In this document: positions 1 to 64,000 of the stretch, in pieces
How the letters are laid out: each line of letters opens with the position of its first letter
Numbering within the stretch: position 1 is the first letter of the stretch
Assembly (NCBI GenBank): GCA_963808235.1
Contig: CAWEEQ010000002.1
Span: 128,001 to 192,000 of the forward strand
Length of the DNA: 64,000 nt
Source: an uncultured delta proteobacterium
Lineage (GTDB): Bacteria > Desulfobacterota > Binatia > Binatales > Binataceae
Direction of reading: 5' to 3'
The notes under the pieces: generated by a model
What the model was told of the DNA's origin: nothing
The model's input: the letters and a program-made list of their open reading frames with translations, nothing else
Databases searched by the model: none
Translations under genes and position numbers: made by a program

Positions 1-1
1 C

Positions 2-1132
2 GAGTTCGAGCAACAATCTAAGCACGGTCTGGGCATTTAGCCCGGATGCCTCGATTATCGAGTCAACGTGAAGTCTTTCAGTATCTGTTAGATAAGTTAA
101 GAGAGTAATAGTGCTATTAGAAACTAGTTCTGAGCTATTTGCAGTCGTAAGCGAAGCTGTCTCGGTCGAAGGTTTCGTAATTTGAGTCGCCGGCGGAACA
201 GATTGGTCAGCGACTCGATCATTGAGCCGTGCCGCATCAGCCGGCAGCCGCTTGACCATTTGGGGTGCGAGTTCTTCGATTACGTCCTCGACGCATTCGA
301 CCAGCTTAGCACCCTCCTTCAACAGCCGATTGCTGCCCCGCGTCTTGCCGGTTAGGGGGCTGCCGGGCACGGCGAAGACTTGGCGGTCCTGCTCGAGTGC
401 CATCCGCGCGGTAATCAGCGAGCCGCTTTTTTCAGCAGCCTCGACAATTACGACCCCCAGGCACAGGCCGGAGAGAATTCGGTTGCGGGTCGGAAAATTT
501 TCCGCAAGCGGCTGCGTTCCGATCGGCAATTCGCTTATCAGCGCGCCGCCACCCTCGATGATCGCCTCTGCGAGTTTGCGATGCTCGGCAGGGTAGATGA
601 CATCCACACCGCATCCGAGCACGGCCAGGGTGATTCCGTGGGCATCGAGCGCTCCCTGATGCGCCTCGCCGTCGATTCCGCGCGCAAGGCCGCTCACGAC
701 GGTGAAGCCTTTGGCTGCGAGCTCGAGGCCGAGCCGCTGGGCCATCCGGCGGCCGATATCGCTCGCGGCGCGCGCACCGACGATCGCGATACAGTTGGGA
801 TCGGTCAGCGAAGCGGTGCCGCGCACGAACAGGAATGGCGGAGGATCGGCTATCTGGCGCAGGTTCGGCGGGTAGTCGTCGTCAGTCCATTTGATCATTC
901 GAGCGCCGATGTTGGGGAGCTCGCACAGTTCTTTTTCGAGGGGCTCGAAGTCGCGAAACTCGACGATGCTCCTTGCGGTGTTGCGCGGAATTCCGGCGGC
1001 GCCGATCTCTTCTGCGCCAAGCTTGAAGATCTTCTCGGGTGAGCCGAACTTGTCGATCAAAAGCCGGCAGGTTCGCGGACCGACGCCGCGAGCACGCCTG
1101 AGCGCGAGCCAGTAAACGTCTGGCGATGGCAT
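2..1132 (-). CDS. dprA: DNA-processing protein DprA (3' end runs off the window)
   Basis: Absent from the ORF track because no stop lies in the window. Manual translation gives MPSPDVYWLALRRARGVGPRTCRLLIDKFGSPEKIF..., VSGLARGIDGEAH, and a C-terminal winged helix LHVDSIIEASGLNAQTVLRLLLEL. Confidence 0.93.
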   Translation of the reverse strand, partial: MPSPDVYWLALRRARGVGPRTCRLLIDKFGSPEKIFKLGAEEIGAAGIPRNTARSIVEFRDFEPLEKELCELPNIGARMIKWTDDDYPPNLRQIADPPPFLFVRGTASLTDPNCIAIVGARAASDIGRRMAQRLGLELAAKGFTVVSGLARGIDGEAHQGALDAHGITLAVLGCGVDVIYPAEHRKLAEAIIEGGGALISELPIGTQPLAENFPTRNRILSGLCLGVVIVEAAEKSGSLITARMALEQDRQVFAVPGSPLTGKTRGSNRLLKEGAKLVECVEDVIEELAPQMVKRLPADAARLNDRVADQSVPPATQITKPSTETASLTTANSSELVSNSTITLLTYLTDTERLHVDSIIEASGLNAQTVLRLLLEL

Positions 1133-1249
1133 CTAGCTACTACCGCGATAGATTCGCGGGCCCCCTTGTGGTCGAGCATAGCCGCGTGTCGCGGCACTGC
1201 TGACTTCTAGGTTGTTCTTAACGCCGTATTTTCGCAAGCCGCCTATCGC

Positions 1250-1747
1250 CTACTGCTCCAAACTGCGAATCAGGAGCTCGAGAAGTTTGCCGAACTCCTT
1301 CAGCTGCTCTGGCCTGAACACCTTTTCGAGCAGAGACTTGTGACCGCGGACGAGTTCCGGATAGAGCTTGCTAAACAGCTCGATGCCCTTGGCGCTCAGT
1401 CGAACCCGCACGCTGCGCCGGTCGTCGGACGATGGAATCCGCTTGACCAGCCCCCTGGCTTCGAGGCGATCCAAAATCCCGGTGATACCGCCCTTGGTGA
1501 TCAAGGTCCGGTCCGCTATCTCCGAACAGCTCAGGCTCGCGCCGTCGGATCTGGCGAGCGCGCTAAGCACGTCCATCTGGGCCAGGGTTAGATCGCGGGC
1601 CTGGTACGGACGCCCGGTCTGGTCAACGAAAAGAAAACCGGCCTTGATCAGCGCCCGCGCGGTGTCGATAAAAGGTTGGTCGGCAGGCTCCGTAACTTGG
1701 GCGACGATCGATTGCTGCGCGGACCCGGCGGATTGTTTCGGCGGCAT
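1250..1747 (-). CDS. MarR family transcriptional regulator
   Basis: LTLAQMDVL...ITKGGITGILDRLEARGLVKRIPSSDDRRSVRVRLSAKG winged-helix signature; SD GGGAG. Confidence 0.93.
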   Translation of the reverse strand: MPPKQSAGSAQQSIVAQVTEPADQPFIDTARALIKAGFLFVDQTGRPYQARDLTLAQMDVLSALARSDGASLSCSEIADRTLITKGGITGILDRLEARGLVKRIPSSDDRRSVRVRLSAKGIELFSKLYPELVRGHKSLLEKVFRPEQLKEFGKLLELLIRSLEQ

Positions 1748-1803
1748 GGTTATCTCCCGTGACGATAATCATACCATATAATTAATCTCTAAACTAAACT
1801 ATA
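1730..1803 (-). repeat. Promoter/leader/start module, copy 1 (upstream of MarR gene)
   Basis: Aligns by eye with 2296-2371, including ATAATT(A/C)ATCTCTAAACTAAA(C/G)TA and the first six codons. Confidence 0.8.
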
Positions 1804-1812
1804 TACGCAGGT

Positions 1813-2313
1813 TCAAGCGCCGGAACCCTCCGACGACAGGCTCCGCTGGATCATCGGGAACAGGTCGCGCTCTTCGCCGTCGATCAAATCGTCGAGACAA
1901 ACCGCGAATGCCGTCAGCGCCGTGCCCGCTCTGACCACTTCCTCGTCCGTGCCGGTCAGGAACGAAGCCGCGCCAACAGTCTCGGCGAGATGACGCAGCC
2001 GCAAATGCTGCTCATGCGCGCGCAGAATCAAGTCAGCCGGGAAATCCCCACGCAGCTTCGCCCACGGGAGCACGACCTCCTCTTCGCTGGCAAGATGGCG
2101 CGCGATTACCAGCTTGATCGAGTTCCACGCTTCGGCCGCTTCCGCGCGCAGGATCGTATCCGAGGGCTGTCGGGCGACGACCGCGCCGGCGACCGCGGCG
2201 TCGAGCAGCAGGCGTTCACCCAGCTTTGAATCTTCATAGCTGAGCCGCGCGAGGGCAGTTTCAACCCGCGACCTGGCGGAGCCATCGATCAGGCTGGATT
2301 GTTTGGTCAGCAT
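1813..2313 (-). CDS. Hemerythrin-like (HHE cation-binding) domain protein
   Basis: RHLASEEEVVLP, HEQH and DGEERDLFP motifs; the last HxxxE is degenerate. Confidence 0.7.
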   Translation of the reverse strand: MLTKQSSLIDGSARSRVETALARLSYEDSKLGERLLLDAAVAGAVVARQPSDTILRAEAAEAWNSIKLVIARHLASEEEVVLPWAKLRGDFPADLILRAHEQHLRLRHLAETVGAASFLTGTDEEVVRAGTALTAFAVCLDDLIDGEERDLFPMIQRSLSSEGSGA

Positions 2314-2371
2314 GATCGTCTACCAATGCGATAGTCATGCCACGAATAATTCATCTCTAAACTAAAGTAGA
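2296..2371 (-). repeat. Promoter/leader/start module, copy 2 (upstream of hemerythrin-like gene); contains a sigma54-like GG-N10-GC
   Basis: Homologous to 1730-1803; TGGCATGACTATCGCA on the minus strand. Confidence 0.8.
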
Positions 2372-2656
2372 TGGAGCAAGTTCGAACCCGCCCAGCGTCT
2401 CGCAATTGGCGATACGGTTCGCATATTTCGCATATGTCTAAGTCGCGAGCCTGGCGATATGCGCCCGGGGTTTTCAGCGGAGCGTTTGGTGGGGGCAGGA
2501 AATATCCTCTGGGAATCTTAAGGGCAATACCCCTTCGATGTGGCCCCATTTCTTGACCCTTCGAAAGGGATCGCATAAGTTACGCGCAAACGCATTCTCT
2601 GCTAGTATTAGCTCTCGGCTGCCGCCGTTTGGCAGACTGAACCGGAGGACGATTTA

Positions 2657-3241
2657 TTGGGCGCTACAGCAGTAACATCAATGGACTTCAGCAGAATGTC
2701 CGCGGTGGAGAAGCAGATTCTCATTTTCAGCTTTTATCGCGACGCCGAACTCAGAGGCGCCCGCTTACTTTTCAATATCATTGGTCATCTCGACGACGCT
2801 GATTCGCAGGTAAAGATGTCCAAGCATCTGTCGGACGAGACCCGTCATGCATGGCTGTGGACCAAGCGCATCGCGGACCTCGGCGGATGCCCGGTTCATA
2901 TCGACGACGGCTATCAGCGCCGGCTCGGGCTTCGCACCGGAGTGCCAAAGACGATCGTCGACCTGCTCGCGTTGACGGTGGTGGTCGAAGAGCGCGCGCA
3001 AAGCCGCTACAACGCGCACATGGCGCTCCCGAACGTGGACAAGGAAACCATGGAAGTCCTCCACGCGGTTACCGAGGACGAGACCTGGCACTTGTCGTGG
3101 ATCGAAAAGAAGATGCGCGAGATCGCCAAAGAGCAGGGCAAGGAAGATCACGCCGACCAGGCGCTCGATCGGTATCGCAAGATCGATCGCGAAGTTTACG
3201 CGACGCTGGCCGCTGACGAAGCGGAGTTGATGCGTTCATAA
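2657..3241 (+). CDS. Ferritin-like di-iron domain protein
   Basis: Two E..ExxH repeats (DETRH, DETWH); GGAGG 8 nt before the TTG start. Confidence 0.85.
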   Translation: MGATAVTSMDFSRMSAVEKQILIFSFYRDAELRGARLLFNIIGHLDDADSQVKMSKHLSDETRHAWLWTKRIADLGGCPVHIDDGYQRRLGLRTGVPKTIVDLLALTVVVEERAQSRYNAHMALPNVDKETMEVLHAVTEDETWHLSWIEKKMREIAKEQGKEDHADQALDRYRKIDREVYATLAADEAELMRS

Positions 3242-3262
3242 ATAACGATCAACAGATTCAGA

Positions 3263-4075
3263 TTGTCGCTTCGTAACTTCAATTACCTCAACTGCGGCGC
3301 CCTGGTGGCCGCAGTTTTTCTATTCAGCGCCGCGATCGCTCAGGCCGGATGGGTCAAAGGCGAGTTCACCTCCGGCGGCAAGCCGGTCGAAGAATATCAC
3401 TGCGCGCCGTCCGGAAGCGGACCGCATCCCGCGGTCGTCATCCTGCACGGTGCGTCGGGGCAGAAAGAAGTCGCAAACGACTCGTTCGAAAAGATGTGCG
3501 GTCAGCTCGCGGACCATGGCTACTACGCGGAATTTATCGAGTACTACAGCCAGACCGAGGCGGTTGGCCCTGAGAGTCCGCTGGAGATGCGAAAATATTT
3601 CCCGGTATGGCTGGACGAGATCCAATCGGGCATCGACGCGCTCGACAAGAATCCCGCCGTCGATCCGCATCGCGTAGCGCTGATGGGATTTTCGCTTGGC
3701 GCCTTTCTCTCCCTCTCGACAGGCGCGCTCGCTCCGGATCAGATCGCGGCAATCGTTGAGTACTACGGCGGACTTCCCCCGAGGCTCAGAAGCGGCGCCA
3801 AACAGATGCCGCCGACGCTGATTCTGCACGGCGACAAGGACGCGCTGGTCAACGTGTCACAGGCGCACGAGCTCGACGAGCTTCTGACCGCGGCAAATCG
3901 CCCGCACGAGATGCACATCTACGAGGGCGCGAATCACGCATTCAATTTCGCCGAGCTGCCGTTCTGGTACAACGCCGAAGACGCACAGGACGCATGGAAT
4001 CGGAGTCTGAAGTTCCTCGCGGCGAATCTGAAAAATCCGGATTCGAAGACCGCCGCGAGCGCGGCATCCAAATAG
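3263..4075 (+). CDS. Secreted dienelactone hydrolase-family alpha/beta hydrolase
   Basis: Signal peptide, GFSLG nucleophile elbow, HGDKD, HAF. Confidence 0.88.
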   Translation: MSLRNFNYLNCGALVAAVFLFSAAIAQAGWVKGEFTSGGKPVEEYHCAPSGSGPHPAVVILHGASGQKEVANDSFEKMCGQLADHGYYAEFIEYYSQTEAVGPESPLEMRKYFPVWLDEIQSGIDALDKNPAVDPHRVALMGFSLGAFLSLSTGALAPDQIAAIVEYYGGLPPRLRSGAKQMPPTLILHGDKDALVNVSQAHELDELLTAANRPHEMHIYEGANHAFNFAELPFWYNAEDAQDAWNRSLKFLAANLKNPDSKTAASAASK

Positions 4076-4078
4076 CTT

Positions 4079-4450
4079 TCAGCCGGCCGCGACTGCTCGC
4101 GCGACGGCTTGGGGCGATTTTTCGATCACTCGGAGAAGAATGCGCGCCGGGCGGTCTGGCAACGCTCGCCCCTGCTCCCACTCCTGCACCGTACGGACAC
4201 TGAAACCAAACCGGGCCGCGAATTCCGACTGCGACATCTCGAGCTTGCGACGAATGGCCTGTACGTCGGGAACTCGCGGAACCAGCACGCGCCGCCAATC
4301 TCTGCCGCGCGCCATATCCGGCGCGGTGTCGGCATCAGACGCGATTATCTTATCGATATCCTTGTCGGTGGCACCTTTTACGCGTGACCAGTCGACTCGG
4401 CCGCCTCCACGTTTTCGAATCTCAGCCCGGGTACGCCTTTTGGTAGTCAT
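4079..4450 (-). CDS. Xre/HigA-like HTH protein (antitoxin-like, no toxin adjacent)
   Basis: VDWSRV N-terminus and IRRKLEMSQSEFAARFGFSVRTVQEWEQGR HTH; ATG at 4450. Confidence 0.8.
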   Translation of the reverse strand: MTTKRRTRAEIRKRGGGRVDWSRVKGATDKDIDKIIASDADTAPDMARGRDWRRVLVPRVPDVQAIRRKLEMSQSEFAARFGFSVRTVQEWEQGRALPDRPARILLRVIEKSPQAVARAVAAG

Positions 4451-4451
4451 C

Positions 4452-4481
4452 GTGCTCTTAGCACTATACGTGATCCACGTA
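4452..4481. promoter_or_regulatory. Two adjacent palindromes flanking a TATAGT -10; probable autoregulatory operator
   Basis: GTGCT-CTT-AGCAC (4452-4464) and TACGTG-ATC-CACGTA (4467-4481). Confidence 0.55.
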
Positions 4482-4515
4482 GGAAGGCCCAAAGGCAATC
4501 GGATCTAAGGTGAGC

Positions 4516-5415
4516 TTAAACGACTGCCGAAGCGGCGCGTTGCGCACGACTGGCTTCGAGGGCTGCGTTCAGGTCGCGGCGCATCGACTCGGCGTACGCG
4601 GCGGCGGCTTCGGCAGGTTTGCCGCCGTTTTTCAGATAGGCGTACATCAGGCTGCGACTTGCGTTCACGATGATCCCGGAACCGTCGGGGCGCGCCGATG
4701 CGGCTGCGTCCGTTGCGGTCCCGCCTTGAGTGCCGTAGCCGGGGACCAGGATCGTCGCCGCGGGCATCAGTTGTCGCGCGCGGCGTGCATGGTTTGGATA
4801 GGTCGCACCGACTACCGCGCCGACCGAGCTAAGGCCGCTTGAGCCGATGAAGTCGCCGCCCCATCCGTTCACCCGCGCTGCTACCGACTCCCAGATTGGG
4901 CGGCTAGTTCCTGAACCGTCCTGCGCGATGACGTCCTGGAATTCGCCGGACGAGGGATTCGAGGTCTTGACCAGCACAAAGACGCCGCGGCCCTCGCGAA
5001 CCTTCGCTATGAACGGCATCGCAGCGTCGCTTCCCTGATACGGGTTGATCGTCACCGCATCGCATCCAAAGTCGCCGTCGCCGAGAAATGCCTCCGCGTA
5101 TGCTGCAGATGTCGTGCCGATGTCGCCGCGCTTTGCGTCCGCGATCGTGATGAGGCCAAGCCGACGCGCGGTTTTCAGAACTTCGACGAATGCGCGCATC
5201 CCTTCGAGACCGCGCGCTTCATAAAACGCAAGCTGAGGCTTGACTGCTACGACCGAGCGCGCGCAGGCCTCGACGATTTCACAGCAGAAGCCGGCGAGCG
5301 TCTGGCCGCGTGGAACTCCGGGCGCGTCGGGAGTGTCGAGTTGAGGATCGACACCGAGGACGACGACACTATCTTTGAGGCGCGACGCGTCGGCAAGGCG
5401 ATCCGCAAAGTTCAT
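4516..5415 (-). CDS. pyrF: Orotidine-5'-phosphate decarboxylase
   Basis: KPQLAFYE, DAKRGDIGTT, VKTSNP, VVGAT, LVPGYG; start reassigned to MNFADRL. Confidence 0.95.
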   Translation of the reverse strand: MNFADRLADASRLKDSVVVLGVDPQLDTPDAPGVPRGQTLAGFCCEIVEACARSVVAVKPQLAFYEARGLEGMRAFVEVLKTARRLGLITIADAKRGDIGTTSAAYAEAFLGDGDFGCDAVTINPYQGSDAAMPFIAKVREGRGVFVLVKTSNPSSGEFQDVIAQDGSGTSRPIWESVAARVNGWGGDFIGSSGLSSVGAVVGATYPNHARRARQLMPAATILVPGYGTQGGTATDAAASARPDGSGIIVNASRSLMYAYLKNGGKPAEAAAAYAESMRRDLNAALEASRAQRAASAVV

Positions 5416-5508
5416 CGCGACGATTATCGCATAGCGCGGCGCCGGTTTACATATGATCGTTGCGTTTTCGCATCCGCCGCGGGCATCCTTGGGATTGGAA
5501 AAATACCG

Positions 5509-6216
5509 ATGAACAATCTGACCATCATTACCAAGCTCCGATTCATTGCGGCGATTGCGCCCGCGGTCCTGTTGATTATCGCCGCGATGATAGTCGGCGC
5601 CTTCCACCTTTTCGGGACCATGCCGCGGTTGATGCACGACAACGAATATGCGGCGGCGCGCGCGGCCGAGGCGATGGAAACCGCACTTTACAAAATGGAC
5701 TGGGGGCGGATGCAGCCGGACTCGCCGCAGATCGTGATGGATCAGCAGCGTGGATTTATCGCGGAGATAGAGACGGCGCGGGTGCATATAGAGACTCGCG
5801 AGCAGGCCGAGCGGATCGAAAAGATCGCCAACGAGGCGAAGCCGCTGTTCGACGCGATGCGGACCGCGCAGCCTGGCGACGATTCGCTGGAGCCGCGCTT
5901 GCGCGATTTACAAGGGATGGTGGCGGACTTGACGAGCGCCGACGACGCGGTGCTGCTTGCGGCGGCGGCGAACGCTGAATCGCAGGCGCGGACCATGATC
6001 GCGATTACAGTCGTAGGAGCGGTGGTGATCCCGTGGATATGTTTTATCGTGATCGCACGGCTATCCGGGAGGCTATACACGGAGTTGCGCGAAATCCGCA
6101 GGCGCTTCGACGCGCTCGCGGAGCGTAGCGATCCGAATTCGGAGGATTCTCGCGTGCTCGACGAGGCGCTGACCAAGCTCGGTTTTCCGAGGCCGAATCC
6201 GATGCTGGCCGAGTAG
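5509..6216 (+). CDS. Membrane protein with two TM helices around a four-helix-bundle-like periplasmic domain
   Basis: TM-soluble-TM topology; no cytoplasmic output domain visible. Confidence 0.6.
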   Translation: MNNLTIITKLRFIAAIAPAVLLIIAAMIVGAFHLFGTMPRLMHDNEYAAARAAEAMETALYKMDWGRMQPDSPQIVMDQQRGFIAEIETARVHIETREQAERIEKIANEAKPLFDAMRTAQPGDDSLEPRLRDLQGMVADLTSADDAVLLAAAANAESQARTMIAITVVGAVVIPWICFIVIARLSGRLYTELREIRRRFDALAERSDPNSEDSRVLDEALTKLGFPRPNPMLAE

Positions 6217-6225
6217 CTTCACTCT

Positions 6226-6897
6226 TCAGCGCGGCTTTATCCGCTTTTTGGGCGCGGGCTTTTTGCCATCGGGCAGCGTGATATCGAGGCTTCGCCACAG
6301 ATACCATGCGGCGGCGGAGCGATACGGGCGCCATTGCTCGGCAAGCTTCAGCAGGCGTTTTCGATTGGGCCGCTGACGCATCCGGTAGTAGCGCTTGACC
6401 GCGTTCTGAACACCGAGATCGTCGGCGGGCATCACGTCGGGACGGCCGAGATTGAACATCATGAAAATCTCGGCGGTCCATTTGCCGATGCCTTTCACGC
6501 GGGTGAGATCGGCGACGATTTCCTCGTCCTGCATGCGATGGAAGCGATGAAAATTGAGCTTGCCGTCCCTGACGTGCGCGGCGAGGTCCTTTATGTAGAG
6601 CGCCTTTTTTTCCGAGAGGCCGACGCTGCGCAGTTCCGCGGTTGACTTGGCGAGCACATCCTCGGGCAAAGGGAAGCCGGGGCCGGGAAATAATCCCACG
6701 AAGCGGTTGTAGATAGCGTTGGCGGCGGCGCCGGCGAGCTGCTGGAAAATGATCGCACGCACGAGAGCCTGGAAGCGTTCGATTCGGGGGATGATTCCCA
6801 GGGTGCCGACCTCGGCGATGATGCGCGCCATGATTGGGTCGGTCTTGCTAAGATGCAATCGCGCGGAGCGTGCGTAAGGGACTCTGGCAGTTGGCAT
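6226..6897 (-). CDS. DNA-3-methyladenine glycosylase, AlkA/HhH-GPD family
   Basis: IIFQQL, VKGIGKWTAE HhH motif, PADDLG, WRPYRS. Confidence 0.92.
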   Translation of the reverse strand: MPTARVPYARSARLHLSKTDPIMARIIAEVGTLGIIPRIERFQALVRAIIFQQLAGAAANAIYNRFVGLFPGPGFPLPEDVLAKSTAELRSVGLSEKKALYIKDLAAHVRDGKLNFHRFHRMQDEEIVADLTRVKGIGKWTAEIFMMFNLGRPDVMPADDLGVQNAVKRYYRMRQRPNRKRLLKLAEQWRPYRSAAAWYLWRSLDITLPDGKKPAPKKRIKPR

Positions 6898-6988
6898 TTG
6901 AACTGAAACCGCGGTTCGCCGAATCTTGCACGCCTGCTAAGGTTGATCAATCGCGCGCAAGGATATGCTCGGAAGGAAACCAGAAGCG

Positions 6989-7438
6989 ATGAGCGACGAC
7001 ACGCGACTCCTGATGTGTCCCGAGAATCTCCACGAAGGGATGCGGCTGGGGCCGATTCACTACGTTGTGATGCCGGAGCGGGCGCGTGCGTTCGCGAATG
7101 CGGTTGGCGCGAAGAATCGTGCTTTCATTCCCGACCCGGAGACTGATGAGGCGCTCGCGTCGCCGACGATGCGCCTGCAGGATTATGCGCTCCTCATCGC
7201 CGCTCATCTGAAAGGCGGGAAGGGAGGAGTGCACGCGAAGCATTGGTGCGAGTTTCACGAGCCGATGCTCGTGGGGCAGGCGATAAAAACCGAAGGCAAG
7301 ATCACGGCGGCGTTTCGCCGTCGCGGAAAATTCTACTTCACGCTCGAATATGAATCGCGCGACGCGGTGACAGGCCGACTGTTGGTCAGGCAGGCGATCA
7401 CCTCGGTGCTGCTGAACGACAAGGGAGAGATGCAATGA
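6989..7438 (+). CDS. MaoC-like hot-dog fold protein
   Basis: GVHAKHWCEFHEPMLVGQ; stop overlaps next start (ATGA). Confidence 0.7.
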   Translation: MSDDTRLLMCPENLHEGMRLGPIHYVVMPERARAFANAVGAKNRAFIPDPETDEALASPTMRLQDYALLIAAHLKGGKGGVHAKHWCEFHEPMLVGQAIKTEGKITAAFRRRGKFYFTLEYESRDAVTGRLLVRQAITSVLLNDKGEMQ

Positions 7439-7872
7439 GCGCGGCGCCGGTTGAGATTCGCGTCGGTGCGGAAATTGTTTCGCAGCCGTACGTGCTCGAC
7501 GCGGCGGCCGCGAAGGCATATCGCGAAGGTGTTGAATCGCCGCCGCGGCGCGCCTCGCGACGCAGCATCCACGATGACAAAGATGCGGCGCGCAACGCTG
7601 GATTTGTCGCGCCGATCGCGGCGGGAGAGCATACGATCGCGGTGATCGCGCAATTCCTGGCGGATATCTTTGGGATGAAGTTTGTGCGTGGAGGACGGAT
7701 CGAGGTGGCGCTGACAAAGCCCGTGCTGTTCGGCGATGTTTTGATTTCACACGCGCGAATCGAGAGCGTCGATCAAGACAGCGAACGAGCCGAGCTGAAG
7801 ATTCGAGTCGAGAATCAACGCGGCGAAGAAGTGCTGGCAGGCAGCGCCGCGATCAAGATGAGGGAAGAATGA
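7435..7872 (+). CDS. MaoC family dehydratase
   Basis: SIHDDKDAARNAGFVAPIAAG, KPVLFGD, VENQRGE. Confidence 0.82.
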   Translation: MSAAPVEIRVGAEIVSQPYVLDAAAAKAYREGVESPPRRASRRSIHDDKDAARNAGFVAPIAAGEHTIAVIAQFLADIFGMKFVRGGRIEVALTKPVLFGDVLISHARIESVDQDSERAELKIRVENQRGEEVLAGSAAIKMREE

Positions 7873-8903
7873 GCGCGGAGCCGATAGCGGATTCGAGCGC
7901 CGCACCGCGCGACGAGATGCCCGCGCCTCGCGCGACGCCGCTCTGGCGCAAGCTGATTCCGTATCTTGGCACGGTCGCGATTTTCGCGCTGATCTTCTGG
8001 CGCATCCCGATTCGCAAAGTCGAGCAAGCGCTGTCGCAAGTGCCGGTGCTCGAGTTCCTGGCGGTGTTCATGCCGTACTCGCTGTTCTACTGCGCGATCG
8101 ATTCGGCGTGCCTCACCTGGGTGGTGCGCCGCTTCAACGCGCGGATGCTCTATCGGGACATCCTGCCGATTCGCGCCAGCATGTACGTGCTGGCGCTGAT
8201 TAACACGAGCCTCGCACAGGGCGGCGTCGCGTATTACCTGCATCGAAAAGCCGGCGTCACCTTCCTGAGCGCGCTGAGCTCGGTGCTCTTCATCGCGTTG
8301 CTCGAAATCTATCAGCTCTTTCTGTTCTCGACTCTCGGGGTGATCTTTTACACGCCGGTCGGCGACGCGCAGATGCGAATAGTGGGAATTCTGCGCATCG
8401 TATACATCGTGGCGTGGATGCTGCTGGCATCGATCATCACGTTCTTTGCGGTCGCGCGGCGAAGCGACCGGATTCGGAACTGGGTCGAGACGGGAAGAGC
8501 GGGCGCGATCCTTGCCACCTTCATGAGGGCGCGTCCGCTCGACTACCTGGCCGTGCTGGCAATCAAGGCGCCGACCTTTCTCGCCTCGGTGGTCGCGCAA
8601 TATTACGCGCTTGCTCTGTATGGAATCGCGGTGCCGTTCGTGAAGCTGATGCTGTTTCTGCCGCTGGTGTTCCTGGCGGCTGCGCTGCCGATAGCAGTGG
8701 CGCATCTCGGCACCAGCCAGGCGGCATGGCTGCTCTTCTTCTCGAGCAACGCGTCGCCAGTGAAGATCGTCGCCTACAGCCTCGCGGCACAACTCACGTT
8801 CATGCTGTGCAACGCGCTGATCGGACTGGTGTTCCTGCCCCGCGCAAGCCGCGAGCTGACCGAACTGCGCGCCGAACCCGCAAGCACCAGCGCGAGTGCG
8901 TGA
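7869..8903 (+). CDS. Lysylphosphatidylglycerol synthase TM-domain (flippase-like) protein
   Basis: Multi-TM protein with LPIAVAHLGTSQ motif. Confidence 0.75.
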   Translation: MSAEPIADSSAAPRDEMPAPRATPLWRKLIPYLGTVAIFALIFWRIPIRKVEQALSQVPVLEFLAVFMPYSLFYCAIDSACLTWVVRRFNARMLYRDILPIRASMYVLALINTSLAQGGVAYYLHRKAGVTFLSALSSVLFIALLEIYQLFLFSTLGVIFYTPVGDAQMRIVGILRIVYIVAWMLLASIITFFAVARRSDRIRNWVETGRAGAILATFMRARPLDYLAVLAIKAPTFLASVVAQYYALALYGIAVPFVKLMLFLPLVFLAAALPIAVAHLGTSQAAWLLFFSSNASPVKIVAYSLAAQLTFMLCNALIGLVFLPRASRELTELRAEPASTSASA

Positions 8904-8913
8904 TGGTTAATCG

Positions 8914-10515
8914 CTACCGTGGATGCGGAGACAGCCAGACGTGCTCGAAGCGGGTCGGACGCATCGGATTGATCACGTAATCGTTCACCCAGGGCTGACG
9001 GATTATGTAGGTGACCGGGTAGTAGAGAAAAACCCACGGCGCGTCGGCGACGACAATTTTTTCGGCTCGGTCGTAAAGAGCATAGCGCTTGTTCAAATCC
9101 GCTTCGGGAGAGGCCTCATGCAGCAGCTTCTCGACGTCGGGGTTCGAGTAAAAGGTATCGTTGTTCGAGCCCCATTGCGCGCGCGAGAGCAGAGCGCCGA
9201 GAAAGTTTTCGGGGTCGGGAAAGTCGGCCTCCCATCCCTGCATGAAAGACTGCGCCGTATGTGGCTGGCGGACCGCTTCGAGAAACGGTCCCCATGCGAT
9301 CGGTTTCAGCTCGACGTGGATTCCGAGCGGCGCGAGGTCTTGCTGAATCGACTGCGCGAGCATGAGGACGGTCTGGTCGGCGCGCATCCAGATTTCAAAT
9401 GTGAAACCGCCGCCGAGGTGAGCCTCTTCGAGCAGCGCGCGCGCCTTGGCGGGATCGTAATCGTAGCCCTTCAAGCTGGCGTCGTAACCGGGCAGGTTCG
9501 GAGGCATCACGCCTCGCGCGACGATGCCGCGCCCGTTCAGGAGCGCGATCAGCTTGTGCCGATCGATCGCATAGCTTAACGCGCGGCGCACCCGAACGTC
9601 GGTGAACGGCCACATCTGGCAATTCATCCCGAGATAGCGCGTGGTGACGGTGGTCTTGGCGAGCGTGAGTTTTCGGAGCGCGGGAGTTTTCATCACATAT
9701 GGAAACTCGGCCGGCGGGATATCGATCACCGCGTCGATCTGGCCGGCGTCGAAGCGGAGCCACTGAAGCTCCTGGTTGACGCCGACGGATTCGACGATCG
9801 CGTCAAGACGCGGCAAGGGTTTGCCGAAGTAATACGGATTTCTGACCAGCACGAGACGTTGGCCGCCGATCCATTCCTTGAGCATGAAGGCGCCGCTGCC
9901 GACGACGTGACTCGAGAAATCATCGCCCCACTTTTCTGCGACATCGCGAGGAATCGCCGACGCGAAAGGCATCGCGAGTTTGTGCGCGAAGATCGGGTCG
10001 GGCGCGCGCAAATGAAAAACGATCGTCCATGAGTCGGGCGTGAGGATTCCAGCGAGATGCGCGGCGCGATGCGCGATGAAGTCGGCCGAGCCGTCGATAC
10101 CGCGGTAATACTCCATGCCCTTCGAGCGGGTAGCGGGATTGAGTACGCGTTCAACTCCGAAGCGGAAGTCGTCACTGGTTACGGTGCGGCCGTCGGAGAA
10201 GCGCGCATCGCGGCGCAGGTGAAAGGTGAACACGGTCGCGTCGGGAGATGATTCCCAGCTGGTTGCGATATCGGGTTCGAGCTCGATATTGCCGTCGCCG
10301 TAGCGAACCAATGTGTCGAAAATCGCCTGCTCGAAGGTCCACGACACGGTGTCGTATCCGGCGGCCGGGTCGAGAGTGGGTATATCGTCGGCGTCGGCGA
10401 GGCGCAAGATCATCGCGCCGGCAGGCAGTTTGAGCGGTGGCGGTCCGCCGCCGCATCCTGAAGCGATACAAATCGCGACCAGACAGAGCACGAGCGATGC
10501 GCATGCGCGCTTCAT
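8914..10515 (-). CDS. Peptide/nickel ABC transporter substrate-binding lipoprotein
   Basis: Lipobox IASGC, TLDPA, FTFHLR..ARFSDG, DVRVRRAL; start overlaps the upstream stop. Confidence 0.92.
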   Translation of the reverse strand: MKRACASLVLCLVAICIASGCGGGPPPLKLPAGAMILRLADADDIPTLDPAAGYDTVSWTFEQAIFDTLVRYGDGNIELEPDIATSWESSPDATVFTFHLRRDARFSDGRTVTSDDFRFGVERVLNPATRSKGMEYYRGIDGSADFIAHRAAHLAGILTPDSWTIVFHLRAPDPIFAHKLAMPFASAIPRDVAEKWGDDFSSHVVGSGAFMLKEWIGGQRLVLVRNPYYFGKPLPRLDAIVESVGVNQELQWLRFDAGQIDAVIDIPPAEFPYVMKTPALRKLTLAKTTVTTRYLGMNCQMWPFTDVRVRRALSYAIDRHKLIALLNGRGIVARGVMPPNLPGYDASLKGYDYDPAKARALLEEAHLGGGFTFEIWMRADQTVLMLAQSIQQDLAPLGIHVELKPIAWGPFLEAVRQPHTAQSFMQGWEADFPDPENFLGALLSRAQWGSNNDTFYSNPDVEKLLHEASPEADLNKRYALYDRAEKIVVADAPWVFLYYPVTYIIRQPWVNDYVINPMRPTRFEHVWLSPHPR

Positions 10516-11324
10516 TGGGAGCGCCTGCGCAGGAATCCGTAGCCGAGCAGATTGAAACTCAGGACTGCGTAAAAGATTGCGAGACCGGGAAAAGTCGCGA
10601 GCCATGGCGCGGTGCGAAAATAAATCGTGGCCTCTTCGATCATACGGCCCCAGCTTGGAGTCGGCGGCGGCACTCCGAGACCGAGAAAGCTGAGCGCCGC
10701 GTCGAGCAGCAGCGTCCCGGAAGTTCCAAGCGCCGCCATCACAATAATAATCGGCAGGACGTTCGGGAAAATATGGCGTGCGATAAGCCGGCGCGGCGGC
10801 GCGCCAAGGCACAGCGCGCCGACGACGAAATCGCGCGAGGACATCGTGAGCGTCTCGGCCCGGACAACGCGCGCAATCTGCGTCCACGAAACCAGACCAA
10901 TGACGATCAGAATTGTGAGCAGGCTCGGCCGCAGCACCGCGACGAAAGCCATCGCGAGCAAAAGCGCGGGCAGGGAGAGCATCACGTCAGTGAATCGCAT
11001 CAGAAGAAAATCTGTTGCGCCGCCGAAAAACCCGGCACAAAGCCCGATCGCGACGCCGATCGTCATCGTCACGGCCATCGCGGCGACGCTGACCGTGAGC
11101 GAGATTCGCGCACCGAAAATGATTCTCGACAAGACGTCGCGTCCCAGTTCGTCGGTGCCCATCGGAAATGCGAGCGAGGGCGCGCCGGGGTCGCCGAAGG
11201 TCGGCGCAACCACGATAGTAGGATCGTGCGGCGCCAGCCACGGCGCGAAGATGGCGACGACCACCAATAATGCGACCATTGCGGCGCCGACATTCTCTAG
11301 CGTGATGACGCTTCTCGGCTTCAT
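10512..11324 (-). CDS. Peptide ABC transporter permease (DppC/OppC-like)
   Basis: GTDELGRDVLSR, LSFLGLGVPPPTPSWG. Confidence 0.93.
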   Translation of the reverse strand: MKPRSVITLENVGAAMVALLVVVAIFAPWLAPHDPTIVVAPTFGDPGAPSLAFPMGTDELGRDVLSRIIFGARISLTVSVAAMAVTMTIGVAIGLCAGFFGGATDFLLMRFTDVMLSLPALLLAMAFVAVLRPSLLTILIVIGLVSWTQIARVVRAETLTMSSRDFVVGALCLGAPPRRLIARHIFPNVLPIIIVMAALGTSGTLLLDAALSFLGLGVPPPTPSWGRMIEEATIYFRTAPWLATFPGLAIFYAVLSFNLLGYGFLRRRSQ

Positions 11325-12250
11325 ACGCTCTCCGCGAGACGGATCCGCGGGTCGAGATAAGCGTAAAGCAGATCGACGAGCAGATTGACGACGACGATCA
11401 GGAACGCGGAGAAGAGGACGGTGCCCATGATCACCGGGATGTCAAGGTTGAAGATCGCCTCGGCGGCGAGTCGCCCGATTCCCGGCCAGTTGAAGACCGT
11501 CTCGGTGAGGACGACGCCGGAAAGCAGTCCGGCGAGATCGAGTCCGGCAATGGTGACGAGCGGAAGCAGCGCGTTGGCCATCGCATGGCGGAGCATCACG
11601 CGCGCCGGCGAGAGTCCCTTGCCCCGTGCGGTGCGAACGTAATCCTGCTCGAACGCGTCGGATAGGCTGGTGTGCAGCACGCGCGAATAGTAGCCGGCAC
11701 TGCCGAGCGCGAGCGTGATCGTTGGCAGCACGAGGCTCGCGGCGCCGCTGTATCCGCCAAGCGGAAACGAGCGCATCGTTGCGGCAACTGCGATCAGGAG
11801 CATGGTACCGAGCCAAAATACTGGGACCGAGACCAAGGCGAGCGAAATGACCAGCAGCAGGTTGTCCGCGGCGCGGCCGCGATATGCAGCCGCGATTGCA
11901 CCCATGGCAATTCCCAAAATGAGAGAGAGCGCCATCGCGGATGCGGCGAGAATTGCAGTCGCGGGAAGGCGATCGGCGATCAGGCGAGTTACATTTTCGC
12001 GTCGGATATAAGAGCGGCCGAGGTCGCCGCGAAGCGCGCGCTCGACATAGCGCGCATACTGCACGTAGAGCGGCTGGTCGAGTCGGAGCTCATGGCGAAT
12101 CGACGCGAGGGTTTGGGGGTCGGCCTTTGCGCCGGCCATCGCGATTGCGGGATCCGCGGGAACTACGAACGCGATCAGAAACGTTATCAGCGAAGTGCCG
12201 ACTAGTACCGCCGCGCCGAAAACGATTCGCCGGACCACGTAAGTGAGCAT
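11321..12250 (-). CDS. Peptide ABC transporter permease (DppB/OppB-like)
   Basis: GDLGRS, DYVRTARGKG, ETVFNWPGIG. Confidence 0.93.
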   Translation of the reverse strand: MLTYVVRRIVFGAAVLVGTSLITFLIAFVVPADPAIAMAGAKADPQTLASIRHELRLDQPLYVQYARYVERALRGDLGRSYIRRENVTRLIADRLPATAILAASAMALSLILGIAMGAIAAAYRGRAADNLLLVISLALVSVPVFWLGTMLLIAVAATMRSFPLGGYSGAASLVLPTITLALGSAGYYSRVLHTSLSDAFEQDYVRTARGKGLSPARVMLRHAMANALLPLVTIAGLDLAGLLSGVVLTETVFNWPGIGRLAAEAIFNLDIPVIMGTVLFSAFLIVVVNLLVDLLYAYLDPRIRLAESV

Positions 12251-12253
12251 CGT

Positions 12254-12505
12254 TCAGCCCGACAGGATCGCGCGTGCGGCAAGTTCGCGTTTCAGATGAA
12301 GCTCGGCGCGTTCGCGATTGCGCCGTGCGCCCGCGCTGGCAGCGGAAAAATCGAGCGCAGCGCGATCCTGGGGCGAGAGAGTTCCGAGCGCCGCGGACAT
12401 TTCCGCAAATAGTTGATCTTCGGCGGAGGTGCGGGAAGCCGCGGACTCGAGCGCGCGATAGTGGGCCAGGAAGGCTGCGAGGGAAGAGTACGGGGCCGAT
12501 TTCAT
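12254..12505 (-). CDS. Small hypothetical protein
   Basis: Fills the gap between co-oriented operon genes; helical composition. Confidence 0.55.
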   Translation of the reverse strand: MKSAPYSSLAAFLAHYRALESAASRTSAEDQLFAEMSAALGTLSPQDRAALDFSAASAGARRNRERAELHLKRELAARAILSG

Positions 12506-12515
12506 GGCAGCGGGA

Positions 12516-13241
12516 TCAGCCGGCGGTCGCGCCGAGTGGAGAGATCGCGAGACCGATCGCATAGCCGGCAGCGGCCGCGCCCATGGCGATAGCCAGAAAT
12601 CGAGTGCCGGAACGCCAGCGATCGCTTCGATGCGCCAGCCATCCTTCGAAATATCCGACCGCGAACAAGGTTAGAGCGGTGGCGATAAGCGCGCCGCCAA
12701 GATCGAAGCGCGGAGTCGTGATGAGCATATATGGAAGCAGCGGCACCAACGCGCCGATCAAAAACGCTACCCCCATTACGATTCCGTCTACGGCGGGGTT
12801 GGCTGCTATCGCGCCGCCGAGGCCGAACATCTTTGCCTCGGCCGTGGAAGTCAGAGCTTCCGGCGAAGTGCCAAGCAGCTGGACGATCCTGTAGGCGGAC
12901 TCGCGGCTGAGGCCCTCCTTGCAGAGTGCGTCGAGCAAACCTTCCCTCACCACATAAGGTTTGCGGACAGCGTCCTCGCGCACGATCGCGAGTTCGGCGC
13001 GCAGAACCTCGGTTTCGGCGCGAGTGCCCAGGTAGGCTCCTGCAGCCATCGAGAGCGCACCGGCCGCGGTCGATGCCAGCGCGGCCAAGGCCACCTGCGA
13101 ATGTTGCGAGACCGCGCCGCTCAGCCCGCACAAGACGCCGGCGGTGGTCAGCACGCCGTCCTGCACGCCGAACACAATTTCGCGGACGCTCGAGAGCCGC
13201 TCGAAGGTTCGCTTTTTATCGGCGGAATCGATTACTGCCAA
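12516..13241 (-). CDS. VIT1/CCC1 family Fe/Mn transporter
   Basis: REIVFGVQDG, AGALSMAAGAYL, GALVPLLPY. Confidence 0.92.
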   Translation of the reverse strand: MAVIDSADKKRTFERLSSVREIVFGVQDGVLTTAGVLCGLSGAVSQHSQVALAALASTAAGALSMAAGAYLGTRAETEVLRAELAIVREDAVRKPYVVREGLLDALCKEGLSRESAYRIVQLLGTSPEALTSTAEAKMFGLGGAIAANPAVDGIVMGVAFLIGALVPLLPYMLITTPRFDLGGALIATALTLFAVGYFEGWLAHRSDRWRSGTRFLAIAMGAAAAGYAIGLAISPLGATAG

Positions 13242-13248
13242 GCTCGAC

Positions 13249-13776
13249 CTAGAACTTTCGCTCTATCGGGCCGCACTCGGCGCCCGGAGTCCAATCGGCG
13301 GGGCAGAGTTGGCCGGTTCGAAGTGCGCGCACGATTCGGAGCGTCTCGACGACGCTGCGTCCGACGTTGAAGGGACACGACACCGAATATACTACGGTGC
13401 GCTTGCGATCGAGGATGAAGGTCGCGCGCAGAGCCGCCTTTTCGTTTTGATCGAATACCCCGTAGCTGCTCGCGAGGTTGCCTTCGTCGTCGGCGAGCAG
13501 CGGGTACGAGATTCCGCCAAGCTCAGTTGCCCACCTGAGATGGCTGTCAACGTTGTCGACACTCGCGCCGAGGACGGAGGTGTCTTCAGCGATGAATTCG
13601 TCGAGCGCCCGGTTGAAGCCGGTGACCTCGGTCGGGCAGACGAACGAGAAGTCGCGCGGATAGAAAAAGATCAGGACCAGTTCTGACTTGATCTTCGCAA
13701 GGCTCGAGCGCGCGATGCGCCCGTCGAGGACGCAGGGAAGATCGAAGGCCGGTGCGGGATCGCCTGGCTTCAGCAT
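13249..13776 (-). CDS. 2-Cys peroxiredoxin (AhpC/TSA)
   Basis: FYPRDFSFVCPTE, GRSVVE, LCPADW. Confidence 0.93.
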   Translation of the reverse strand: MLKPGDPAPAFDLPCVLDGRIARSSLAKIKSELVLIFFYPRDFSFVCPTEVTGFNRALDEFIAEDTSVLGASVDNVDSHLRWATELGGISYPLLADDEGNLASSYGVFDQNEKAALRATFILDRKRTVVYSVSCPFNVGRSVVETLRIVRALRTGQLCPADWTPGAECGPIERKF

Positions 13777-13816
13777 CGCGAGTTCAAGTGAGCGCTAGTC
13801 ATATTGCTCAGGTAAA

Positions 13817-14545
13817 CTACTCAATCTCGAAAGTGAGAGAAACCGTCGCCGAAACCGTGACCTCGCCCGGCTCGACCGGAGTCGCGGCGCGAGTTGCGGC
13901 CATCGCCATCGGCATCCGTTGCATCGGAATCGGACGTGCTTCCGCGAGCGTGGTTGCCTTTAGCACTTTGCCGAGTTTCACGCCGAGCGCCGACGCGAGC
14001 GCGTCTGCCTGCGCCTTGGCGTCGCGAGTCGCGATGGTTATTGCTTCGGTACGCGCCTTTACATCGTTCTTGACGGTGAAGTTCAGGTAGTCGACCCGAT
14101 TCGCGCCGGCGGAAATCGAGGAATCGATCAGCGCGCCGACCAGGTCGATCGCGCCGGTCTCGACGATGATCGAGTTTTGCGCGGTATAACCGGTGATAGT
14201 GGGTTTCTCATGACCGGGGCGCTGGTCGTACTCGGGATTCAGCGAGTAGCCGCTGGTAGATATTTTGCCCTTGTCGCCGAGCTTCGACTTGAGCGCCGCG
14301 GTCACTTTTCCGGCGAGCGCGGCATTACGATTCGCAGCCTCCTCCGCGGTCGCGCCGTTAGTCTCGATCGCGACGCTCAGCTCCGCGAAATCCGGCGACG
14401 TGCGCGACTCACCGTTTCCGTCAACGGCAATAATTCGCTGCGCCAGAGCATTTGGCTCGCTCTGCGCCGACGCCGACACCGCAAAGATTGTCAGCGGCAG
14501 CATCAGAATGGCGACCCCGGGTAGTATGCGATTCATCTTTATCAT
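13817..14545 (-). CDS. SIMPL (DUF541) domain periplasmic protein
   Basis: Signal peptide, PDFAELS, GANRV, VEPGEVTVSATVSLTFEI. Confidence 0.9.
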   Translation of the reverse strand: MIKMNRILPGVAILMLPLTIFAVSASAQSEPNALAQRIIAVDGNGESRTSPDFAELSVAIETNGATAEEAANRNAALAGKVTAALKSKLGDKGKISTSGYSLNPEYDQRPGHEKPTITGYTAQNSIIVETGAIDLVGALIDSSISAGANRVDYLNFTVKNDVKARTEAITIATRDAKAQADALASALGVKLGKVLKATTLAEARPIPMQRMPMAMAATRAATPVEPGEVTVSATVSLTFEIE

Positions 14546-14663
14546 TGATCACCTTCGGGATGATTGTTCACCTTCGGGCCGCTTGCGGACTAACATTGAT
14601 TCGGGCGGACTTTATCCGGAGACTGTATCAATTGACGATAACCGCGATCGATACACAAGACGA

Positions 14664-16127
14664 ATGGCGCAAAAACCGGACGACAAGAAAGTAACTCCGC
14701 GCAGCGAGGACTTCGCCGCGTGGTACAACGACATCTGCCTCCGCGCGGAACTGGCGGACTATTCTCCGGTGCGCGGATGCATCGTGTTTCGGCCCGACGG
14801 TTTTGCGATTTGGGAGGCGCTTCGGGACGAGCTGGACAAACGAATCAAGAAGACCGGCGCGCGCAACGCCTACTTCCCGCTCTTCATTCCGCAGAGCTTC
14901 CTGAACAAGGAGGCGCAACACGTCGAGGGCTTCGCTCCCGAGGTCGCGGTCGTTACCCACGGCGGCGGCAAGGAGCTCGAAGAGCCGCTGATCGTGCGGC
15001 CAACGTCCGAAACGATCATCAATCATATGTTCTCGCAGTGGATCAGATCGCATCGCGATTTGCCGATGATGGTCAACCAATGGGCCAACGTCGTGCGATG
15101 GGAGATGCGAACGCGGCTCTTTCTGCGCACCACGGAATTCCTGTGGCAGGAGGGGCATACCGCGCACGCAAGCTCCGAAGAAGCGGTGACCGAGACGCTC
15201 ACGATGCTCGAGGTGTATCGGAAGTTCGTCGAGGAGTTCCTGGCGATTCCGGTGGTCGTCGGACGCAAGAGCGCGGCGGAGCGTTTTCCGGGCGCGGTCG
15301 AGACTTACGCAATCGAAGGCCTGATGGGCGACGGGCGCGCGCTGCAATGCGGCACCTCGCATTTCCTCGGGCAGAATTTTTCGAAGGCATTCGAGACGCG
15401 CTATCTTGACGATCAAAACCAGATGCAGCTCGTGTGGCAAACAAGCTGGGGCGTATCGACGCGGCTGCTCGGCGCGATCGTGATGGCGCACGGCGACGAC
15501 CAGGGGCTGCGGCTGCCGCCGACGGTTGCCTCAACGCAGGCGGTGATCGTGCCTATATGGCGCAAGCCGGACGAAGGCGAGAAAGTGCTCGCGGCTGCGC
15601 GCGCGATGTTAGATGCGCTCGAGCAGGCGAACATCCGCGTACGCCTTGACGATCGCGACGGGATGACGCCGGGCTTCAAGTTCAACGATTGGGAGATGCG
15701 CGGGGTGCCGGTGAGAATCGAGATTGGGCCGCGCGATGTGGCGTCGGGAGAAGCAGTGCTCGCGCGGCGCGACAAGTTGGGACCGGAGGCGAAGAGCAAA
15801 GCCTCGATGACGACGATCGTCGGTACAGTCAGCGCGATGCTCGCCGAGATTCAGGCGAGTCTCTACGCGCAGGCGAAGGTCGCGATGATTGCGAACACGC
15901 GTCAGTTCGACGACTACGCAGCGTTCAAGAAACACATGGAAACAGAAGGCGGTGGCGGATTCGCGGACTTGTATTGGTGCGGGAAGCCGGTCTGCGAGAC
16001 CAAGATTCGCGAAGAGAGTAAGGCGACTTGTCGCGCGATCCCTCTCGAACAAAATGATCCGCCGGGCAAGTGCATCGTGTGCGGGGAGTCGGCGCCGGAG
16101 CGCGCGTACTTCGCGAAGTCGTATTAG
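14664..16127 (+). CDS. proS: Proline--tRNA ligase (eukaryote/archaea-like type)
   Basis: RPTSET, QWANVVRWE, FLRTTEFLWQEGHT, TSWGVSTR, C-terminal AKSY. Confidence 0.97.
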   Translation: MAQKPDDKKVTPRSEDFAAWYNDICLRAELADYSPVRGCIVFRPDGFAIWEALRDELDKRIKKTGARNAYFPLFIPQSFLNKEAQHVEGFAPEVAVVTHGGGKELEEPLIVRPTSETIINHMFSQWIRSHRDLPMMVNQWANVVRWEMRTRLFLRTTEFLWQEGHTAHASSEEAVTETLTMLEVYRKFVEEFLAIPVVVGRKSAAERFPGAVETYAIEGLMGDGRALQCGTSHFLGQNFSKAFETRYLDDQNQMQLVWQTSWGVSTRLLGAIVMAHGDDQGLRLPPTVASTQAVIVPIWRKPDEGEKVLAAARAMLDALEQANIRVRLDDRDGMTPGFKFNDWEMRGVPVRIEIGPRDVASGEAVLARRDKLGPEAKSKASMTTIVGTVSAMLAEIQASLYAQAKVAMIANTRQFDDYAAFKKHMETEGGGGFADLYWCGKPVCETKIREESKATCRAIPLEQNDPPGKCIVCGESAPERAYFAKSY

Positions 16128-16131
16128 GGAA

Positions 16132-17130
16132 TCAGAACTCGTAGCTGATCTTCATTGCGGTGCGGACTTCACGCATCGTCTCTTGCGCGACGGCGCGGCC
16201 TTTGCGAGTGCCTTCGACGATAATCTCGCGGACGCGATCGGGTTTGGCGGCAAATTCGGCACGGCGGGCGCGAATCGGTTCCAGAAACGCGTCCAGCGCC
16301 TTGAACAGCTTCTCCTTCACCTCAACGTCGCCGACGGTGCCTTTGCGATAACGCTCCTTCAAGTCAGCGACTTCGCCTTTGTCGGGATTGAAACTGTCGT
16401 GGTAGGTGAAGACGGGGTTGCCCTCGACGTGGCCGGGGTCGGTCGGATGGAGCCGGGTCGGATCGGTGTACATCGACATGACGCGCTTGCGAACGACCTC
16501 GGATGGATCGCCCAGGTAGATGCAGTTGCCGAGTGACTTCCCCATTTTCGCGCCGCCGTCGGTGCCGGGCAGACGCGCCACTTCGCCGACCAGGGCCTTC
16601 GGCTCGACGAGCACTTTGTCGTACATACGATTGAAGCGGCGCACGATCTCGCGCGCCTGTTCGATCATCGGGAGCTGATCTTCGCCGACCGGAACCAGGT
16701 GCGCCTTGAATATCGTGATGTCTGATGCCTGCGAAATGGGATACGTGTAGAAGCCCACCGGCAGACCCTTGGCGAAATTCTTCTGTTTGATTTCTTCCTT
16801 GAGAGTAGGATTGCGCTCGAGCGTCGCGACGGTAACCAGGTTCATGAAGTAGATAGTGAGTTCGGTCAGCTCGGGGACCATCGACTGCACTACTATCTTC
16901 ACCTTTTCGGGATCGAGGCCGACCGCCAGGTAGTCCAACGCGACTTCGAAGATATTGGCCTCGAGTTTCTCCGGATGCTCGAAATTGTCGGTCAGAGCCT
17001 GGATGTCTGCGATCAAGATGTAGGTGTCGTATTCATTTTGCAGGCGTACGCGATTTGCCAGCGAGCCAACGTAGTGGCCAAGATGCAGCGGTCCGGTCGG
17101 ACGGTCGCCGGTGAGTATTCTTTTGAGCAT
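16132..17130 (-). CDS. trpS: Tryptophan--tRNA ligase
   Basis: [25 protein letters not shown]. Confidence 0.96.
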
Positions 17131-17165
17131 CGGATAATTAGCTGGTTGATTAGTCAGTCGAATAG

Positions 17166-18044
17166 TCAGTTCGTCGCGAAGAGACTTCGCAAAGTCGCCA
17201 GGTTCTCGATATCCTCTTTCAGCTCGGGACCTTTGGGCGTTTCCAGGCACATCGGCAGTCCGAAGAATCGCCGATCGTTCACAATGCGGCGAAAGGCGTC
17301 GAGACCGATGAAGCCCTTGCCGATATGCTGATGGCGATCGACCTTCGAATTGAAATCCTTGACCGAATCGTTCAGATGGAACGCGACAATTCTCTTGAGG
17401 CCGATGTACTTGTCGAGTTCGCTGAAGGTATTTTCGTATCCTTCGGGAGTGCGCAGATCGTAGCCCGAGGCGAACGCGTGTTCAGTGTCGAAGCATAGCC
17501 GCAGCCGATCGTTCTCCTTGACCGCGTCGAAGATACGGCCCATCTGCTGAAAGTTGCAGCCGAGCGTGCTGCCCTGTCCCGCCGTGATTTCGAGCGCGAT
17601 CTTTACCGCGAAGCCTTTGCAGGCGGCATGCGCCTCGTCGATCGATCTGGCGATCGTCTTAATGCCGGCTTCCTCGCCTGAGCCAACATGCGCGCCGGGA
17701 TGAGCGACCAGCGTTGGTACCCCAAGCGCCTCGCATCGATTCAACTCGTCGATGAAGCCTTTGACCGACTTGATTCGCAGCGCATCGTCCGGAGCGCCGA
17801 GATTCACCAGGTAGGAATCGTGGGCGATCACTTTGGCGATTCCGGTTTCGCGTTGATTGCGTTTGAAGGTTTCGATTTCCTCTTTTGAGTACGGCTTGGA
17901 CGCCCACTGGCGCGACGACTTGGTGAAAATCTGGATACACTCGCATCCGGCCTGCTTGCCACGATTGAGCGCCTCGCCGACTTCGCCGGCGATCGACATG
18001 TGTGCGCCGAGCATGGGACGATCGGACTTCGTTGAATGCGTCAT
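17166..18044 (-). CDS. nfo: Endonuclease IV
   Basis: [39 protein letters not shown]. Confidence 0.96.
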
Positions 18045-18176
18045 GGTTCAGAGCCGTCCTTAGTGTGTCCGCATTTGCGGATCCAATCGCATCGCAATTC
18101 TATACCATAGACCGGTGTCGGGATGCGTCTCTTGCCCGCCAGGCCCGCGGGTGGATACTTCATTACTCTGTATTCT

Positions 18177-18587
18177 ATGCGTATCTCATTCGTTGCGACC
18201 TGGATTCTGGCGCTTGGCGTTGCGGCTTCCGGATGTGCCAGGGCGGTCCGGCTGCCGCCGCAGGCGACGCTTGCGGAAGTCGAGCCGTCGGGCCGCGCCG
18301 CCAAGCCGCCCAATTGCGACATGCCGGTATTGCGTCGTGAGCCGCTGACCGATTTTCGCAAGGTCGCGATCGTCGAAGGATTGGGAAGTGTCTATGCGAG
18401 CGAAGCTGATGTGCTGCCGGTCGTGCAGCGCAAGGCCTGCGAAAGTGGCGCCGACGCGATCATCATATTGACGAGCAAATCGCAGACCAGCGAAGGCATG
18501 ACGGGCTACTACATAAACTCGGTCGCGATCGTGTACGGGAAGAGAAATCCGGCCGCGGAGCAGGGCGCGAGTCAAATCCTTCGCTGA
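18177..18587 (+). CDS. Hypothetical lipoprotein
   Basis: Lipobox ASGC; ACESGADAIII motif. Confidence 0.7.
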   Translation: MRISFVATWILALGVAASGCARAVRLPPQATLAEVEPSGRAAKPPNCDMPVLRREPLTDFRKVAIVEGLGSVYASEADVLPVVQRKACESGADAIIILTSKSQTSEGMTGYYINSVAIVYGKRNPAAEQGASQILR

Positions 18588-18650
18588 AGATGCGCAGCTC
18601 CGGCCAATTGCTTTCGTGTCGGCGCAATTTCAGCGCATGATAGGTGCCTG

Positions 18651-19523
18651 ATGGCGGCGGCGAAACGGTCCATAAAGACAGTCGGGCTGGTGGTCAAGCG
18701 CGACCGGCCCGAAGCGACCAAGATCGCGCGGATCCTCGTCCGGTTTTTGCGGAGCTTGCACAAGATTCCAATCGCCGACGCGGAGATGTCGAAAACGATT
18801 GGCGCCGAGCCCGTTGAGCGCCATCAACTGGGCGACCACGCCGACCTGATCGTGGTACTCGGCGGAGACGGCACGCTGCTCGGCGTCGCGCGGCTGGTCG
18901 CGTCGCAGGGGATTCCCATCCTGGGCGTGAATCTGGGCGGACTCGGGTTCCTGACCGAAGTGACGATCAAGGAGTCGCGTGCGGCGCTCGAGCGCGTGCT
19001 CCACGGCGACTACGAAGTCGACCGGCGCATCATGCTGGAAGCGATCGTCGAGCGCGCATCGGAGGAGCTGAACCGCGCGGAGACTTACCAGGCATTCAAC
19101 GACGTGGTGGTCGGCAAAGGGCCGCTCGGCAGAATGCTCGAACTCGACGTGCTCGCGAACCGCAAGCCGTTTTGCTCGTATCGCGCCGACGGATTGATCG
19201 TTGCGACCCCGACCGGCTCGACCGCCTACGCACTTGCCGCGGGAGGGCCAATCGTTTATCCGACGCTCGGCGCGATCGTGCTGGCGCCGATCTGTCCGCA
19301 TACGTTGAGCAACCGCCCGGTCGTGCTGCCCGATTCGTATCATATCGAGATTCATGTAAGGGCACCCGACCACGACGCAACTTTCACTGTCGACGGGCAG
19401 GAGTCGGCGCAGCTGGGTCCGTCCGACACGATCAGGATTCATCGCGGGCGGCATAGTGTGTCGTTGATTCGTTCCGCTCATCCATATTTCGAAATCTGGC
19501 GCAACAAGCTCCACTGGGGATAG
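18651..19523 (+). CDS. nadK: NAD kinase
   Basis: GGDGT, GGLGFL, ND, DGLIVATPTGSTAY. Confidence 0.96.
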   Translation: MAAAKRSIKTVGLVVKRDRPEATKIARILVRFLRSLHKIPIADAEMSKTIGAEPVERHQLGDHADLIVVLGGDGTLLGVARLVASQGIPILGVNLGGLGFLTEVTIKESRAALERVLHGDYEVDRRIMLEAIVERASEELNRAETYQAFNDVVVGKGPLGRMLELDVLANRKPFCSYRADGLIVATPTGSTAYALAAGGPIVYPTLGAIVLAPICPHTLSNRPVVLPDSYHIEIHVRAPDHDATFTVDGQESAQLGPSDTIRIHRGRHSVSLIRSAHPYFEIWRNKLHWG

Positions 19524-19537
19524 GCGCGCGGGTACCG

Positions 19538-21232
19538 ATGCTGCTCGAACTGCGCATCCGCAACTTCGCGATTATCGAGGAAGCTCACCTCGAGTTTGGC
19601 GCCGGCCTGAACGTGCTATCTGGCGAGACCGGCGCCGGCAAGACGATCATTCTGAGTGCGCTTGGCTTGCTGCTCGGCTCCCGGGCGTCGCCTGACATGA
19701 TTCGGGCCGGAGAGAAAGAGGCGGTCGTCGAAGGGCTGTTCGAGCTCGAGGGCGAGACTGCGATACCCGAACTCGCGGAGCGGACTGGCGATGGAAGCCG
19801 GCGCGAGCTTGTTGTGCGACGGCTAATCGCCGAGGGTGGACGCTCGCGCGTAACTGTCGACGGGGAGCTCGCCACGGTGCAGACACTCGCGAAGATGGGC
19901 GCATCGCTGGTGCAGGTTTACGGACAGCATGAGCAACAATCGCTGCTCCGCGCAGAAGCTCATCGCGAAGTCCTTGACCGATACGCTGGAATAGACCACG
20001 AACTCGCGAAGTATCGCGAGAGTTACGGCCACGCGCAGGGAGTTAGAGCGCGCGGGCTTGAGCTGAGTCGTCGCGAACGCGAACGCGTGGACCTGCTCGA
20101 GCTGGCCAGATTCCGCGTCAGCGAACTCGAGCGCGCTCAACTTGTCGCCGGCGAAGACGAAGATCTTGCGCACGAGCGCACCGTCCTTGCCAACGCGAGC
20201 AAGCTCGCCAGTGCGGCTCTGGAAGCCGAGCAACTGCTCTATGCCGGCGAAGGCGGTGCGACTGACACGGTCGCGCGTACCGAGACGCGCCTCGCCGATG
20301 CGGTGGCGATCGACCCGAAGCTTGGCGATGCGCTCGAGATGATCAAATCGGCGCGCGCAAACCTGGAAGAGGCGGCGCGAACGCTCGGCGCATACGCGGC
20401 AAAGATCGAGGCCGATCCAGCGCGGCTCGAGGAAATTGAAAATAGGCTCCAGGAATTGGCGCGGCTCAAGAGAAAATACGGCGGGTCGGTCGCTACTGCG
20501 ATCGAAACGCTGGAGCGTTCGCGCGGCGAAATTGACGAGCTTCAAGGAATCGAGGAATCCAGGGCGCAGGTCGAGGCCGAGCTGGCGGCGGCGCTCGACG
20601 AACTCGTTACGCATGCGAAAAAGCTGACCTCGATTCGCAAGCGCGCAGCCGCGGAGCTGCGGCTCAAGATGGAGGCGGAGCTGAAGACGCTCGGGATGCG
20701 CTCGCCGGGCTTCGAGGCGCGACTCGGCGCGCTCGCAGAAGACGAAGCCGGCTTTGTGTGCGGCGGCGTGGCGCTCGGCGCCGCCGGAGTCGACACGATT
20801 GAGTTCCATCTCTCGCCCAATCTCGGCCAGCCGGCGATGCCGCTGCTCAGAATTGCGTCGGGCGGCGAGTTGTCACGCGTGATGCTGGCACTCAAGCGCC
20901 TGGAGGCTCAGCGGCGCGGAATCGCGACTATGATTTTTGACGAAGTCGATGCCGGCATCGGTGGCGCGATTGCACAGGTCGTCGGTCGCAAGCTGAAACA
21001 ACTCTCGCGCTTTCACCAGATTTTGTGCGTGACGCATCTGGCGCAGATCGCGGCCTATGCCGATCGTCACTTCACCGTCGAAAAAGAAGAGCGCCGCGGT
21101 TCGACCCGGAGCCGGGTCGCAATCCTGGAGCCGGGTGATCGCACCGAGGAAATCGCGCGGATGCTCGGCGGCGAGGTATCGGAAAAGTTTCGCCGCGCCG
21201 CCCGCGAACTGCTCGAACGCGCCGCGAATTAG
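19538..21232 (+). CDS. recN: DNA repair protein RecN
   Basis: SGETGAGKT, ASGGELSR, IFDEVDAGIGG, VTHLAQ. Confidence 0.97.
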   Translation: MLLELRIRNFAIIEEAHLEFGAGLNVLSGETGAGKTIILSALGLLLGSRASPDMIRAGEKEAVVEGLFELEGETAIPELAERTGDGSRRELVVRRLIAEGGRSRVTVDGELATVQTLAKMGASLVQVYGQHEQQSLLRAEAHREVLDRYAGIDHELAKYRESYGHAQGVRARGLELSRRERERVDLLELARFRVSELERAQLVAGEDEDLAHERTVLANASKLASAALEAEQLLYAGEGGATDTVARTETRLADAVAIDPKLGDALEMIKSARANLEEAARTLGAYAAKIEADPARLEEIENRLQELARLKRKYGGSVATAIETLERSRGEIDELQGIEESRAQVEAELAAALDELVTHAKKLTSIRKRAAAELRLKMEAELKTLGMRSPGFEARLGALAEDEAGFVCGGVALGAAGVDTIEFHLSPNLGQPAMPLLRIASGGELSRVMLALKRLEAQRRGIATMIFDEVDAGIGGAIAQVVGRKLKQLSRFHQILCVTHLAQIAAYADRHFTVEKEERRGSTRSRVAILEPGDRTEEIARMLGGEVSEKFRRAARELLERAAN

Positions 21233-21319
21233 TGCTCAGTTGTCAGTCGCATGCTTGACGGCGCTTTGGCCGTGGCGCTAAACGGCAGTCAGGCGCCGCG
21301 ATAGAAAAGGAGGCCCGCG

Positions 21320-22420
21320 ATGGAACCGCAACGAATCCTGTCCGCGGATTCGCACGTGATCGAGCCCGCCGACGTGTGGACGTCGCGAATCGAGAAACGC
21401 TTTCTCGATCGAGCGCCGCGAGTCATCAAGCGTGCAGGCGAGCGCCCGGGCGATTTTTTCGTCGCCGAAGGGCTTCGCCCATTCCCGGTTGCCGGCTTCG
21501 CGGTCGCTGGCGTCGATCCAAAAGATTTTGCCGATCGTATGGCCAGGGGTTACCCGGGCGTCAGGCCGAGCGCATGGGATCCGGTCGCGCGGATCGAGGA
21601 CCAGGAACGCGACGGCGTGGTTGGCGAGGTACTGTACCCGAGCCTGGCGATGCGCCTGTTCCAGATGGAGGACGGCGAGCTGCGCGCCGCGTGTTTTCGC
21701 GCTTACAACGATTGGCTTGCCGAGTATTGCGCGCACAATCCGCGTCGGCTCGCGGGAGTCGCGATGGTCTCGCTCGACGATCCGCTGGAGGGAGTCGCAG
21801 AGTTGACCAGAGCTGCGAAGAAGGGGCTTCGCGGCGCGATGATATGGGGCGCGGCGCCTGCGGAACGCCCCTACAGCGATCCGTCGTACGATCCATTCTG
21901 GGCGCTGGCGGACGAGTTGAGGGCGCCGATCAGCTTGCATATTCTCACCGAGCGTCGCGGCGGCAGCGATTTTCAAAGCGTGATGAAGAGTTACCCGGCG
22001 CTGCATCATTCGGTCGAACGCTCGCTTGCCGAAATTATTTTTGCGGGCGTGCTCGAGCGATTTCCTCAGCTACGCCTGGTGTCCGTTGAGAACGACATCG
22101 GATGGATCGCGCATTTTCTGCAGCGCCTCGATCATTCGTACGAGAAATATCGCTACCTCGAAAAGGAGGCGATTCCGAATCCGCCGAGCTACTATTTTCG
22201 CCGCCAGGTTGCGGCGACGTTTCAGGACGACCGCGTCGGCGTGGTCTCGCGCCATTTTATCGGGGTGAAGAACCTGATGTGGGCGTCGGATTTTCCGCAC
22301 TCAGACTCGACCTGGCCCCATTCACGAGAAGTAATCGCACGCGACTTCGAAGGCGTACCCGACGACGAGCGGCGCATGATGACCGCGGACAACGCGGCCG
22401 CGCTATACAGTCTCGGCTGA
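21320..22420 (+). CDS. Amidohydrolase family protein (Amidohydro_2)
   Basis: SADSHV, LHI, MWASDFPH. Confidence 0.9.
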   Translation: MEPQRILSADSHVIEPADVWTSRIEKRFLDRAPRVIKRAGERPGDFFVAEGLRPFPVAGFAVAGVDPKDFADRMARGYPGVRPSAWDPVARIEDQERDGVVGEVLYPSLAMRLFQMEDGELRAACFRAYNDWLAEYCAHNPRRLAGVAMVSLDDPLEGVAELTRAAKKGLRGAMIWGAAPAERPYSDPSYDPFWALADELRAPISLHILTERRGGSDFQSVMKSYPALHHSVERSLAEIIFAGVLERFPQLRLVSVENDIGWIAHFLQRLDHSYEKYRYLEKEAIPNPPSYYFRRQVAATFQDDRVGVVSRHFIGVKNLMWASDFPHSDSTWPHSREVIARDFEGVPDDERRMMTADNAAALYSLG

Positions 22421-22497
22421 CTTCGATCGCGCGATAAGAGAGGGGTCGGTTGACTCCACGGAGCGCATCGGCTTAGCTGAAAAATCTCGCTTGCGGT

Positions 22498-22574
22498 GGG
22501 GCTGTAGCTCAGTTTGGGAGAGCGCCTGAATGGCATTCAGGAGGTCGCGCGTTCGATCCGCGTCAGCTCCACCA
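22498..22574 (+). tRNA. tRNA-Ala(GGC)
   Basis: GGGGCTG/CAGCTCC acceptor with G3-U70, CCTGA-ATGGCAT-TCAGG anticodon arm, GTTCGATCC, encoded CCA. Confidence 0.97.
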
Positions 22575-22606
22575 ATAAAATCAAGGCCGTTTAGGCTCAC
22601 GAACCG

Positions 22607-23491
22607 ATGGACAAGCACATAAGCAAGCATCCCGAAACGAAGCATCTCGCGAGCGATGTCGTTCACTACCGCGAGTTCAAAATCCTGCTGCAGCCCGACC
22701 GGTTCACCAGCAAGCATGGATTCCTCGAATTTTGGGAGGCGGCATCGAAGACGCTCAAAAAACTCGATCTTAGAGTCGATGTCGACCATCACGCGTTCGA
22801 TAGCCAGGTTCGGGAAGTTCTCTTTTACGACACTCCGGAGTTTGACCTTTACAATCATCATTTCATTCTGCGGAAGCGTACTTTCTACGACCAGGGATGG
22901 CCCCGCGAGGGCCACGAGCTGACCTTCAAATACCGCGCCCCGGACCTCAAGGATGCCGCAGCCGTTGACGTGCGTCCGCAATTGGGAGGACACGACGAGA
23001 TCAAGTTCAAGGAGGAATTGTTGCTCGAGCGTGACCGCCTGGGCGGGATGCGCAGCGTGTACTCGCATGGATGCGTGCTTACCTCGCCAAAGATCGAGCT
23101 GGATCGCGGCGTCGAGGACATCACGCGCGCATTTCCGACCCTCAAGAAAATAGATATACGGCCCCGAACCAAAATGACGCTGGTCAATAACGTGGCCGTC
23201 GAGGAAGTGCAAAACACGATGGGCGTGATCCACTTCGGGCACCACTTCAAGGGCAAGACCACCATCGCGATATGGAGGAGCCGGGCACTGGAAAAGTCGC
23301 TGTCGGGTGAGTTCGCTTTTCAGTGCAAGTTCGAACGGCTCGAGGATGTGAGCAAGGAGGCCCTTGAGTTGTCGGAAGAGTTCTACAAGAAGGTGCAGCT
23401 CGATTGCGCGGAATGGATCAAACTTGGCACCACCAAAACCGCGATGGTGTATGGCCTCGGCGACAGTGGGCAGCTAAAGAACCGTGAATGA
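22607..23491 (+). CDS. Hypothetical protein, possibly CYTH/triphosphate-tunnel fold
   Basis: N-terminal REFK, FYDTPEFDL..HFILRKR, LTFKYR. Confidence 0.6.
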   Translation: MDKHISKHPETKHLASDVVHYREFKILLQPDRFTSKHGFLEFWEAASKTLKKLDLRVDVDHHAFDSQVREVLFYDTPEFDLYNHHFILRKRTFYDQGWPREGHELTFKYRAPDLKDAAAVDVRPQLGGHDEIKFKEELLLERDRLGGMRSVYSHGCVLTSPKIELDRGVEDITRAFPTLKKIDIRPRTKMTLVNNVAVEEVQNTMGVIHFGHHFKGKTTIAIWRSRALEKSLSGEFAFQCKFERLEDVSKEALELSEEFYKKVQLDCAEWIKLGTTKTAMVYGLGDSGQLKNRE

Positions 23492-23547
23492 GATCCGGCG
23501 AAACTGGGATTCGTAAGCCGAATCTTCCCGACCCCAGCGCACATTGC

Positions 23548-25527
23548 TTAAGCGGCTCTCGCTAGCGATTCTCCCTCCCGCCCGACCGCTATTTCCGCTG
23601 CTACGTCTGGCTTTGTCCGCGGCAGTAAACGTGCTGAATTGAGAATGAACGCCAGCTCCGAAGTCACGTGAATGAAGGCGGCAAGCGGAGGACTCAATAA
23701 CCCCACCGACGCAAGCGCGATCCCGACCATGTCAACGCCGATCGTGCCCGCGAAATTCCACCAGATGATGCGCCGAGTCCATCGCGCAATCTCGAGCGTC
23801 TCGGTGAACTTCAACAAGTCGTTGCCGAGCAGCACCACGTCCGCGCTCTCACGGGCGACGTCAGTGCCGGAACCCATCGCAACGCCAACACTGGCCTCTG
23901 CCAATGCCGGCGCGTCGTTGATTCCATCACCGACCATTGCAACGATGCGTCCGCTCGCGACCAGGCTCTCGATGCGCGCGAGTTTCATCTCTGGCAAAAG
24001 GTCGGCCTCTACTTCGCTGATTCCGAGCTCTCGCGCGACCATCGTGGCAACAGAGTTGGTATCGCCAGTCAGCAGAACGCTCCGAATGCCGATCCGATTC
24101 AGCGCTTCGATGGCGCGTCGCGCCTCTGGCCGCACGGTGTCGGCGATGGCGATCGCGCCAAGAAATTGTCCGCCGCGCGCTACGAAAACCTCCGATGAAC
24201 TAGCTGCGCCGGCAAGGAATTCGCGCGGCACGGCTATCGTGTGATCTCGCGCATGATCGTTCAGGAGCCCCCGATTCCCGACGAGAATCGTCACGCCATC
24301 CACCACTGCCGTGATGCCGCGGCCGGGGGCGTAGTCAAAACGCTCGGGCTCACGGAGCGAACGGTTCTTCGCCAATGCAAAGTTGACAATCGCCTTGCCC
24401 AATGGATGCTCGGAGCGCATCTCCGCCGATGCGGCCGCATCGAGAACTTCGTCTTGCGAAACACCGGCAGCCGGAACAACCGCTTGCACCTCGGTCTTGC
24501 CAAGGGTCAGCGTGCCGGTCTTGTCGAGGACGACAGTATCCACCCGACCCAGAGTTTCCAGGTACAAGCCACCTTTTATGATTGCTCCCAGGCGCGCCGA
24601 GCGGCCGATGCCGCCAAGGATTGCGAGCGGTGTGCCCGCCGCGATGCCGCATGCTCCCGCAACGATAATTACGGAAATCGTTGAACGCGCGTCCCGCGTG
24701 ACGATGAACGTGACTACCGCGGCGGCGAGAGCAAAATAGACCAGGTATCCGGCCAGGCGATCTGCCAACTGCTGCACCGGTGCGCGTGAACGTTCAGCGT
24801 GCTCGACGGCCTCAATGATCCTGCCATAGCTCGTGTCGCGTCCGATCCGCTCGACGCGGATCTCGAGCGCTCCCGATTGGTTTATCGTTCCGGCATATAC
24901 GGCCGAACCCGGCAGCTTCTCAACGGGCATCGATTCGCCCGTAATCCGGGACTGATCAACAAAGGAGCGGCCGCTGGTAACAACGCCGTCGATCGGCATC
25001 ATGCCGCCTGGGTTGACGAGTACGGAATCTCCCACGCGCAGTTCGGCTGTGGAAGTCTCGCGGATGCCGTTGGCGCCTCGCACCGTGACCGAACGAGGAA
25101 TGAAATCCATCAGATCCCCAATCGCACGCCGGCCGCGAGACACGGTCATCCCTTCCAGCACTTCTGCTACCAGGACAAATAGTGTGATAACGAGCGCGGT
25201 AAAGTATTGCGCGATACAAGCTGCCGCGACGATCGCGATGCTCATGGACAACTCCATGGTCATCCGCCGTGATGCGGCGTTCTCGGCCGCCTCTTTGAAT
25301 ATCGGCCATCCACCGATCAGAACGCCCAGCACGCCAATAAGGCTGATGCTCGGAATCGGGTCCCATAGGCGGAGCCACACGGCCGCGGCGGCAATTGCGA
25401 CCACGATGATCCGTGCCGCTTCGAGCGGGCTTAATACGTGATCTCGCTCCTCGGCGGCCGGCACGGTCGTCTCTTTCTGCGCCTGATCCACCAAAGTCGG
25501 AATCTCGATCTTTTCAGGCAGGGCCAT
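23548..25527 (-). CDS. Heavy-metal P1B-type ATPase with atypical TM motif
   Basis: TGES, DKTGT, SEHP, GDGINDAP; GACG where CPC is usual; start MALPEK. Confidence 0.92.
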   Translation of the reverse strand: MALPEKIEIPTLVDQAQKETTVPAAEERDHVLSPLEAARIIVVAIAAAAVWLRLWDPIPSISLIGVLGVLIGGWPIFKEAAENAASRRMTMELSMSIAIVAAACIAQYFTALVITLFVLVAEVLEGMTVSRGRRAIGDLMDFIPRSVTVRGANGIRETSTAELRVGDSVLVNPGGMMPIDGVVTSGRSFVDQSRITGESMPVEKLPGSAVYAGTINQSGALEIRVERIGRDTSYGRIIEAVEHAERSRAPVQQLADRLAGYLVYFALAAAVVTFIVTRDARSTISVIIVAGACGIAAGTPLAILGGIGRSARLGAIIKGGLYLETLGRVDTVVLDKTGTLTLGKTEVQAVVPAAGVSQDEVLDAAASAEMRSEHPLGKAIVNFALAKNRSLREPERFDYAPGRGITAVVDGVTILVGNRGLLNDHARDHTIAVPREFLAGAASSSEVFVARGGQFLGAIAIADTVRPEARRAIEALNRIGIRSVLLTGDTNSVATMVARELGISEVEADLLPEMKLARIESLVASGRIVAMVGDGINDAPALAEASVGVAMGSGTDVARESADVVLLGNDLLKFTETLEIARWTRRIIWWNFAGTIGVDMVGIALASVGLLSPPLAAFIHVTSELAFILNSARLLPRTKPDVAAEIAVGREGESLARAA

Positions 25528-25541
25528 TGGAGACTCCCGAG

Positions 25542-25817
25542 CTACTTCAGGTAGGACTGAACGATCTCGATCAGTTCCTCGGCGCCTTTGGCGCGGGAAC
25601 CGCGTTCGTGATCCGGATCGACGACATGCATCCGGATATGGTCCTCGATGATCTCGGCCATGAGACTGTTCATCGCGCCGCGCGCGGCGACTACGAGATG
25701 TAGGACCTCGGCGCATCCCTTCTCTTCCTCGACCGCGCGTTCAAGCGCTTGCACCTGGCCGAGAACGCGCCGCACGCGGTTCAGGAGCTTGGTTTTCTCT
25801 TTGATGGTGTGTGACAT
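25542..25817 (-). CDS. RcnR/CsoR family metal-sensing repressor
   Basis: MSHT...GQVQAL...C35...H60xxxH64, the RcnR-type H-C-H-H fingerprint. Confidence 0.9.
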   Translation of the reverse strand: MSHTIKEKTKLLNRVRRVLGQVQALERAVEEEKGCAEVLHLVVAARGAMNSLMAEIIEDHIRMHVVDPDHERGSRAKGAEELIEIVQSYLK

Positions 25818-25830
25818 AGAAGGCCTGCCT

Positions 25831-25929
25831 CTATACCCAAGGGGATATAGTATTACACCTCGATATCGTTTCCGTCCAGCACAGCATGGATAGAATTTGA
25901 CCAATTCAATTGATACCCCACTGGATATC
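25831..25929. promoter_or_regulatory. Two RcnR/CsoR-type operators
   Basis: CTATACCCAAGGGGATATAG (25831-25850) and GATACCCCACTGGATATC (25912-25929): C/G tracts flanked by TAC/ATA inverted repeats. Confidence 0.7.
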
Positions 25930-26063
25930 GTGTCCTAGATGAATCAATCGGTGTTCTGCCAGGCACTTTAGATTTTTCTTGTCCGACCTTGAATTCGGCG
26001 ATAAAATTTCTAGTGACGGGCAGCTTATGCAGTCCGGACGATTCATCATTTCGCGAGGATGCG

Positions 26064-28289
26064 ATGGCGATTTCAAGAATAGACGCTGACTTCGACGAGT
26101 CATCGGCGGATTCGTATCGGAGCAACCGTGAATCGGCGCATCTCGTCCAGTTTTACGAGGCCGATTCGTTTTTGCTCGAAGCGCTCGGCCGGTTGGTCGG
26201 CGATAGCCTGATCGCGGGTGATTCGAGCGTCATCATCGCCACCGAGACGCATCGCGATGGTCTCGAAGCAGCCTTGCGGGCCCGCGGCCTGGACATCGAT
26301 TCGATCCGCAGCGCGGGGCGGTACGTCGCGCTCGATGCCGCCGAGACTCTGGCTACGTTCATGGTTGATGATTTTCCGGACGAAGCTCTTTTTCGCGCTG
26401 TCATCGCGGAAGTGATCGAGCGCGCAGCGGCGAACAGCGAGAGCCATCACGTCTATGCATTCGGCGAGATGGTTGCGCTGCTGTTTGCGGCCGGAAAGGG
26501 AGACGCGGTGGTCCGCCTTGAGCAGCTTTGGAACAAGCTTGGAGAGGAACTGCCGTTCTCATTGTGCTGCGGTTACCCCTTGAACCAGTTTTCCAACAAA
26601 CCGGACGAACCGTTATTCCTCAAAATTTGCTCGGAGCACTCCCAGGTTGTGCCGGCTGAGAGTTACACGGAACTGGCGAGTTGCGACGACCGTCTTCGCC
26701 CAATCACCTACCTGCAGCACAAGGCCAAGATTTTCGAGACCGAGAAGGAGGGGCGAAAGGAAGCCGAAAAGTCTCTGTCTCTCCACCAGAAAGAGCTGGA
26801 GGATTTTCTAGAGAACGGCGCGGAGGGCCTGCAACAAGTCGGTCCGGATGCGAGGATTTTGTGGGCGAACCCTGCTCAGCTGCGATTGCTCGGATATTCG
26901 GCGCAGGAGTACGTCGGGCATCAGCTTGCAGATTTCTACGTGCAGCGCGAAGCGTTCGACGAATTCTGGCGCTTGATCATGGCGCAAGAGACTGTTTACG
27001 ACTTTCCGGCCGCGCTCCGGTGCAGAGACGGATCGATACGCCAGGTCCTGATTCATTCGAGCGGATATTGGGAAGACGGGAAGTTCCTGTATACGAGATG
27101 CTTCATTCGCGACGTAACCGAGCGTGTGCGGCTGGAAGACGAGCTTCGAGAGAGAGCCGATGAGCTCGCGGACGCCGATAAGCGGAAAAATGAGTTCCTC
27201 GCGATGCTCGGGCTTGAACTCCGCAACCCGCTTTCGGCGCTGTCGCACGCGATTGCGACCGCCGTTCGCGACGCATCGCGCCGCGATCGCGCGCTCGACA
27301 TCGCGCGGCGCCAGACCAGCCATCTTGCCCGCCTCGTCAACGATCTTCTCGACGTCACCAGGATCACGAAGGGAAAGATCTCGCTTCAAAAAGAACCGGT
27401 GCAACCAGGATCAATTGTCAATTGCGCTATCGAAGAGGTGCGCGATCTGATTGAGGCGCGCCGCCAACGGCTGACGGTATCGATTCCGGTCGCCGCCGAG
27501 AAGATCAGGGTGCAGGCCGACCCGGCGCGTTTGCAGCAGGCGCTCAGCAATCTGATCCACAACGCCGCGAAGTTCACTCCGCACGGCGGCATGATCGACG
27601 TGGTGCTCCAGTGCAAAGACGGCAGAGCGGTGCTGCGGGTGCGCGACTCCGGCGTGGGGATTTCGCCGGCGATGCTCCTTCGAGTTTTCGATCTATTTAC
27701 GCAAGGTGAGACTTCTCCGGACCGAACTCAAGGCGGGCTCGGAATCGGGCTGACCCTGGCCAAACAAATCGTCGAGATGCACGGCGGGCAAATCGAGGCG
27801 CGCAGCCATGGGCTCGGCAAGGGTTGCGAATTCGAAATTTCGCTGCCGTTGATGGCAGAAAGAATCGAGAAGAGCGCGACGTTGAGCGATGAGGCGCCTT
27901 GCGAACATACACGCGCACGGCGCGTCCTGATCGTCGAAGACCACGTTGACGCAGCTGAAAGCCTGACTGGGTTGCTGGAGCTCCTCGGCCACGAGGTTCG
28001 CGTCGAGGGGAACGGGGCGGATGCTCTCGATACGCTCTCCAGCAACGACTTCGAGGCAGTCCTGATCGACATCGGCCTTCCCGATATGGACGGCTACGAG
28101 GTGGCGCGCCGGATTCGCATGCTGCCTGGATCCAGAAAAAAGCTGCTGGTCGCGCTGACCGGCTATGGGCAGCCAGAGGACCAGCGACGCGCGCTGTCGG
28201 CCGGCTTCGATCAACATCTGGTGAAGCCGGTGAACGTCGAGCGGCTGCAGCACATTCTGACCGAGTCCGCCGGATCCGGCACCGTTTAG
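26064..28289 (+). CDS. Hybrid sensor kinase MEDS-PAS-HisKA-HATPase-REC with H-box His replaced by Leu
   Basis: HLVQFYE and FGEMVALL (MEDS), PAS, LGLELRNPL, NAAKFT, DSGVG, GLGIGL, DIGLPDMDG. Confidence 0.9.
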   Translation: MAISRIDADFDESSADSYRSNRESAHLVQFYEADSFLLEALGRLVGDSLIAGDSSVIIATETHRDGLEAALRARGLDIDSIRSAGRYVALDAAETLATFMVDDFPDEALFRAVIAEVIERAAANSESHHVYAFGEMVALLFAAGKGDAVVRLEQLWNKLGEELPFSLCCGYPLNQFSNKPDEPLFLKICSEHSQVVPAESYTELASCDDRLRPITYLQHKAKIFETEKEGRKEAEKSLSLHQKELEDFLENGAEGLQQVGPDARILWANPAQLRLLGYSAQEYVGHQLADFYVQREAFDEFWRLIMAQETVYDFPAALRCRDGSIRQVLIHSSGYWEDGKFLYTRCFIRDVTERVRLEDELRERADELADADKRKNEFLAMLGLELRNPLSALSHAIATAVRDASRRDRALDIARRQTSHLARLVNDLLDVTRITKGKISLQKEPVQPGSIVNCAIEEVRDLIEARRQRLTVSIPVAAEKIRVQADPARLQQALSNLIHNAAKFTPHGGMIDVVLQCKDGRAVLRVRDSGVGISPAMLLRVFDLFTQGETSPDRTQGGLGIGLTLAKQIVEMHGGQIEARSHGLGKGCEFEISLPLMAERIEKSATLSDEAPCEHTRARRVLIVEDHVDAAESLTGLLELLGHEVRVEGNGADALDTLSSNDFEAVLIDIGLPDMDGYEVARRIRMLPGSRKKLLVALTGYGQPEDQRRALSAGFDQHLVKPVNVERLQHILTESAGSGTV

Positions 28290-28456
28290 GACTCGCAGCT
28301 GGTAGCAGTCATATCGTCTCCTACCAATCGCGCAGCACTGACGCGGGATTGCTGTGTGCCGAACCAGGACGGCACCGGCACGGGAGGTTCAGTTGCGCGG
28401 CGCGCATCCGCCGTTGTAATTGAACATCCAGAGAACATCTTACGCAGGAGCGTCAT

Positions 28457-29860
28457 ATGCCCGGACACACAATGACTATTGGCGGCAAGGCGGTGAAGGG
28501 ATCGAAAAGCGCAGGCGTGGTCAATCCGTCTACCGGTAAAGTGTTTGCCGAGGTTCCCGACTGCACGAAGGCTGAGCTCGATCAGGCAATGGACGCCGCC
28601 CAGAGCGCGTTTCCGGCCTGGAGCCGCGATATCGGCACGCGCCGCAAAGTGCTCGGCGAGTGCGCCGCGGCGCTGCAGAATCCGGAAGGACTCGCGCGCA
28701 TGCTCACCCAGGAGCAGGGCAAGCCGCTCGACAAGGCGGGCCAGGAGATCATGCTGACCTCGATGTGGTGCGGGTACACGGCGAGCCTCGATTTACCCAC
28801 CGACGTGCTTCAGAACGATGCTAACGGCCGAATTGAAATCCGTCGCAAGCCGCTCGGCGTGGTCGCCGCGATTACGCCGTGGAATTATCCGCTGATGCTT
28901 GGGATGTGGAAGATCGCGCCGGCGCTGCTGGCGGGCAATACGATAGTGCTCAAACCGTCTCCGTTCACGCCGATCACCACGCTGATGCTTGGCGAGATTC
29001 TGCGCGATATCGTGCCGCCCGGAGTGATCAACGTGATTTCCGGCGGTGACGAGTTGGGCGGGTGGATGACGAGTCATCCGGTACCGAGAAAAATTTCGTT
29101 CACCGGTTCGGTCGCAACCGGCAAGAAGGTCGCCGCGGCTGCCGCCCCGGATCTCAAGCGGGTAACCCTCGAACTCGGCGGAAACGATGCCGCGATCGTG
29201 TTGTCGGACGTGGACCTTGCCGCGGTCGCGCCGAAAATTTTCTGGGGAGCGATGGAAAACAGCGGGCAGATCTGCAGCGCGATCAAGCGTGTGTACGTTC
29301 CCGAGCAGATGTACGCGCCGATGCTTGAGATCCTCGGCGAGCTTGCGCGCGGGGTCAAGGTCGGCGACGGACTCGAAGCCGGCACTCAGATGGGACCGAT
29401 CAACAATCGCCCGCAGTTCGAGCGCGTTACCGAGCTGGTCGAAGATGCGAAGAAGCACGGTGCCAAGATTGTCAGCGGGGGCGCGCGCGTAGGCAGCGAG
29501 GGATATTTCTTTGCGCCGACGATCGTCGGCAATATCTCTGACGGTGTGCGGCTCGTCGATGAAGAGCAATTCGGGCCGGCGCTGCCGATCATCCCTTATA
29601 AGGACGTCGATGACGCGGTGCGCCGCGCGAATGCCACGCACTTCGGGCTCAGCGGTTCGGTGTGGTCGAAGGATTCGAATCGCGGTGCGGAAGTCGCGGC
29701 GCAACTCGAGTGCGGCTCAGCCTGGGTCAATCAGCATCTCGCGATCGCGCCGAATCTCCCGTTCGGAGGAGCCAAGTGGTCGGGAATCGGCGTCGAGAAT
29801 GGGCCGTGGGGCCTGCTCGGTTTCACCGAGATCCAGGTGGTGAACGTCACCAACATGTAA
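28457..29860 (+). CDS. Aldehyde dehydrogenase
   Basis: PWNYP, FTGS, LELGGND, GQICSA, EEQFGP. Confidence 0.95.
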   Translation: MPGHTMTIGGKAVKGSKSAGVVNPSTGKVFAEVPDCTKAELDQAMDAAQSAFPAWSRDIGTRRKVLGECAAALQNPEGLARMLTQEQGKPLDKAGQEIMLTSMWCGYTASLDLPTDVLQNDANGRIEIRRKPLGVVAAITPWNYPLMLGMWKIAPALLAGNTIVLKPSPFTPITTLMLGEILRDIVPPGVINVISGGDELGGWMTSHPVPRKISFTGSVATGKKVAAAAAPDLKRVTLELGGNDAAIVLSDVDLAAVAPKIFWGAMENSGQICSAIKRVYVPEQMYAPMLEILGELARGVKVGDGLEAGTQMGPINNRPQFERVTELVEDAKKHGAKIVSGGARVGSEGYFFAPTIVGNISDGVRLVDEEQFGPALPIIPYKDVDDAVRRANATHFGLSGSVWSKDSNRGAEVAAQLECGSAWVNQHLAIAPNLPFGGAKWSGIGVENGPWGLLGFTEIQVVNVTNM

Positions 29861-29950
29861 GACGGCAACGGCGGGCAGCAATCGCGAACCTGGGAACCGG
29901 CGCCTGCGCGGATTCGTTTGATAAGAGCGATGCGCGAAGGTTTCATCTCC

Positions 29951-30586
29951 ATGCGAATAGTTCTTCGGCGCGGATTTCTGCTCGTCGGAATCCTCGTCCT
30001 CACGTTTGGCGGGGCCCTGCTCGACTCGGTGCACGCCGCCGACGTAAAGACAACTGAGGTAGCGACTTTCGCCGGCGGATGTTTCTGGTGCATGCAGCCC
30101 GCATTCGAGGGACTTCCCGGCGTCGTCTCGACAACCGTCGGCTACACCGGCGGGCAGAAGGTCAATCCGACTTACGAGGAAGTTTCCGCCGGCGGCACCG
30201 GCCACGCCGAATCGATCGAGGTAACTTTCGATCCGGCGAAGACCAGCTATCGCAAGATGCTCGATGTATTCTGGCACAATATCGATCCCACCACGCGCGA
30301 TCGCGAGTTCTGCGACGTCGGACATCAGTACCGCACCGCAATTTTTTTTCACGATCACGAACAGGAAATCGAAGCGAAGGAGTCTGAAGCCGCACTCGAA
30401 GAATCAAAGCCGTTCAGGGATCCGATCGTGACTGAAATCGTGCCAGCTTCGAAATTTTATCCAGCCGAGGACTATCACCAGGACTACTACAAGAAAAACC
30501 CGCTTCGATACGAGTTCTACCGCTACCGATGCGGTCGCGACCAGCGACTGCGCGAGCTGTGGGGCGCGGCCAGCGGCGGACATTAG
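29951..30586 (+). CDS. msrA: Periplasmic peptide-methionine (S)-S-oxide reductase
   Basis: Signal peptide, GGCFWC, GHAE, AEDYHQDY. Confidence 0.95.
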   Translation: MRIVLRRGFLLVGILVLTFGGALLDSVHAADVKTTEVATFAGGCFWCMQPAFEGLPGVVSTTVGYTGGQKVNPTYEEVSAGGTGHAESIEVTFDPAKTSYRKMLDVFWHNIDPTTRDREFCDVGHQYRTAIFFHDHEQEIEAKESEAALEESKPFRDPIVTEIVPASKFYPAEDYHQDYYKKNPLRYEFYRYRCGRDQRLRELWGAASGGH

Positions 30587-30631
30587 AAAACGCGCTCGAC
30601 TCGCAGCGAACGTCCCAGGAGAAATACAAAC

Positions 30632-31498
30632 ATGGCGTACGACGACGGAATCAAACCTCCGATGCTGCAAAATCAAATCTCGCGGCGCGCGTTCATGGTG
30701 GGGAGCCTCGCGGCCGGCTTTGCGCTGGCCGTGATGCCAGTGTCGGCGGAAACGATCACGACTGACAGCAACGGCCTGGTCGCCGGTGAAGTCAGGATTC
30801 CGGTCGAAGGCGGCGAGATTCCGGCGTATCGCGCGATGCCGGCGGTGGGCGGTCCCTTCCCTACCATCCTGGTCGTGCACGAGATTTTTGGCGTGCACGA
30901 GCATATCAAGGACATCTGCAGACGCCTCGCCAAACTCGGCTACTTCGCAGTCGCGCCGCTGCTCTACTCTCGCGAAGGCGACGTATCCGGTCTGAGTGAC
31001 GTGCCGTCGATTTTGAAGGTGGTCGCAAAAGTTCCCGACAAGGATGTCGCCGCCGACCTTGACGCAACGGTGGCATGGGCCAGGAGCACCGGAAAGGCCG
31101 ACACCACAAAATTGGGCATCACCGGATTTTGTTGGGGCGGCCGGCAGGTTTGGCTCTACGCCGCGCACAACCCGGCTCTCAAAGCCGCCGTCGCGTGGTA
31201 TGGTCCGCTGCAGTTGCCGCCAAGCGATCTCAGGCCGAAAAATCCGATCGATCTGGTGAATCAGATCAACGCGCCGGTACTCGGTCTCTACGGCGGCGCT
31301 GACCAGTCAATTCCGATTGCGCAAATCGAACAGATGCGGGCCGCACTGAAGGCCGCCGGCAAAAAATCAGAGATCGTCATCTATCCCGATACGCCGCACG
31401 GCTTCAACGCGGACTATCGTCCGAGCTACCGGCCCCAGGCGGCCAAGGACGGCTGGACCCGGATGCAGGCGTGGTTCAAGGAAAACGGCGTCGCGTGA
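30632..31498 (+). CDS. Tat-exported dienelactone hydrolase
   Basis: SRRAF Tat motif, HEIFG, GFCWGG, HGF. Confidence 0.92.
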
Positions 31499-31550
31499 AG
31501 TTCATCGAATCATTGTAGTAGCGGACTGACTATTGTTGTGGCTAATCACT

Positions 31551-33290
31551 TCAACTTGGATATGGATAGCCATTTGCGAGCACTTTGATTAGCTCCGCGT
31601 CATGGCCATAGATGTCTTCGAAGAATCGAACTTCGCCGTCCGGCTCGACTACCGCCGTACTATACAGAATCAGTACTGGAATCGGCTTGGCGAGATTCAC
31701 CTGAGTGGTGGTGTCGCCATTCATAACCGCGCGAATCCGGTCCACGGTCCACTCCGGCTTGTCCCTCAATACCCAGGCCGCCAGCCCGACTGGATTTTCA
31801 ACGCGGATACATCCGTGACTGAAGTCGCGCCGGGCGCGCGTGAACAACTCCGGCTCCGGCGTGCTATGCATGTAGACGTTGTAGGAATTCGGGAAAATGA
31901 ATTTTACCAGGCCGAGCGCATTTTTGGGCCCTGGTTTTTGCCGAATGCTGTAAGCGCCCGAACGAAGTCCGCTCATGACGCTGTCCGAAACCGATCCGTC
32001 GGACACGACGTCGCCGCCGCTGCTCACTATCTCGAATCCGTGATCCGCGAGATAGTTCGGGTCGCGCAAAGACTTTGGAACCAACTCCGATCTCTGGATC
32101 GAAGGCGGTACATTCCAATACGGGCGGAAGATCAGGTAGCGCATATTGTCGGCGAACACCGGGGTCTGCCGGCGCATCGCCTTGCCGACAACTACTCTCA
32201 TCGTCAAATATGGCGCCGGCTGCTTACGTAGGGTGCGCAGACGGAACTCCGGGATGTTGACGACGATGGGCGGCTCGGGGAAGTCGGGCGGAATCCATCG
32301 GTAGCGCTCGAGCGTAAGCTCAAGTTGTCGCACCCGGTAGCTGAGCGGCCGATTCAGTTGGGTCGCAGTGTCCTTGCCCAACACGCCGTCGGGCTCGAGT
32401 CCATGGCGCTGCTGGAAATGTTTCACCGCGTCGACGACGACGCCATCGTAGACAGTCTCATTCGTCGGCAGTGTGGCGGTCTGCGCCAGGTCTCCGAGCT
32501 GGTGAAGCCGCGCGACCAGTTGTGGCATTCCCGCAAACGACATCCGTGGACGGACGCCTTTTTGCGGCGTCGGCACAGCGGGCGCATCACCCGCACCGGC
32601 GAGCTTCAGGTAGATCGCGAGAGCATCTTCGGCTCGTCGGTAACCTTCGTAAGGTGGCTCGTCTTTCGCGATTAGTGCCGGAACGTCCGCGACTGTCAGC
32701 ACTTGGGTTCGAATGAATTCGGGCAGATCAAATTTCTTCGGTCCAACCTCAAGACCAAACTTGAAATGCTGAGGGTTGACCCTTCCGATGCGCAAATCGG
32801 AGATGTAGCGCATCGTGGATACCGTCAGGGCGAGATCGATGTGCGCTACGTCCGAGTCCGACGGCACGCGTTGCAACTTCGCGATTCGCGCATCCCATAG
32901 CGCCGCATCGTAGTCATCGGGATTGAGACCCCTAAGCGAAGCTTGTTTGAATAGCGTAATCATCGCGAGCGCCTGAGGGATGGGCTGCTTGCTTTTGATC
33001 CACGCGGGCGAATTCGCTCCCGAGTCATAAAACTTTTTGACGTCCGCCCGGTAATCGGTGAAATTCGGCCAGTGCAAGTCGGTGAGAGTTCCCGCCGAGA
33101 TGAGAGTGGCGAGTTCCGTCTGGGCGGGCGTCGATAGATTCGAAACTTGCGTCGCGGTTGCGCCGGCCATAGGAGAGCTCGCAGGTTGCTGGCACATCGC
33201 CGGGACCGGATGCATCGCAATGGTCATCGCCAACGTGACCCCGCAAACTTTCCATGATCGCATCTTCATCATCGTGTCTCTCATTCTCAT
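31551..33290 (-). CDS. L,D-transpeptidase, YcbB/LdtD-like (start uncertain among several Met)
   Basis: PG-binding FQQRHGL..DG, VNIP, NALGLVKF, HSTP, SHGCIR. Confidence 0.92.
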   Translation of the reverse strand: MRMRDTMMKMRSWKVCGVTLAMTIAMHPVPAMCQQPASSPMAGATATQVSNLSTPAQTELATLISAGTLTDLHWPNFTDYRADVKKFYDSGANSPAWIKSKQPIPQALAMITLFKQASLRGLNPDDYDAALWDARIAKLQRVPSDSDVAHIDLALTVSTMRYISDLRIGRVNPQHFKFGLEVGPKKFDLPEFIRTQVLTVADVPALIAKDEPPYEGYRRAEDALAIYLKLAGAGDAPAVPTPQKGVRPRMSFAGMPQLVARLHQLGDLAQTATLPTNETVYDGVVVDAVKHFQQRHGLEPDGVLGKDTATQLNRPLSYRVRQLELTLERYRWIPPDFPEPPIVVNIPEFRLRTLRKQPAPYLTMRVVVGKAMRRQTPVFADNMRYLIFRPYWNVPPSIQRSELVPKSLRDPNYLADHGFEIVSSGGDVVSDGSVSDSVMSGLRSGAYSIRQKPGPKNALGLVKFIFPNSYNVYMHSTPEPELFTRARRDFSHGCIRVENPVGLAAWVLRDKPEWTVDRIRAVMNGDTTTQVNLAKPIPVLILYSTAVVEPDGEVRFFEDIYGHDAELIKVLANGYPYPS

Positions 33291-33448
33291 TGGCAGAACA
33301 CTCTACATAAGTTGCGTCGTTAAGCCTCCCAATCCCCGGACATAAAATTCGGCGTCAGCGGGCACTTTCGCCCGGTCGGCTCGCCATGCTTTAGATACAA
33401 AATCAGGCAAGCACTCGAGCGTCTTGATGAGAAAGAGATGAAAGCAAC

Positions 33449-36400
33449 ATGATCCCGAAAAGTCTTTTGATCGCCAACCGCGGTGAGATCGCAATTCGCG
33501 TCATGCGCGCCGCCGCCGAAATGAACATCGGCACGGTGGCAGTTTTCTCGGAGGACGACGCGCGTTCTCTCCACACGCGCAAGGCTGACGAAGCCCGTCG
33601 CCTGAACGGGATTGGCGCCGCCGCTTACCTTGACATGGAACAAATTATCGAGGTTGCCAAACTGGCAGGATGCGACGCCATCCATCCCGGTTATGGCTTC
33701 CTCAGCGAGAAGGCAGGCTTCGCGAGGCGATGCGCCGACGAAGGGATCATGTTTGTGGGTCCGCGTCCCGAGATACTCGAGCTGTTTGGCGACAAGGTAC
33801 AGGCTCGCGCATTGGCGGCTCAGTGCGGAATCCCCCTGCTGCGAGGCACTTCGGGCGCCACCAGCCTCGATGAAGCGAGAGAATTTTTTTCATCGCTGGG
33901 CAGTGGCGCTTCGATGATGATCAAGGCGGTTGCCGGCGGTGGCGGCCGCGGCATGCGCATCGTCCATCGCGTCGAGGAAATCGCTGAGGCTTATAAACGC
34001 TGTCAGTCCGAAGCGCGCGCCGCATTCGCGAACGCCGATGTTTACGTCGAGCAGTTGATGCCGCGTGCGCGTCATATCGAAGTGCAAATTATCGGCGATA
34101 AATCGGGCGGCGTCAGTCACCTCTGGGAGCGCGAGTGCAGCATCCAGCGGCGCAATCAGAAAATCGTCGAAGTCGCGCCGAGCGCGGGGCTCGCGCCTGC
34201 CCTTCGCGATCGATTGACTGCGGCTGCGGTGCGAATGGCGACCGAGGTCCGCTACGACAATCTCGGCACCTTCGAGTTCCTGGCCAATGCTGCATTGGAA
34301 AAAAACGACGAAGCGGCGTTCGCATTCATCGAGGCCAACCCTAGACTGCAAGTCGAACATACGGTCACGGAAGAAGTGACCGGCATCGATCTCGTCAAGC
34401 TGCAACTACAACTGGCGGCGGGCAGCACGCTCGCGGAGCTAGGGATGCGGCAAGCCGAAATTCCGAAACCGCGCGGGTTCGCGATTCAGATGCGAATCAA
34501 CATGGAGTCGATGTCCGCGGATGGCGGCGCAAAACCGTCGGGCGGAACGTTGACCGCATTCGACGCGCCATCGGGACCCGGTGTGCGCACCGACTCGTTC
34601 GCATATGCCGGCTACACCACGAGTCCTAACTTCGACTCACTGCTCGCCAAAGTTATCGCACGTTCGCCGTCGAACGACTTCGCCGCGGCAGTTAGCAAGG
34701 CGTATCGCGCGCTCTGCGAATTCAGAATTGAAGGCGTTTCGACCAATGTTGGATTCCTGCAAAGCCTTTTGCGGCATCCCGATTTTGTAGCAAATCGCGT
34801 CTACACAAGATTCGTAGAGGACCATATCGCGGAGCTCGTCGGTCGAGCGAATTCCGACCATCAGCGTTTTTTCTTCGACGAAACGCCGGCCAAGCAGCCC
34901 GCGGATCTCCGGAAGATTCCCTCCGCCACTGACGTGGCGGGAAAGCGCGCCGGAGCAAAAATAGATGCGAGCGATCCTCTCGCCGTACTTCATCACGGCA
35001 AAACCGGCGGCGAGATCGGCGTCCGGACCGCATCGGAAGTATCGACGCGCGCTGCTTTGCGCTCGCACGAGATCGAGGCGCCCGCGAACACCGTTGCGAT
35101 CGCTGCCCCGATGCAGGGAACGATTGTTTCGATCGATGTGCAGGAAGGCGAGCGAGTCCATCGCGGTCAACAGCTGTTCGTCATGGAAGCGATGAAGATG
35201 GAGCACGTTATCCAGACGGACAAGAGCGGCATCGTGCGGCGCATCACGGTCGCTATTGGCGACGCGATCTTCGACGGACATCCGCTCGCGTTCATCGAGG
35301 AGGCCGATGTCGAGACTGCTGCGACCGCGGACGCGGAGCAGGTCGATCTGGATCGCGTGCGTCCCGATCTCGCCGAAGTTCAGCAACGTCATGCGCTCGG
35401 GCTCGACGCGGCACGCCCGGAAGCAGTTGCTCGCCGCCGCAAGACCGGCCAGCGCACCACTCGCGAAAATATCGACGACCTGTGCGACCCCGGCACATTT
35501 GTGGAATACGGGCCGCTGGTCATCGCGGCCCAGCGTCGGCGCCGCACGATCGAAGACCTGATCAAAAATACTCCTGCCGACGGGATGGTCGCCGGGATCG
35601 GACGCGTCAATGGCGACTTGTTCGAGGAATCCAAATCTCAGTGCATTCTCATGTCCTATGACTACACGGTGCTCGCCGGCACTCAGGGTCAGCAGAACCA
35701 TCGCAAGAAAGATCGGATGTTCGAAATCGCGCAGAAGTCGCGTCTGCCGGTGGTCTTCTTCACCGAGGGCGGTGGAGGACGTCCCGGCGACACCGACGGC
35801 CTGGGAGTGGCAGGACTAGACTGTCTCGCCTTCAACTACTGGGGAAAATTGAGCGGCCTGGTGCCGCTGGTCGGGATTAATTCGGGGCGATGCTTCGCGG
35901 GAAACGCCGCGTTGCTCGGGTGCTGCGACTTGGTAATCGCGACCAAAGGCTCGAACATCGGGATGGGCGGTCCCGCGATGATCGAAGGAGGCGGACTAGG
36001 TATCTTCCGTCCCGAAGAAGTAGGCCCGATGGATGTGCAAGTAGCTAATGGAGTCGTGGATATTCCGGTCGCCGACGAGCTCGAGGCGGTACGCGTGGCG
36101 AGGAAGTACCTATCTTACTTTCAGGGTGCGCTGCGCGACTGGGCATGCGCCGATCAGCGTCTTTTGCGCGGAATAATTCCCGAAAACAGGCTTCGCATTT
36201 ATGACGTTCGAGCGGTTATCGAAACCCTTGCCGACACCGGCTCGGTGCTCGAGATACGCCGCCATTTTGGTCTCGGGATGGTGACCGGCTTGATCAGAAT
36301 CGAGGGCCATCCGGTCGGCCTCGTCGCCAACAACCCCGTTTATCTCGCGGGCGCGATCGACAGCAACGGCGCCGACAAAGCCGCGCGATTCATGCAGTTG

Positions 36401-36913
36401 TGCGACGCCTTCGACATACCGATCCTGTTCCTCTGCGATACTCCCGGCATCATGGTTGGTCCCGAGGTCGAGAAAACCGCGCTGGTGCGCCACGCGTCCA
36501 GGATGTTTGTGACCGGCGCGAACATCACCGTTCCCTTCTTCACGATCATACTTCGCAAGGGCTACGGCTTGGGCGCGCAGGCGATGGCGGGCGGCAGTTT
36601 CAAAGCGCCGTTCTTCACGGTCGCGTGGCCGACCGGCGAGTTCGGAGGCATGGGACTCGAAGGGGCAGTTAAGCTTGGCTACCGCAACGAACTGGCCGCT
36701 GTCGAAGAACCGGACAAGCGCAAAGCACTCTTTGACGAGATGGTCGACCGGATGTATCGCCACGGCAAGGCGGTGAATACCGCGTCGCACTTCGAAATCG
36801 ATGACGTTATCGATCCATTCGATTCGCGCAAATGGATAGTCGGTGCACTGCGCTCAGCGCCTCCGACTGCGCCGCGTCACGGCAAGAAGCGTCCCAACAT
36901 CGACACCTGGTGA
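33449..36913 (+). CDS. Single-chain biotin-dependent acyl-CoA carboxylase (BC-BCCP-CT)
   Basis: IANRGEIA, GGGGRG, RLQVEH, EAMKM, then carboxyltransferase domain. Confidence 0.93.
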   Translation: MIPKSLLIANRGEIAIRVMRAAAEMNIGTVAVFSEDDARSLHTRKADEARRLNGIGAAAYLDMEQIIEVAKLAGCDAIHPGYGFLSEKAGFARRCADEGIMFVGPRPEILELFGDKVQARALAAQCGIPLLRGTSGATSLDEAREFFSSLGSGASMMIKAVAGGGGRGMRIVHRVEEIAEAYKRCQSEARAAFANADVYVEQLMPRARHIEVQIIGDKSGGVSHLWERECSIQRRNQKIVEVAPSAGLAPALRDRLTAAAVRMATEVRYDNLGTFEFLANAALEKNDEAAFAFIEANPRLQVEHTVTEEVTGIDLVKLQLQLAAGSTLAELGMRQAEIPKPRGFAIQMRINMESMSADGGAKPSGGTLTAFDAPSGPGVRTDSFAYAGYTTSPNFDSLLAKVIARSPSNDFAAAVSKAYRALCEFRIEGVSTNVGFLQSLLRHPDFVANRVYTRFVEDHIAELVGRANSDHQRFFFDETPAKQPADLRKIPSATDVAGKRAGAKIDASDPLAVLHHGKTGGEIGVRTASEVSTRAALRSHEIEAPANTVAIAAPMQGTIVSIDVQEGERVHRGQQLFVMEAMKMEHVIQTDKSGIVRRITVAIGDAIFDGHPLAFIEEADVETAATADAEQVDLDRVRPDLAEVQQRHALGLDAARPEAVARRRKTGQRTTRENIDDLCDPGTFVEYGPLVIAAQRRRRTIEDLIKNTPADGMVAGIGRVNGDLFEESKSQCILMSYDYTVLAGTQGQQNHRKKDRMFEIAQKSRLPVVFFTEGGGGRPGDTDGLGVAGLDCLAFNYWGKLSGLVPLVGINSGRCFAGNAALLGCCDLVIATKGSNIGMGGPAMIEGGGLGIFRPEEVGPMDVQVANGVVDIPVADELEAVRVARKYLSYFQGALRDWACADQRLLRGIIPENRLRIYDVRAVIETLADTGSVLEIRRHFGLGMVTGLIRIEGHPVGLVANNPVYLAGAIDSNGADKAARFMQLCDAFDIPILFLCDTPGIMVGPEVEKTALVRHASRMFVTGANITVPFFTIILRKGYGLGAQAMAGGSFKAPFFTVAWPTGEFGGMGLEGAVKLGYRNELAAVEEPDKRKALFDEMVDRMYRHGKAVNTASHFEIDDVIDPFDSRKWIVGALRSAPPTAPRHGKKRPNIDTW

Positions 36914-36917
36914 CCTG

Positions 36918-38546
36918 ATGCGGGAAGGGCCGAAGAAGCTTGACGACATTCTCGCCGACGACCGCGAGACGCTCCGTCAGCTCGGCTACGCTCAGGAATT
37001 GTTTCGCGAGATGGGCGGTTTCGCGAACTTCGCCGTTTCCTTTTCGATCATTTCTATCCTTACCGGCACCGTCCTTCTCTTCGGTTACGGTCTCAAGTTC
37101 GGTGGGCCGATTATCAACACGGTCGGATGGCCGATAGTCAGTGTCTTCGTACTCTGCGTCGCAGCATCGATGGCGGAAATAGCCTCGGCCTATCCCACCG
37201 CTGGCGGTTTGTACTATTGGGCTTTTCGAATGGGCGGCCGCGAGTGGGCCTGGAGTTGCGCGTGGCTGAATATGATTGGCCAGATTACTATCACCGCCGG
37301 AGTGAATATCGGAGCTGCTACTTACCTTACGGGTCTACTTACTAATGCACTGGGTATACCGCCCAACACTTCCGTACCGATACTCGGCGCGGTAAACGGT
37401 TGGAACTTCTGGCTTGCCGCGATGGTCGCGCTGATGGTGCCGCAAGTCCTCATAAACATGCGAGGTCTCAAGTTGGTATCGATGCTCAGCGATTTCAGCG
37501 TCGTCTGGCATATCGCCGGCGTGACGATACTTGCCTTGCTGCTCACCTTCGCCGGCGAGTATCGAAACGGCTGGCACTTTCTTTTTTCGACGACCCATCC
37601 GGCCAACCCGATAGATCAAATGACGAGCTTCGCGATCGGTCCAATCACAGTTCCATCTCTAATCATGAAGATCCCGGGCGTCCGCGAGCTCTATGCGTCG
37701 GGCCCTTACGCGTTCAGTTTCATGCTCGGCCTTCTCCAGGCGCAATGGACCTACACCGGTTACGACGCGTCTGCGCACATGGCCGAAGAGACGTACCTGG
37801 CGCGCATGAATTCCGCCTGGGGAGTGTTCCTGTCGGTCGCCGTCTCGGCGGTCGTTGGTTACGTCGCCTTGCTTGCACTGACCAACTCGATTCCACCGGG
37901 AAAGATTGCCGAGACAGTCGGCGATCCGTATCCGGTGTTATACATAGTCAGAAACGCGTTGCGTCCATTTTTTGCTAATTTGATCGCATTGATTATCGCG
38001 GGCGCCATGTGGCTATGCGGCCTTGCTTCGATTACATCGATGGCGCGGGTTTGCTTCGCCTTCAGCCGTGACAGAGGCCTTCCCGGCAGTAACCTGCTGA
38101 GTCAGGTCAGTCGCAAATGGGGGACGCCGGTCAATGCGATCATAGTTACCAGCCTGATGGTGGTAGTCGTAACCTTCTACTCAGCTACATATGCAGTAGT
38201 TACTTCCATGAGTACGACTGCTCTCTATCTCGCGTATATCATTCCGGTGTTTTTGAACTATCGGAACAAGCGTCGCCAACATGGTGAGTTTACTACCCAG
38301 GTTTTAGCTCCATGGAGCTTAGGCAGATTCGGTCCGGCTATTAATCTGGTTTCGATAGTCTGGGTAGTCTTTATAACCGTGCTGTTCTCGATCCCGCCCA
38401 ACGAACTTGCCGGACTGACGATGGTAGGTCTCGGAGTCATTCTTTTTTTATATTGGCAGTTGTCACAGAAACATCATTTTCAGGGACCACGAAAGGCCGG
38501 TGCCGTAGACATGGGCGAGGCGGTAGCGAGTCCGCGGCCGACTTGA
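36918..38546 (+). CDS. APC family amino acid permease
   Basis: LGYAQEL, PTAGGLYYW, TGYDASAHMAEET, FAFSRD. Confidence 0.92.
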   Translation: MREGPKKLDDILADDRETLRQLGYAQELFREMGGFANFAVSFSIISILTGTVLLFGYGLKFGGPIINTVGWPIVSVFVLCVAASMAEIASAYPTAGGLYYWAFRMGGREWAWSCAWLNMIGQITITAGVNIGAATYLTGLLTNALGIPPNTSVPILGAVNGWNFWLAAMVALMVPQVLINMRGLKLVSMLSDFSVVWHIAGVTILALLLTFAGEYRNGWHFLFSTTHPANPIDQMTSFAIGPITVPSLIMKIPGVRELYASGPYAFSFMLGLLQAQWTYTGYDASAHMAEETYLARMNSAWGVFLSVAVSAVVGYVALLALTNSIPPGKIAETVGDPYPVLYIVRNALRPFFANLIALIIAGAMWLCGLASITSMARVCFAFSRDRGLPGSNLLSQVSRKWGTPVNAIIVTSLMVVVVTFYSATYAVVTSMSTTALYLAYIIPVFLNYRNKRRQHGEFTTQVLAPWSLGRFGPAINLVSIVWVVFITVLFSIPPNELAGLTMVGLGVILFLYWQLSQKHHFQGPRKAGAVDMGEAVASPRPT

Positions 38547-38637
38547 AAGCGGGTTCGCCAAGTTCGCGGCCGGATTGGCCGTCGCGAGACCCGCACGCCG
38601 CGGATGGTTAAAGCTCAATCGCAAGAGGAGTCGGCCG

Positions 38638-39321
38638 ATGCTGGCAAAGATCAGGCGCAATATCGTCGCGGGAATTCTGACCTTCATTCCTATCTGGGTT
38701 ACGGTCTGGGTGATCAGTTTCCTGGTCGGACTCCTGGTTTCGCTGGGCAGCCCGATTGTCAGTGCATTTGTAGCGCGGCTGCGCCAACAGTCGCCGACTC
38801 TGGCCGAAGGATTTTCTGCGCCATGGTTTCAGGCGACGATCTCAATCGCGATCGTGCTCGCGGCCCTGTATGTTCTCGGCGAGATTGCTACCGCGGTCGC
38901 GGGCCGCCGATTGCTCGCGGCTTTCGACTACCTGATGGCGCGCATTCCGATCGTGCAATCGATCTACGGCGCCGCGCGACAACTGGTCGCGAGCTTCCAG
39001 AGCAAGCCCGGCGGTTCCGAGCGCGTCGTTCTGATCGAATTTCCGTCGCCGGAAATGAAAACGATCGGCCTGGTGACCCGAATCTTTAGCGACGCCGACA
39101 CCGGCGAAGAGATCGCCGCCGTCTACGTGCCTACCACGCCGAATCCGACTTCCGGTTATATGGAGTTGGTCCCGACCAGCCGGCTCGTGATGCTCGATTG
39201 GACGATCAACGAGGCAATGACTTTCATCATGTCAGGCGGCGCGGCAGCGCCCCCAAAGCTGCACTATTCGCGAGGTGCGAGCGCGTCGACATCGACGCCG
39301 AACACGAGGCCCCGCGCGTAG
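38638..39321 (+). CDS. DUF502 family membrane protein
   Basis: RIPIVQSIY, VYVPTTPNPTSGY. Confidence 0.9.
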   Translation: MLAKIRRNIVAGILTFIPIWVTVWVISFLVGLLVSLGSPIVSAFVARLRQQSPTLAEGFSAPWFQATISIAIVLAALYVLGEIATAVAGRRLLAAFDYLMARIPIVQSIYGAARQLVASFQSKPGGSERVVLIEFPSPEMKTIGLVTRIFSDADTGEEIAAVYVPTTPNPTSGYMELVPTSRLVMLDWTINEAMTFIMSGGAAAPPKLHYSRGASASTSTPNTRPRA

Positions 39322-39339
39322 TATCGCGCGTCCGGAGAA

Positions 39340-39600
39340 TTACGCTGTCGCGCTTCGCCCTGCGACTGCGTGATACAGAACCAGCAGCACCACTGCGCCG
39401 ACGGTTGCGACCATGATGCTTCTGAGGTCCAGCCCAGTCACGCCCGCCGATCCCATCGCAGTGAAAATCCACCCGCCGATAAAAGCGCCCACTATTCCGA
39501 GCACGATATCGCGGATCATTCCTTCGCCGCCGCGATTCACAATCAGGCTGCCCAGGTAGCCGGCGATTAGTCCCACAATAAGCCACGCGATAATACCCAT
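39340..39600 (-). CDS. GlsB/YeaQ/YmgE family membrane protein
   Basis: MGIIAWLIVGLIAG...IVLGIVGAFIGG. Confidence 0.92.
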   Translation of the reverse strand: MGIIAWLIVGLIAGYLGSLIVNRGGEGMIRDIVLGIVGAFIGGWIFTAMGSAGVTGLDLRSIMVATVGAVVLLVLYHAVAGRSATA

Positions 39601-39865
39601 GATTCACCTTTAGCGCGCTGTGTTCGTTCGTTTACGACTGATCTTCATGTTACCACAAATCCCGATTCCTCTTGTTGCAATTTGAGTTCCCTTCAGCACC
39701 GACACTTGTTGTTGAATTTCGCATTAACTGAGTAAGCTGACTTAGTAACGATGCCGCGGCGAAAATCAGGCAAAATTCCTGGATTCCTGCGAGGATCGTG
39801 TAACTCTTGCATACCTGCTGGAAGAAAGGTTGGCGCCCTGGATTCGATAGTACGTGGACTTTTTC

Positions 39866-39881
39866 CGGTACGGGATTTGCG
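39866..39881 (+). promoter_or_regulatory. Candidate sigma54 promoter
   Basis: CGGTACGGGATTTGCG has GG-N10-GC with TTGC, about 45 nt upstream of the SD/ATG at 39927. Confidence 0.45.
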
Positions 39882-39926
39882 TCATTTAGGAGGTTTGGAT
39901 CGTCGATAATAAAGGAGAGTGAAAGT

Positions 39927-40289
39927 ATGAAACGCTTATCAACTCTGATCATTGCATTCGCACTCCCTGTCGCTTTCGCCGCTCCGGCGTTGGCGCAAGA
40001 TGGCAAGACGCTCGGCACTGTCGTCAACGGCAACAAAACGATCGAATTCAAAGCGGCCGATTCCCACGACATCGACACCGCCAAGCTCAAGATCTGGAAT
40101 GACTTTGCGGCCGAGCATCCGGAGATTGCGAAGCAACTTGCCTACAAACCGGCGCTGATCAACGACGACGCGTTCGCGAAGAAACATCCCGAGCTCGACT
40201 CGTTCTTCTCCGCACATCCTGATATTCGCGAGGCGATGGCCGAGAACCCGGGCAACTACGTCGCGATTCCGCCTCGTCCGGGCGAATAG
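39927..40289 (+). CDS. Secreted hypothetical protein
   Basis: SD AAGGAG, signal peptide ALA-Q, repeated F..HP[ED] units. Confidence 0.78.
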   Translation: MKRLSTLIIAFALPVAFAAPALAQDGKTLGTVVNGNKTIEFKAADSHDIDTAKLKIWNDFAAEHPEIAKQLAYKPALINDDAFAKKHPELDSFFSAHPDIREAMAENPGNYVAIPPRPGE

Positions 40290-40341
40290 CGGCGCGCTCT
40301 GCGAGCAATAGATCCGGCTGGATCTAATCGCTCGACAGTTT

Positions 40342-40396
40342 GATCGAATGACTACTGGCCCAGTATCAACTCGCGCCGGTAGTCATTCGATCTTTT
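40342..40396 (+). terminator. 18-bp stem-loop followed by TTTT between convergent genes
   Basis: GATCGAATGACTACTGGC ... GCCGGTAGTCATTCGATC-TTTT. Confidence 0.55.
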
Positions 40397-40500
40397 CACT
40401 ACTAGTTAGACAGTAGCCTGAACAAGGTGACCACCGGTGCGCGCCTATGCCCACGCCGGCAGTCGTCGATCGTTTCTATTGAGTCTTGCCTGAAGTCCGG

Positions 40501-42825
40501 TTACTCGTACTCGCCGTTGCGTTCTCTAACCGCGCGGCGGGCGAAGCCTTTTGAACGGCGCTTTTTGACTTTGGTTGCTTCGGTTCGACGAGTTTCCGCG
40601 AAGTCAATCAACACTTGCTGGCAAGCCGGGGCGGCATCGGCCGCCGCGGTCCTGATATAAGTCCCGTCGGATTGCATTTCCCACTGGCATCGGTTCGGCT
40701 TCAGTTGGATATCGAGCACCGCGCGCAATTCCTTGCGCAGTTGCGGATCTTCGACCGGCGCCACCACCTCGACGCGGCTCTCGAGGTTGCGTTTCATGCA
40801 GTCGGCAGAGCCGAGCAGAAAATCCTCGGTACCGCCGTTGCGAAAATAGTACAGTCGGCCATGCTCCAGGAAACGTCCGACGATACTCACCACGCGTACA
40901 TTGTCCGACAGCCCAGCAATCCCCGGACGCAGCCTGCAGGTATCGCGCACGATCAAGTCCACTTTCACTCCGGCTTGCGAGGCGCGGTATAGCGCACGCG
41001 TAATATCGACGTCCTCCAGCGCGTTGATCTTCATCTGGATCAATCCCGGCGACGCTGAGGAGTGAGCTTTTATTTCGCGTTCGATCCGGCTCAGCAGCCC
41101 GGGTTTGAGGAGCGTCGGCGCGGGCAGGATTTTTCGATAGGTACGATCCGGCATATAGCCAGTCGTCAGATAATTGAACAGCTGCGTCAGGTCCTCGCCG
41201 ATAGTGTCGTCGCAGGTGAGCAATCCGTAGTCGGCATAAAATCTCGCGGTCACCGGATGATAGTTGCCCGTGCCGATATGCGCGTAGCGGCGAAGACCGG
41301 TGTAGTCCTGGCGAATCACCAGGATAACTTTGGAATGCGTCTTGAGCCCGATCACTCCGTAGGTTACGTGAATCCCGAATTCCTCGAGCCGGGTCGCAAA
41401 CTGGATGTTCGCCGCCTCGTCAAAACGCGCTTTCAGCTCGACGACCACGGCAACCTGCTTGCCGTTTCGCGCCGCATCGCACAGATACCCGATAATCTTC
41501 GAATCGCTCGAAGTCCGGTAAAGGGTCATCTTGATCGCGCGGACTTTTGGATCTTCCGCGGCTTCGCGCAGGAACCGTTCGACCGAGGTCGAGAACGATT
41601 CGTACGGATGCAAGAGCAGGAACGATCCGGCGTCTCGAATTACGTGGAAGATGCTTCTGCCGATCGTCAGGCGCGGATGATCGACCGGATGATGCGGCGG
41701 ATCGTGCAACTGGGGCGCGTCGATCGACGCCAGCTCCTGCAAGTCGCGAATAGCCATCATCCCGTCAACTTCGAAAACGTCGGAACGCTCGTCCAGGCCG
41801 AGTTCTGCCGCCAGCATCCCGCGATGCACCGGGTTCATGCCGGTCAATACTTCAAGCCGGACAATAGGCGCGAAGCGGCGATCGCGCAGTTCGGATTCGA
41901 TCAGCGCCAGCAAATCGTCGGCCTCGTCTTCGTCGCGTTCGGTGTTGGCGTTGCGCGTCACCCGGAATAGTTCGTACGAATCGATCAGCATCGAGGGAAA
42001 CAGGAGATCGAGGTTGTTCGCGACGACGTCTTCGAGCCTTACGAAGTCATTCTGATTGGCGATTCGGAGGAAGCGCGGGATTCCAAAACCGATCGGCACT
42101 TTCACCCGCGCCATCATCGGGTCGGAGTCGTTCTCGTAGCGCGCCGTGACCAGCAGGTTGAGCGACAGGTTGGAGACAAACGGGAACGGATGCGCCGGAT
42201 CCATCGCCTGCGGAGTGACCAGCGGGAAAATATTTTTATAGTAGTATTCGCGGATCGTTTTGCGCTCGTCCGCCGCCAAGCTGCTGTAGGGGCGCAAACG
42301 AATTCCGAAATTCTCGAGCTGACCAAGGATCTCCGGCCCCAGTTCGCGCTGGCGCTGCTCGATCTCGCGCACCACCAGGTAGCATTCAGCGATCTGTTGT
42401 TGCGGCGTGCGTCCATCCACCGTCAGCTCCTGCATCCCGGCGACGACCTGCTGCTTCAGGCCTCCGATCCGCTTCATGAAAAACTCGTCGAGGTTGGACG
42501 CGGTTATCGCGAGAAACTTGAGCCGCTCGAGCAACGGATTACGTTCGTCTTCAGCTTCATGCAGAACGCGCCGGTTGAACGCAAGCCAGGTAAGCTCGCG
42601 ATTCAGGAACAAGTCGGGTGAGGCGAGATCCTTGTCGATTTTCGGCGGCGGTGGTTTTTCAATCGCGGGGACGGCTGCGTCGACTACAACGGCTGCCCCG
42701 GGCAGATCGATCGATGCGCCGTTCTGAGCGCCCCGCGCATTCGCCTCGATTGGCTCGAGGTTTAACCCGGGCGTATCAGTTTGATTTCCCATAGATGCAA
42801 AATCGGTCGGATGTTGCCCCGCCAT
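40501..42825 (-). CDS. ppk1: Polyphosphate kinase 1 (start uncertain)
   Basis: NRELTWLAFNRRVL, SNLDEFFM, HPFPF, ELKARFDE, GLKTHSK, GRFLEH. Confidence 0.96.
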   Translation of the reverse strand: MAGQHPTDFASMGNQTDTPGLNLEPIEANARGAQNGASIDLPGAAVVVDAAVPAIEKPPPPKIDKDLASPDLFLNRELTWLAFNRRVLHEAEDERNPLLERLKFLAITASNLDEFFMKRIGGLKQQVVAGMQELTVDGRTPQQQIAECYLVVREIEQRQRELGPEILGQLENFGIRLRPYSSLAADERKTIREYYYKNIFPLVTPQAMDPAHPFPFVSNLSLNLLVTARYENDSDPMMARVKVPIGFGIPRFLRIANQNDFVRLEDVVANNLDLLFPSMLIDSYELFRVTRNANTERDEDEADDLLALIESELRDRRFAPIVRLEVLTGMNPVHRGMLAAELGLDERSDVFEVDGMMAIRDLQELASIDAPQLHDPPHHPVDHPRLTIGRSIFHVIRDAGSFLLLHPYESFSTSVERFLREAAEDPKVRAIKMTLYRTSSDSKIIGYLCDAARNGKQVAVVVELKARFDEAANIQFATRLEEFGIHVTYGVIGLKTHSKVILVIRQDYTGLRRYAHIGTGNYHPVTARFYADYGLLTCDDTIGEDLTQLFNYLTTGYMPDRTYRKILPAPTLLKPGLLSRIEREIKAHSSASPGLIQMKINALEDVDITRALYRASQAGVKVDLIVRDTCRLRPGIAGLSDNVRVVSIVGRFLEHGRLYYFRNGGTEDFLLGSADCMKRNLESRVEVVAPVEDPQLRKELRAVLDIQLKPNRCQWEMQSDGTYIRTAAADAAPACQQVLIDFAETRRTEATKVKKRRSKGFARRAVRERNGEYE

Positions 42826-42994
42826 TGTAGCCGCCCCGACCGGTAATTTCCTATCCTCGGTGCGATATATCTGCAAAAGCCCAAGACTTCAGAGATGTTT
42901 TACTTCGTTGCAACGGTTTGTCATGGAAACGTCGATTGTGTACAAGAGGCCAAGGCCGTCGCTCCCTCGACTGAACTTCGCCGCATGACTGAAT

Positions 42995-44176
42995 ATGAAT
43001 GACTATTTGTACGAAGTTGCGCGTCGGCTGGTGGAGTTCGACACCGTCAGCGCCAAAAGCGATTTGCCCGCGATCGAATATTTATCGAAAGAGCTCGCCG
43101 CCCGCGGCTTCACGACAGCACTTCAACCGGTCGAGCTTTTGGGCGTCTCGCAGGCCAATCTGGTTGCGTGGGCAGGACCGCCTCGTGCCGACGGGCTGAT
43201 CATTTCGGGACACGTCGACACCGTGCCCTACCTCGGCCAGCCGGGATGGGAGCGGGAGCCGCTCAAGCTCGAAATAGCCGGCGAACGAATCTACGGCCGC
43301 GGCACCACCGACATGAAGGGATTCATCGCGCAATGCCTCGATGCGTCGCGAACTCTCGTTGCGACCAAACTCAAGCGCCCGTTGGTGTTTGTATTCACCG
43401 CGAGCGAGGAAGTGGGATGCCTGGGTGCGCACAGCGTCGCGCCGGCGTTGGCGCAGATTCTGGGTGAGGTACCGGTGCCGCGACTCGCATGGATTGGCGA
43501 GCCGACTTCCTACACTGTGTGCCACGCGCACAAAAGCATCGTCTCGTTCAACGTGACGGTTCGCGGCATCGGTGGCCATAGTGGGGCGCCCGCGAAGGGC
43601 GTCAACGCGATAGCTGTGATGGGGCGCGTGATCGATGCGATCGGCCGGCTGCAGGAAGAGCGGCGCATCGCTGCGAATCCCGAGTTCGCTGCGGTCTTTC
43701 CTGACGCGCCGTGCGATGTACTCAACTTTGGAAGCATCCAGGGCGGAATCGCATCGAACATGATTGCCGAGGAATGCAGGCTGAGGATCAGTTACCGCAC
43801 GCTGCCCGACGAGGACCCGCTCGAGATACATCGCGAGATCGGCCGCCGCCTTGCCGCCCTCGATACGCACGATTACGCAGGTCGCGAAAATCGAGCGAAG
43901 ATCGAAGTGGGGCCCACGAGCGTCGTGCCGCCGCTCAACTCGCCACGCGGTACCCCGCTCGAAGCAGTTCTGTTCGATGCGACCGGTGCCCGATCCAGCG
44001 GCGGCGCGCTCTACGGCACCGACGGCGGATGGTTTACCGGCTCGAACATCGTGTCGCTGATATGCGGCCCCGGCGACCTAGACCAGGCGCATCAGCCCAA
44101 CGAATACGTCCGCCGCGACGCATTTGAGCGCGGCCCCGCGATCGTGCACAAAGTAATCGACAAGATGTGCTGCTGA
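42995..44176 (+). CDS. argE: M20 family acetylornithine deacetylase-like enzyme
   Basis: SGHVDTVP, GRGTTDMKG, EEVG, GEPT, AHQPNE. Confidence 0.82.
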   Translation: MNDYLYEVARRLVEFDTVSAKSDLPAIEYLSKELAARGFTTALQPVELLGVSQANLVAWAGPPRADGLIISGHVDTVPYLGQPGWEREPLKLEIAGERIYGRGTTDMKGFIAQCLDASRTLVATKLKRPLVFVFTASEEVGCLGAHSVAPALAQILGEVPVPRLAWIGEPTSYTVCHAHKSIVSFNVTVRGIGGHSGAPAKGVNAIAVMGRVIDAIGRLQEERRIAANPEFAAVFPDAPCDVLNFGSIQGGIASNMIAEECRLRISYRTLPDEDPLEIHREIGRRLAALDTHDYAGRENRAKIEVGPTSVVPPLNSPRGTPLEAVLFDATGARSSGGALYGTDGGWFTGSNIVSLICGPGDLDQAHQPNEYVRRDAFERGPAIVHKVIDKMCC

Positions 44177-44262
44177 GTAAGGGCCGCTGTTTCCTCATCG
44201 TTGCCTTCATCATTTTGGAGTATGTACTTCACGCAAGTCCCCAAGATGCGCGGCGTAGAGCG

Positions 44263-45225
44263 ATGAAACGGAACACGGGAGTCGCGGACCATATCGTGAT
44301 TTTTGGCGGCAGTGGCAGTCCCAAGCTGACGCTCAAGATTTGCCAGTACCTGAAAACGCAACCCGGGGTCGGAGAAGTGTTGCGGTTTTCGGACGGGAAT
44401 CTGTTCGTCCGGGTCAAAGAAAATGTGCGTGGTCGCGACGTATACCTAGTCCAGTCAACGGTCTTCCCCACCAACGACAATTTCATGGAACTGCTCTTCT
44501 GGATTGATGCGCTGAGGCGAGCGAGTGCGGAGTCGGTGACCGTCGTTATGCCCTATTTCAGTTATGCGAAAGGCGACAAGAAAGACGAACCCAGGGTTTC
44601 AATCCGCGCCCGCGTCTGCGCTGATGCGATTGCGGTGGCCGGAGCTGATCGGGTGGTGACGCTGGACTTACACGCACCACAGATCCAAGGCTTCTTCCAC
44701 ATTCCCGTGGACGACTTGTATGCCCTGCCGGTGCTCGGCAAGGAGATTGAACGATGGAAATTGCCGGACCTCGTTGTGGTTTCCCCTGACACCGGCTTTG
44801 CAAAGCAGGCCCGGAAGTATGCGTCGTTTTTGGGTACTTCCATCGCTATAGCGGACAAAGAGCGTAAGGCCCACGATGAGCAGGCTGAGATCCTGGAGAT
44901 CATTGGCGAAGTCCGGGGCAAGACGGCGCTGCTGGTCGACGACTTCACGATCTCCAACGGCACGCTGGTCAGCGCGGCGGAAAAGCTCGTCGAGCTAGGT
45001 GCAAGAGCCGTGTACGCGGCCGTCTCTCATGGGGTCTTCAGCGAAGGTTCGATGGAACGGCTAGAGCGGAGTCCGATTCAGCGTCTGCTGGTGACAGACT
45101 CGATCGAAACACAACCTGTGGTGTTTTCGCGCAAAGTCCAAGTTGTCTCGGTGGCACCCCTCTTTGGAGAGGCAATCCGGCGTATCCATGACCGGGAAAG
45201 CATCAGCGTGCTGTTCCCAAAGTGA
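44263..45225 (+). CDS. prs: Ribose-phosphate pyrophosphokinase
   Basis: FSDG, PYFSYA, DLHAPQIQGFF, VSPDTG, LVDD. Confidence 0.94.
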   Translation: MKRNTGVADHIVIFGGSGSPKLTLKICQYLKTQPGVGEVLRFSDGNLFVRVKENVRGRDVYLVQSTVFPTNDNFMELLFWIDALRRASAESVTVVMPYFSYAKGDKKDEPRVSIRARVCADAIAVAGADRVVTLDLHAPQIQGFFHIPVDDLYALPVLGKEIERWKLPDLVVVSPDTGFAKQARKYASFLGTSIAIADKERKAHDEQAEILEIIGEVRGKTALLVDDFTISNGTLVSAAEKLVELGARAVYAAVSHGVFSEGSMERLERSPIQRLLVTDSIETQPVVFSRKVQVVSVAPLFGEAIRRIHDRESISVLFPK

Positions 45226-45356
45226 AGCCACAACGTCGGCATTCCCAGCCGTTCGGCTATTTCACTGAGATTGGGATTCGCACGTCGAAGGACGACGCAA
45301 GCGCTACGCCGTTTTTTAATGCCGGGAAGAATTTCCATTGCTTGAAAGTCTCGAAA

Positions 45357-46154
45357 TCACCGCAGTCTCCCGCTCACATAGCTCGCCGCGAATCCTAGTG
45401 CCAAAAACGCCACGATCGTCGGGCCGGTCGGAAGATCGAACCAGTACGACGCGAATATCCCCAGCAAGCTGCAGGTCAGCCCGAGGCCGGTCGCGGCTAT
45501 AAACGCGACGCCCAAGCTTCCCGCCACCGACAGTGCCGCCGCACCCGGTGCCACCAGCATCGTGAACGTCAGCAGCGCGCCCACGCCGCGAATCGCGATC
45601 GCGACCGCAACTCCCGCGGTCACGTAAAAAATCGTGTTCCATACCTCGACCCGGATTCCGAGCGCGCGCGCCATGTCCGGATCAAACGCGACGATCAGGA
45701 ATTCCTTGTAGGCGAAATATTGAATTGCGATTACCAGCGTAAACGCCACCAGCATCGTCCATAGCAGCGGCACCGATACGGTCAAAATATTTCCGAACAG
45801 AACGTTTACGATATCGGCCTCTCCGCGCGGCGCTTTGACGATCAGCAATACCGCCGCCGCCGACCCGCCCGCATACAGCATCCCGATCAGCGCTTCGAGC
45901 GGCAGCCGCGGCGAATCCGCGACTCGCGATAGCACCAGAAACGTCAGCACTGTCAGCACCAGCGCGACTGCGAACGGCTCGTATTGCAGCAGGACCGCCA
46001 GCGCCACTCCCGCCGACGAGATCTCGGCGACTGCCGCGCCGACAAATACAATTCGCCGAAGCACCACGTAGACGCTGAGCGGCGCCAGTCCGAGGGCCAC
46101 AAGGACGCCTGCTAACAGCACGTGGCGCATGAAGGGAATTGCCAGCAGATCCAT
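45357..46154 (-). CDS. Metal (Zn/Mn-type) ABC transporter permease
   Basis: VVLRR, LFGNIL, FDPDMARALG, DLPTGP. Confidence 0.92.
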   Translation of the reverse strand: MDLLAIPFMRHVLLAGVLVALGLAPLSVYVVLRRIVFVGAAVAEISSAGVALAVLLQYEPFAVALVLTVLTFLVLSRVADSPRLPLEALIGMLYAGGSAAAVLLIVKAPRGEADIVNVLFGNILTVSVPLLWTMLVAFTLVIAIQYFAYKEFLIVAFDPDMARALGIRVEVWNTIFYVTAGVAVAIAIRGVGALLTFTMLVAPGAAALSVAGSLGVAFIAATGLGLTCSLLGIFASYWFDLPTGPTIVAFLALGFAASYVSGRLR

Positions 46155-46871
46155 CTACTCCGCTCCCGCGTATGCGCGTGCCAGCATCTCGGGCGACAGC
46201 ATCGTCTGCTTCTCGCCGATCAGCATCCCGCCCGCGCGCGTGATGAGCGCCACCCGACGCGCAAAGTGCTCGATCGCGCTCTGCAGATGGGTCACGAAGA
46301 CGATGGTCGTCGATCGTTCGCGCTGCAGGTCCATCAGCAGCTCCATGATCGCGCGCTCAGCCTGCACGTCCATTCCGTTGGTGGGCTCGTCGAGTAGCAG
46401 AGCTTCGGGCTCTCCCGCTAGAGCGCGGGCGATCAGGACGCGCTGCTGCTGTCCGCCGGATAGTTGCCGATAGGGCCGATTGACGCGGTCGGCCATCCTG
46501 ACCCGCTTGAGGCACGAGCGCGCAATCTCGAAATCGCGCCCGCTCGCCGCGCGCATCGAGGGAATCAGTCCATAACGGCCCATCACCGCCACTTCCAGCG
46601 ACGACAGCGGAAAGTGCGGATCGAGCCGCTCGCGCTGTGGAACGTAGCCGAAGCGCGGCGATTCACCGTTGCTCCCCGGAAATTCGATCGTACCCCTAAG
46701 CGGCGGCACCAGCCCCAGGATCGCCTTGATTAGGGTGGTCTTGCCCGACCCATTCGGACCCATCACGCCGAGAAAATCACCGCGCTCGATCGTAAAGTCG
46801 AGCTTGTCGAGCACCACGTGCCCGCGGTAGCCCAGCGTCAGGTCGCGGCCACGAACCAATTCAACTGTCAT
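46155..46871 (-). CDS. Metal ABC transporter ATP-binding protein
   Basis: GPNGSGKT, GYVPQ, LSGGQQQR, LLLDEP. Confidence 0.94.
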   Translation of the reverse strand: MTVELVRGRDLTLGYRGHVVLDKLDFTIERGDFLGVMGPNGSGKTTLIKAILGLVPPLRGTIEFPGSNGESPRFGYVPQRERLDPHFPLSSLEVAVMGRYGLIPSMRAASGRDFEIARSCLKRVRMADRVNRPYRQLSGGQQQRVLIARALAGEPEALLLDEPTNGMDVQAERAIMELLMDLQRERSTTIVFVTHLQSAIEHFARRVALITRAGGMLIGEKQTMLSPEMLARAYAGAE

Positions 46872-47772
46872 GGCCGCTGAACGCCTTCACGAACTGGTTC
46901 ACGACGTAGTCGATCATCGAGATGTAGTCCTTCTGCTCCGACGTTCCGCCCACGTCTATTGTCAGATTCAAGCACGGCACACCGGCCTGGGTCGCGATCA
47001 ACTGGGCTACCGAGACGTTGTAGTAAGGCTCGGTGACTATCGCGCGCACCTTTTCCTTCTTCGCGATTTGGATCACTTCCTGCACCCGCGAGGGTGACGG
47101 CGCGAACCCAGGCTTGTTCTCGATGGTAGTCGGAATCGTGAGCTTGAAGGCGCGCGCGAAGTAGTCCCACGATTCGTGATAAGGAATGAAGGCGCTGCCC
47201 GCGAAGGGCGCCATCTCAGCGTCCCAATTTTTCTCCGCGGCCGTCAGCCGATCGTCAAACGTCTTGAGGTTGCCGGCAAAGTAGTCCTTGTCCGCGGGGT
47301 CGACATAAGAAAGCGCGTTGAACACGTTCTGCGCCATGATTCGCCCGGCTTCAGGGTCGAGCTGGTAGTGCGGATTTCCGTAGGGGTGAATATCGCCGAA
47401 GCTGTAATCCACGCGCCCCTTCGGGACGTCCATCAGCGGAATCCCGACCGAGACCTGCGCCTTCACCAGGTCCGAGTTGTTGGCCTCGTCGACCAGGTCG
47501 CGGGACCACTCCTCGAGTCCGAGTCCAATTTGCATGAACAGTTTTGCGCGATGAATCTTGAACAGGTCGCTCGGGCGCGGTTGGTAAAAGTCCGCGTTGA
47601 AGCCGCCCGGCACCAGCGCCTCGACCTCGATTTTGTCGCCGCCCACCGTCGTAACCAGCGAGGCGAGATCCGTGGTGGTGGTCACGACCCGCAGCGATGC
47701 GGCGTCGCATCGCGCGACCATCGTCACCATGATCGCAATCGTCGCTAAAATTTCAGCAAGAGGTTTTCGCAT
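46861..47772 (-). CDS. Metal ABC transporter substrate-binding protein (ZnuA/TroA family)
   Basis: VVTTT, GDIHPYGNPHY, YHESWDYF. Confidence 0.92.
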   Translation of the reverse strand: MRKPLAEILATIAIMVTMVARCDAASLRVVTTTTDLASLVTTVGGDKIEVEALVPGGFNADFYQPRPSDLFKIHRAKLFMQIGLGLEEWSRDLVDEANNSDLVKAQVSVGIPLMDVPKGRVDYSFGDIHPYGNPHYQLDPEAGRIMAQNVFNALSYVDPADKDYFAGNLKTFDDRLTAAEKNWDAEMAPFAGSAFIPYHESWDYFARAFKLTIPTTIENKPGFAPSPSRVQEVIQIAKKEKVRAIVTEPYYNVSVAQLIATQAGVPCLNLTIDVGGTSEQKDYISMIDYVVNQFVKAFSGHDS

Positions 47773-47776
47773 TTGG

Positions 47777-49222
47777 TCAGTCCAGTGGTTTCAGGTTTCC
47801 GAGTGAGAAAGTCGCCTGCAGAAAAACCTCGTCGGCCGCGCGCAACGGTCCCGTCGCGGCCTGCGTCCCCGTCGAATGCGTGTACTGTAAGCGCAGCCGG
47901 GTGTTGTCGGAAACGAAGTAGGTGAGGATCGGCGAGAGTCCGAGTTCCGTCCCACTCGGCACTCCCGGAACGTCGGCGACGTTGACCAGCGCTCCCGCAT
48001 GCCAGCGCAGCCGGAAGTTGTAATCGAGCAGCGTGTAGATGCCGCGCTTCAACCCGTGATCGTTGGCTCCGGTCCGTTCCGAGAGCAGTGCCTCCAGATT
48101 CCAGGTCCATACCTGCCGCTGGGTTGGCGAATACCGCAATTGGATATACGGATCGGCCATGTAGGTCGCGCCACCCGGCCCGGGACCGCCCGCGAAGCTC
48201 GCCCCGGTGGTCAGCGCGCCGGTCGTGAACAGGTCGCGCGAGTAGTCAAGCGTGCCGATATACGCGAAATCGTAGTTGCTGCCCTGACGATGGTTGAAGC
48301 TGATCGCGTTGATACCGCTGACGAAGTTGAAGTCGGCCTTGAGCGGGAGGTCCCACGGATTCGGGATGTAACCCTTGAGATTCAATCCCGGCTCGATCAG
48401 TCCGTCGTCGCCGATATAGAACGCGAGCGCGTTGGGCCGGTTCAGCATCGGCAATTGAAAAGTGTCGGTCTCGTTGAGCAGTCCGAACTCCGGCCGGAAC
48501 TGCCCCGCGCGCAGCGACAAGTCATACGGCAGCTTGTTGAAGGTCAGGAACGCTTCCTCGATATTGAACGCGCCGTTGTTGGGCTTATCGATCGAAATCT
48601 GCGCGGTCGTGTACGGATCGATCGGCGAGAAGAAGATCAGTTGGGTGTCACGCGGCTGAAACTTGTCGTCCGCCGGATTGTAGCGCGCGTCGCCTTTGCG
48701 AATGTCGCTCTGCCTGAAAGTGAAATCGCCGACCGCGCCGATATCGGGGATAAACGTTTTCGAAACTCCCTCCAGTCCCGGAACGATCACGCCTTGTCCC
48801 GACGGCTCCGCGTTGGCGTAACCGGGTGCGAGCGAGGTTGGTCCCGAGACCGGCCCCGGCATCAGTTTCTTGACCGCGCTTCCAAGCGTAATTCCAGGCG
48901 GAGGATTTGCCGGAAGCGGCTCTCCCGCAGGCGTCACACCCGGCGGTGGACCGCCCTGCGCTGACGCGGCAGGGTTGGCAGACGCCGCGTTCTCAGGAGA
49001 TCCAGTTTTCACGGCGCCGCTGTTGACTCGCTCCTCGAGCGCATCCATCCGCTGATGCATCGAGCGAAGTTCAGCCTGAAACTCCGCCAGCTCTTTTTTC
49101 AATTCAACATTCTGCGCCTTCAACGCGTCGTCGCTATCCGCATAGAGAGGATTCGCAAAAACGATCAGCAGACCCGCATTCAGTACCCAAATCCATCGCC
49201 AAAGATTGGCCGCATTTCTCAT
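47777..49222 (-). CDS. Putative outer-membrane beta-barrel protein of the metal-uptake operon
   Basis: Signal peptide, coiled coil, Pro-rich linker, PDIGAVGDF, IEEAF, RAGQF..EFG, amphipathic C-terminal strands; SD GGGAG before ATG 49222. Confidence 0.75.
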   Translation of the reverse strand: MRNAANLWRWIWVLNAGLLIVFANPLYADSDDALKAQNVELKKELAEFQAELRSMHQRMDALEERVNSGAVKTGSPENAASANPAASAQGGPPPGVTPAGEPLPANPPPGITLGSAVKKLMPGPVSGPTSLAPGYANAEPSGQGVIVPGLEGVSKTFIPDIGAVGDFTFRQSDIRKGDARYNPADDKFQPRDTQLIFFSPIDPYTTAQISIDKPNNGAFNIEEAFLTFNKLPYDLSLRAGQFRPEFGLLNETDTFQLPMLNRPNALAFYIGDDGLIEPGLNLKGYIPNPWDLPLKADFNFVSGINAISFNHRQGSNYDFAYIGTLDYSRDLFTTGALTTGASFAGGPGPGGATYMADPYIQLRYSPTQRQVWTWNLEALLSERTGANDHGLKRGIYTLLDYNFRLRWHAGALVNVADVPGVPSGTELGLSPILTYFVSDNTRLRLQYTHSTGTQAATGPLRAADEVFLQATFSLGNLKPLD

Positions 49223-49319
49223 CGTAGTCACTCCCTTCCGCTCAGAGTTGGCGGAACGGCGACGCGTGAATCTTCGTCACGCAACGAAACAGGACGTATG
49301 TCTACAAACGAGGGGGGAT

Positions 49320-49643
49320 CTATGCGGCTATGGGAGGAGCCCGCGTCAGCGCCGACGCGGAATCGAACGAAGCGAAACCAATCCAGGAATCGGTGCTCGC
49401 GACTGTGCTTTCGATCTGCAGAGGCTCGACGAACGGCGCGCTGGTTGAATTGAGACTCGAATGGAACGCGAGCTGGCAAACAGGGCAGAGTCCATTGTCG
49501 GCGCTGAACTCGGCGGTTATTACCCAATCGCGCGAGACGACGCTCTCATGAAAATGAATTGCGCCGATGAGTTGAGCGAAGAGGACCAAGGTCGCGCCCA
49601 TGATCGCGACCGTGTTCCCTCTTTTCTGGAACCAGGAAATCAT
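49320..49643 (-). CDS. DUF2946-like leader protein (TM, HxH, CxxC, C-terminal RAPP)
   Basis: MISWFQKRG-TM-IHFHE...LCPVCQL...TRAPPIAA*, directly upstream of the metal-uptake operon. Confidence 0.82.
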   Translation of the reverse strand: MISWFQKRGNTVAIMGATLVLFAQLIGAIHFHESVVSRDWVITAEFSADNGLCPVCQLAFHSSLNSTSAPFVEPLQIESTVASTDSWIGFASFDSASALTRAPPIAA

Positions 49644-49779
49644 CGAGTCATGCGAATACTGCCGACAATGGAGCCTGCCGCGCGACAATGCGATGTGTCA
49701 AGCGAGTACACGGGCCAGCCGATGGCTTGGCGAATTCGTCACGATCGGGTTAAGTTGCGTTTGAGACGGAGGCATCGTC

Positions 49780-50631
49780 ATGAACCAGTTTAAAGTCGGC
49801 GACGTGAAGATAACTCGAATCATCGAGAGCGAGGCGCCGTGGCCCGGGACCTGGCTGCTGCCCGACGCGACCCGTGAGAACGTTCAGAAAGAAGCGGACT
49901 GGCTCTACCCGACTTTTACTGACGAGAAGGGGAAGTTGCGGATGAGCATCCACGCGCTTGTGCTCGAGTCACAGGGCAAGCGCATCATCGTCGATACCTG
50001 CATCGGCAACGAGAAGCAGCGCTCGAATCCGGCGTGGTCGAATCTGCAAACGCCGTTCCTGAAGGACCTCGAGGCGGCGGGTGTTACGCGCAACAACGTC
50101 GATCGCGTCATCTGCACGCATCTGCACGTCGATCACGTTGGATGGAACACGATGCTCAAGGACGGGAAGTGGGTGCCCACGTTTCCCAACGCGCGCTACC
50201 TTATCGGCGGCACCGAGTGGGACTACTGGTCAACCTTCGACGGAAAAGACATGCGCGACCCGGTCGAGGATTCGGTGCGGCCGATCGTTGAGACAGGCAT
50301 GGCCGACATGATCGATTCGAACTTTCGCGTGACTGACGAAGTATGGCTCGAGCCGAGTCCCGGACACACTCCCGGCCATCACAGCGTGCGAATCTCATCG
50401 AAGGGACAGAACGCTGTGATCACCGGCGACCTGATGCACCACCCGATTCAATGCCGATATCCCGAGTGGGACGACGCGTTTGATTCCGACGGAGCGATGG
50501 CGAAAAAAACCCGGCGCGCATTCTGCGAGAAATACGCCGACAGCGGAGTGCAGGTCTTCGGCACTCATTTCGCGACGCCGTCTGCGGGAAAAATCGTTAA
50601 GAAGGGCGACTCGTTCCGCTTCATCGCATGA
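49780..50631 (+). CDS. MBL-fold metallo-hydrolase
   Basis: THLHVDHVG, GHTPGH, GD, THF. Confidence 0.93.
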   Translation: MNQFKVGDVKITRIIESEAPWPGTWLLPDATRENVQKEADWLYPTFTDEKGKLRMSIHALVLESQGKRIIVDTCIGNEKQRSNPAWSNLQTPFLKDLEAAGVTRNNVDRVICTHLHVDHVGWNTMLKDGKWVPTFPNARYLIGGTEWDYWSTFDGKDMRDPVEDSVRPIVETGMADMIDSNFRVTDEVWLEPSPGHTPGHHSVRISSKGQNAVITGDLMHHPIQCRYPEWDDAFDSDGAMAKKTRRAFCEKYADSGVQVFGTHFATPSAGKIVKKGDSFRFIA

Positions 50632-50640
50632 GCGCCTTTT

Positions 50641-51294
50641 ATGGGTGACGTAACACTCTCGTTCGACAACGGTCCCAATCCCGAGGTCACCCCGCTGGTA
50701 CTCGACGTGCTCGCGCGCCGCGGGGTGAAGGCGTCGTTCTTCGTCCTTGGGATGCATCTCGAGTCGCGCGAGCGGATGAAACTTGCCGAGCGCGCGGCGG
50801 CCGAAGGGCATCGCGTCGGCAATCACTCATTCACCCATCGCGTGCCGCTCGGAATCGATCCCGCTCCCGATGCGGTCGAGCGGGAGATTGCCGCGACTGA
50901 GCGCGTCCTGGGCACGCTCGCGCAAAATCCGAAACTGTTTCGTCCGTTCGGCGGGGGCGGAAAGATAGGGCCTCATCTGCTCAGCCCGGCCGCGGTCGAG
51001 CACCTTACAGCCAACCATTACACCTGCGTGCTCTGGAACAGCGTGCCCGAGGATTGGATCGATCAAGATGCGTGGGTCGCGCGCGCGATTGCCGACGCCC
51101 GGTCGCGGAGCCACACTCTGGTCGTGATGCACGACATCCTGCCTCGCGCGATGAGCCATCTTGACGGATTCATCGGCGCGCTGCTGGACGAGGGCCATCG
51201 TATCGCCGATGAGTTCCCCCGCGACTGCGTTCCGATCGAGGGCGGCGAGATCGTCCGCGACATCTCGGGCTTCGTATCGCGCGGCGCCGCTTAG
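50641..51294 (+). CDS. Polysaccharide deacetylase family protein
   Basis: LSFDNGP, GNHSFTH, FRPFG, VMHD. Confidence 0.9.
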   Translation: MGDVTLSFDNGPNPEVTPLVLDVLARRGVKASFFVLGMHLESRERMKLAERAAAEGHRVGNHSFTHRVPLGIDPAPDAVEREIAATERVLGTLAQNPKLFRPFGGGGKIGPHLLSPAAVEHLTANHYTCVLWNSVPEDWIDQDAWVARAIADARSRSHTLVVMHDILPRAMSHLDGFIGALLDEGHRIADEFPRDCVPIEGGEIVRDISGFVSRGAA

Positions 51295-52069
51295 GAAATC
51301 TCGCTCGAGAACCGAATCGTCTTCTTCTTCAATCCTTCGAGCACCACCTCGACCCCGCCGCTCCGCATCATCCATTCCAGCCGATGGTCGCGGTATTGCC
51401 GTGCGAACGCTCCCGATTCCAAAACCTGCGGGAGCGAGCCCATCGATCCCGCGAATTGCTGCGCCGCCTCGAGCGTTTTGCGCACGCTCGGCCGCTCCTC
51501 GACGCGCGCCAGCCATCCGGCAAGCCGAGTGCCCGCCTTCGGCTCGACGCCCCAGACCACCGAGCCGCGTACGTGCGGGAAAACGCTTAAGTCGCCGTAT
51601 CCGAACGATGCGCCGTTGAAAAATTGCGCCGTGCCGAGTTCGCGTTCGAGCCACGCGTGCACACCCGCGGTCTGTTCGACTGCTTTTGCTTCGATTCGCT
51701 TCGCCGGCTCGCCGCTGACGCGTTTCCACGCCCGCACTTCCATCAAGCCCCAGTTGATCGCCTCGTAGTAAGTGTCGCAGACGTTTCGATCATTCTGACC
51801 CGCGCCCGCTCTCGCGGCGTTGGCGGCAACATCGCGGGCGCCGGCCATTTCTCTTCGATGTAATCGAGGATGATCGTCGAGTCGAAAATCGCAAAGCCGT
51901 CGTCGATCAGCGCGGGCACCTCGAGGCGCGGATTGGTTTTCGCAAACTCGGTCGGCGCACCGCTGAACGCGTCAGGCACTTCGACTTCGAAGGCGACGTT
52001 CTTTTCGTAAAGCGCGATCTTGACCTTTTGCACATACGGCGAGAACGGATGCTCATAAAGTTTGGGCAT
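51291..52069 (-). pseudogene. Glutathione S-transferase with a 1-bp frameshift near 51785
   Basis: The N-half (SPYVQKV, NPRLEVPAL, DSTII..RARVRMIE) and the C-half (VCDTYYEAINWG..GYGDL) are in different frames. Confidence 0.85.
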
Positions 52070-52135
52070 GACGACAACCTCCGGCGCCAATGATCAGTCT
52101 TTGCGGAACATAGCAGGTCTGTTAGCCTTTTGAGT

Positions 52136-52645
52136 ATGAGATCGTGGTTGCGGAGAGTATGGAGCCTTAACGGCGCCTTGGCTTTTGTCGTCGTCGTGGC
52201 GATTGCCTCATCGGCGTTCGCGTTCGATATCGGAAAGATCCTCAACAACAAACCCAAAGAGCCCGACCAGTTCGCGATCATCCGCGTCGATCGGCTCGCG
52301 TCACTGATGGCCGATTCGAACTCACACGTTAACATCTACGATGCGAACGGATGGGGCCTGCGCTCGCGTACCGGCGTGATTCCCGGAGCGCATCTTCTAA
52401 CCAGCGACGACAAGTATGATGTAGCCACCGAGTTGCCGTCCGACAAAAGCGCGAAGCTCGTCTTCTATTGCGCCGACTTGCATTGAACTGCGTCTCATGA
52501 AGCCGCCCGGCGGGCGGAAGCAGCGGGTTACAGCGACGTGAGCGTCATGAGCGACGGAATCCAGGGATGGAAGCAAGCGGGCAAGCAGGTTGACTATCCC
52601 GAGCTTGGCGCAAAGCAAGACGAACCAAAAAAACAGGACGATTGA
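52136..52645 (+). CDS. Secreted rhodanese-domain protein with in-frame UGA at 52484 (probable selenocysteine)
   Basis: IYDAN, GVIPGA, VFYCADLH-UGA-TASHEAARRAEAAGYSDVSVMSDGIQGWKQAG; the domain is completed only by read-through. Confidence 0.85.
52488..52523 (+). promoter_or_regulatory. Candidate bacterial SECIS element
   Basis: CCGCCC-GGC-GGGCGG hairpin 16 nt after the UGA, G-led loop, lower CTGC/GCAG pairing. Confidence 0.6.
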
Positions 52646-52697
52646 AGTTGTTGTCTGATCCTCGCGCGGGCTGACGGCGATTACATATAGTGTCGGC

Positions 52698-54497
52698 GTG
52701 CCGCGCGATACTTCAGAGCCTACCGCCGCGATCGAATCCACAGTTCCGCGCGAACTGACTCCGCGCAGCATTGGACTGGGAATCGCACTCGCGCTTGTTC
52801 TTGGCGCGGCGAATGCCTACCTGGGGCTCTACGCAGGGTTGACGGTTTCGGCGAGCATCCCGGCGGCCGTCATCTCGATGGCTATTTTGCGGATGCTGGG
52901 CGGGTCGACGATCCTCGAGAACAACGTGGTGCAGACGATCGCGTCGGCGGGAGAGGCCGTCGCGGCCGGCGCGATCTTCACTTTTCCCGCGCTCGTCATC
53001 CTGGGCGGAGTGAAGACGCTGCCCTACGTCGAAGTGACCGCGCTATGCGTCGTCGGCGCGACGATGGGCTCGTTGCTGGTGGTGTTTCTGCGCCGGGCAT
53101 ATATCGTAGAGGAGCGTTTGCCATTTCCGGAGGGCGTCGCGTGCGCGCAAGTACTTCGCGCCGGCGATGCGTCCGCGAACGTTCGCCCGCTCGTGCTAGG
53201 TGGCATCGTCTCGTCGTTATTGAAGGCACTTCAGGATCTGATCGGAGTCATTCCCGGCGCAGTGTCGGGTGCGCGATGGATCGGAACCGCAGCGTTTGCG
53301 GGCTCGATCGATATTTCCGCGGCGCTGCTCGGCGTCGGCTATATCATTGGCATCCGGATCGCGACGCTGGTTTTCGCGGGCGGCGCATTCGCATGGCTCA
53401 TCGCTATTCCATTTCTGACTGCGTCGCATCCGCAACTCGCAGCGCGCGATGCTGCGACCACTGCCTCCCAGTTGTGGAGCAGCCAGGTGCGTTACCTCGG
53501 CGTCGGTGCGATGCTCACCGGCGGCGTGGTCACGCTGTGGCGCTTGCGGATCCGAATCGGCGCCGCGATTGCCGATAGCATCCGCGTTGTCCGCTCGACT
53601 CAAGTCGTCGCCACCGCGCGCGAGGACACCGATCTTTCGCCGCGCGCTGTGCTGACCGCGGTTGCGCTCTGCGTGCCCGTGATCTTCGCGATCTGCCTCG
53701 GCCTCAGCGGGCAGATTGCACTCAGCGCGGCGCTGGCGATCCTGCTCACGCTGATTTGCTTCTTTGCGACTTCGATCGCCGGTTATCTGACCGGAATTGT
53801 CGGCGCGTCCAACAACCCGGTCTCCGGCGTAACGGTGATCGTGCTACTTGCGGTGGCGCTGTTTCTGAAATTCGTCGGCGTGTCGCAAACCGTCGGACCG
53901 CAACTCGCGATTCTTTCCGGCGCGATCGTATGCACGGCGGCTGCGATGGCCGGTGATTCGACGCACGACCTCGCAACTGGCTTCCACGTTGGCGCGACGC
54001 CGCGCTCGCTCGAGATTGGCGTGCTCGTCGGCGCGATCGCGTCATCGTTCCTGATGGCGCCGATTTTGAATCTTCTAATCGCCGGCTACGGAATCGCAGG
54101 CACCGCGACCGCGCGCGCCGGCGCGCTGGCGGCGCCGCAGGCATTTCTGATGGCGAAAGTTACTGAAGGCGTTTTTCACGGCGGCTTGCCGCTCGGAACG
54201 ATCGCGACGGGCGCGGCACTCGCCGCGATCCTGGGATTTACCGACCGCTATCTCGAGCGCGCCGGCTCCAGTTGGCGTACGCCGATCATGCCCGTCGCGA
54301 TCGGTTTGTATCTGCCGTTCGGATTAGGCGTAACGATTTTTCTCGGCGCGCTGGTTCATTCGATCTTTGGATCCGAAAACGCCGACGAAAGCGGTCCGGG
54401 AATTTTGCTCGCGGCCGGCCTGGTCGCGGGCGAAGCACTGATGGGTGTGGCGAGCGGCGCGCTTGTGACCGCGGGAATCCGGCTGCCGCTCTTTTGA
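52698..54497 (+). CDS. OPT family oligopeptide transporter
   Basis: NAYLGLYAGLTVSASIP, ENN..QT, LPFPEG, SNNPVSG, APQA. Confidence 0.93.
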   Translation: MPRDTSEPTAAIESTVPRELTPRSIGLGIALALVLGAANAYLGLYAGLTVSASIPAAVISMAILRMLGGSTILENNVVQTIASAGEAVAAGAIFTFPALVILGGVKTLPYVEVTALCVVGATMGSLLVVFLRRAYIVEERLPFPEGVACAQVLRAGDASANVRPLVLGGIVSSLLKALQDLIGVIPGAVSGARWIGTAAFAGSIDISAALLGVGYIIGIRIATLVFAGGAFAWLIAIPFLTASHPQLAARDAATTASQLWSSQVRYLGVGAMLTGGVVTLWRLRIRIGAAIADSIRVVRSTQVVATAREDTDLSPRAVLTAVALCVPVIFAICLGLSGQIALSAALAILLTLICFFATSIAGYLTGIVGASNNPVSGVTVIVLLAVALFLKFVGVSQTVGPQLAILSGAIVCTAAAMAGDSTHDLATGFHVGATPRSLEIGVLVGAIASSFLMAPILNLLIAGYGIAGTATARAGALAAPQAFLMAKVTEGVFHGGLPLGTIATGAALAAILGFTDRYLERAGSSWRTPIMPVAIGLYLPFGLGVTIFLGALVHSIFGSENADESGPGILLAAGLVAGEALMGVASGALVTAGIRLPLF

Positions 54498-54787
54498 TTG
54501 ACGGGAGATCCACTATGCCGCGCTTTGCGTTTTCGTCGCGGCGCAGTTTTTCTCCCCGTCGATCTTTCTTGCATCGGCACAAACTCCGGTGTCGCAGCTC
54601 TCGGTGCGCGAGACCAGCGTGGTCCGCTTCGTACCGTCGGTGCCGTCGGGTGAAGCGTGCGAGGGCTCGTGCTGGATCTGGAGCAGCAGCGGCGGAGAAA
54701 GTTCCGGTTAAGACGATCTGGAAGTGAAAGAGTTCACGTAAAAGCCGGTCGCGCGTCGGCGCGCGGTTGCGCGACGGGACGACCTTT

Positions 54788-55645
54788 TCATTGCGCGATC
54801 CAAATAGGCGCGCTTGCGAAAAGATGGTCGACGATCCCGATATGATAGGCGAGAAAGAGGCCGAAGCCGAAGCTTAGAAGTCCCGAGCCGGTCACGAGTC
54901 CCTGGTGCAGCCACGAAACTCTTCGCGACGCTACCACGAACGGCGCGGCGATCGTGGCAGTAATCAGTGCCATGCCGATTATCGTTCCGACGCAGAAAAT
55001 CGCGAGATAAATAGTCGCCCACAACGGTTGTGGAATCGCGCTCAACACGAGCAGCGCGATCGCCGCGCTGCCGGCGAGCCCGTGAACGAGCCCCACTCCG
55101 AATGATTTGAGCAGTGGCCGGTGCGATCCGAATGTCGGCAGCGTCTTGGAGTCGATGCGATGATCCCGGTGAGTTACCGTGTGCGCATCTTCGCCGCCGT
55201 CGATATGAACGTGAGGATGCGAATGCTCCGTTTCGCCATGAGTGTGAAGATGCGCATGGACTATCAGATGTTCGTGCAGATGTTCGTCGGAGTCTTTGTT
55301 ACGCGACGAAGATCCAGTCACCCGCGCCGCGAATTTACGGATCAAGCTTGTTGCCGCTCCGAACCCGAGCAGTATCAAAACAATCGCAACCGCGAATTCC
55401 ATCGCGAGTCCGAGGCGAGTCGGAATCGCAATTTTGAAAACGATAATCGCGGCGCCCACCAGCATCACCGTGAGCGTGTGGCCAAGACCCCATACGACAC
55501 CGATCCGAGCGGCCGTCATCAGGCGCCGCTCGCGGCTCAGGATCGTCGTGACCGCGATGACATGATCGGGATCGGTCGCATGGCGCATACCGAGCACCAG
55601 TCCTAGGACCGCAATTCCAAGTGGCGCGGCATGAGCGGGATTCAT
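54788..55645 (-). CDS. Nickel/cobalt transporter (NiCoT/UreH-like)
   Basis: GMRHATDPDH, WGLGH, His-rich loop, GLVHGLAGS. Confidence 0.88.
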   Translation of the reverse strand: MNPAHAAPLGIAVLGLVLGMRHATDPDHVIAVTTILSRERRLMTAARIGVVWGLGHTLTVMLVGAAIIVFKIAIPTRLGLAMEFAVAIVLILLGFGAATSLIRKFAARVTGSSSRNKDSDEHLHEHLIVHAHLHTHGETEHSHPHVHIDGGEDAHTVTHRDHRIDSKTLPTFGSHRPLLKSFGVGLVHGLAGSAAIALLVLSAIPQPLWATIYLAIFCVGTIIGMALITATIAAPFVVASRRVSWLHQGLVTGSGLLSFGFGLFLAYHIGIVDHLFASAPIWIAQ

Positions 55646-55677
55646 CACATGAATTTGCGGATTTCGAAGGTCTAATT

Positions 55678-55721
55678 TGGTGGACGCACCTGGACTCGAA
55701 CCAGGGACCTCTTGCATGTGA
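55678..55721 (-). mobile_element. 3' half of tRNA-Val(CAC); att junction at the left end of a genomic island
   Basis: Minus strand TCACATGCAAGAGGTCCCTGGTTCGAGTCCAGGTGCGTCCACCA; no D arm or 5' acceptor strand upstream. Confidence 0.85.
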
Positions 55722-55868
55722 GTTGTGCAACCTTGCGTAAACGCCAGAATAGTCTGATATCGCTCGATAGCGCTACAAGGTAGCGAAAGCGCTGTGGCAG
55801 AAGGGTTTTCTGTGCACGACTAAAGTGCGACCATCAGTTACAGAGTACTTTCGATTGATCTCCGGTTG

Positions 55869-55909
55869 GGGCACAGAATCGGGCACAGAGGGCACAAAAT
55901 TGGGCACAG
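55869..55909. repeat. Four GGGCACA direct repeats; tyrosine-integrase arm-type sites
   Basis: GGGCACAGAATCGGGCACAGAGGGCACAAAATTGGGCACAG, about 150 bp inside the att core. Confidence 0.75.
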
Positions 55910-55928
55910 CAAATCGGACGCCGGCGCG

Positions 55929-56810
55929 TCACATCCACGAAGCCTTCTGCGGATCCCAGCGGCCGGTCGCGCGGCCGGCCAGCACAGGATCGAGCAGCGC
56001 CGCCGCTTGCGCATAGCCCCGACGCAGGTCCGGATCGAGACCAACTTCGTTGGCCAGCTTCCGGTATGGGACCGCCCATTCGGGCGGCGGTGGCGGGAAC
56101 CGATCCGGAAGACCATGTTGACGCCTTCCCTCAAAAACTCCTTCGAGCGCACTGCGAAGGCGAGCGGCGTCCAGCACCATGAGTTGTTTCACGAGGACAA
56201 GATCGACGAGATCTTTTGCGCGACTGCTCCGGCGACCTTGGCCGTAGGTTTTTGTGTATGCGTGGACCTTCTCCGCGATGTGTTGCTCAAGCGGCAGGAC
56301 TGGCACTTCGATCGGTTCGATGTCGGCGAACGCCAGTAGATCCTGTCCGCGAATCGGTTCGGGCTTCCATTTCAGCGAGTCTGAAAACCCGATATCGACC
56401 ATGACTTCCTCGAACCGCCTGCCTGCGAGTTCGGCTCGGACGCGGTATCTCACCGCGAGACCTTCAACCTCTTTACCCGGCGCTCCGACCTTTTCTATGT
56501 CGAAGGTAAAGTAGTCGTCGATCTCGACAGCTTGGGCGGCTATGAAGTCAGCGGTGGCCGCCGTCTCGTCGTCGCGGTGAAAGATATCCATGTCCTTCGT
56601 GGTCCGCGTCCGTTCTCCCATCCGGAAGTCGAGGGCCAGCGCTCCCTTAAGAACCCAGCGGCCTGGCGCGGCGATCGCGAGACGAAAGAGAAGGCGGTCA
56701 AAGACGACGGCCTTTCGCAGCCGGACAAGGGAAATGCCCTTGTCACGCGATCGCGTGAGCAGACGCTGCTCAAGTGCTTGACGAAATGCGGCTCCGCTTT
56801 GGTACTTCAT
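55929..56810 (-). CDS. Type IV TA nucleotidyltransferase toxin, AbiEii/AbiGii family
   Basis: VLKGALAL, RTTKDMD, AEKVHA, SRAKDLVD; start overlaps the antitoxin stop. Confidence 0.9.
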   Translation of the reverse strand: MKYQSGAAFRQALEQRLLTRSRDKGISLVRLRKAVVFDRLLFRLAIAAPGRWVLKGALALDFRMGERTRTTKDMDIFHRDDETAATADFIAAQAVEIDDYFTFDIEKVGAPGKEVEGLAVRYRVRAELAGRRFEEVMVDIGFSDSLKWKPEPIRGQDLLAFADIEPIEVPVLPLEQHIAEKVHAYTKTYGQGRRSSRAKDLVDLVLVKQLMVLDAARLRSALEGVFEGRRQHGLPDRFPPPPPEWAVPYRKLANEVGLDPDLRRGYAQAAALLDPVLAGRATGRWDPQKASWM

Positions 56811-57427
56811 TTGCGGTGTCGCGCCTCGAGAACTTGTCGAACAAGGCGCTCGACTCGACCTCCACGCGTCTTCGCAACCCCGAGGAGTTTTGATTCGGTT
56901 GCCATGCCTCGGTCGAGTGCCTGGCCGACTGCGGCCATTATCTGCTCCGGGGCGGTTCCCGCTTGGGCCGCGTCGATGATCGAGCGCGCCGGTGCGGTCA
57001 CTCGAACTCCGTCGCGCACCACGACGTCGGACTTGGCAAGGCGCCGCGTTGTCGTGTGTATCGCGACGCCCAGAGATGCGAAGCGATAGCGCCTCGCTCG
57101 GGGGACGGTAAGGTGAACGACCTCGGGCACCACGTCGGAAAGCCCGAGGATGTCGAGCGCGCTTTCATGCGATACAACGGTGTTCTCTCTTCCCGACCCA
57201 AGCCACGCCGCGATCACGTCTTCGCGGGGTGAACTCGGGTATTCGCGAATGCGGTAGAGGCCCTGACGGACTCGGGAAAAGCGGCCTGATTTGGCATGAT
57301 GCGCCAGTAGCGATTTACTAAAGCCGCACGAATGCGCCTGAGCGGCAGTGAAATATCCCCCCTGCTCAGAGGCGATTTCGAAGAGCTGTGCGCGCCGCGA
57401 CTTTGATTCGAGATCATTGTCACGCAT
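56807..57427 (-). CDS. Type IV TA antitoxin, AbiEi family
   Basis: QGGYFTAAQA, RVRQGLYR, VVSHESAL, HLTVP, VTAPARSIID. Confidence 0.9.
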   Translation of the reverse strand: MRDNDLESKSRRAQLFEIASEQGGYFTAAQAHSCGFSKSLLAHHAKSGRFSRVRQGLYRIREYPSSPREDVIAAWLGSGRENTVVSHESALDILGLSDVVPEVVHLTVPRARRYRFASLGVAIHTTTRRLAKSDVVVRDGVRVTAPARSIIDAAQAGTAPEQIMAAVGQALDRGMATESKLLGVAKTRGGRVERLVRQVLEARHRK

Positions 57428-57434
57428 AGGTCAA

Positions 57435-57462
57435 ATGATACTTGACTTTATCATGACATCAA
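57435..57462 (-). promoter_or_regulatory. sigma70-type promoter of the abiE operon (leaderless), overlapped by an imperfect inverted repeat
   Basis: TTGATG-16-TATCAT-7-ATG; TTGA...TCAA repeat at 57442-57462. Confidence 0.6.
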
Positions 57463-57511
57463 ATACTGCAACAGATTGTTCAGGCTTCGGAGCTTGTTTC
57501 TCGAAAATGAA

Positions 57512-57532
57512 TGTTCCACGTTACGTGGAACA
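57512..57532. repeat. 21-bp palindrome resembling parS with a 5-bp central insertion
   Basis: TGTTCCACGT-T-ACGTGGAACA. Confidence 0.7.
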
Positions 57533-57679
57533 GCAGGTTTCGCGCATCGCAGCGGCGCATTCGCCGCTCGACGAATGACGGCGACGACTCCAGAGGGTAT
57601 TGAACGACATCAATCCTTACGCCGATTCACTTCTATTCATGGCAACCTGAATTAGGCCTCAACTAGGACAGGAAAAGCG

Positions 57680-57871
57680 ATTACTGAAACATGTAAGTTA
57701 TGCGGTGAGGAATCGACACCGTGGGAATACATCGACGTGCTCGACGGTCACGTGTGCGCGGACTGCAGCTACCGGCTGGCTGCGCTGTTCGCGAATGATG
57801 GGTCGCTATCACGGGCCGACCTGCTTGCGGTGTACGGAACCGAAGCCCGGAAGAAGGCGGACTTGCCATGA
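57680..57871 (+). CDS. Small CxxC...CxxC zinc-finger protein with ATT start (or decayed start)
   Basis: (M)TETCKLCGEESTPWEYIDVLDGHVCADCSYRLAALF...; AGGA 6 nt upstream; not in the ORF track. Confidence 0.5.
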   Translation: MTETCKLCGEESTPWEYIDVLDGHVCADCSYRLAALFANDGSLSRADLLAVYGTEARKKADLP

Positions 57872-57939
57872 GGCGGTTGGAGATGCTCGCTTTGATCTGA
57901 TCTCACTTCAATGTGGCCGCGCTCACGTGAGCGCGGAAA

Positions 57940-58014
57940 CGAAATGGCATACGCAGAGGACTTAAAATCCTCTGGAGCGAAAGCTCCGTGCGGGTTCGAG
58001 TCCCGCCCCCGGCA
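57940..58014 (+). pseudogene. tRNA-Leu(TAA) lacking its first ~10 nt (att-type fragment)
   Basis: D loop, GAGGA-CTTAAAA-TCCTC, GGAGC-GAAA-GCTCC variable arm, T arm and 3' CCCCGGCA present; the 5' GCCGGGG is absent. Confidence 0.8.
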
Positions 58015-58072
58015 ATTGAAAATTAAGGGTTTTCTGGCGAGTCGTCGCTGCAAGCGGGACTAGTCTGCGCCG

Positions 58073-58096
58073 TTGACAGCCACGTTTGACAGCCAC
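58073..58096. repeat. Tandem TTGACAGCCAC x2; second arm-type site array
   Basis: TTGACAGCCAC-GT-TTGACAGCCAC, about 60 bp after the tRNA-Leu 3' end. Confidence 0.7.
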
Positions 58097-58134
58097 GGGT
58101 TCGCGGATTCTGTTGCTAGACTAGGTTCGCAACG

Positions 58135-58367
58135 TAGGGGTCGAGAGTTCAAATCCCCTCTGCTCCACACCTCAGTCTCCAGGGTTTCGGACATGGCGGA
58201 GAATCGATCGAAATCCGCGCGTGTGCGCGCGAATTGCGCACATGTGCGGACCCGGAGAATATCTCTGTCGCCCAGAATTGGCCTAATCTGGCGAAACCTA
58301 TCCCGGCGCGATTAGCCTAGGTCCGCGGATCATCGCCATGCATTCGCCTTTTCTTTTTCAGCGCTCC
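58135..58367 (+). repeat. ~230-bp direct repeat, copy 1, headed by a tRNA-Ala-like 3' end
   Basis: Colinear with 63601-63824, e.g. GCGCACATGTGCGGACCCGGAGAAT, AATCTGGCGAAACCTATC, CTAGGTCCGCGGATCATCGCCATG, TTTTTCAGCGCTCC. Confidence 0.92.
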
Positions 58368-58530
58368 GCCAGCTTAGAATCAGGAATCTCCAAATGCACG
58401 GGTCGCGGGTCGAGTTGGTTTTTAGGGTCAAAGGTAAGCTCCTCGCCACTGACCTGCCGCCCGAATTTCTCGGAACGCGCAACCAATGGCAGCCAATCCA
58501 AGTGCGCAACCTTGACGTATGTATAGACGG
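58358..58530 (-). pseudogene. Possible 3' remnant of an unidentified gene
   Basis: YVKVAHLDWLPLVARSEKFGRQVSGEELTFDPKNQLDPRPVHLEIP reads as protein-like; no credible start. Confidence 0.3.
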
Positions 58531-58656
58531 TAGTGTTAAGTGGCAGGGACTGACTTGTCTGTGGCTTAGTTTCCGAAGACAATCTGCCACCTCTTGCAGA
58601 GATGCGCTCAGGTAATGCCGATGCCGCGTGGGCAAGGCGGTTTCGCGGGAGGGTTC

Positions 58657-59124
58657 GTGCGTCTGAAAAAAGGGTTTCTGCTGATCTTATTCTTAGCCTT
58701 GACATCCTGCGCTTCCAACAACTCCACTCCGACGCCGCCGAGATCCCAAAGCAACGCCGGACAGGCTGTATCAAAAAAAGACACGGAAACAATCCAGTCG
58801 GCATCGGGCGAGAAGTGCATCATAGATGAGAAGAGAATCTGCGAAGAGGGGGCGGCGGGAGTAGCGAACGATCCCTTCGGCGCTGACAACAGCGAGGACA
58901 TACGTGAACGAATCGCCTCGGGTGATGATACGGGCGGGTCGAAAACCTACACCTCGACGCTGCGCTATGGAGTCTCTCTTCTTCAAGGGGAGCGACCGGT
59001 GAATTTGTTTTGCGGCATGAACATGCACCAACGCGCGTTTGCTTACGGTCAATTGTCTACGAGCGGCACCCCCACCGATACAGATGTCGCAAAGCTGCGC
59101 GCCGGGGGGTACTGCTCCAACTAA
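58657..59124 (+). CDS. Hypothetical lipoprotein with four further Cys
   Basis: SD GGGAGG before GTG; lipobox LTSC. Confidence 0.75.
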   Translation: MRLKKGFLLILFLALTSCASNNSTPTPPRSQSNAGQAVSKKDTETIQSASGEKCIIDEKRICEEGAAGVANDPFGADNSEDIRERIASGDDTGGSKTYTSTLRYGVSLLQGERPVNLFCGMNMHQRAFAYGQLSTSGTPTDTDVAKLRAGGYCSN

Positions 59125-59142
59125 GACTGGAGGAGGCCAGCT

Positions 59143-61866
59143 ATGCCGACAACGATCCGCAGGATCACAATCGGCAACAATCGGGCTTGGAGATCGATGC
59201 GTACGAATATCCGCCTGGGCTGCGCGGTCTCAATGCTCACATTCTGTGTTTTGGCTTCGTCCACAGTTCGATCCGAAAGCAATCCGGTTCCTATTCCCTC
59301 TCCCGCGGGAAGTCGTGACCAGGCGGTTGACAAGACCGAAGCAGCGCTTCGCGACGAGCTGCGCACGCTAGAAGCGCAAAATCCCAATAGTATTGAGGTC
59401 ACCAAAGATCTCGATCTCCTTGCTTGGTACTATTGGAATCACGGCCGGTTCTCCGACGCTGAACCATTGTTGATACAATCGCTAGCAATCAAGGAGAAGT
59501 CACTGTCGGCAGATGATTCTGCGATCGAGGAGAATATAGATAGGCTTGGGGAACTCTACGCCTGGGAGGGGCGATTCTCGGAAGCGGAGCGACTCCTAAA
59601 TCGCGCGCTCCAGAGCCCGGGTGAAGAAGATGTGGCGAACCCGTGGTTGGCGGGCCGCGCGCACATTTTTCTCGGCACCGTATACCTCGAGGAGGGAAAG
59701 CTGCAAGAGGCGGAAACGTTGCTCAAGCAGGGCCTCGAACTCCGGCTTAGAACCACCACACGAGGCACCGGAATCGAAATTACCTACGATCTACGAAGCT
59801 TGGCCGAATTGTATTGCGAGGAAGGGCGTTTCGCAGAAGCGGAGCCTTTGGGATCCCAAAGTATGAAGCTGAGCGAGCCCAATAGTCTCATATATGCGTA
59901 CGCGCTTGACACGCTCGCTGACGCCTATTACGGCGAGGGCCGGTATGCCGACGCAGAACGTCTATATTCCGAATCGGGTCCAATCCTCCTGCGTCAAATG
60001 GGAGACGCTCACGTCTACTACGAACAGAATTTGGGCTCGCTCGGACTTACGCTCGCGAAGGAAGGAAAAGTCCAGCCGGCGCGGGACAGCTTTCGCAAAT
60101 CATGGGCGGTCAATCTAAATACCTGGCATGCGGCGACGCAGTCGGGCAGCGAGTCTTTGCGTTTTCTCAGGAACAAAAGCGATCAATATGTCCGAGGTTA
60201 TCTGGAATTGCTGGCCGCGATCGCGCGCCATCCAGAAATGGACCCGGGCGGTGCGTCACCGGCACCCGAGGCGTTCATGGTCGCAGAACAAGCGCGCCGG
60301 GGTATCACCGATCTTGCACTGGTCAAAGCGGCGGTGCGGCTTGCAGTCGCCGACCCGGATGCCGGCGAGGCTGCCGCCGAAGTGCAGCGCCTCAGCGAGC
60401 GGCGGGCTGGGATGGCAATGCAGCTTTCGACGCAATTCGGCGCTTCGAAAGAAAATCAGCAAGACGCAGCTAAAGTTCTCGCAGAATCGCAACAGCTTGA
60501 CCATGACCTGGAGATCGCAAACCAGCGACTGATTCAAGTCTTTCCAAAATATGGCGAGTTAGCGACGCCGTTGCCTATCGACGTAGACGGCGTACAACGA
60601 GTACTGCGCGCCGACGAGGCGCTGGTCAGTTACTACACGCTCAACGACCGGCTACTGGCGTGGTGCGTGCGACCCGGTCATCCGCTGGCATATCGCGATA
60701 CCGAAGTTAAGCGCGCAGATCTGATGGCGATGGTCGCGCAGGTTCGCGAGAGCCTTCGTCCCGACAAACCGTTCGACTTCGTTGACTCATACGCGCTCTA
60801 CCAGTTGCTTATAGCTCCGTTGAAAGATGAGCTTGCCAGCACCAAGTTACTTATCATCGTACCGGACGGGGTAACTCTGCCGATTCCTTTCGCCGCGCTG
60901 GTCACTGACAATACGGGCGATGCGTTTGCGGCGTTGGCACGAGATTATAAGCAAGGTCTCGCGCCATCGCCCGCTGAGTTGAAGGACAACTATCCCCGTA
61001 TTGCCTGGTTCGCAAAGAGAAGTATGAGCATTAGTCTCCTACCTACGGCCACTTCTCTCCGACTACTCAGAAATCGGGTCGAAGCGAGCAACACCGCGAA
61101 CGCGTCATCGGCCAAGGCTTACCCCTTCGTCGGAATCGGCGATCCGTTGCTGAACGGCAAGGGCGAAGAGCGTGGTAGCTCGATGGTGGCGACGCGAGGC
61201 GCCGAAGCAATCGACGCGGTGCGGAATCTGCCGAGACTTCCCGGTTCGCGCGAGGAGCTAATGGCTGAAGCTAAGGCGCTCGATGCCAATCCTCAAGAGT
61301 CGCTCTTCATGGAAGAACGGGCGACCCGGCCGCAGGTGCTGGCGCTGAGCAAAGATCGTTTGCGCGACGCAAAGGTAATCTCGTTTGCGACACACGCGCT
61401 CATAGGTGGCGAGATAAAGGGAGTCATGGAACCGTCTCTGGTGCTCACACCACCCTCGCAGCCGAGCACAGACGATGACGGATTGCTTACGATGGACGAC
61501 GTGATGGGATTCAAGTTGGTCGCCGACGAGTGGGTAATCCTCTCTGCCTGCAACACGGCGGCTCCTGACGGAAGTGGCGAAGGACTGTCAGGCCTGACCC
61601 GCGCGTTCTTTTACGCGGGCACTCCATCGCTGCTGGTCTCGCAATGGGCCGTTGATGACGCAGCGACCGATCAGCTGATGACCGCGGTGTTCACGGCTTA
61701 CGGAAGCAGCGGCGGAGTCTCGCGCTCAACGGCGCTGCAGGGAGCGATGCTCAAGCTGATGGACATGCCGCGCACTGACCCGACACACGCCTACTTCGCC
61801 CATCCGTTCGCCTGGGCATCATTCGTCGTAGTCGGCGAAGGCGGCGGTTCTCAACCGACCAAGTGA
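59143..61866 (+). CDS. TPR-CHAT (caspase-like) protease with a predicted N-terminal signal sequence
   Basis: TPR units (GRFSDAEPL, GRFSEAE, GRFAEAE, GRYADAE), IVPDG..PFAAL, FATHA (His), LSACNT (Cys), GEGLSGLTRAFFYAG, HPFAWASF. Confidence 0.93.
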   Translation: MPTTIRRITIGNNRAWRSMRTNIRLGCAVSMLTFCVLASSTVRSESNPVPIPSPAGSRDQAVDKTEAALRDELRTLEAQNPNSIEVTKDLDLLAWYYWNHGRFSDAEPLLIQSLAIKEKSLSADDSAIEENIDRLGELYAWEGRFSEAERLLNRALQSPGEEDVANPWLAGRAHIFLGTVYLEEGKLQEAETLLKQGLELRLRTTTRGTGIEITYDLRSLAELYCEEGRFAEAEPLGSQSMKLSEPNSLIYAYALDTLADAYYGEGRYADAERLYSESGPILLRQMGDAHVYYEQNLGSLGLTLAKEGKVQPARDSFRKSWAVNLNTWHAATQSGSESLRFLRNKSDQYVRGYLELLAAIARHPEMDPGGASPAPEAFMVAEQARRGITDLALVKAAVRLAVADPDAGEAAAEVQRLSERRAGMAMQLSTQFGASKENQQDAAKVLAESQQLDHDLEIANQRLIQVFPKYGELATPLPIDVDGVQRVLRADEALVSYYTLNDRLLAWCVRPGHPLAYRDTEVKRADLMAMVAQVRESLRPDKPFDFVDSYALYQLLIAPLKDELASTKLLIIVPDGVTLPIPFAALVTDNTGDAFAALARDYKQGLAPSPAELKDNYPRIAWFAKRSMSISLLPTATSLRLLRNRVEASNTANASSAKAYPFVGIGDPLLNGKGEERGSSMVATRGAEAIDAVRNLPRLPGSREELMAEAKALDANPQESLFMEERATRPQVLALSKDRLRDAKVISFATHALIGGEIKGVMEPSLVLTPPSQPSTDDDGLLTMDDVMGFKLVADEWVILSACNTAAPDGSGEGLSGLTRAFFYAGTPSLLVSQWAVDDAATDQLMTAVFTAYGSSGGVSRSTALQGAMLKLMDMPRTDPTHAYFAHPFAWASFVVVGEGGGSQPTK

Positions 61867-61920
61867 TGCTACGGCTGACAAAGGGACAGGTAATCTTGCG
61901 AGCGCTTTAGGAGCGCGATC

Positions 61921-62514
61921 ATGCGAAGGAGCGTTCGTGAAATACTGGGCGACGGTCTAGTAGGCATTGTCGGCGCCGCGATCGGATTCGGAATTTCTCA
62001 AGGAGTCAACTTTTACAGTTTGTCAAAAACTCTTGAGACCACCAGAGACATCCAGATGGTTAATCTGGCGCGGCAACTCTCGGGCGACTTTGAAGAGAAC
62101 AAGGACTTCGAAGACTTCCGGATGGCTATCGAAAGATGCGACCCGCTGTTCAACGGTTGGCGCTGGCCAGCCGGAAACGGCCCTACAGTCTGGCGGGGAA
62201 GGTTTAACAATGATCAGGTGAACAGATATCTGAACTTTTTCGACGATATAGGATTCTACAATAAACGTGACGATCTCAACCTTGAGATCGTTCGACAGAT
62301 GTTTGGGCCATATGTTGTCGAAGCGTATGAAGAGCCGGAGATAAAGTGCTACATAGAGGGCTTACATACTCAGGCGCATCAGTCTTCGGCCTTCTCGCAT
62401 TTTGTACTATTAGCGCGTGGACTCGAAGCTGCAGAACCTGATCTGGCTGCCTTTGAGCGGAATAAGTTCGCGAAAATCTCTCACTTTGACTGCCCGCTTT
62501 CAGGGAAAAAATGA
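61921..62514 (+). CDS. Membrane-anchored hypothetical protein (DUF4760-like)
   Basis: N-terminal TM; YLNFFDDIG...LNLEIVRQMFG...FSHF pattern. Confidence 0.6.
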   Translation: MRRSVREILGDGLVGIVGAAIGFGISQGVNFYSLSKTLETTRDIQMVNLARQLSGDFEENKDFEDFRMAIERCDPLFNGWRWPAGNGPTVWRGRFNNDQVNRYLNFFDDIGFYNKRDDLNLEIVRQMFGPYVVEAYEEPEIKCYIEGLHTQAHQSSAFSHFVLLARGLEAAEPDLAAFERNKFAKISHFDCPLSGKK

Positions 62515-62553
62515 CCAACATGCAGCGGAGTAAGGGCGGTAGAGGAGAAAAAA

Positions 62554-62907
62554 GTGATCAAACAAATCGCGGTGGTGGCGGCTTCGGCGATGGTCGTGGT
62601 GACGATAGCATTCGCGGCTGGGGCACCTGCCGCATACGCTGCGCCCAAGGTTGATTGCGACACCGTCATGAATGAATTGCATAAAGGCAAGGATGCCAAC
62701 GATGTAGCAACGGCCCTGTCAATCTCAGTCTCGAGCGTCGATCAATGTAAGAGGCACGCCAAGGCCGCGGCCGACTCTGGCACAGGCGCCTCCAGCGAGA
62801 AGTCGCAGCCGCAGGCTTCGCCGGTTCTCCGAGGCGGTGAGTCAGAAGAGAGCGCGGGAGGATGTCCGCAGGAGCCTTGCCCTCCAGACGCAAGCAACCC
62901 TCGATAG
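62554..62907 (+). CDS. Secreted hypothetical protein with an HTH-like segment between two Cys
   Basis: SD GAGGAG, signal peptide AYA-A, VDC...DVATALSISVSSVDQC. Confidence 0.72.
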   Translation: MIKQIAVVAASAMVVVTIAFAAGAPAAYAAPKVDCDTVMNELHKGKDANDVATALSISVSSVDQCKRHAKAAADSGTGASSEKSQPQASPVLRGGESEESAGGCPQEPCPPDASNPR

Positions 62908-62909
62908 GC

Positions 62910-63195
62910 GGTAGGATTTCGGAAGGTTCAGCGCGATGATCTCCGATGCCGCGCGCCGAACGCTGGAAATGTCTGACAGGTCGCACAGAACCGATGCCGC
63001 ACTCTGCCCTTTTTGGTCGATGATCTTCTTAACGTCGTCGAGCCTCTGGCTTTCACGGCCGACCAGCATGACATGCCGTGTTTGGCAAGTTGCCAGGGCC
63101 GTCGCACGGCCGATCCCCGAAGTCGGGCGGGTGATGAGGTACGCTTTGCGAGTTGACGCGTTCTTAAAACCGGTCTCCGGCATATCTGTCTCCAT
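62910..63195 (-). pseudogene. Truncated SDR oxidoreductase (N-terminus only)
   Basis: YLITRPTSGIGRATA (degenerate TGxxxGxG), LVGR, CDLSDISSVRRAA, then breaks off. Confidence 0.78.
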
Positions 63196-63234
63196 TTTTG
63201 TCTGTCTAGTCAGTCTTTCCTTGGCCAAAAAAAT

Positions 63235-63500
63235 TTAGGCGACGATTCGCCAGAGGGCCTCGAACGCACTCGCGCCATGTTTGCCTCGTTGACTGGGTCG
63301 CGGATCACGAAGTCGATCGTTGCTTTCGCCAGCCCGTTCATCAAAGGCTGCGACGAACCCCAGCGGAGTGTCGCGCATTGGCCCATTTTCACGGCTCCGC
63401 TCCAGTAGCTTTGCGACGCCAGCCATCGCCCGGCTCGCATTCCGATGGCTCTCCAAGCCGATCCTAGCGATACCGTCAAGATCTTCCCTGGAGAAAAAGT
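63235..63500 (-). pseudogene. Frameshifted C-terminal remnant of a TetR-like regulator
   Basis: PLGFVAA / LMNGLAKATIDFVIRDP / AFEALWRIVA pieces lie in different frames upstream of the SDR. Confidence 0.55.
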
Positions 63501-63600
63501 CGCGAAGAGCTGGCGATGATTATCTCTGCGGCACAGCTGCTTTAATCTTCGGCGAATTTGTCGCCAAATCCGCGGACAATTTTGCGATGAAAAGGCGAAC

Positions 63601-63824
63601 TAGGGGCCGGCGGTTCAAATCCGCTTTGCTCCACCATTCAGTCTCTCGATTTTCGGACATCGCGGTAATCGGCGCGTGTGCGCGCGATTTGCGCACATGT
63701 GCGGACCCGGAGAATCTCTCTTGTCGCGCAGAATTGGCCGAATCTGGCGAAACCTATCGCGGCGCGATTTGGCTAGGTCCGCGGATCATCGCCATGGATT
63801 TGCCTCTTCTTTTTTCAGCGCTCC
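63601..63824 (+). repeat. ~230-bp direct repeat, copy 2, headed by a T-arm and TGCTCCACCA
   Basis: GGCGG-TTCAAAT-CCGCT-TTGCTCCACCA, then the body shared with 58135-58367. Confidence 0.92.
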
Positions 63825-63852
63825 TCCTGGGGTGACAGCAGAATCCTGGCTG

Positions 63853-63999
63853 CTATGGGCGGACTTCATAGTAGGCGTTGATCGGGTTATCGAAGTCCTT
63901 GGTTGCGAAGCGCGTGAATCCGGCCTCCGCCGTCATCTTGCGGGCGACCGGTTCGGGAAATCCGAGCGTGCCCAATCCCAAGCCGTCGGGCTCAGAAAG
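63853..63999 (-). CDS. C-terminus of a probable SAM-dependent methyltransferase (partial)
   Basis: LSEPDGLGLGTLGFPEPVARKMTAEAGFTRF..DFDNPINAYYEVRP*. Confidence 0.7.
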   Translation of the reverse strand, partial: LSEPDGLGLGTLGFPEPVARKMTAEAGFTRFATKDFDNPINAYYEVRP

Positions 64000-64000
64000 A

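Follow-up and report, generated by a model that had tools for sequence, protein, structure and literature searches.

Selenoproteins of the rhodanese type have been predicted since 2004–2007 in Geobacter, in marine metagenomes and in symbiotic Deltaproteobacteria (PMC1088965, PMC1976440 and PMC9312934). A 2026 review tabulates five rhodanese-like forms with the motifs UxxS, UxxG, CxU (NF041203, ‘LYCAU’), UxxG and UxxxxU (TsoB, NF045694), and treats the pairing of Cys and selenocysteine (Sec) among homologues as the standard signature of a selenoprotein (PMC13188914). A different Sec site in the same domain is counted as a different subfamily (PMC9312934). The gene described here, from an uncultured soil bacterium (Candidatus Binatus), lies in a 64-kb window, by which is meant the whole stretch of 64,000 nucleotides that was analysed. 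With the five tabulated forms it shares the PF00581 domain, a Sec placed in or next to the active-site loop, the logic of prediction from Cys/Sec pairs together with a SECIS, and an origin in deltaproteobacteria-like lineages. It differs from them in keeping Cys at the catalytic position and having Sec only at position +5 (C-x4-U), a form absent from the table in the review (PMC13188914). As judged from its sequence, the product is very probably a selenoprotein, of a known kind but in a new form, with Sec at +5, the catalytic Cys retained, a putative export signal, a link to an OPT-family transporter gene and a place in Binataceae. The statement in the original prediction that Sec-containing rhodaneses are reported in Deltaproteobacteria agrees with PMC1976440. 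No occurrence of the motif ‘CxxxxU’ and no report linking Binatota with Sec were found in the literature searched, and the deep-Sep paper makes no mention of rhodanese.

The open reading frame (ORF) of the rhodanese gene starts at ATG 52136, with an alternative TTG at 52130 that would give an MSM... N-terminus as in homologues. It reads ...KLVFYCADLH up to a TGA five codons past Cys112 (Table 1), beyond which the frame stays open for 52 codons, begins TASHEAARRAEAAGYSDVSVMSDGIQGWKQAG and closes at a second TGA; the full extension is TASHEAARRAEAAGYSDVSVMSDGIQGWKQAGKQVDYPELGAKQDEPKKQDD. The read-through product was matched to the Pfam Rhodanese family (PF00581) over residues 53–148 with 37.8 bits against a gathering score of 22.2 (E = 2.7e-9), and because this match spans the UGA, the rhodanese domain is split in two by it. 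The Pfam score, a predicted rhodanese fold and a Cys that opens the active-site loop together identify a rhodanese homology domain. The original prediction had placed the end of the called ORF at this UGA, five residues past a Cys in the catalytic position, had held that the following 52 in-frame codons complete the rhodanese fold, and had noted a GC-rich hairpin with a G-led loop starting 16 nt further on. The coordinates proved exact, the frame is open, and the hairpin was located. Our reading, which rests on sequence comparison and which we regard as probable, is that decoding of the UGA as Sec yields a single-domain rhodanese that is exported.

Table 1. Features of the rhodanese gene and its OPT neighbour, in window coordinates
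Feature	Position	Strand	Description
Predicted signal peptide, residues 1–29	52136..52222	+	Basic n-region with RR, hydrophobic core, A-F-A
Candidate read-through selenoprotein CDS	52136..52645	+	169 residues, Sec at 117; ends at TGA 52643-52645
Cys112 (TGC)	52469..52471	+	Catalytic-position cysteine, at the end of strand 107–111
In-frame UGA, probably read as Sec117	52484..52486	+	Last residue of the six-residue loop C-A-D-L-H-U, before helix 118–129
SECIS-like hairpin	52503..52517	+	CCGCCC-GGC-GGGCGG: 6-bp stem CCGCCC/GGGCGG, loop GGC
OPT-family oligopeptide transporter gene	52698..54497	+	52 nt 3’ of the rhodanese stop; Pfam OPT, E = 6e-82
Terminator-like hairpin and T-run	54525..54546	+	Just past the OPT stop codon; weak evidence

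Searching a set of 5.8 billion proteins gave 382 homologues that were scored, and the figures that follow refer to the best 120 of these 382. Exactly one residue before the UGA column, 109/120 come to an end, 107 of them in ...YCADLH, one in ...LR and one in ...LL. The other 11 are full length (152–168 aa), and Cys occupies the UGA column in every one of them (11/11). The truncated entries are named ‘hypothetical protein’ at their source (NCBI), and several are from Candidatus Binatus. The expectation that annotation pipelines would cut the protein short is realized in these 109 entries.

At the DNA level, a scan of genome contigs matched 49 stretches, 35 of which were confirmed, giving 34 distinct loci that derive nearly all from Candidatus Binatus, Binataceae or ‘uncultured delta proteobacterium’ MAGs. 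The 34 loci and the window together form 35 sources with 36 orthologous genes, in which the codon at this column is TGA in 33, TGC in two and TGT in one. Nucleotide identity between pairs of the 33 Sec-type genes is 65–95%, and they were therefore taken to represent independent genomes. The in-frame UGA is thus conserved among orthologues, with conserved coding sequence on both sides of it. Two of the three Cys-type genes, in loci L006 and L026, stand alone at the equivalent position. The third lies in L027, where a Cys-type gene (2760-3242) is found directly upstream of a Sec-type copy (3308-3790) and both are upstream of the OPT gene; the tandem copies may be a backup pair for changing selenium availability.

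The Cys that pairs with the UGA extends well beyond close relatives. A family profile made from 40 sequences and compared with a 50%-identity library found 3287 representatives at E <= 0.001, 780 of them at E <= 1e-10. Among the best 150 of the 3287, Cys was found at column 112 in 149/150 and at column 117, the Sec column, in 141/150, and FYC-x4-C therefore marks out a large family. Of the nine without Cys at column 117, seven end precisely four residues past the first Cys, one continues differently and one is unaligned there. Cys homologues thus align Cys with the UGA in 11/11 database proteins, 3/3 orthologous genes and 141/150 family representatives, never Trp, and the original placement of Sec at the second Cys position of a YCxxxxC loop is supported. 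By this comparison Sec apparently substitutes for the second Cys of the family in several lineages. Four of the seven that stop early are distant, non-Binatus-like entries (P0184, P0212, P0235 and P0242); they end in ...YCADIH, YCHDQL, YCANTL and YCANWR, respectively, four residues past the first Cys, and their sequences suggest further, possibly independent, Sec forms in other lineages.

The relation between Sec and Cys forms was examined in a quick tree whose 50 rows comprised 33 Sec forms, 11 Cys forms and an outgroup of 6; P0003, P0009 and P0012, three of the 11 full-length Cys forms from the database, were left out. At least four Sec/Cys changes are needed on this tree, and Sec forms surround the main Cys clade (9 rows, SH-aLRT 98). 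No direction of change is claimed, because support is lacking at most forks and very long branches lead to the outgroup.

Several further features accompany the Sec-type genes. The base 3’ of the UGA is A in 33/33, though the codon it opens may specify Thr, Ser (as AGC) or Met, and residues 115–116 are almost always Leu-His in Sec forms, with PK, PQ, TQ, LQ, QQ or TR in Cys forms. The invariant A after the UGA and the Leu-His before it may reflect selection on context for Sec decoding. The MAGs with loci L027, L029 (labelled Acidiferrales) and L030 (labelled Betaproteobacteria) share this gene and its synteny with OPT with the Binatus loci, at 69–73% protein identity to the window, which points to mis-binning, wrong labels or lateral transfer.

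The SECIS-like hairpin begins after a gap of 16 nt from the UGA, and its loop lies 22 nt from the UGA. The bSECIS model, as given in the 2026 review, allows an apical loop of 3–9 nt, a stem of 4–16 bp and a spacing of 16–37 nt between UGA and loop, asks for at least one G in the first two loop positions, usually then G/U, and sets MFE <= -7.5 kcal/mol (PMC13188914). Folded alone, the 15-nt hairpin has an energy of -10.3 kcal/mol, and it lies inside every one of these limits, for loop, stem, loop G, spacing and MFE. Fold energy alone was not counted as evidence, because the whole 77-nt stretch folds no better than shuffles (z = -0.76).

More telling is how little the hairpin varies. Its 5’ arm is identical in 31/33 Sec-type genes and its 3’ arm in 32/33; of the three stem changes seen, two retain a G-U pair, one of them (in L003) at the cost of an Arg-to-Trp replacement. 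The loop is GGC in 26 of the 33 genes and GUC in 7. Zero third-position variation occurs in only three of the 61 codons with at least four-fold degeneracy, namely +7, +9 and +10, all in the stem, and when the 61 are ranked by variability, all four stem codons come within the lowest 7 (hypergeometric 6.7e-5). Each of the three Cys-type genes carries synonymous differences in the stem codons. The frozen synonymous sites, which are confined to the hairpin, fit the published bacterial SECIS model, and the proposal of a SECIS-type hairpin just downstream of the UGA gains from this as well as from agreement with the published constraints. RNAalifold found compensatory double changes in 0 of 12 predicted pairs among the Sec-type genes, because the stem is nearly invariant. 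The peptide here is A-A-R-R-A, in a GC-rich genome, where Ala and Arg codons are inherently self-complementary, and the Cys-type gene of L006 is still able to form a 5-bp hairpin. Rfam gave no SECIS-type or other meaningful family over 52400-52700, and nothing relevant at gathering score over the whole window.

Machinery for Sec was sought in the window and the 34 loci, amounting to 693,402 bases. ARAGORN called no tRNA-Sec in the 64-kb window or the 34 loci, a Pfam scan of the 54 window ORFs revealed nothing of SelA, SelB or SelD type, and tblastn with the E. coli K-12 SelA, SelB and SelD gave no match in the window or the 34 loci. This result, which speaks for the bases searched, and the ability of hairpins to stimulate read-through would accord with a UGA that is recoded as something other than Sec, either by near-cognate insertion of Trp, Cys or Arg stimulated by the hairpin or by reassignment of the codon in the lineage. 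Such recoding is nevertheless improbable. TGA ends 24 of the 39 Pfam-supported ORFs of the window (TAG ends 10 and TAA 5) and the rhodanese gene itself, and there is therefore no general reassignment of UGA; the residue aligned with the UGA in the family is Cys in the 141 of the best 150 given above and never Trp; and the loop obeys the G[G/U] rule of a SECIS. A GC3-filtered scan of the window for other UGA-joined ORFs produced 34 candidates, which were rejected because they resemble the artefacts that high GC content creates in other frames; the same filter failed to recover the rhodanese gene itself.

Gene callers and the NCBI annotation treat the UGA as a genuine stop, which would leave a 116-residue N-terminal fragment as the product and the remainder untranslated or made separately. 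The variation downstream of the UGA speaks against this. Among the 33 Sec-type genes, mean entropies for the first, second and third codon positions (H1/H2/H3) were 0.21/0.17/0.78 bits over codons +12..+38, against 0.27/0.17/0.82 bits over codons -70..-1 upstream of the UGA, and third-position variation with conserved amino acids therefore continues in frame past the UGA, in phase with the upstream ORF. By this measure the region 3’ of the UGA is under protein-coding (purifying) selection. Without residues 118–148 neither the Pfam domain nor the predicted fold is complete, the first start codon in frame after the UGA is that of Met138, and the Cys-type homologues are continuous proteins. Termination at the UGA is accordingly considered very improbable. 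The view that the gene is a pseudogene, its TGA having arisen by nonsense mutation or sequencing error, deserves next to no credence: although the neighbouring GST-like gene has a 1-nt frameshift relative to an intact orthologue, and the assembly or strain therefore holds at least one broken gene, the same TGA recurs in 33 of the 36 orthologues from different genomes, which rules out an error or strain-specific mutation, it is implied by the 109 of the best 120 database proteins that are truncated there, the downstream frame is under purifying selection, and the 65–95% pairwise identity argues against the loci being copies of a single assembly.

Translation through the UGA as Sec would complete an active-site loop of the usual rhodanese length. 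An AlphaFold model calculated from the 40-sequence alignment (mean pLDDT 74.7, pTM 0.63, core mostly 80–94) shows a strand at residues 107–111, a loop at 112–117 and a helix at 118–129, and Cys112 is invariant in the aligned close homologues. Foldseek returned 30 matches to the PDB at E <= 0.001, and those listed are rhodanese-fold proteins, among them Pseudomonas thiosulfate sulfurtransferase, the periplasmic Wolinella polysulfide-sulfur transferase Sud, persulfide dioxygenase-rhodanese fusions, YgaP and GlpE. A HMMER alignment to YgaP sets Cys112 against the loop cysteine and the Sec column against an Arg at loop position +5. This alignment and the structure matches therefore put Sec117 at the end of the six-residue loop that is canonical for rhodaneses. 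A loop of six residues is typical of the sulfur-transferring members, not the phosphatase-type members, of the rhodanese group. In bovine rhodanese the corresponding position is taken by Thr252, and the persulfide is in contact with its side chain.

The N-terminus resembles a signal peptide by hydropathy and conservation, in line with the earlier description of the protein as signal-peptide-bearing. Its hydrophobic core reaches means of up to 3.2 on the Kyte-Doolittle scale over 11 residues, and the A-F-A at its end precedes a nearly invariant F30-D31. An RR pair occurs within the first 20 residues in 32 of the 40 aligned sequences, a motif that hints at export of the rhodanese by the Tat rather than the Sec route. 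Across the FYC-x4-C family the N-termini are of the signal-peptide or lipoprotein type.

The gene that follows the rhodanese was assigned to an OPT family by TIGR00733, with 488.3 bits against a cutoff of 182.5 over profile positions 1–588 of 589. It is found downstream on the same strand in 34/34 loci; in 23/34 no more than 400 nt separate the Sec codon from the start of its tblastn match, and the largest distance is 2053 nt. No terminator-like site was found between the rhodanese and OPT genes. Terminator-like sites in the region number 4, against 3.8 expected by chance from shuffles. On this arrangement the OPT gene is probably an operon partner that is co-transcribed with the rhodanese gene. 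Upstream on the same strand, an MBL-fold hydrolase is present in 30/34 loci and a polysaccharide deacetylase in 29/34; a divergent GST-like gene is found in 12/34. Because all the loci are close relatives, and the synteny may reflect shared ancestry, its conservation is only suggestive of a functional link with the OPT transporter.

Two further parts of the window were noted in the course of these comparisons. The GST-like gene (51294-52090, - strand) is split into two ORFs that do not share a frame, one for the N-domain (51746-52090) and one for the C-domain (51294-51848). Its intact orthologue in L007 reads ...RVRMIEDVCDTYYEAINWG, relative to which one base is apparently missing near 51783. 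From the sequence, the split gene is either a pseudogene or the result of an assembly indel.

Right after the OPT gene, synteny with all 34 loci stops (window 54791-61863); the genes in this part include a NicO-like gene, an AbiEii/AbiEi toxin-antitoxin pair and a TPR-CHAT protein, each with a match in 0/34 loci. The same part contains a tRNA-like element (57917-58013, + strand) that scores 30.4 bits on the general tRNA model, and is not called by ARAGORN. Its anticodon is UAA (Leu), its variable arm is long, and both the T-arm and the 3’ acceptor strand are intact; a palindromic hairpin of 8 bp at 57917-57936 stands in place of the 5’ part. A tRNA-Sec considered at 57931-58013 was rejected on its UAA anticodon, its broken acceptor stem and a score of 31.9 bits against a gathering score of 47. 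The element resembles the kind of 3’ tRNA-Leu remnant that is found at integration sites, and together with the loss of synteny it suggests a strain-specific inserted island at 54791-61863.

Comparison established the conservation of the UGA, its pairing with Cys, the constraint on the coding sequence past it and on the hairpin, the fold, the position of the loop and the synteny, and from these we infer a course of events that runs from Sec insertion and export to Se-S chemistry, a substrate and a link to OPT function. The hairpin, with its G[G/U]C loop, would act as a bacterial SECIS and recruit SelB with Sec-tRNA(Sec), so that translation runs on for 52 codons and completes the fold. Sec117 would take the place of the second cysteine in the family-wide FYC-x4-C motif. 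Following export, Cys112 could accept sulfane sulfur (or selenium) as a persulfide, and the selenol of Sec117 could attack or resolve this persulfide to give a Cys112-Sec117 selenenylsulfide. Loop 112–117 would in this way serve as a periplasmic centre of two-electron redox or transfer chemistry, and the rhodanese would probably work with the co-transcribed OPT transporter.

A more specific role can be imagined, although we consider it unlikely to be correct as stated. The Cys112-Sec117 loop could be a periplasmic selenenylsulfide redox module dedicated to the adjacent OPT transporter, stripping or reducing sulfane sulfur or selenium carried on peptides or glutathione. Its cargo might then be persulfides and selenotrisulfides that are handled before or after transport. 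Were this role to hold, bacterial OPT transporters would have a first defined partner, the uncultured phylum Binatota would be shown to decode Sec, and the tandem Cys and Sec paralogues of L027 would be a backup pair for selenium availability.

Decoding of the UGA as Sec would have consequences of its own. About nine in ten database entries for a widespread soil-bacterial gene are cut at the active site and named hypothetical, an annotation that the Sec reading would repair. It would also add a sixth placement of Sec in a rhodanese, at loop position +5 with the catalytic Cys kept, and this placement points to two-residue redox chemistry rather than a simple Cys-to-Sec replacement. It further implies Sec decoding in Binataceae. 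With natural Cys and Sec versions and a conserved OPT partner, the system appears tractable for a test of what a second chalcogen does in the rhodanese loop. For the selenoprotein field the advance is incremental, well over a hundred predicted families being already listed.

Set beside the known systems, the best NCBIfam match is the rhodanese domain of TsoB (NF045694), whose tabulated UxxxxU motif has the same four-residue spacing, a comparison made by motif only. The protein falls outside that family, with 42.7 bits against a cutoff of 805, a match confined to profile positions 96–170 of 572, and one Sec. TsoB is a DsbD-like fusion, whereas the rhodanese here stands alone; a search for DsbD-fused or longer homologues found none, which is weak evidence. 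That TsoB carries a DsbD-like electron-transfer module as a fusion favours a redox role for the Cys/Sec pair. The protein likewise falls short of NF041203 (28.7 bits against a cutoff of 115), in which Sec lies two residues past Cys rather than five, and of TIGR03865, the PQQ-dependent catabolism-associated CXXCW motif protein (37.7 bits against a cutoff of 128.05). None of 22 FYC-x4-C family members tested reaches any NCBIfam cutoff, and the family is therefore regarded as being without an assigned function.

YgaP, GlpE and PspE of E. coli and Sud of Wolinella share the same fold, in which the catalytic Cys opens a six-residue loop that is followed by a helix. Sud and PspE are periplasmic proteins. 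Sequence similarity to this group is low (E 0.007 to 7.6e-5), and at loop position +5, where Cys or Sec stands in the present family, its members have Arg, Ser or Thr. The nearest counterparts are the Cys-type exported FYC-x4-C rhodaneses (the 780 representatives at E <= 1e-10), which have the same domain, the same kinds of N-termini and the same two-cysteine loop, with Cys in place of Sec, and whose close paralogues occupy the same locus.

Follow-up and report, generated by a model that had tools for sequence, protein, structure and literature searches.

The two repeats described here are probably the tRNA-proximal ends (attL type) of Binataceae-specific integrative islands that accreted serially at a tRNA gene. 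They lie in a 64,000-nucleotide stretch of Binataceae DNA, hereafter the window, and each joins a 3' piece of tRNA-Ala(CGC), termed the head, to a conserved non-coding module of ~155–185 nt, termed the body. In relatives, the repeat family is linked to tRNA genes, forms arrays, separates variable cargo and adjoins a large serine recombinase (LSR). From these patterns we infer that the serine recombinase catalyses integration, that the window copies arose by serial integration at tRNA genes, with their local history taken from relatives, and where the crossover would fall.

We compared the two copies with each other and with the genome's own tRNA genes. Direct repeats had been predicted at 58135–58367 and 63601–63824, and both were recovered as three colinear blocks of 78–95% identity, or 83.2% over 238 nt in a single alignment (E = 2e-66). 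Both copies start in a tRNA-like manner (GTTCAAATCC ... TGCTCCAC), their heads are more divergent (78% identity) than their bodies (91–95%), and they have the common terminus TTTTTCAGCGCTCC, all in agreement with the original prediction; family-wide conservation ends at ATTCGCC, ~15 nt before that terminus. The TTCGCAA ahead of copy 1, noted earlier for its resemblance to an anticodon loop, is that of tRNA-Ala(CGC): positions 58120–58167 align to the last ~50 nt of an intact tRNA-Ala(CGC) that this genome encodes at C2:77940-78015, such that the copy 1 head spans the anticodon stem to the acceptor end. In copy 2 the head extends from the variable loop onward, and its T-stem (GGCGG/CCGCT) is paired. 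The features of this part of the window are as follows.

55672–58014, no strand assigned: AbiEii/AbiEi toxin-antitoxin cassette, the left context of copy 1 (AbiE domains by Pfam)
57931–58014, plus strand: degenerate tRNA-Leu(UAA) copy (Rfam tRNA 30.4 bits; no ARAGORN call)
58015–58119, plus strand: spacer that several relatives carry downstream of tRNA-Leu(UAA), with two TTGACAGCCACG direct repeats
58120–58171, plus strand: copy 1 head, the 3' ~50 nt of tRNA-Ala(CGC) and 4 junction bases
58172–58367, plus strand: copy 1 body, long variant (nhmmer profile 3–182, E = 1e-55; covariance model 203.9 bits)
58368–63491, no strand assigned: cargo between the copies (Pfam; no recombinase)
59143–61866: CHAT-TPR protein, in the cargo
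61921–62514: DUF4760 protein, in the cargo
63492–63599, plus strand: conserved arm upstream of copy 2, 'class 2' (7 such units aligned, from 6 relatives and this genome)
63600–63636, plus strand: copy 2 head, with a variable loop resembling that of tRNA-Ala, a paired T-arm, the acceptor 3' strand and CCA
63637–63824, plus strand: copy 2 body, long variant with a 12-nt internal deletion (nhmmer profile 2–180, E = 6e-48)
63853–64000, minus strand: winged-helix methyltransferase gene, 3' end, continuing past the window edge (Pfam)

To the left of copy 1, the AbiE cassette is 99.4% identical over 2343 nt to that of one relative (G059), in which both flanks are different. At its left edge it matches tRNA-Val(CAC) over the 3' 48 nt, and its right end is the 5'-truncated tRNA-Leu(UAA) copy, which is 95% identical to the genome's own tRNA-Leu(taa) and has a tRNA-like 3' portion of ~75 nt with the 5' acceptor strand gone; an intact tRNA-Leu(UAA) with the same downstream spacer occurs in another relative (G020:C9). 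In metagenome contigs that match the window from 58120 onward, the 5' half of the tRNA precedes the match. Family conservation extends to ~58352 in the copy 1 body, the tail up to 58367 being common only to copy 2, and to ~63813 in the copy 2 body, which scored 157 bits with the covariance model. The cargo also includes ORFs of unknown function, a small exported protein and a truncated short-chain dehydrogenase fragment; across 46 further genomes of the genus, matches to the cargo were all fragmentary and of low identity. The class-2 arm, which matches further relatives at 73–81%, opens with GCGAAG-n4-GGCGATGAT, in which words from the body's 3' end recur in inverted form, and we interpret it as the right-end arm belonging to the element on its left.

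The earlier claim that each copy is followed by the 3' end of a minus-strand gene held for copy 2, where the methyltransferase flank is kept in many relatives from just past the body (90–95% identity from query positions 7312–7354 onward), but not for copy 1, which is followed by ORFs without a Pfam match. A TetR-like remnant reported next to copy 2 had no Pfam match, nor did tblastn with a relative's TetR recover it (E > 4); the truncated short-chain dehydrogenase fragment lies near its supposed position. Three other identities were discarded. ARAGORN called no ordinary or permuted tmRNA in the window, the genome's tmRNA being elsewhere; the start codon of a 13-codon minus-strand frame in the body is lost in other copies; and a search for a decayed integrase 3' end, using a tyrosine integrase in tblastn, hit that integrase gene alone in C2 and had no match in the arrays of five relatives.

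The repeat extends well beyond this pair, with ~11 copies or fragments in the genome on C1 and C2 (12 nhmmer hits, one copy being hit in two pieces). Three of these lie directly behind intact tRNAs, two of tRNA-Ala(CGC) and one of tRNA-Met: bodies begin 1–3 nt past tRNA-Ala(CGC) at C2:77940c and tRNA-Met at C1:338838c, while a 35-nt insertion separates tRNA and body at tRNA-Ala(CGC) C1:169430. Many copies are truncated in ways expected of decay. The body was present in 12 of 17 other sampled Binataceae genomes and across six Binataceae genera, and was not found in any of 133 genomes representing 18 further families of the class. Among 28 body junctions at 27 loci in relatives, 11 follow an intact tRNA-Ala(CGC), one a tRNA-Val(CAC) and one a tRNA-Lys(CTT), and the remaining bodies are headless or preceded by recurring classes of tRNA-like head. 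Particular upstream arms accompany particular head classes, which fits the simple model of serial integration only if the junctions are old and inherited as units. The TTCAAAT T-loop, considered as a sign of an element-borne end, occurs in 10 of 52 tRNAs and is not diagnostic. This distribution makes it very improbable that the repeat is a miniature inverted-repeat transposable element or a local segmental duplication, an explanation that we disfavour even though the class-2 unit has inverted terminal words and copies 1 and 2 (A and B) have ~15 nt in common past the conserved end of the family. The copies go with tRNA 3' ends or tRNA-like heads, on one strand behind the tRNA, and are limited to tRNA-linked arrays on C1 and C2, apart from a single weak partial match on the main 3.85-Mb contig.

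We then compared arrays across relatives. An intact tRNA-Ala(CGC) heads the array in six of six examined (G003, G006, G012, G013, G020 and G088), with 3–11 body hits on one strand over 9–90 kb; no intact tRNA was found at the head of the window's array with ARAGORN or Rfam. Genomes are syntenic on the left flank (LarC, DksA, NTP-transferase) and cease to resemble one another at the 3' end of the first body. An OmpA-family right flank is conserved after a degraded terminal body in the window's genome (G000), G003 and G006. The repeats delimit variable cargo, and the arrays have few blocks in common. Blocks with a methyltransferase and an enoyl-CoA hydratase are 93–95% identical between G000 and G003 or G020, compared with 80–85% for the core left flank, and their order is swapped between G000 and G003. 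Unit spacing is mostly 0.8–25 kb and up to ~50 kb in G088, with the smallest units at 0.8–2.5 kb; the cargo is multi-gene and on both strands, and most cassettes lack a recombinase. One relative (G041:C45) has the order tRNA-Ala, body, 2.2 kb, class-2 arm and head, body, recombinase, such that a recombinase-less cassette of 2.2 kb precedes a recombinase-bearing element.

A recombinase linked to the repeat unit was found in autonomous relatives, in the form of an LSR that converges on the body from 17–612 nt away at eight kinds of tRNA. It has Resolvase (PF00239) and Recombinase (PF07508) domains by Pfam and is 557 aa long in G006 and 570 aa in G088; one relative's recombinase is nearest to CcrB and XisF in NCBIfam. 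Homologues occurred in 62 of 120 other Binataceae genomes sampled. We examined 30 best-per-genome loci, 27 of which were informative in that at least 450 nt follow the gene on its 3' side, and a tRNA and/or body converges within ~650 nt in 16 of these 27 (15 of 26 without the unpublished genome G224). The tRNAs were Ala-CGC (5), Val-CAC, Ser-GCT, Ser-TGA, Ser-CGA, Ser-GGA and Arg-TCG, and a further body, at locus L126, is preceded by a tRNA-Met fragment. Counted from the body, 8 of 74 hits, which include overlapping loci and some places counted twice, had a convergent recombinase match within 1.5 kb by tblastn. Seven of the eight are of the short variant and the eighth match is a 63-residue remnant; the long variant, to which the window copies belong, was never found beside a recombinase among the 74 hits. 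No LSR of the linked family was found in the window's genome, and because of this the window units, which we take as relics of recombinase-less islands, are probably immobile.

Other recombinases were sought at the same loci. Among 89 ORFs flanking bodies at 38 loci, NCBIfam identified one recombinase, a CcrB-like serine recombinase, a count that is too low because the loci include only C-terminal parts, and tblastn was used instead. No tyrosine recombinase (PF00589) was found within the arrays of G003, G006, G012 and G013. A tyrosine integrase of the tRNA-targeting phage-integrase type (C2:195171-196406) abuts the truncated copy F just outside the window and was rejected as the family's enzyme: 14 of 46 further genomes of the genus encode a homologue, none was found in G003, G006, G013 or G020, and its relatives adjoin other tRNAs, with no body hit at E < 0.005.

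The scarcity of recombinases also bears on an integron-like alternative, in which arm, head and body are the active sites of non-autonomous cassettes captured and shuffled in trans by a recombinase encoded elsewhere or by an element of another cell, and the tRNA and body would act as attI. Units without an internal recombinase, the absence of tyrosine recombinases from four arrays and the single recombinase among flanking ORFs (in a scan that misses C-terminal fragments) would be expected, as would units as small as the smallest ones here, the 2.2-kb cassette of G041 ahead of a recombinase-bearing element, the swapped methyltransferase and hydratase blocks, the bounds of the class-2 unit, with inverted words at the ends of ~315 nt, and the two covarying helices of the body described below. 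We nevertheless consider this alternative unlikely, given that many copies are truncated as by decay, that the window's genome has no LSR of the family, that multi-gene cargo lies on both strands, and that no circle or excision product was seen, the contig joints fitting the repeats of relatives. It seems similarly improbable that arm, head and body form a folded portable site at which an LSR acting in trans captures recombinase-less cassettes at tRNA genes, with the helices serving recognition or control; this would amount to an integron-like array system that uses a serine recombinase and docks at a tRNA gene.

Replacement of a tRNA end could be followed at a tRNA-Val site. Five relatives with the same left flank have one common tRNA-Val T-arm and trailer, while G009 has a different, compensated T-arm at this site, followed by a body and, 507 nt on, by the recombinase. 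Comparison of these sequences indicates that in this one case the T-arm was replaced by an element-borne copy, with the crossover located 5' of the T-arm and at least 35 nt of the tRNA replaced. The attR junction of the G009 element was not found; the native downstream gene is on another contig and has no tRNA fragment. Dyad symmetry at the tRNA/body junction involved 11–13 of 24 positions, compared with ~12 in shuffles. We also searched four soil DNA runs from one study, available as contigs and containing 15–24% of the sampled words, and saw no excision product or circle in the assembled contigs; no RNA run containing the sequence was listed. Two joints, 58237>63740 and 63599>58137, cannot show excision because they fit the repeats of relatives, their source sequences being only ~85–90% identical to the window.

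Covariation was assessed across the family to determine which structures are conserved in the body. The hairpin described in the original prediction is exact in both window copies but gained no support as a structure conserved in the family, as its two central pairs are unpaired in 27–28 of 32 members and its covariation was no better than in shuffles (score reached in 329 of 500, percentage paired in 256 of 500). The accompanying argument that G-T pairs form only on the top strand did not hold family-wide (89 G.U vs. 55 A.C cells; 21 vs. 19 columns), and strand assignment from G.U pairs was abandoned for want of asymmetry. Two other helices do covary, at columns 84–91/163–170 and 124–131/152–159, which are 94% and 82% paired, each with 4 pairs changed on both sides; double changes were found at 21 pairs compared with 10.3 ± 1.6 in shuffles (64 distinct copies, in an alignment fitted to the model). 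The idea of a structured non-coding RNA gains indirect support from these two helices; neither a strand preference nor an Rfam family was found.

We weighed the possibility that the body is a host-useful structured RNA co-transcribed with the tRNA, of which elements carry a copy to restore the split operon. The covarying helices would agree with this, as would bodies that start 1–3 nt past the tRNA in most copies. Copies adjacent to a tRNA keep at least the short-variant length (profile 2–155 or more), save one cut by a contig end, whereas distal copies decay, and the ancestral locus probably included a body, since a degraded one lies against the conserved right flank. Paired DNA repeats fit the covariation equally well, however, because G.U and A.C pairs show no strand asymmetry. 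The only hits above threshold in Rfam 15 were two tRNAs, and the best match within a body was raiA-hairpin at 19 bits (threshold 43.7 bits, E = 6.8). Folding energies were modestly below those of mononucleotide shuffles on either strand, and a promoter and terminator scan returned nothing above shuffles or consistent, with one weak terminator-like hairpin in the class-2 arm. The same body follows several tRNA identities and stops at a different point in recombinase-bearing elements. Taken together, a host RNA is quite unlikely. Under serial island integration, our guess is that the ~120 nt of the body beyond the att core are binding sites or a folded element controlling recombination or recombinase expression.

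In the integration model that we favour, the head would be an element-borne substitute for the 3' part of tRNA-Ala(CGC) and the body a non-coding module of 155–185 nt adjoining the att site, and an autonomous member would be ordered as head, body, convergent LSR gene, cargo and right-end arm. Elements arriving one after another would recombine with the tRNA gene at a point 5' of the T-arm, each newcomer restoring the tRNA with its own head and pushing the earlier head and body downstream, which would produce a same-strand series of head and body units with variable cargo between them. The window would then hold part of such an array, translocated or rearranged and lacking its intact tRNA, in which unit A occupies 58120–63599 (head, body, CHAT-TPR cargo and class-2 right arm) and copy 2 (B) opens the next unit, abutting the conserved methyltransferase flank. 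The original prediction correctly stated as a rule that ordinary att duplications consist of the tRNA end alone; the extra length here is element DNA adjoining the att site, and is common to the copies because successive elements are related. A head of 37–50 nt with a 155-nt module is atypical for the LSR class and counts against the model, as do the lack of a local LSR and of an intact tRNA at the head of the window's array, the failure to find the long variant beside a recombinase, dyad symmetry no higher than chance at the tRNA/body junction, the pairing of head classes with upstream arms, the lack of an attR at G009 and the tyrosine integrase at copy F.

Serial insertion of islands at tRNA genes is a known route of gene gain, to which the conserved, folded-looking stretch of the body adds a feature. 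It would account for the gain of accessory and defence genes at one tRNA hot spot by widespread, uncultured soil Binataceae, and the body model provides a sequence marker for mapping such islands in metagenome-assembled genomes. If it is true that LSRs integrate into tRNAs and restore them, they represent a recombinase family with many natural conserved targets, and the body module may point to an unknown control element.

Islands of Prochlorococcus tycheposons likewise grow at tRNA genes by serial integration, and 910 of 937 of these elements have tyrosine recombinases, the rest having LSRs (bioRxiv 10.1101/2020.12.28.424599). As far as the passages of that preprint describe them, the two systems are alike in having the tRNA at the island's proximal end, newcomers that push older elements inward, scattered partial tRNAs and degraded elements, and island DNA that mostly does not belong to an intact element. 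Unlike tycheposons, the linked enzyme here is an LSR, no replication module was seen in one annotated 50-kb element, and a covarying module of 155–185 nt, for which those preprint passages contain no counterpart, lies beside the tRNA piece in every unit.

The arrays resemble those of integrons in their uniform orientation, single anchor site and structured repeats between variable cargo, as well as in the predominance of units without a recombinase and in repeats of species-typical sequence. Integron attC sites are 60–140 bp long and their cassettes are single, mostly promoterless ORFs in one orientation, whereas the repeats here are 2–3 times longer (~230–315 nt) and include a tRNA piece, the cargo is multi-gene and on both strands, and no IntI-type tyrosine recombinase was found in the four arrays searched. 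In the site-specific accretion of streptococcal integrative elements with cis-mobilisable elements (CIMEs) and in tandem ssrA islands, tyrosine integrases act on short att repeats and mobilisation in trans has been shown; here, in contrast, the units are LSR-linked with long repeats, and mobilisation in trans is a proposal. The likeness to CIMEs and to the ssrA islands of Dehalococcoides (PMC3146451) is in att-flanked units without recombination genes of their own that lie in tandem with autonomous elements at one site.

The closest enzymatic comparison is with the LSRs phiC31, Bxb1, CcrAB and XisF, with which the relatives' protein of ~560 aa has in common the Resolvase and Recombinase domains and a gene at the element end by the att site. 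Proteins of this class are ~450–700 aa long and use short, quasi-symmetric att sites with a 2-bp crossover and no long common segment; known examples target protein-coding genes, with att sites of ~50 bp. We know of no LSR-class enzyme that needs a conserved, covarying 155-nt module beside its att site, and our literature search returned no description of a tRNA-targeting LSR family like this one or of Binatia mobile elements. The family described here differs from known LSRs in that it appears to target eight or more kinds of tRNA, each in its 3' part, and a replacement tRNA end is carried by the element.

We recovered both direct repeats that the original prediction had described, and they are a real feature of the window: a repeat search aligned them as three colinear blocks (93 nt at 91%, 65 nt at 78% and 55 nt at 95%), and BLAST gave 83.2% identity over 238 nt (E = 2e-66). 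Each consists of a tRNA-like 3′ piece, the head, and a conserved non-coding module of ~155–185 nt, the body.

Repeats in the window and the arm preceding the second
58120–58367, + strand: copy 1, opening with the 3′ ~50 nt of tRNA-Ala(CGC)
63492–63599: class-2 arm, the conserved upstream arm before the head of copy 2
63601–63824, + strand: copy 2, starting at the variable loop, with a paired T-stem

The TTCGCAA preceding copy 1, likened earlier to an Ala(CGC) anticodon loop, indeed belongs to the tRNA-Ala(CGC) portion that begins at 58120. ARAGORN called no tRNA at the start of either copy and Rfam had no family for either body, the sole Rfam match reported in the window being a degenerate tRNA-Leu(UAA)-like copy at 57931–58014 (30.4 bits).

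Copies were counted, as had been proposed, in the four contigs (4.59 Mb) of the genome, where the window is C2:128001–192000. nhmmer found 12 body matches, confined to contigs C1 and C2, and BLAST added one weak partial match on the large contig. A full body directly follows an intact tRNA-Ala(CGC) at C2:77940c and an intact tRNA-Met at C1:338838c, while at C1:169430 a 35-nt insertion separates an intact tRNA-Ala(CGC) from its body. The same-strand series continues just past the window with a full copy at 194028 and, at 195104, a head whose body breaks off after ~40 nt. The 3′ end of a gene for a 412-aa tyrosine integrase (C2:195171–196406; L031:13168–14406, minus strand) lies 24 nt after this truncated copy. 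Homologues of the integrase at 84–90% identity occur in G004, G056 and G062, and more distant ones adjoin tRNA-Ser, Phe, Arg and Glu genes. RHS-repeat protein genes lie at C2:72–78 kb and C2:217–226 kb (L032, L033), after the second tRNA-Ala(CGC) with its body and after another body fragment.

By BLAST, 18 of 24 further genomes of the genus carry the body, against none of 16 drawn from ten other families; a covariance model found it in 12 of 17 other sampled Binataceae genomes (six of eight genera) and in none of 133 genomes from 18 other families of the class. Across 28 body junctions in 27 loci, an intact tRNA-Ala(CGC) precedes 11, tRNA-Val(CAC) one and tRNA-Lys(CTT) one, and the others are preceded by tRNA-like heads whose recurring classes each have a particular upstream arm. 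In all six arrays examined in relatives, the same-strand body series starts behind an intact tRNA-Ala(CGC).

Body arrays in relatives
G003: 11 body matches, 90 kb span
G006: 5 body matches, 58 kb span
G012: 6 body matches, 34 kb span
G013: 4 body matches, 22 kb span
G020: 3 body matches, 9 kb span
G088: 3 body matches, 52 kb span

Synteny holds across the left flank (LarC, DksA, NTP-transferase), and the genomes cease to resemble one another where the first body ends. A shared OmpA-family flank adjoins a degraded terminal body in G003, G006 and contig C1 of the window's genome, which marks C1:169430 as the ancestral hot spot there and places the window's series away from it, without its tRNA. 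The second tRNA-Ala(CGC) with a body, on C2, means that the genome has two such tRNA genes, one outside the ancestral locus. In the G003 array, there is a deletion derivative (88090–88202; L071) whose class-2 arm runs straight into the final ~50 nt of a body, which suggests recombination between words repeated in arm and body.

The original prediction proposed looking for a consistently linked serine or tyrosine recombinase. No tyrosine recombinase was found within the arrays of G003, G006, G012 and G013; the G006 array encodes a large serine recombinase with Resolvase and Recombinase domains. Homologues of it occur in 62 of the 120 other Binataceae genomes searched, frequently in multiple copies and pieces, and none was found in the window's own genome. 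Among 30 best-per-genome loci, 27 had enough flank to judge, and in 16 of these (15 of 26 without the unpublished genome G224) a tRNA and/or body converges on the recombinase 3′ end within ~650 nt. The tRNAs are Ala-CGC (5), Val-CAC, Ser-GCT (2), Ser-TGA (2), Ser-CGA, Ser-GGA and Arg-TCG, and a further body is preceded by a tRNA-Met fragment. Bodies linked to the recombinase are of the short variant, ending ...GCTAGGTCC; both window copies are of the long variant, and no body of that type was found next to an intact recombinase gene. The G088 element runs tRNA-Ala, body, small zinc-ribbon ORF, recombinase, DUF2924 gene and ~47 kb of metabolic cargo; neither transfer nor replication genes were recognised in it. 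In some elements (L119:1762–2031 in G088; also L045, L148), the stretch from body to recombinase encodes a basic 89-aa protein with a CxxC...CxxC pattern, and in G088 the start of the recombinase gene is overlapped by the DUF2924 gene; both products are candidate directionality or accessory factors.

At the tRNA-Val(CAC) site, one T-arm and trailer are common to five relatives that have the same left flank, whereas G009 has a different but paired T-arm and the same acceptor end, followed by the body and, 507 nt on, the recombinase. This comparison indicates that the element recombined 5′ of the T-arm and brought its own tRNA 3′ end, which explains why heads resemble tRNA ends and why displaced heads pile up downstream. 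Each element would recombine 5′ of the T-arm, restore the tRNA with its own 3′ end and displace older heads downstream. Both the catalytic role of the serine recombinase and the exact crossover position are inferred. A search for the far junction of the G009 element found none, nor was dyad symmetry found at the tRNA/body junction.

Structure within the body was assessed on 32 distinct full copies.

Helices in the body alignment
Columns 84–91 with 163–170: long-range helix CGCGGACC/GGTCCGCG, 93.7% paired, 4 pairs changed on both sides
Columns 124–131 with 152–159: inner helix, 81.6% paired, 4 pairs changed on both sides

The covariation score was 0.138 against 0.108 ± 0.006 in shuffles, none of 500 reaching it, and 64 distinct copies in a model-fitted alignment, biased towards structure, gave double changes at 21 pairs against 10.3 ± 1.6. 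The hairpin proposed earlier as a kept structure showed no covariation, and the top-strand argument from its G-T pairs does not extend to the family, in which G·U pairs favour neither strand. The palindrome AAATC-n-GCGCG-TGTG-CGCGC-GATTT is almost invariant, which permits no covariation test either way. The class-2 unit (~315 nt; window 63492–63813) has inverted words at both ends, GCGAA-n5-GGCGATGAT. Our guess is that the body binds protein or acts as a folded control element for recombination.

The islands carry accessory and defence DNA of ordinary kinds, including a CHAT-TPR protein, DUF4760, a Kelch protein, transporters, a type I restriction system, a ThiF/multiubiquitin set and RHS proteins. 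Across 46 other genomes of the genus, the window cargo is matched only in fragments and at low identity. Window 59143–62514 encodes a TPR-CHAT (caspase-like) protein of 907 aa and, after it, a DUF4760 protein; the two may form a defence pair, found in no other of the 47 genus genomes searched. The methyltransferase and enoyl-CoA hydratase blocks by copy 2 are 93–95% identical to those of G003 and G020, compared with 80–85% for the core left flank, and the two genes are adjacent in swapped order here (window 63811–64000, C2:191811–193802) and in G003 (array 86013–88029), which together point to exchange between lineages. A second enoyl-CoA hydratase copy at C1:174699–175763 is followed by the same arm and head.

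The G006 island behind tRNA-Ala (L072–L073, G006:C1:564–590 kb) holds several defence-type sets: a ThiF/multiubiquitin pair, a type I restriction-modification system, an IrrE-like protease with an HTH protein, and a MazG_C/5-hmdU DNA kinase pair. At window 55672–58014, a 2343-nt AbiEii/AbiEi toxin-antitoxin cassette is 99.4% identical in G059, where both flanks differ; its edges are a 48-nt tRNA-Val(CAC) 3′ fragment in reverse orientation and a 5′-truncated tRNA-Leu(UAA). On G020:C9 (L089), an intact tRNA-Leu(UAA) precedes the same 105-nt spacer, with two TTGACAGCCACG repeats, that follows the degenerate copy in the window (57931–58119); after the spacer come the 3′ half of a tRNA-Ala and the initial ~40 nt of a body, so that tRNA-Leu(UAA) looks like a second hot spot receiving tRNA-Ala-type units.

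Overall, the results support the first interpretation offered for the repeats, retained ends of a tandemly integrating element. The interest lies in the conserved body and in a family of putatively tRNA-targeting serine recombinases. Literature searches on serine-recombinase integration at tRNAs and on mobile elements of Binatia returned nothing relevant, though relevant descriptions may exist elsewhere. The defining features of an integron, looked for in the arrays and their units, were absent. Among the processes described in the sources consulted, the closest are the growth of islands by serial integration at tRNAs in tycheposons and accretion with cis-mobilisable elements.
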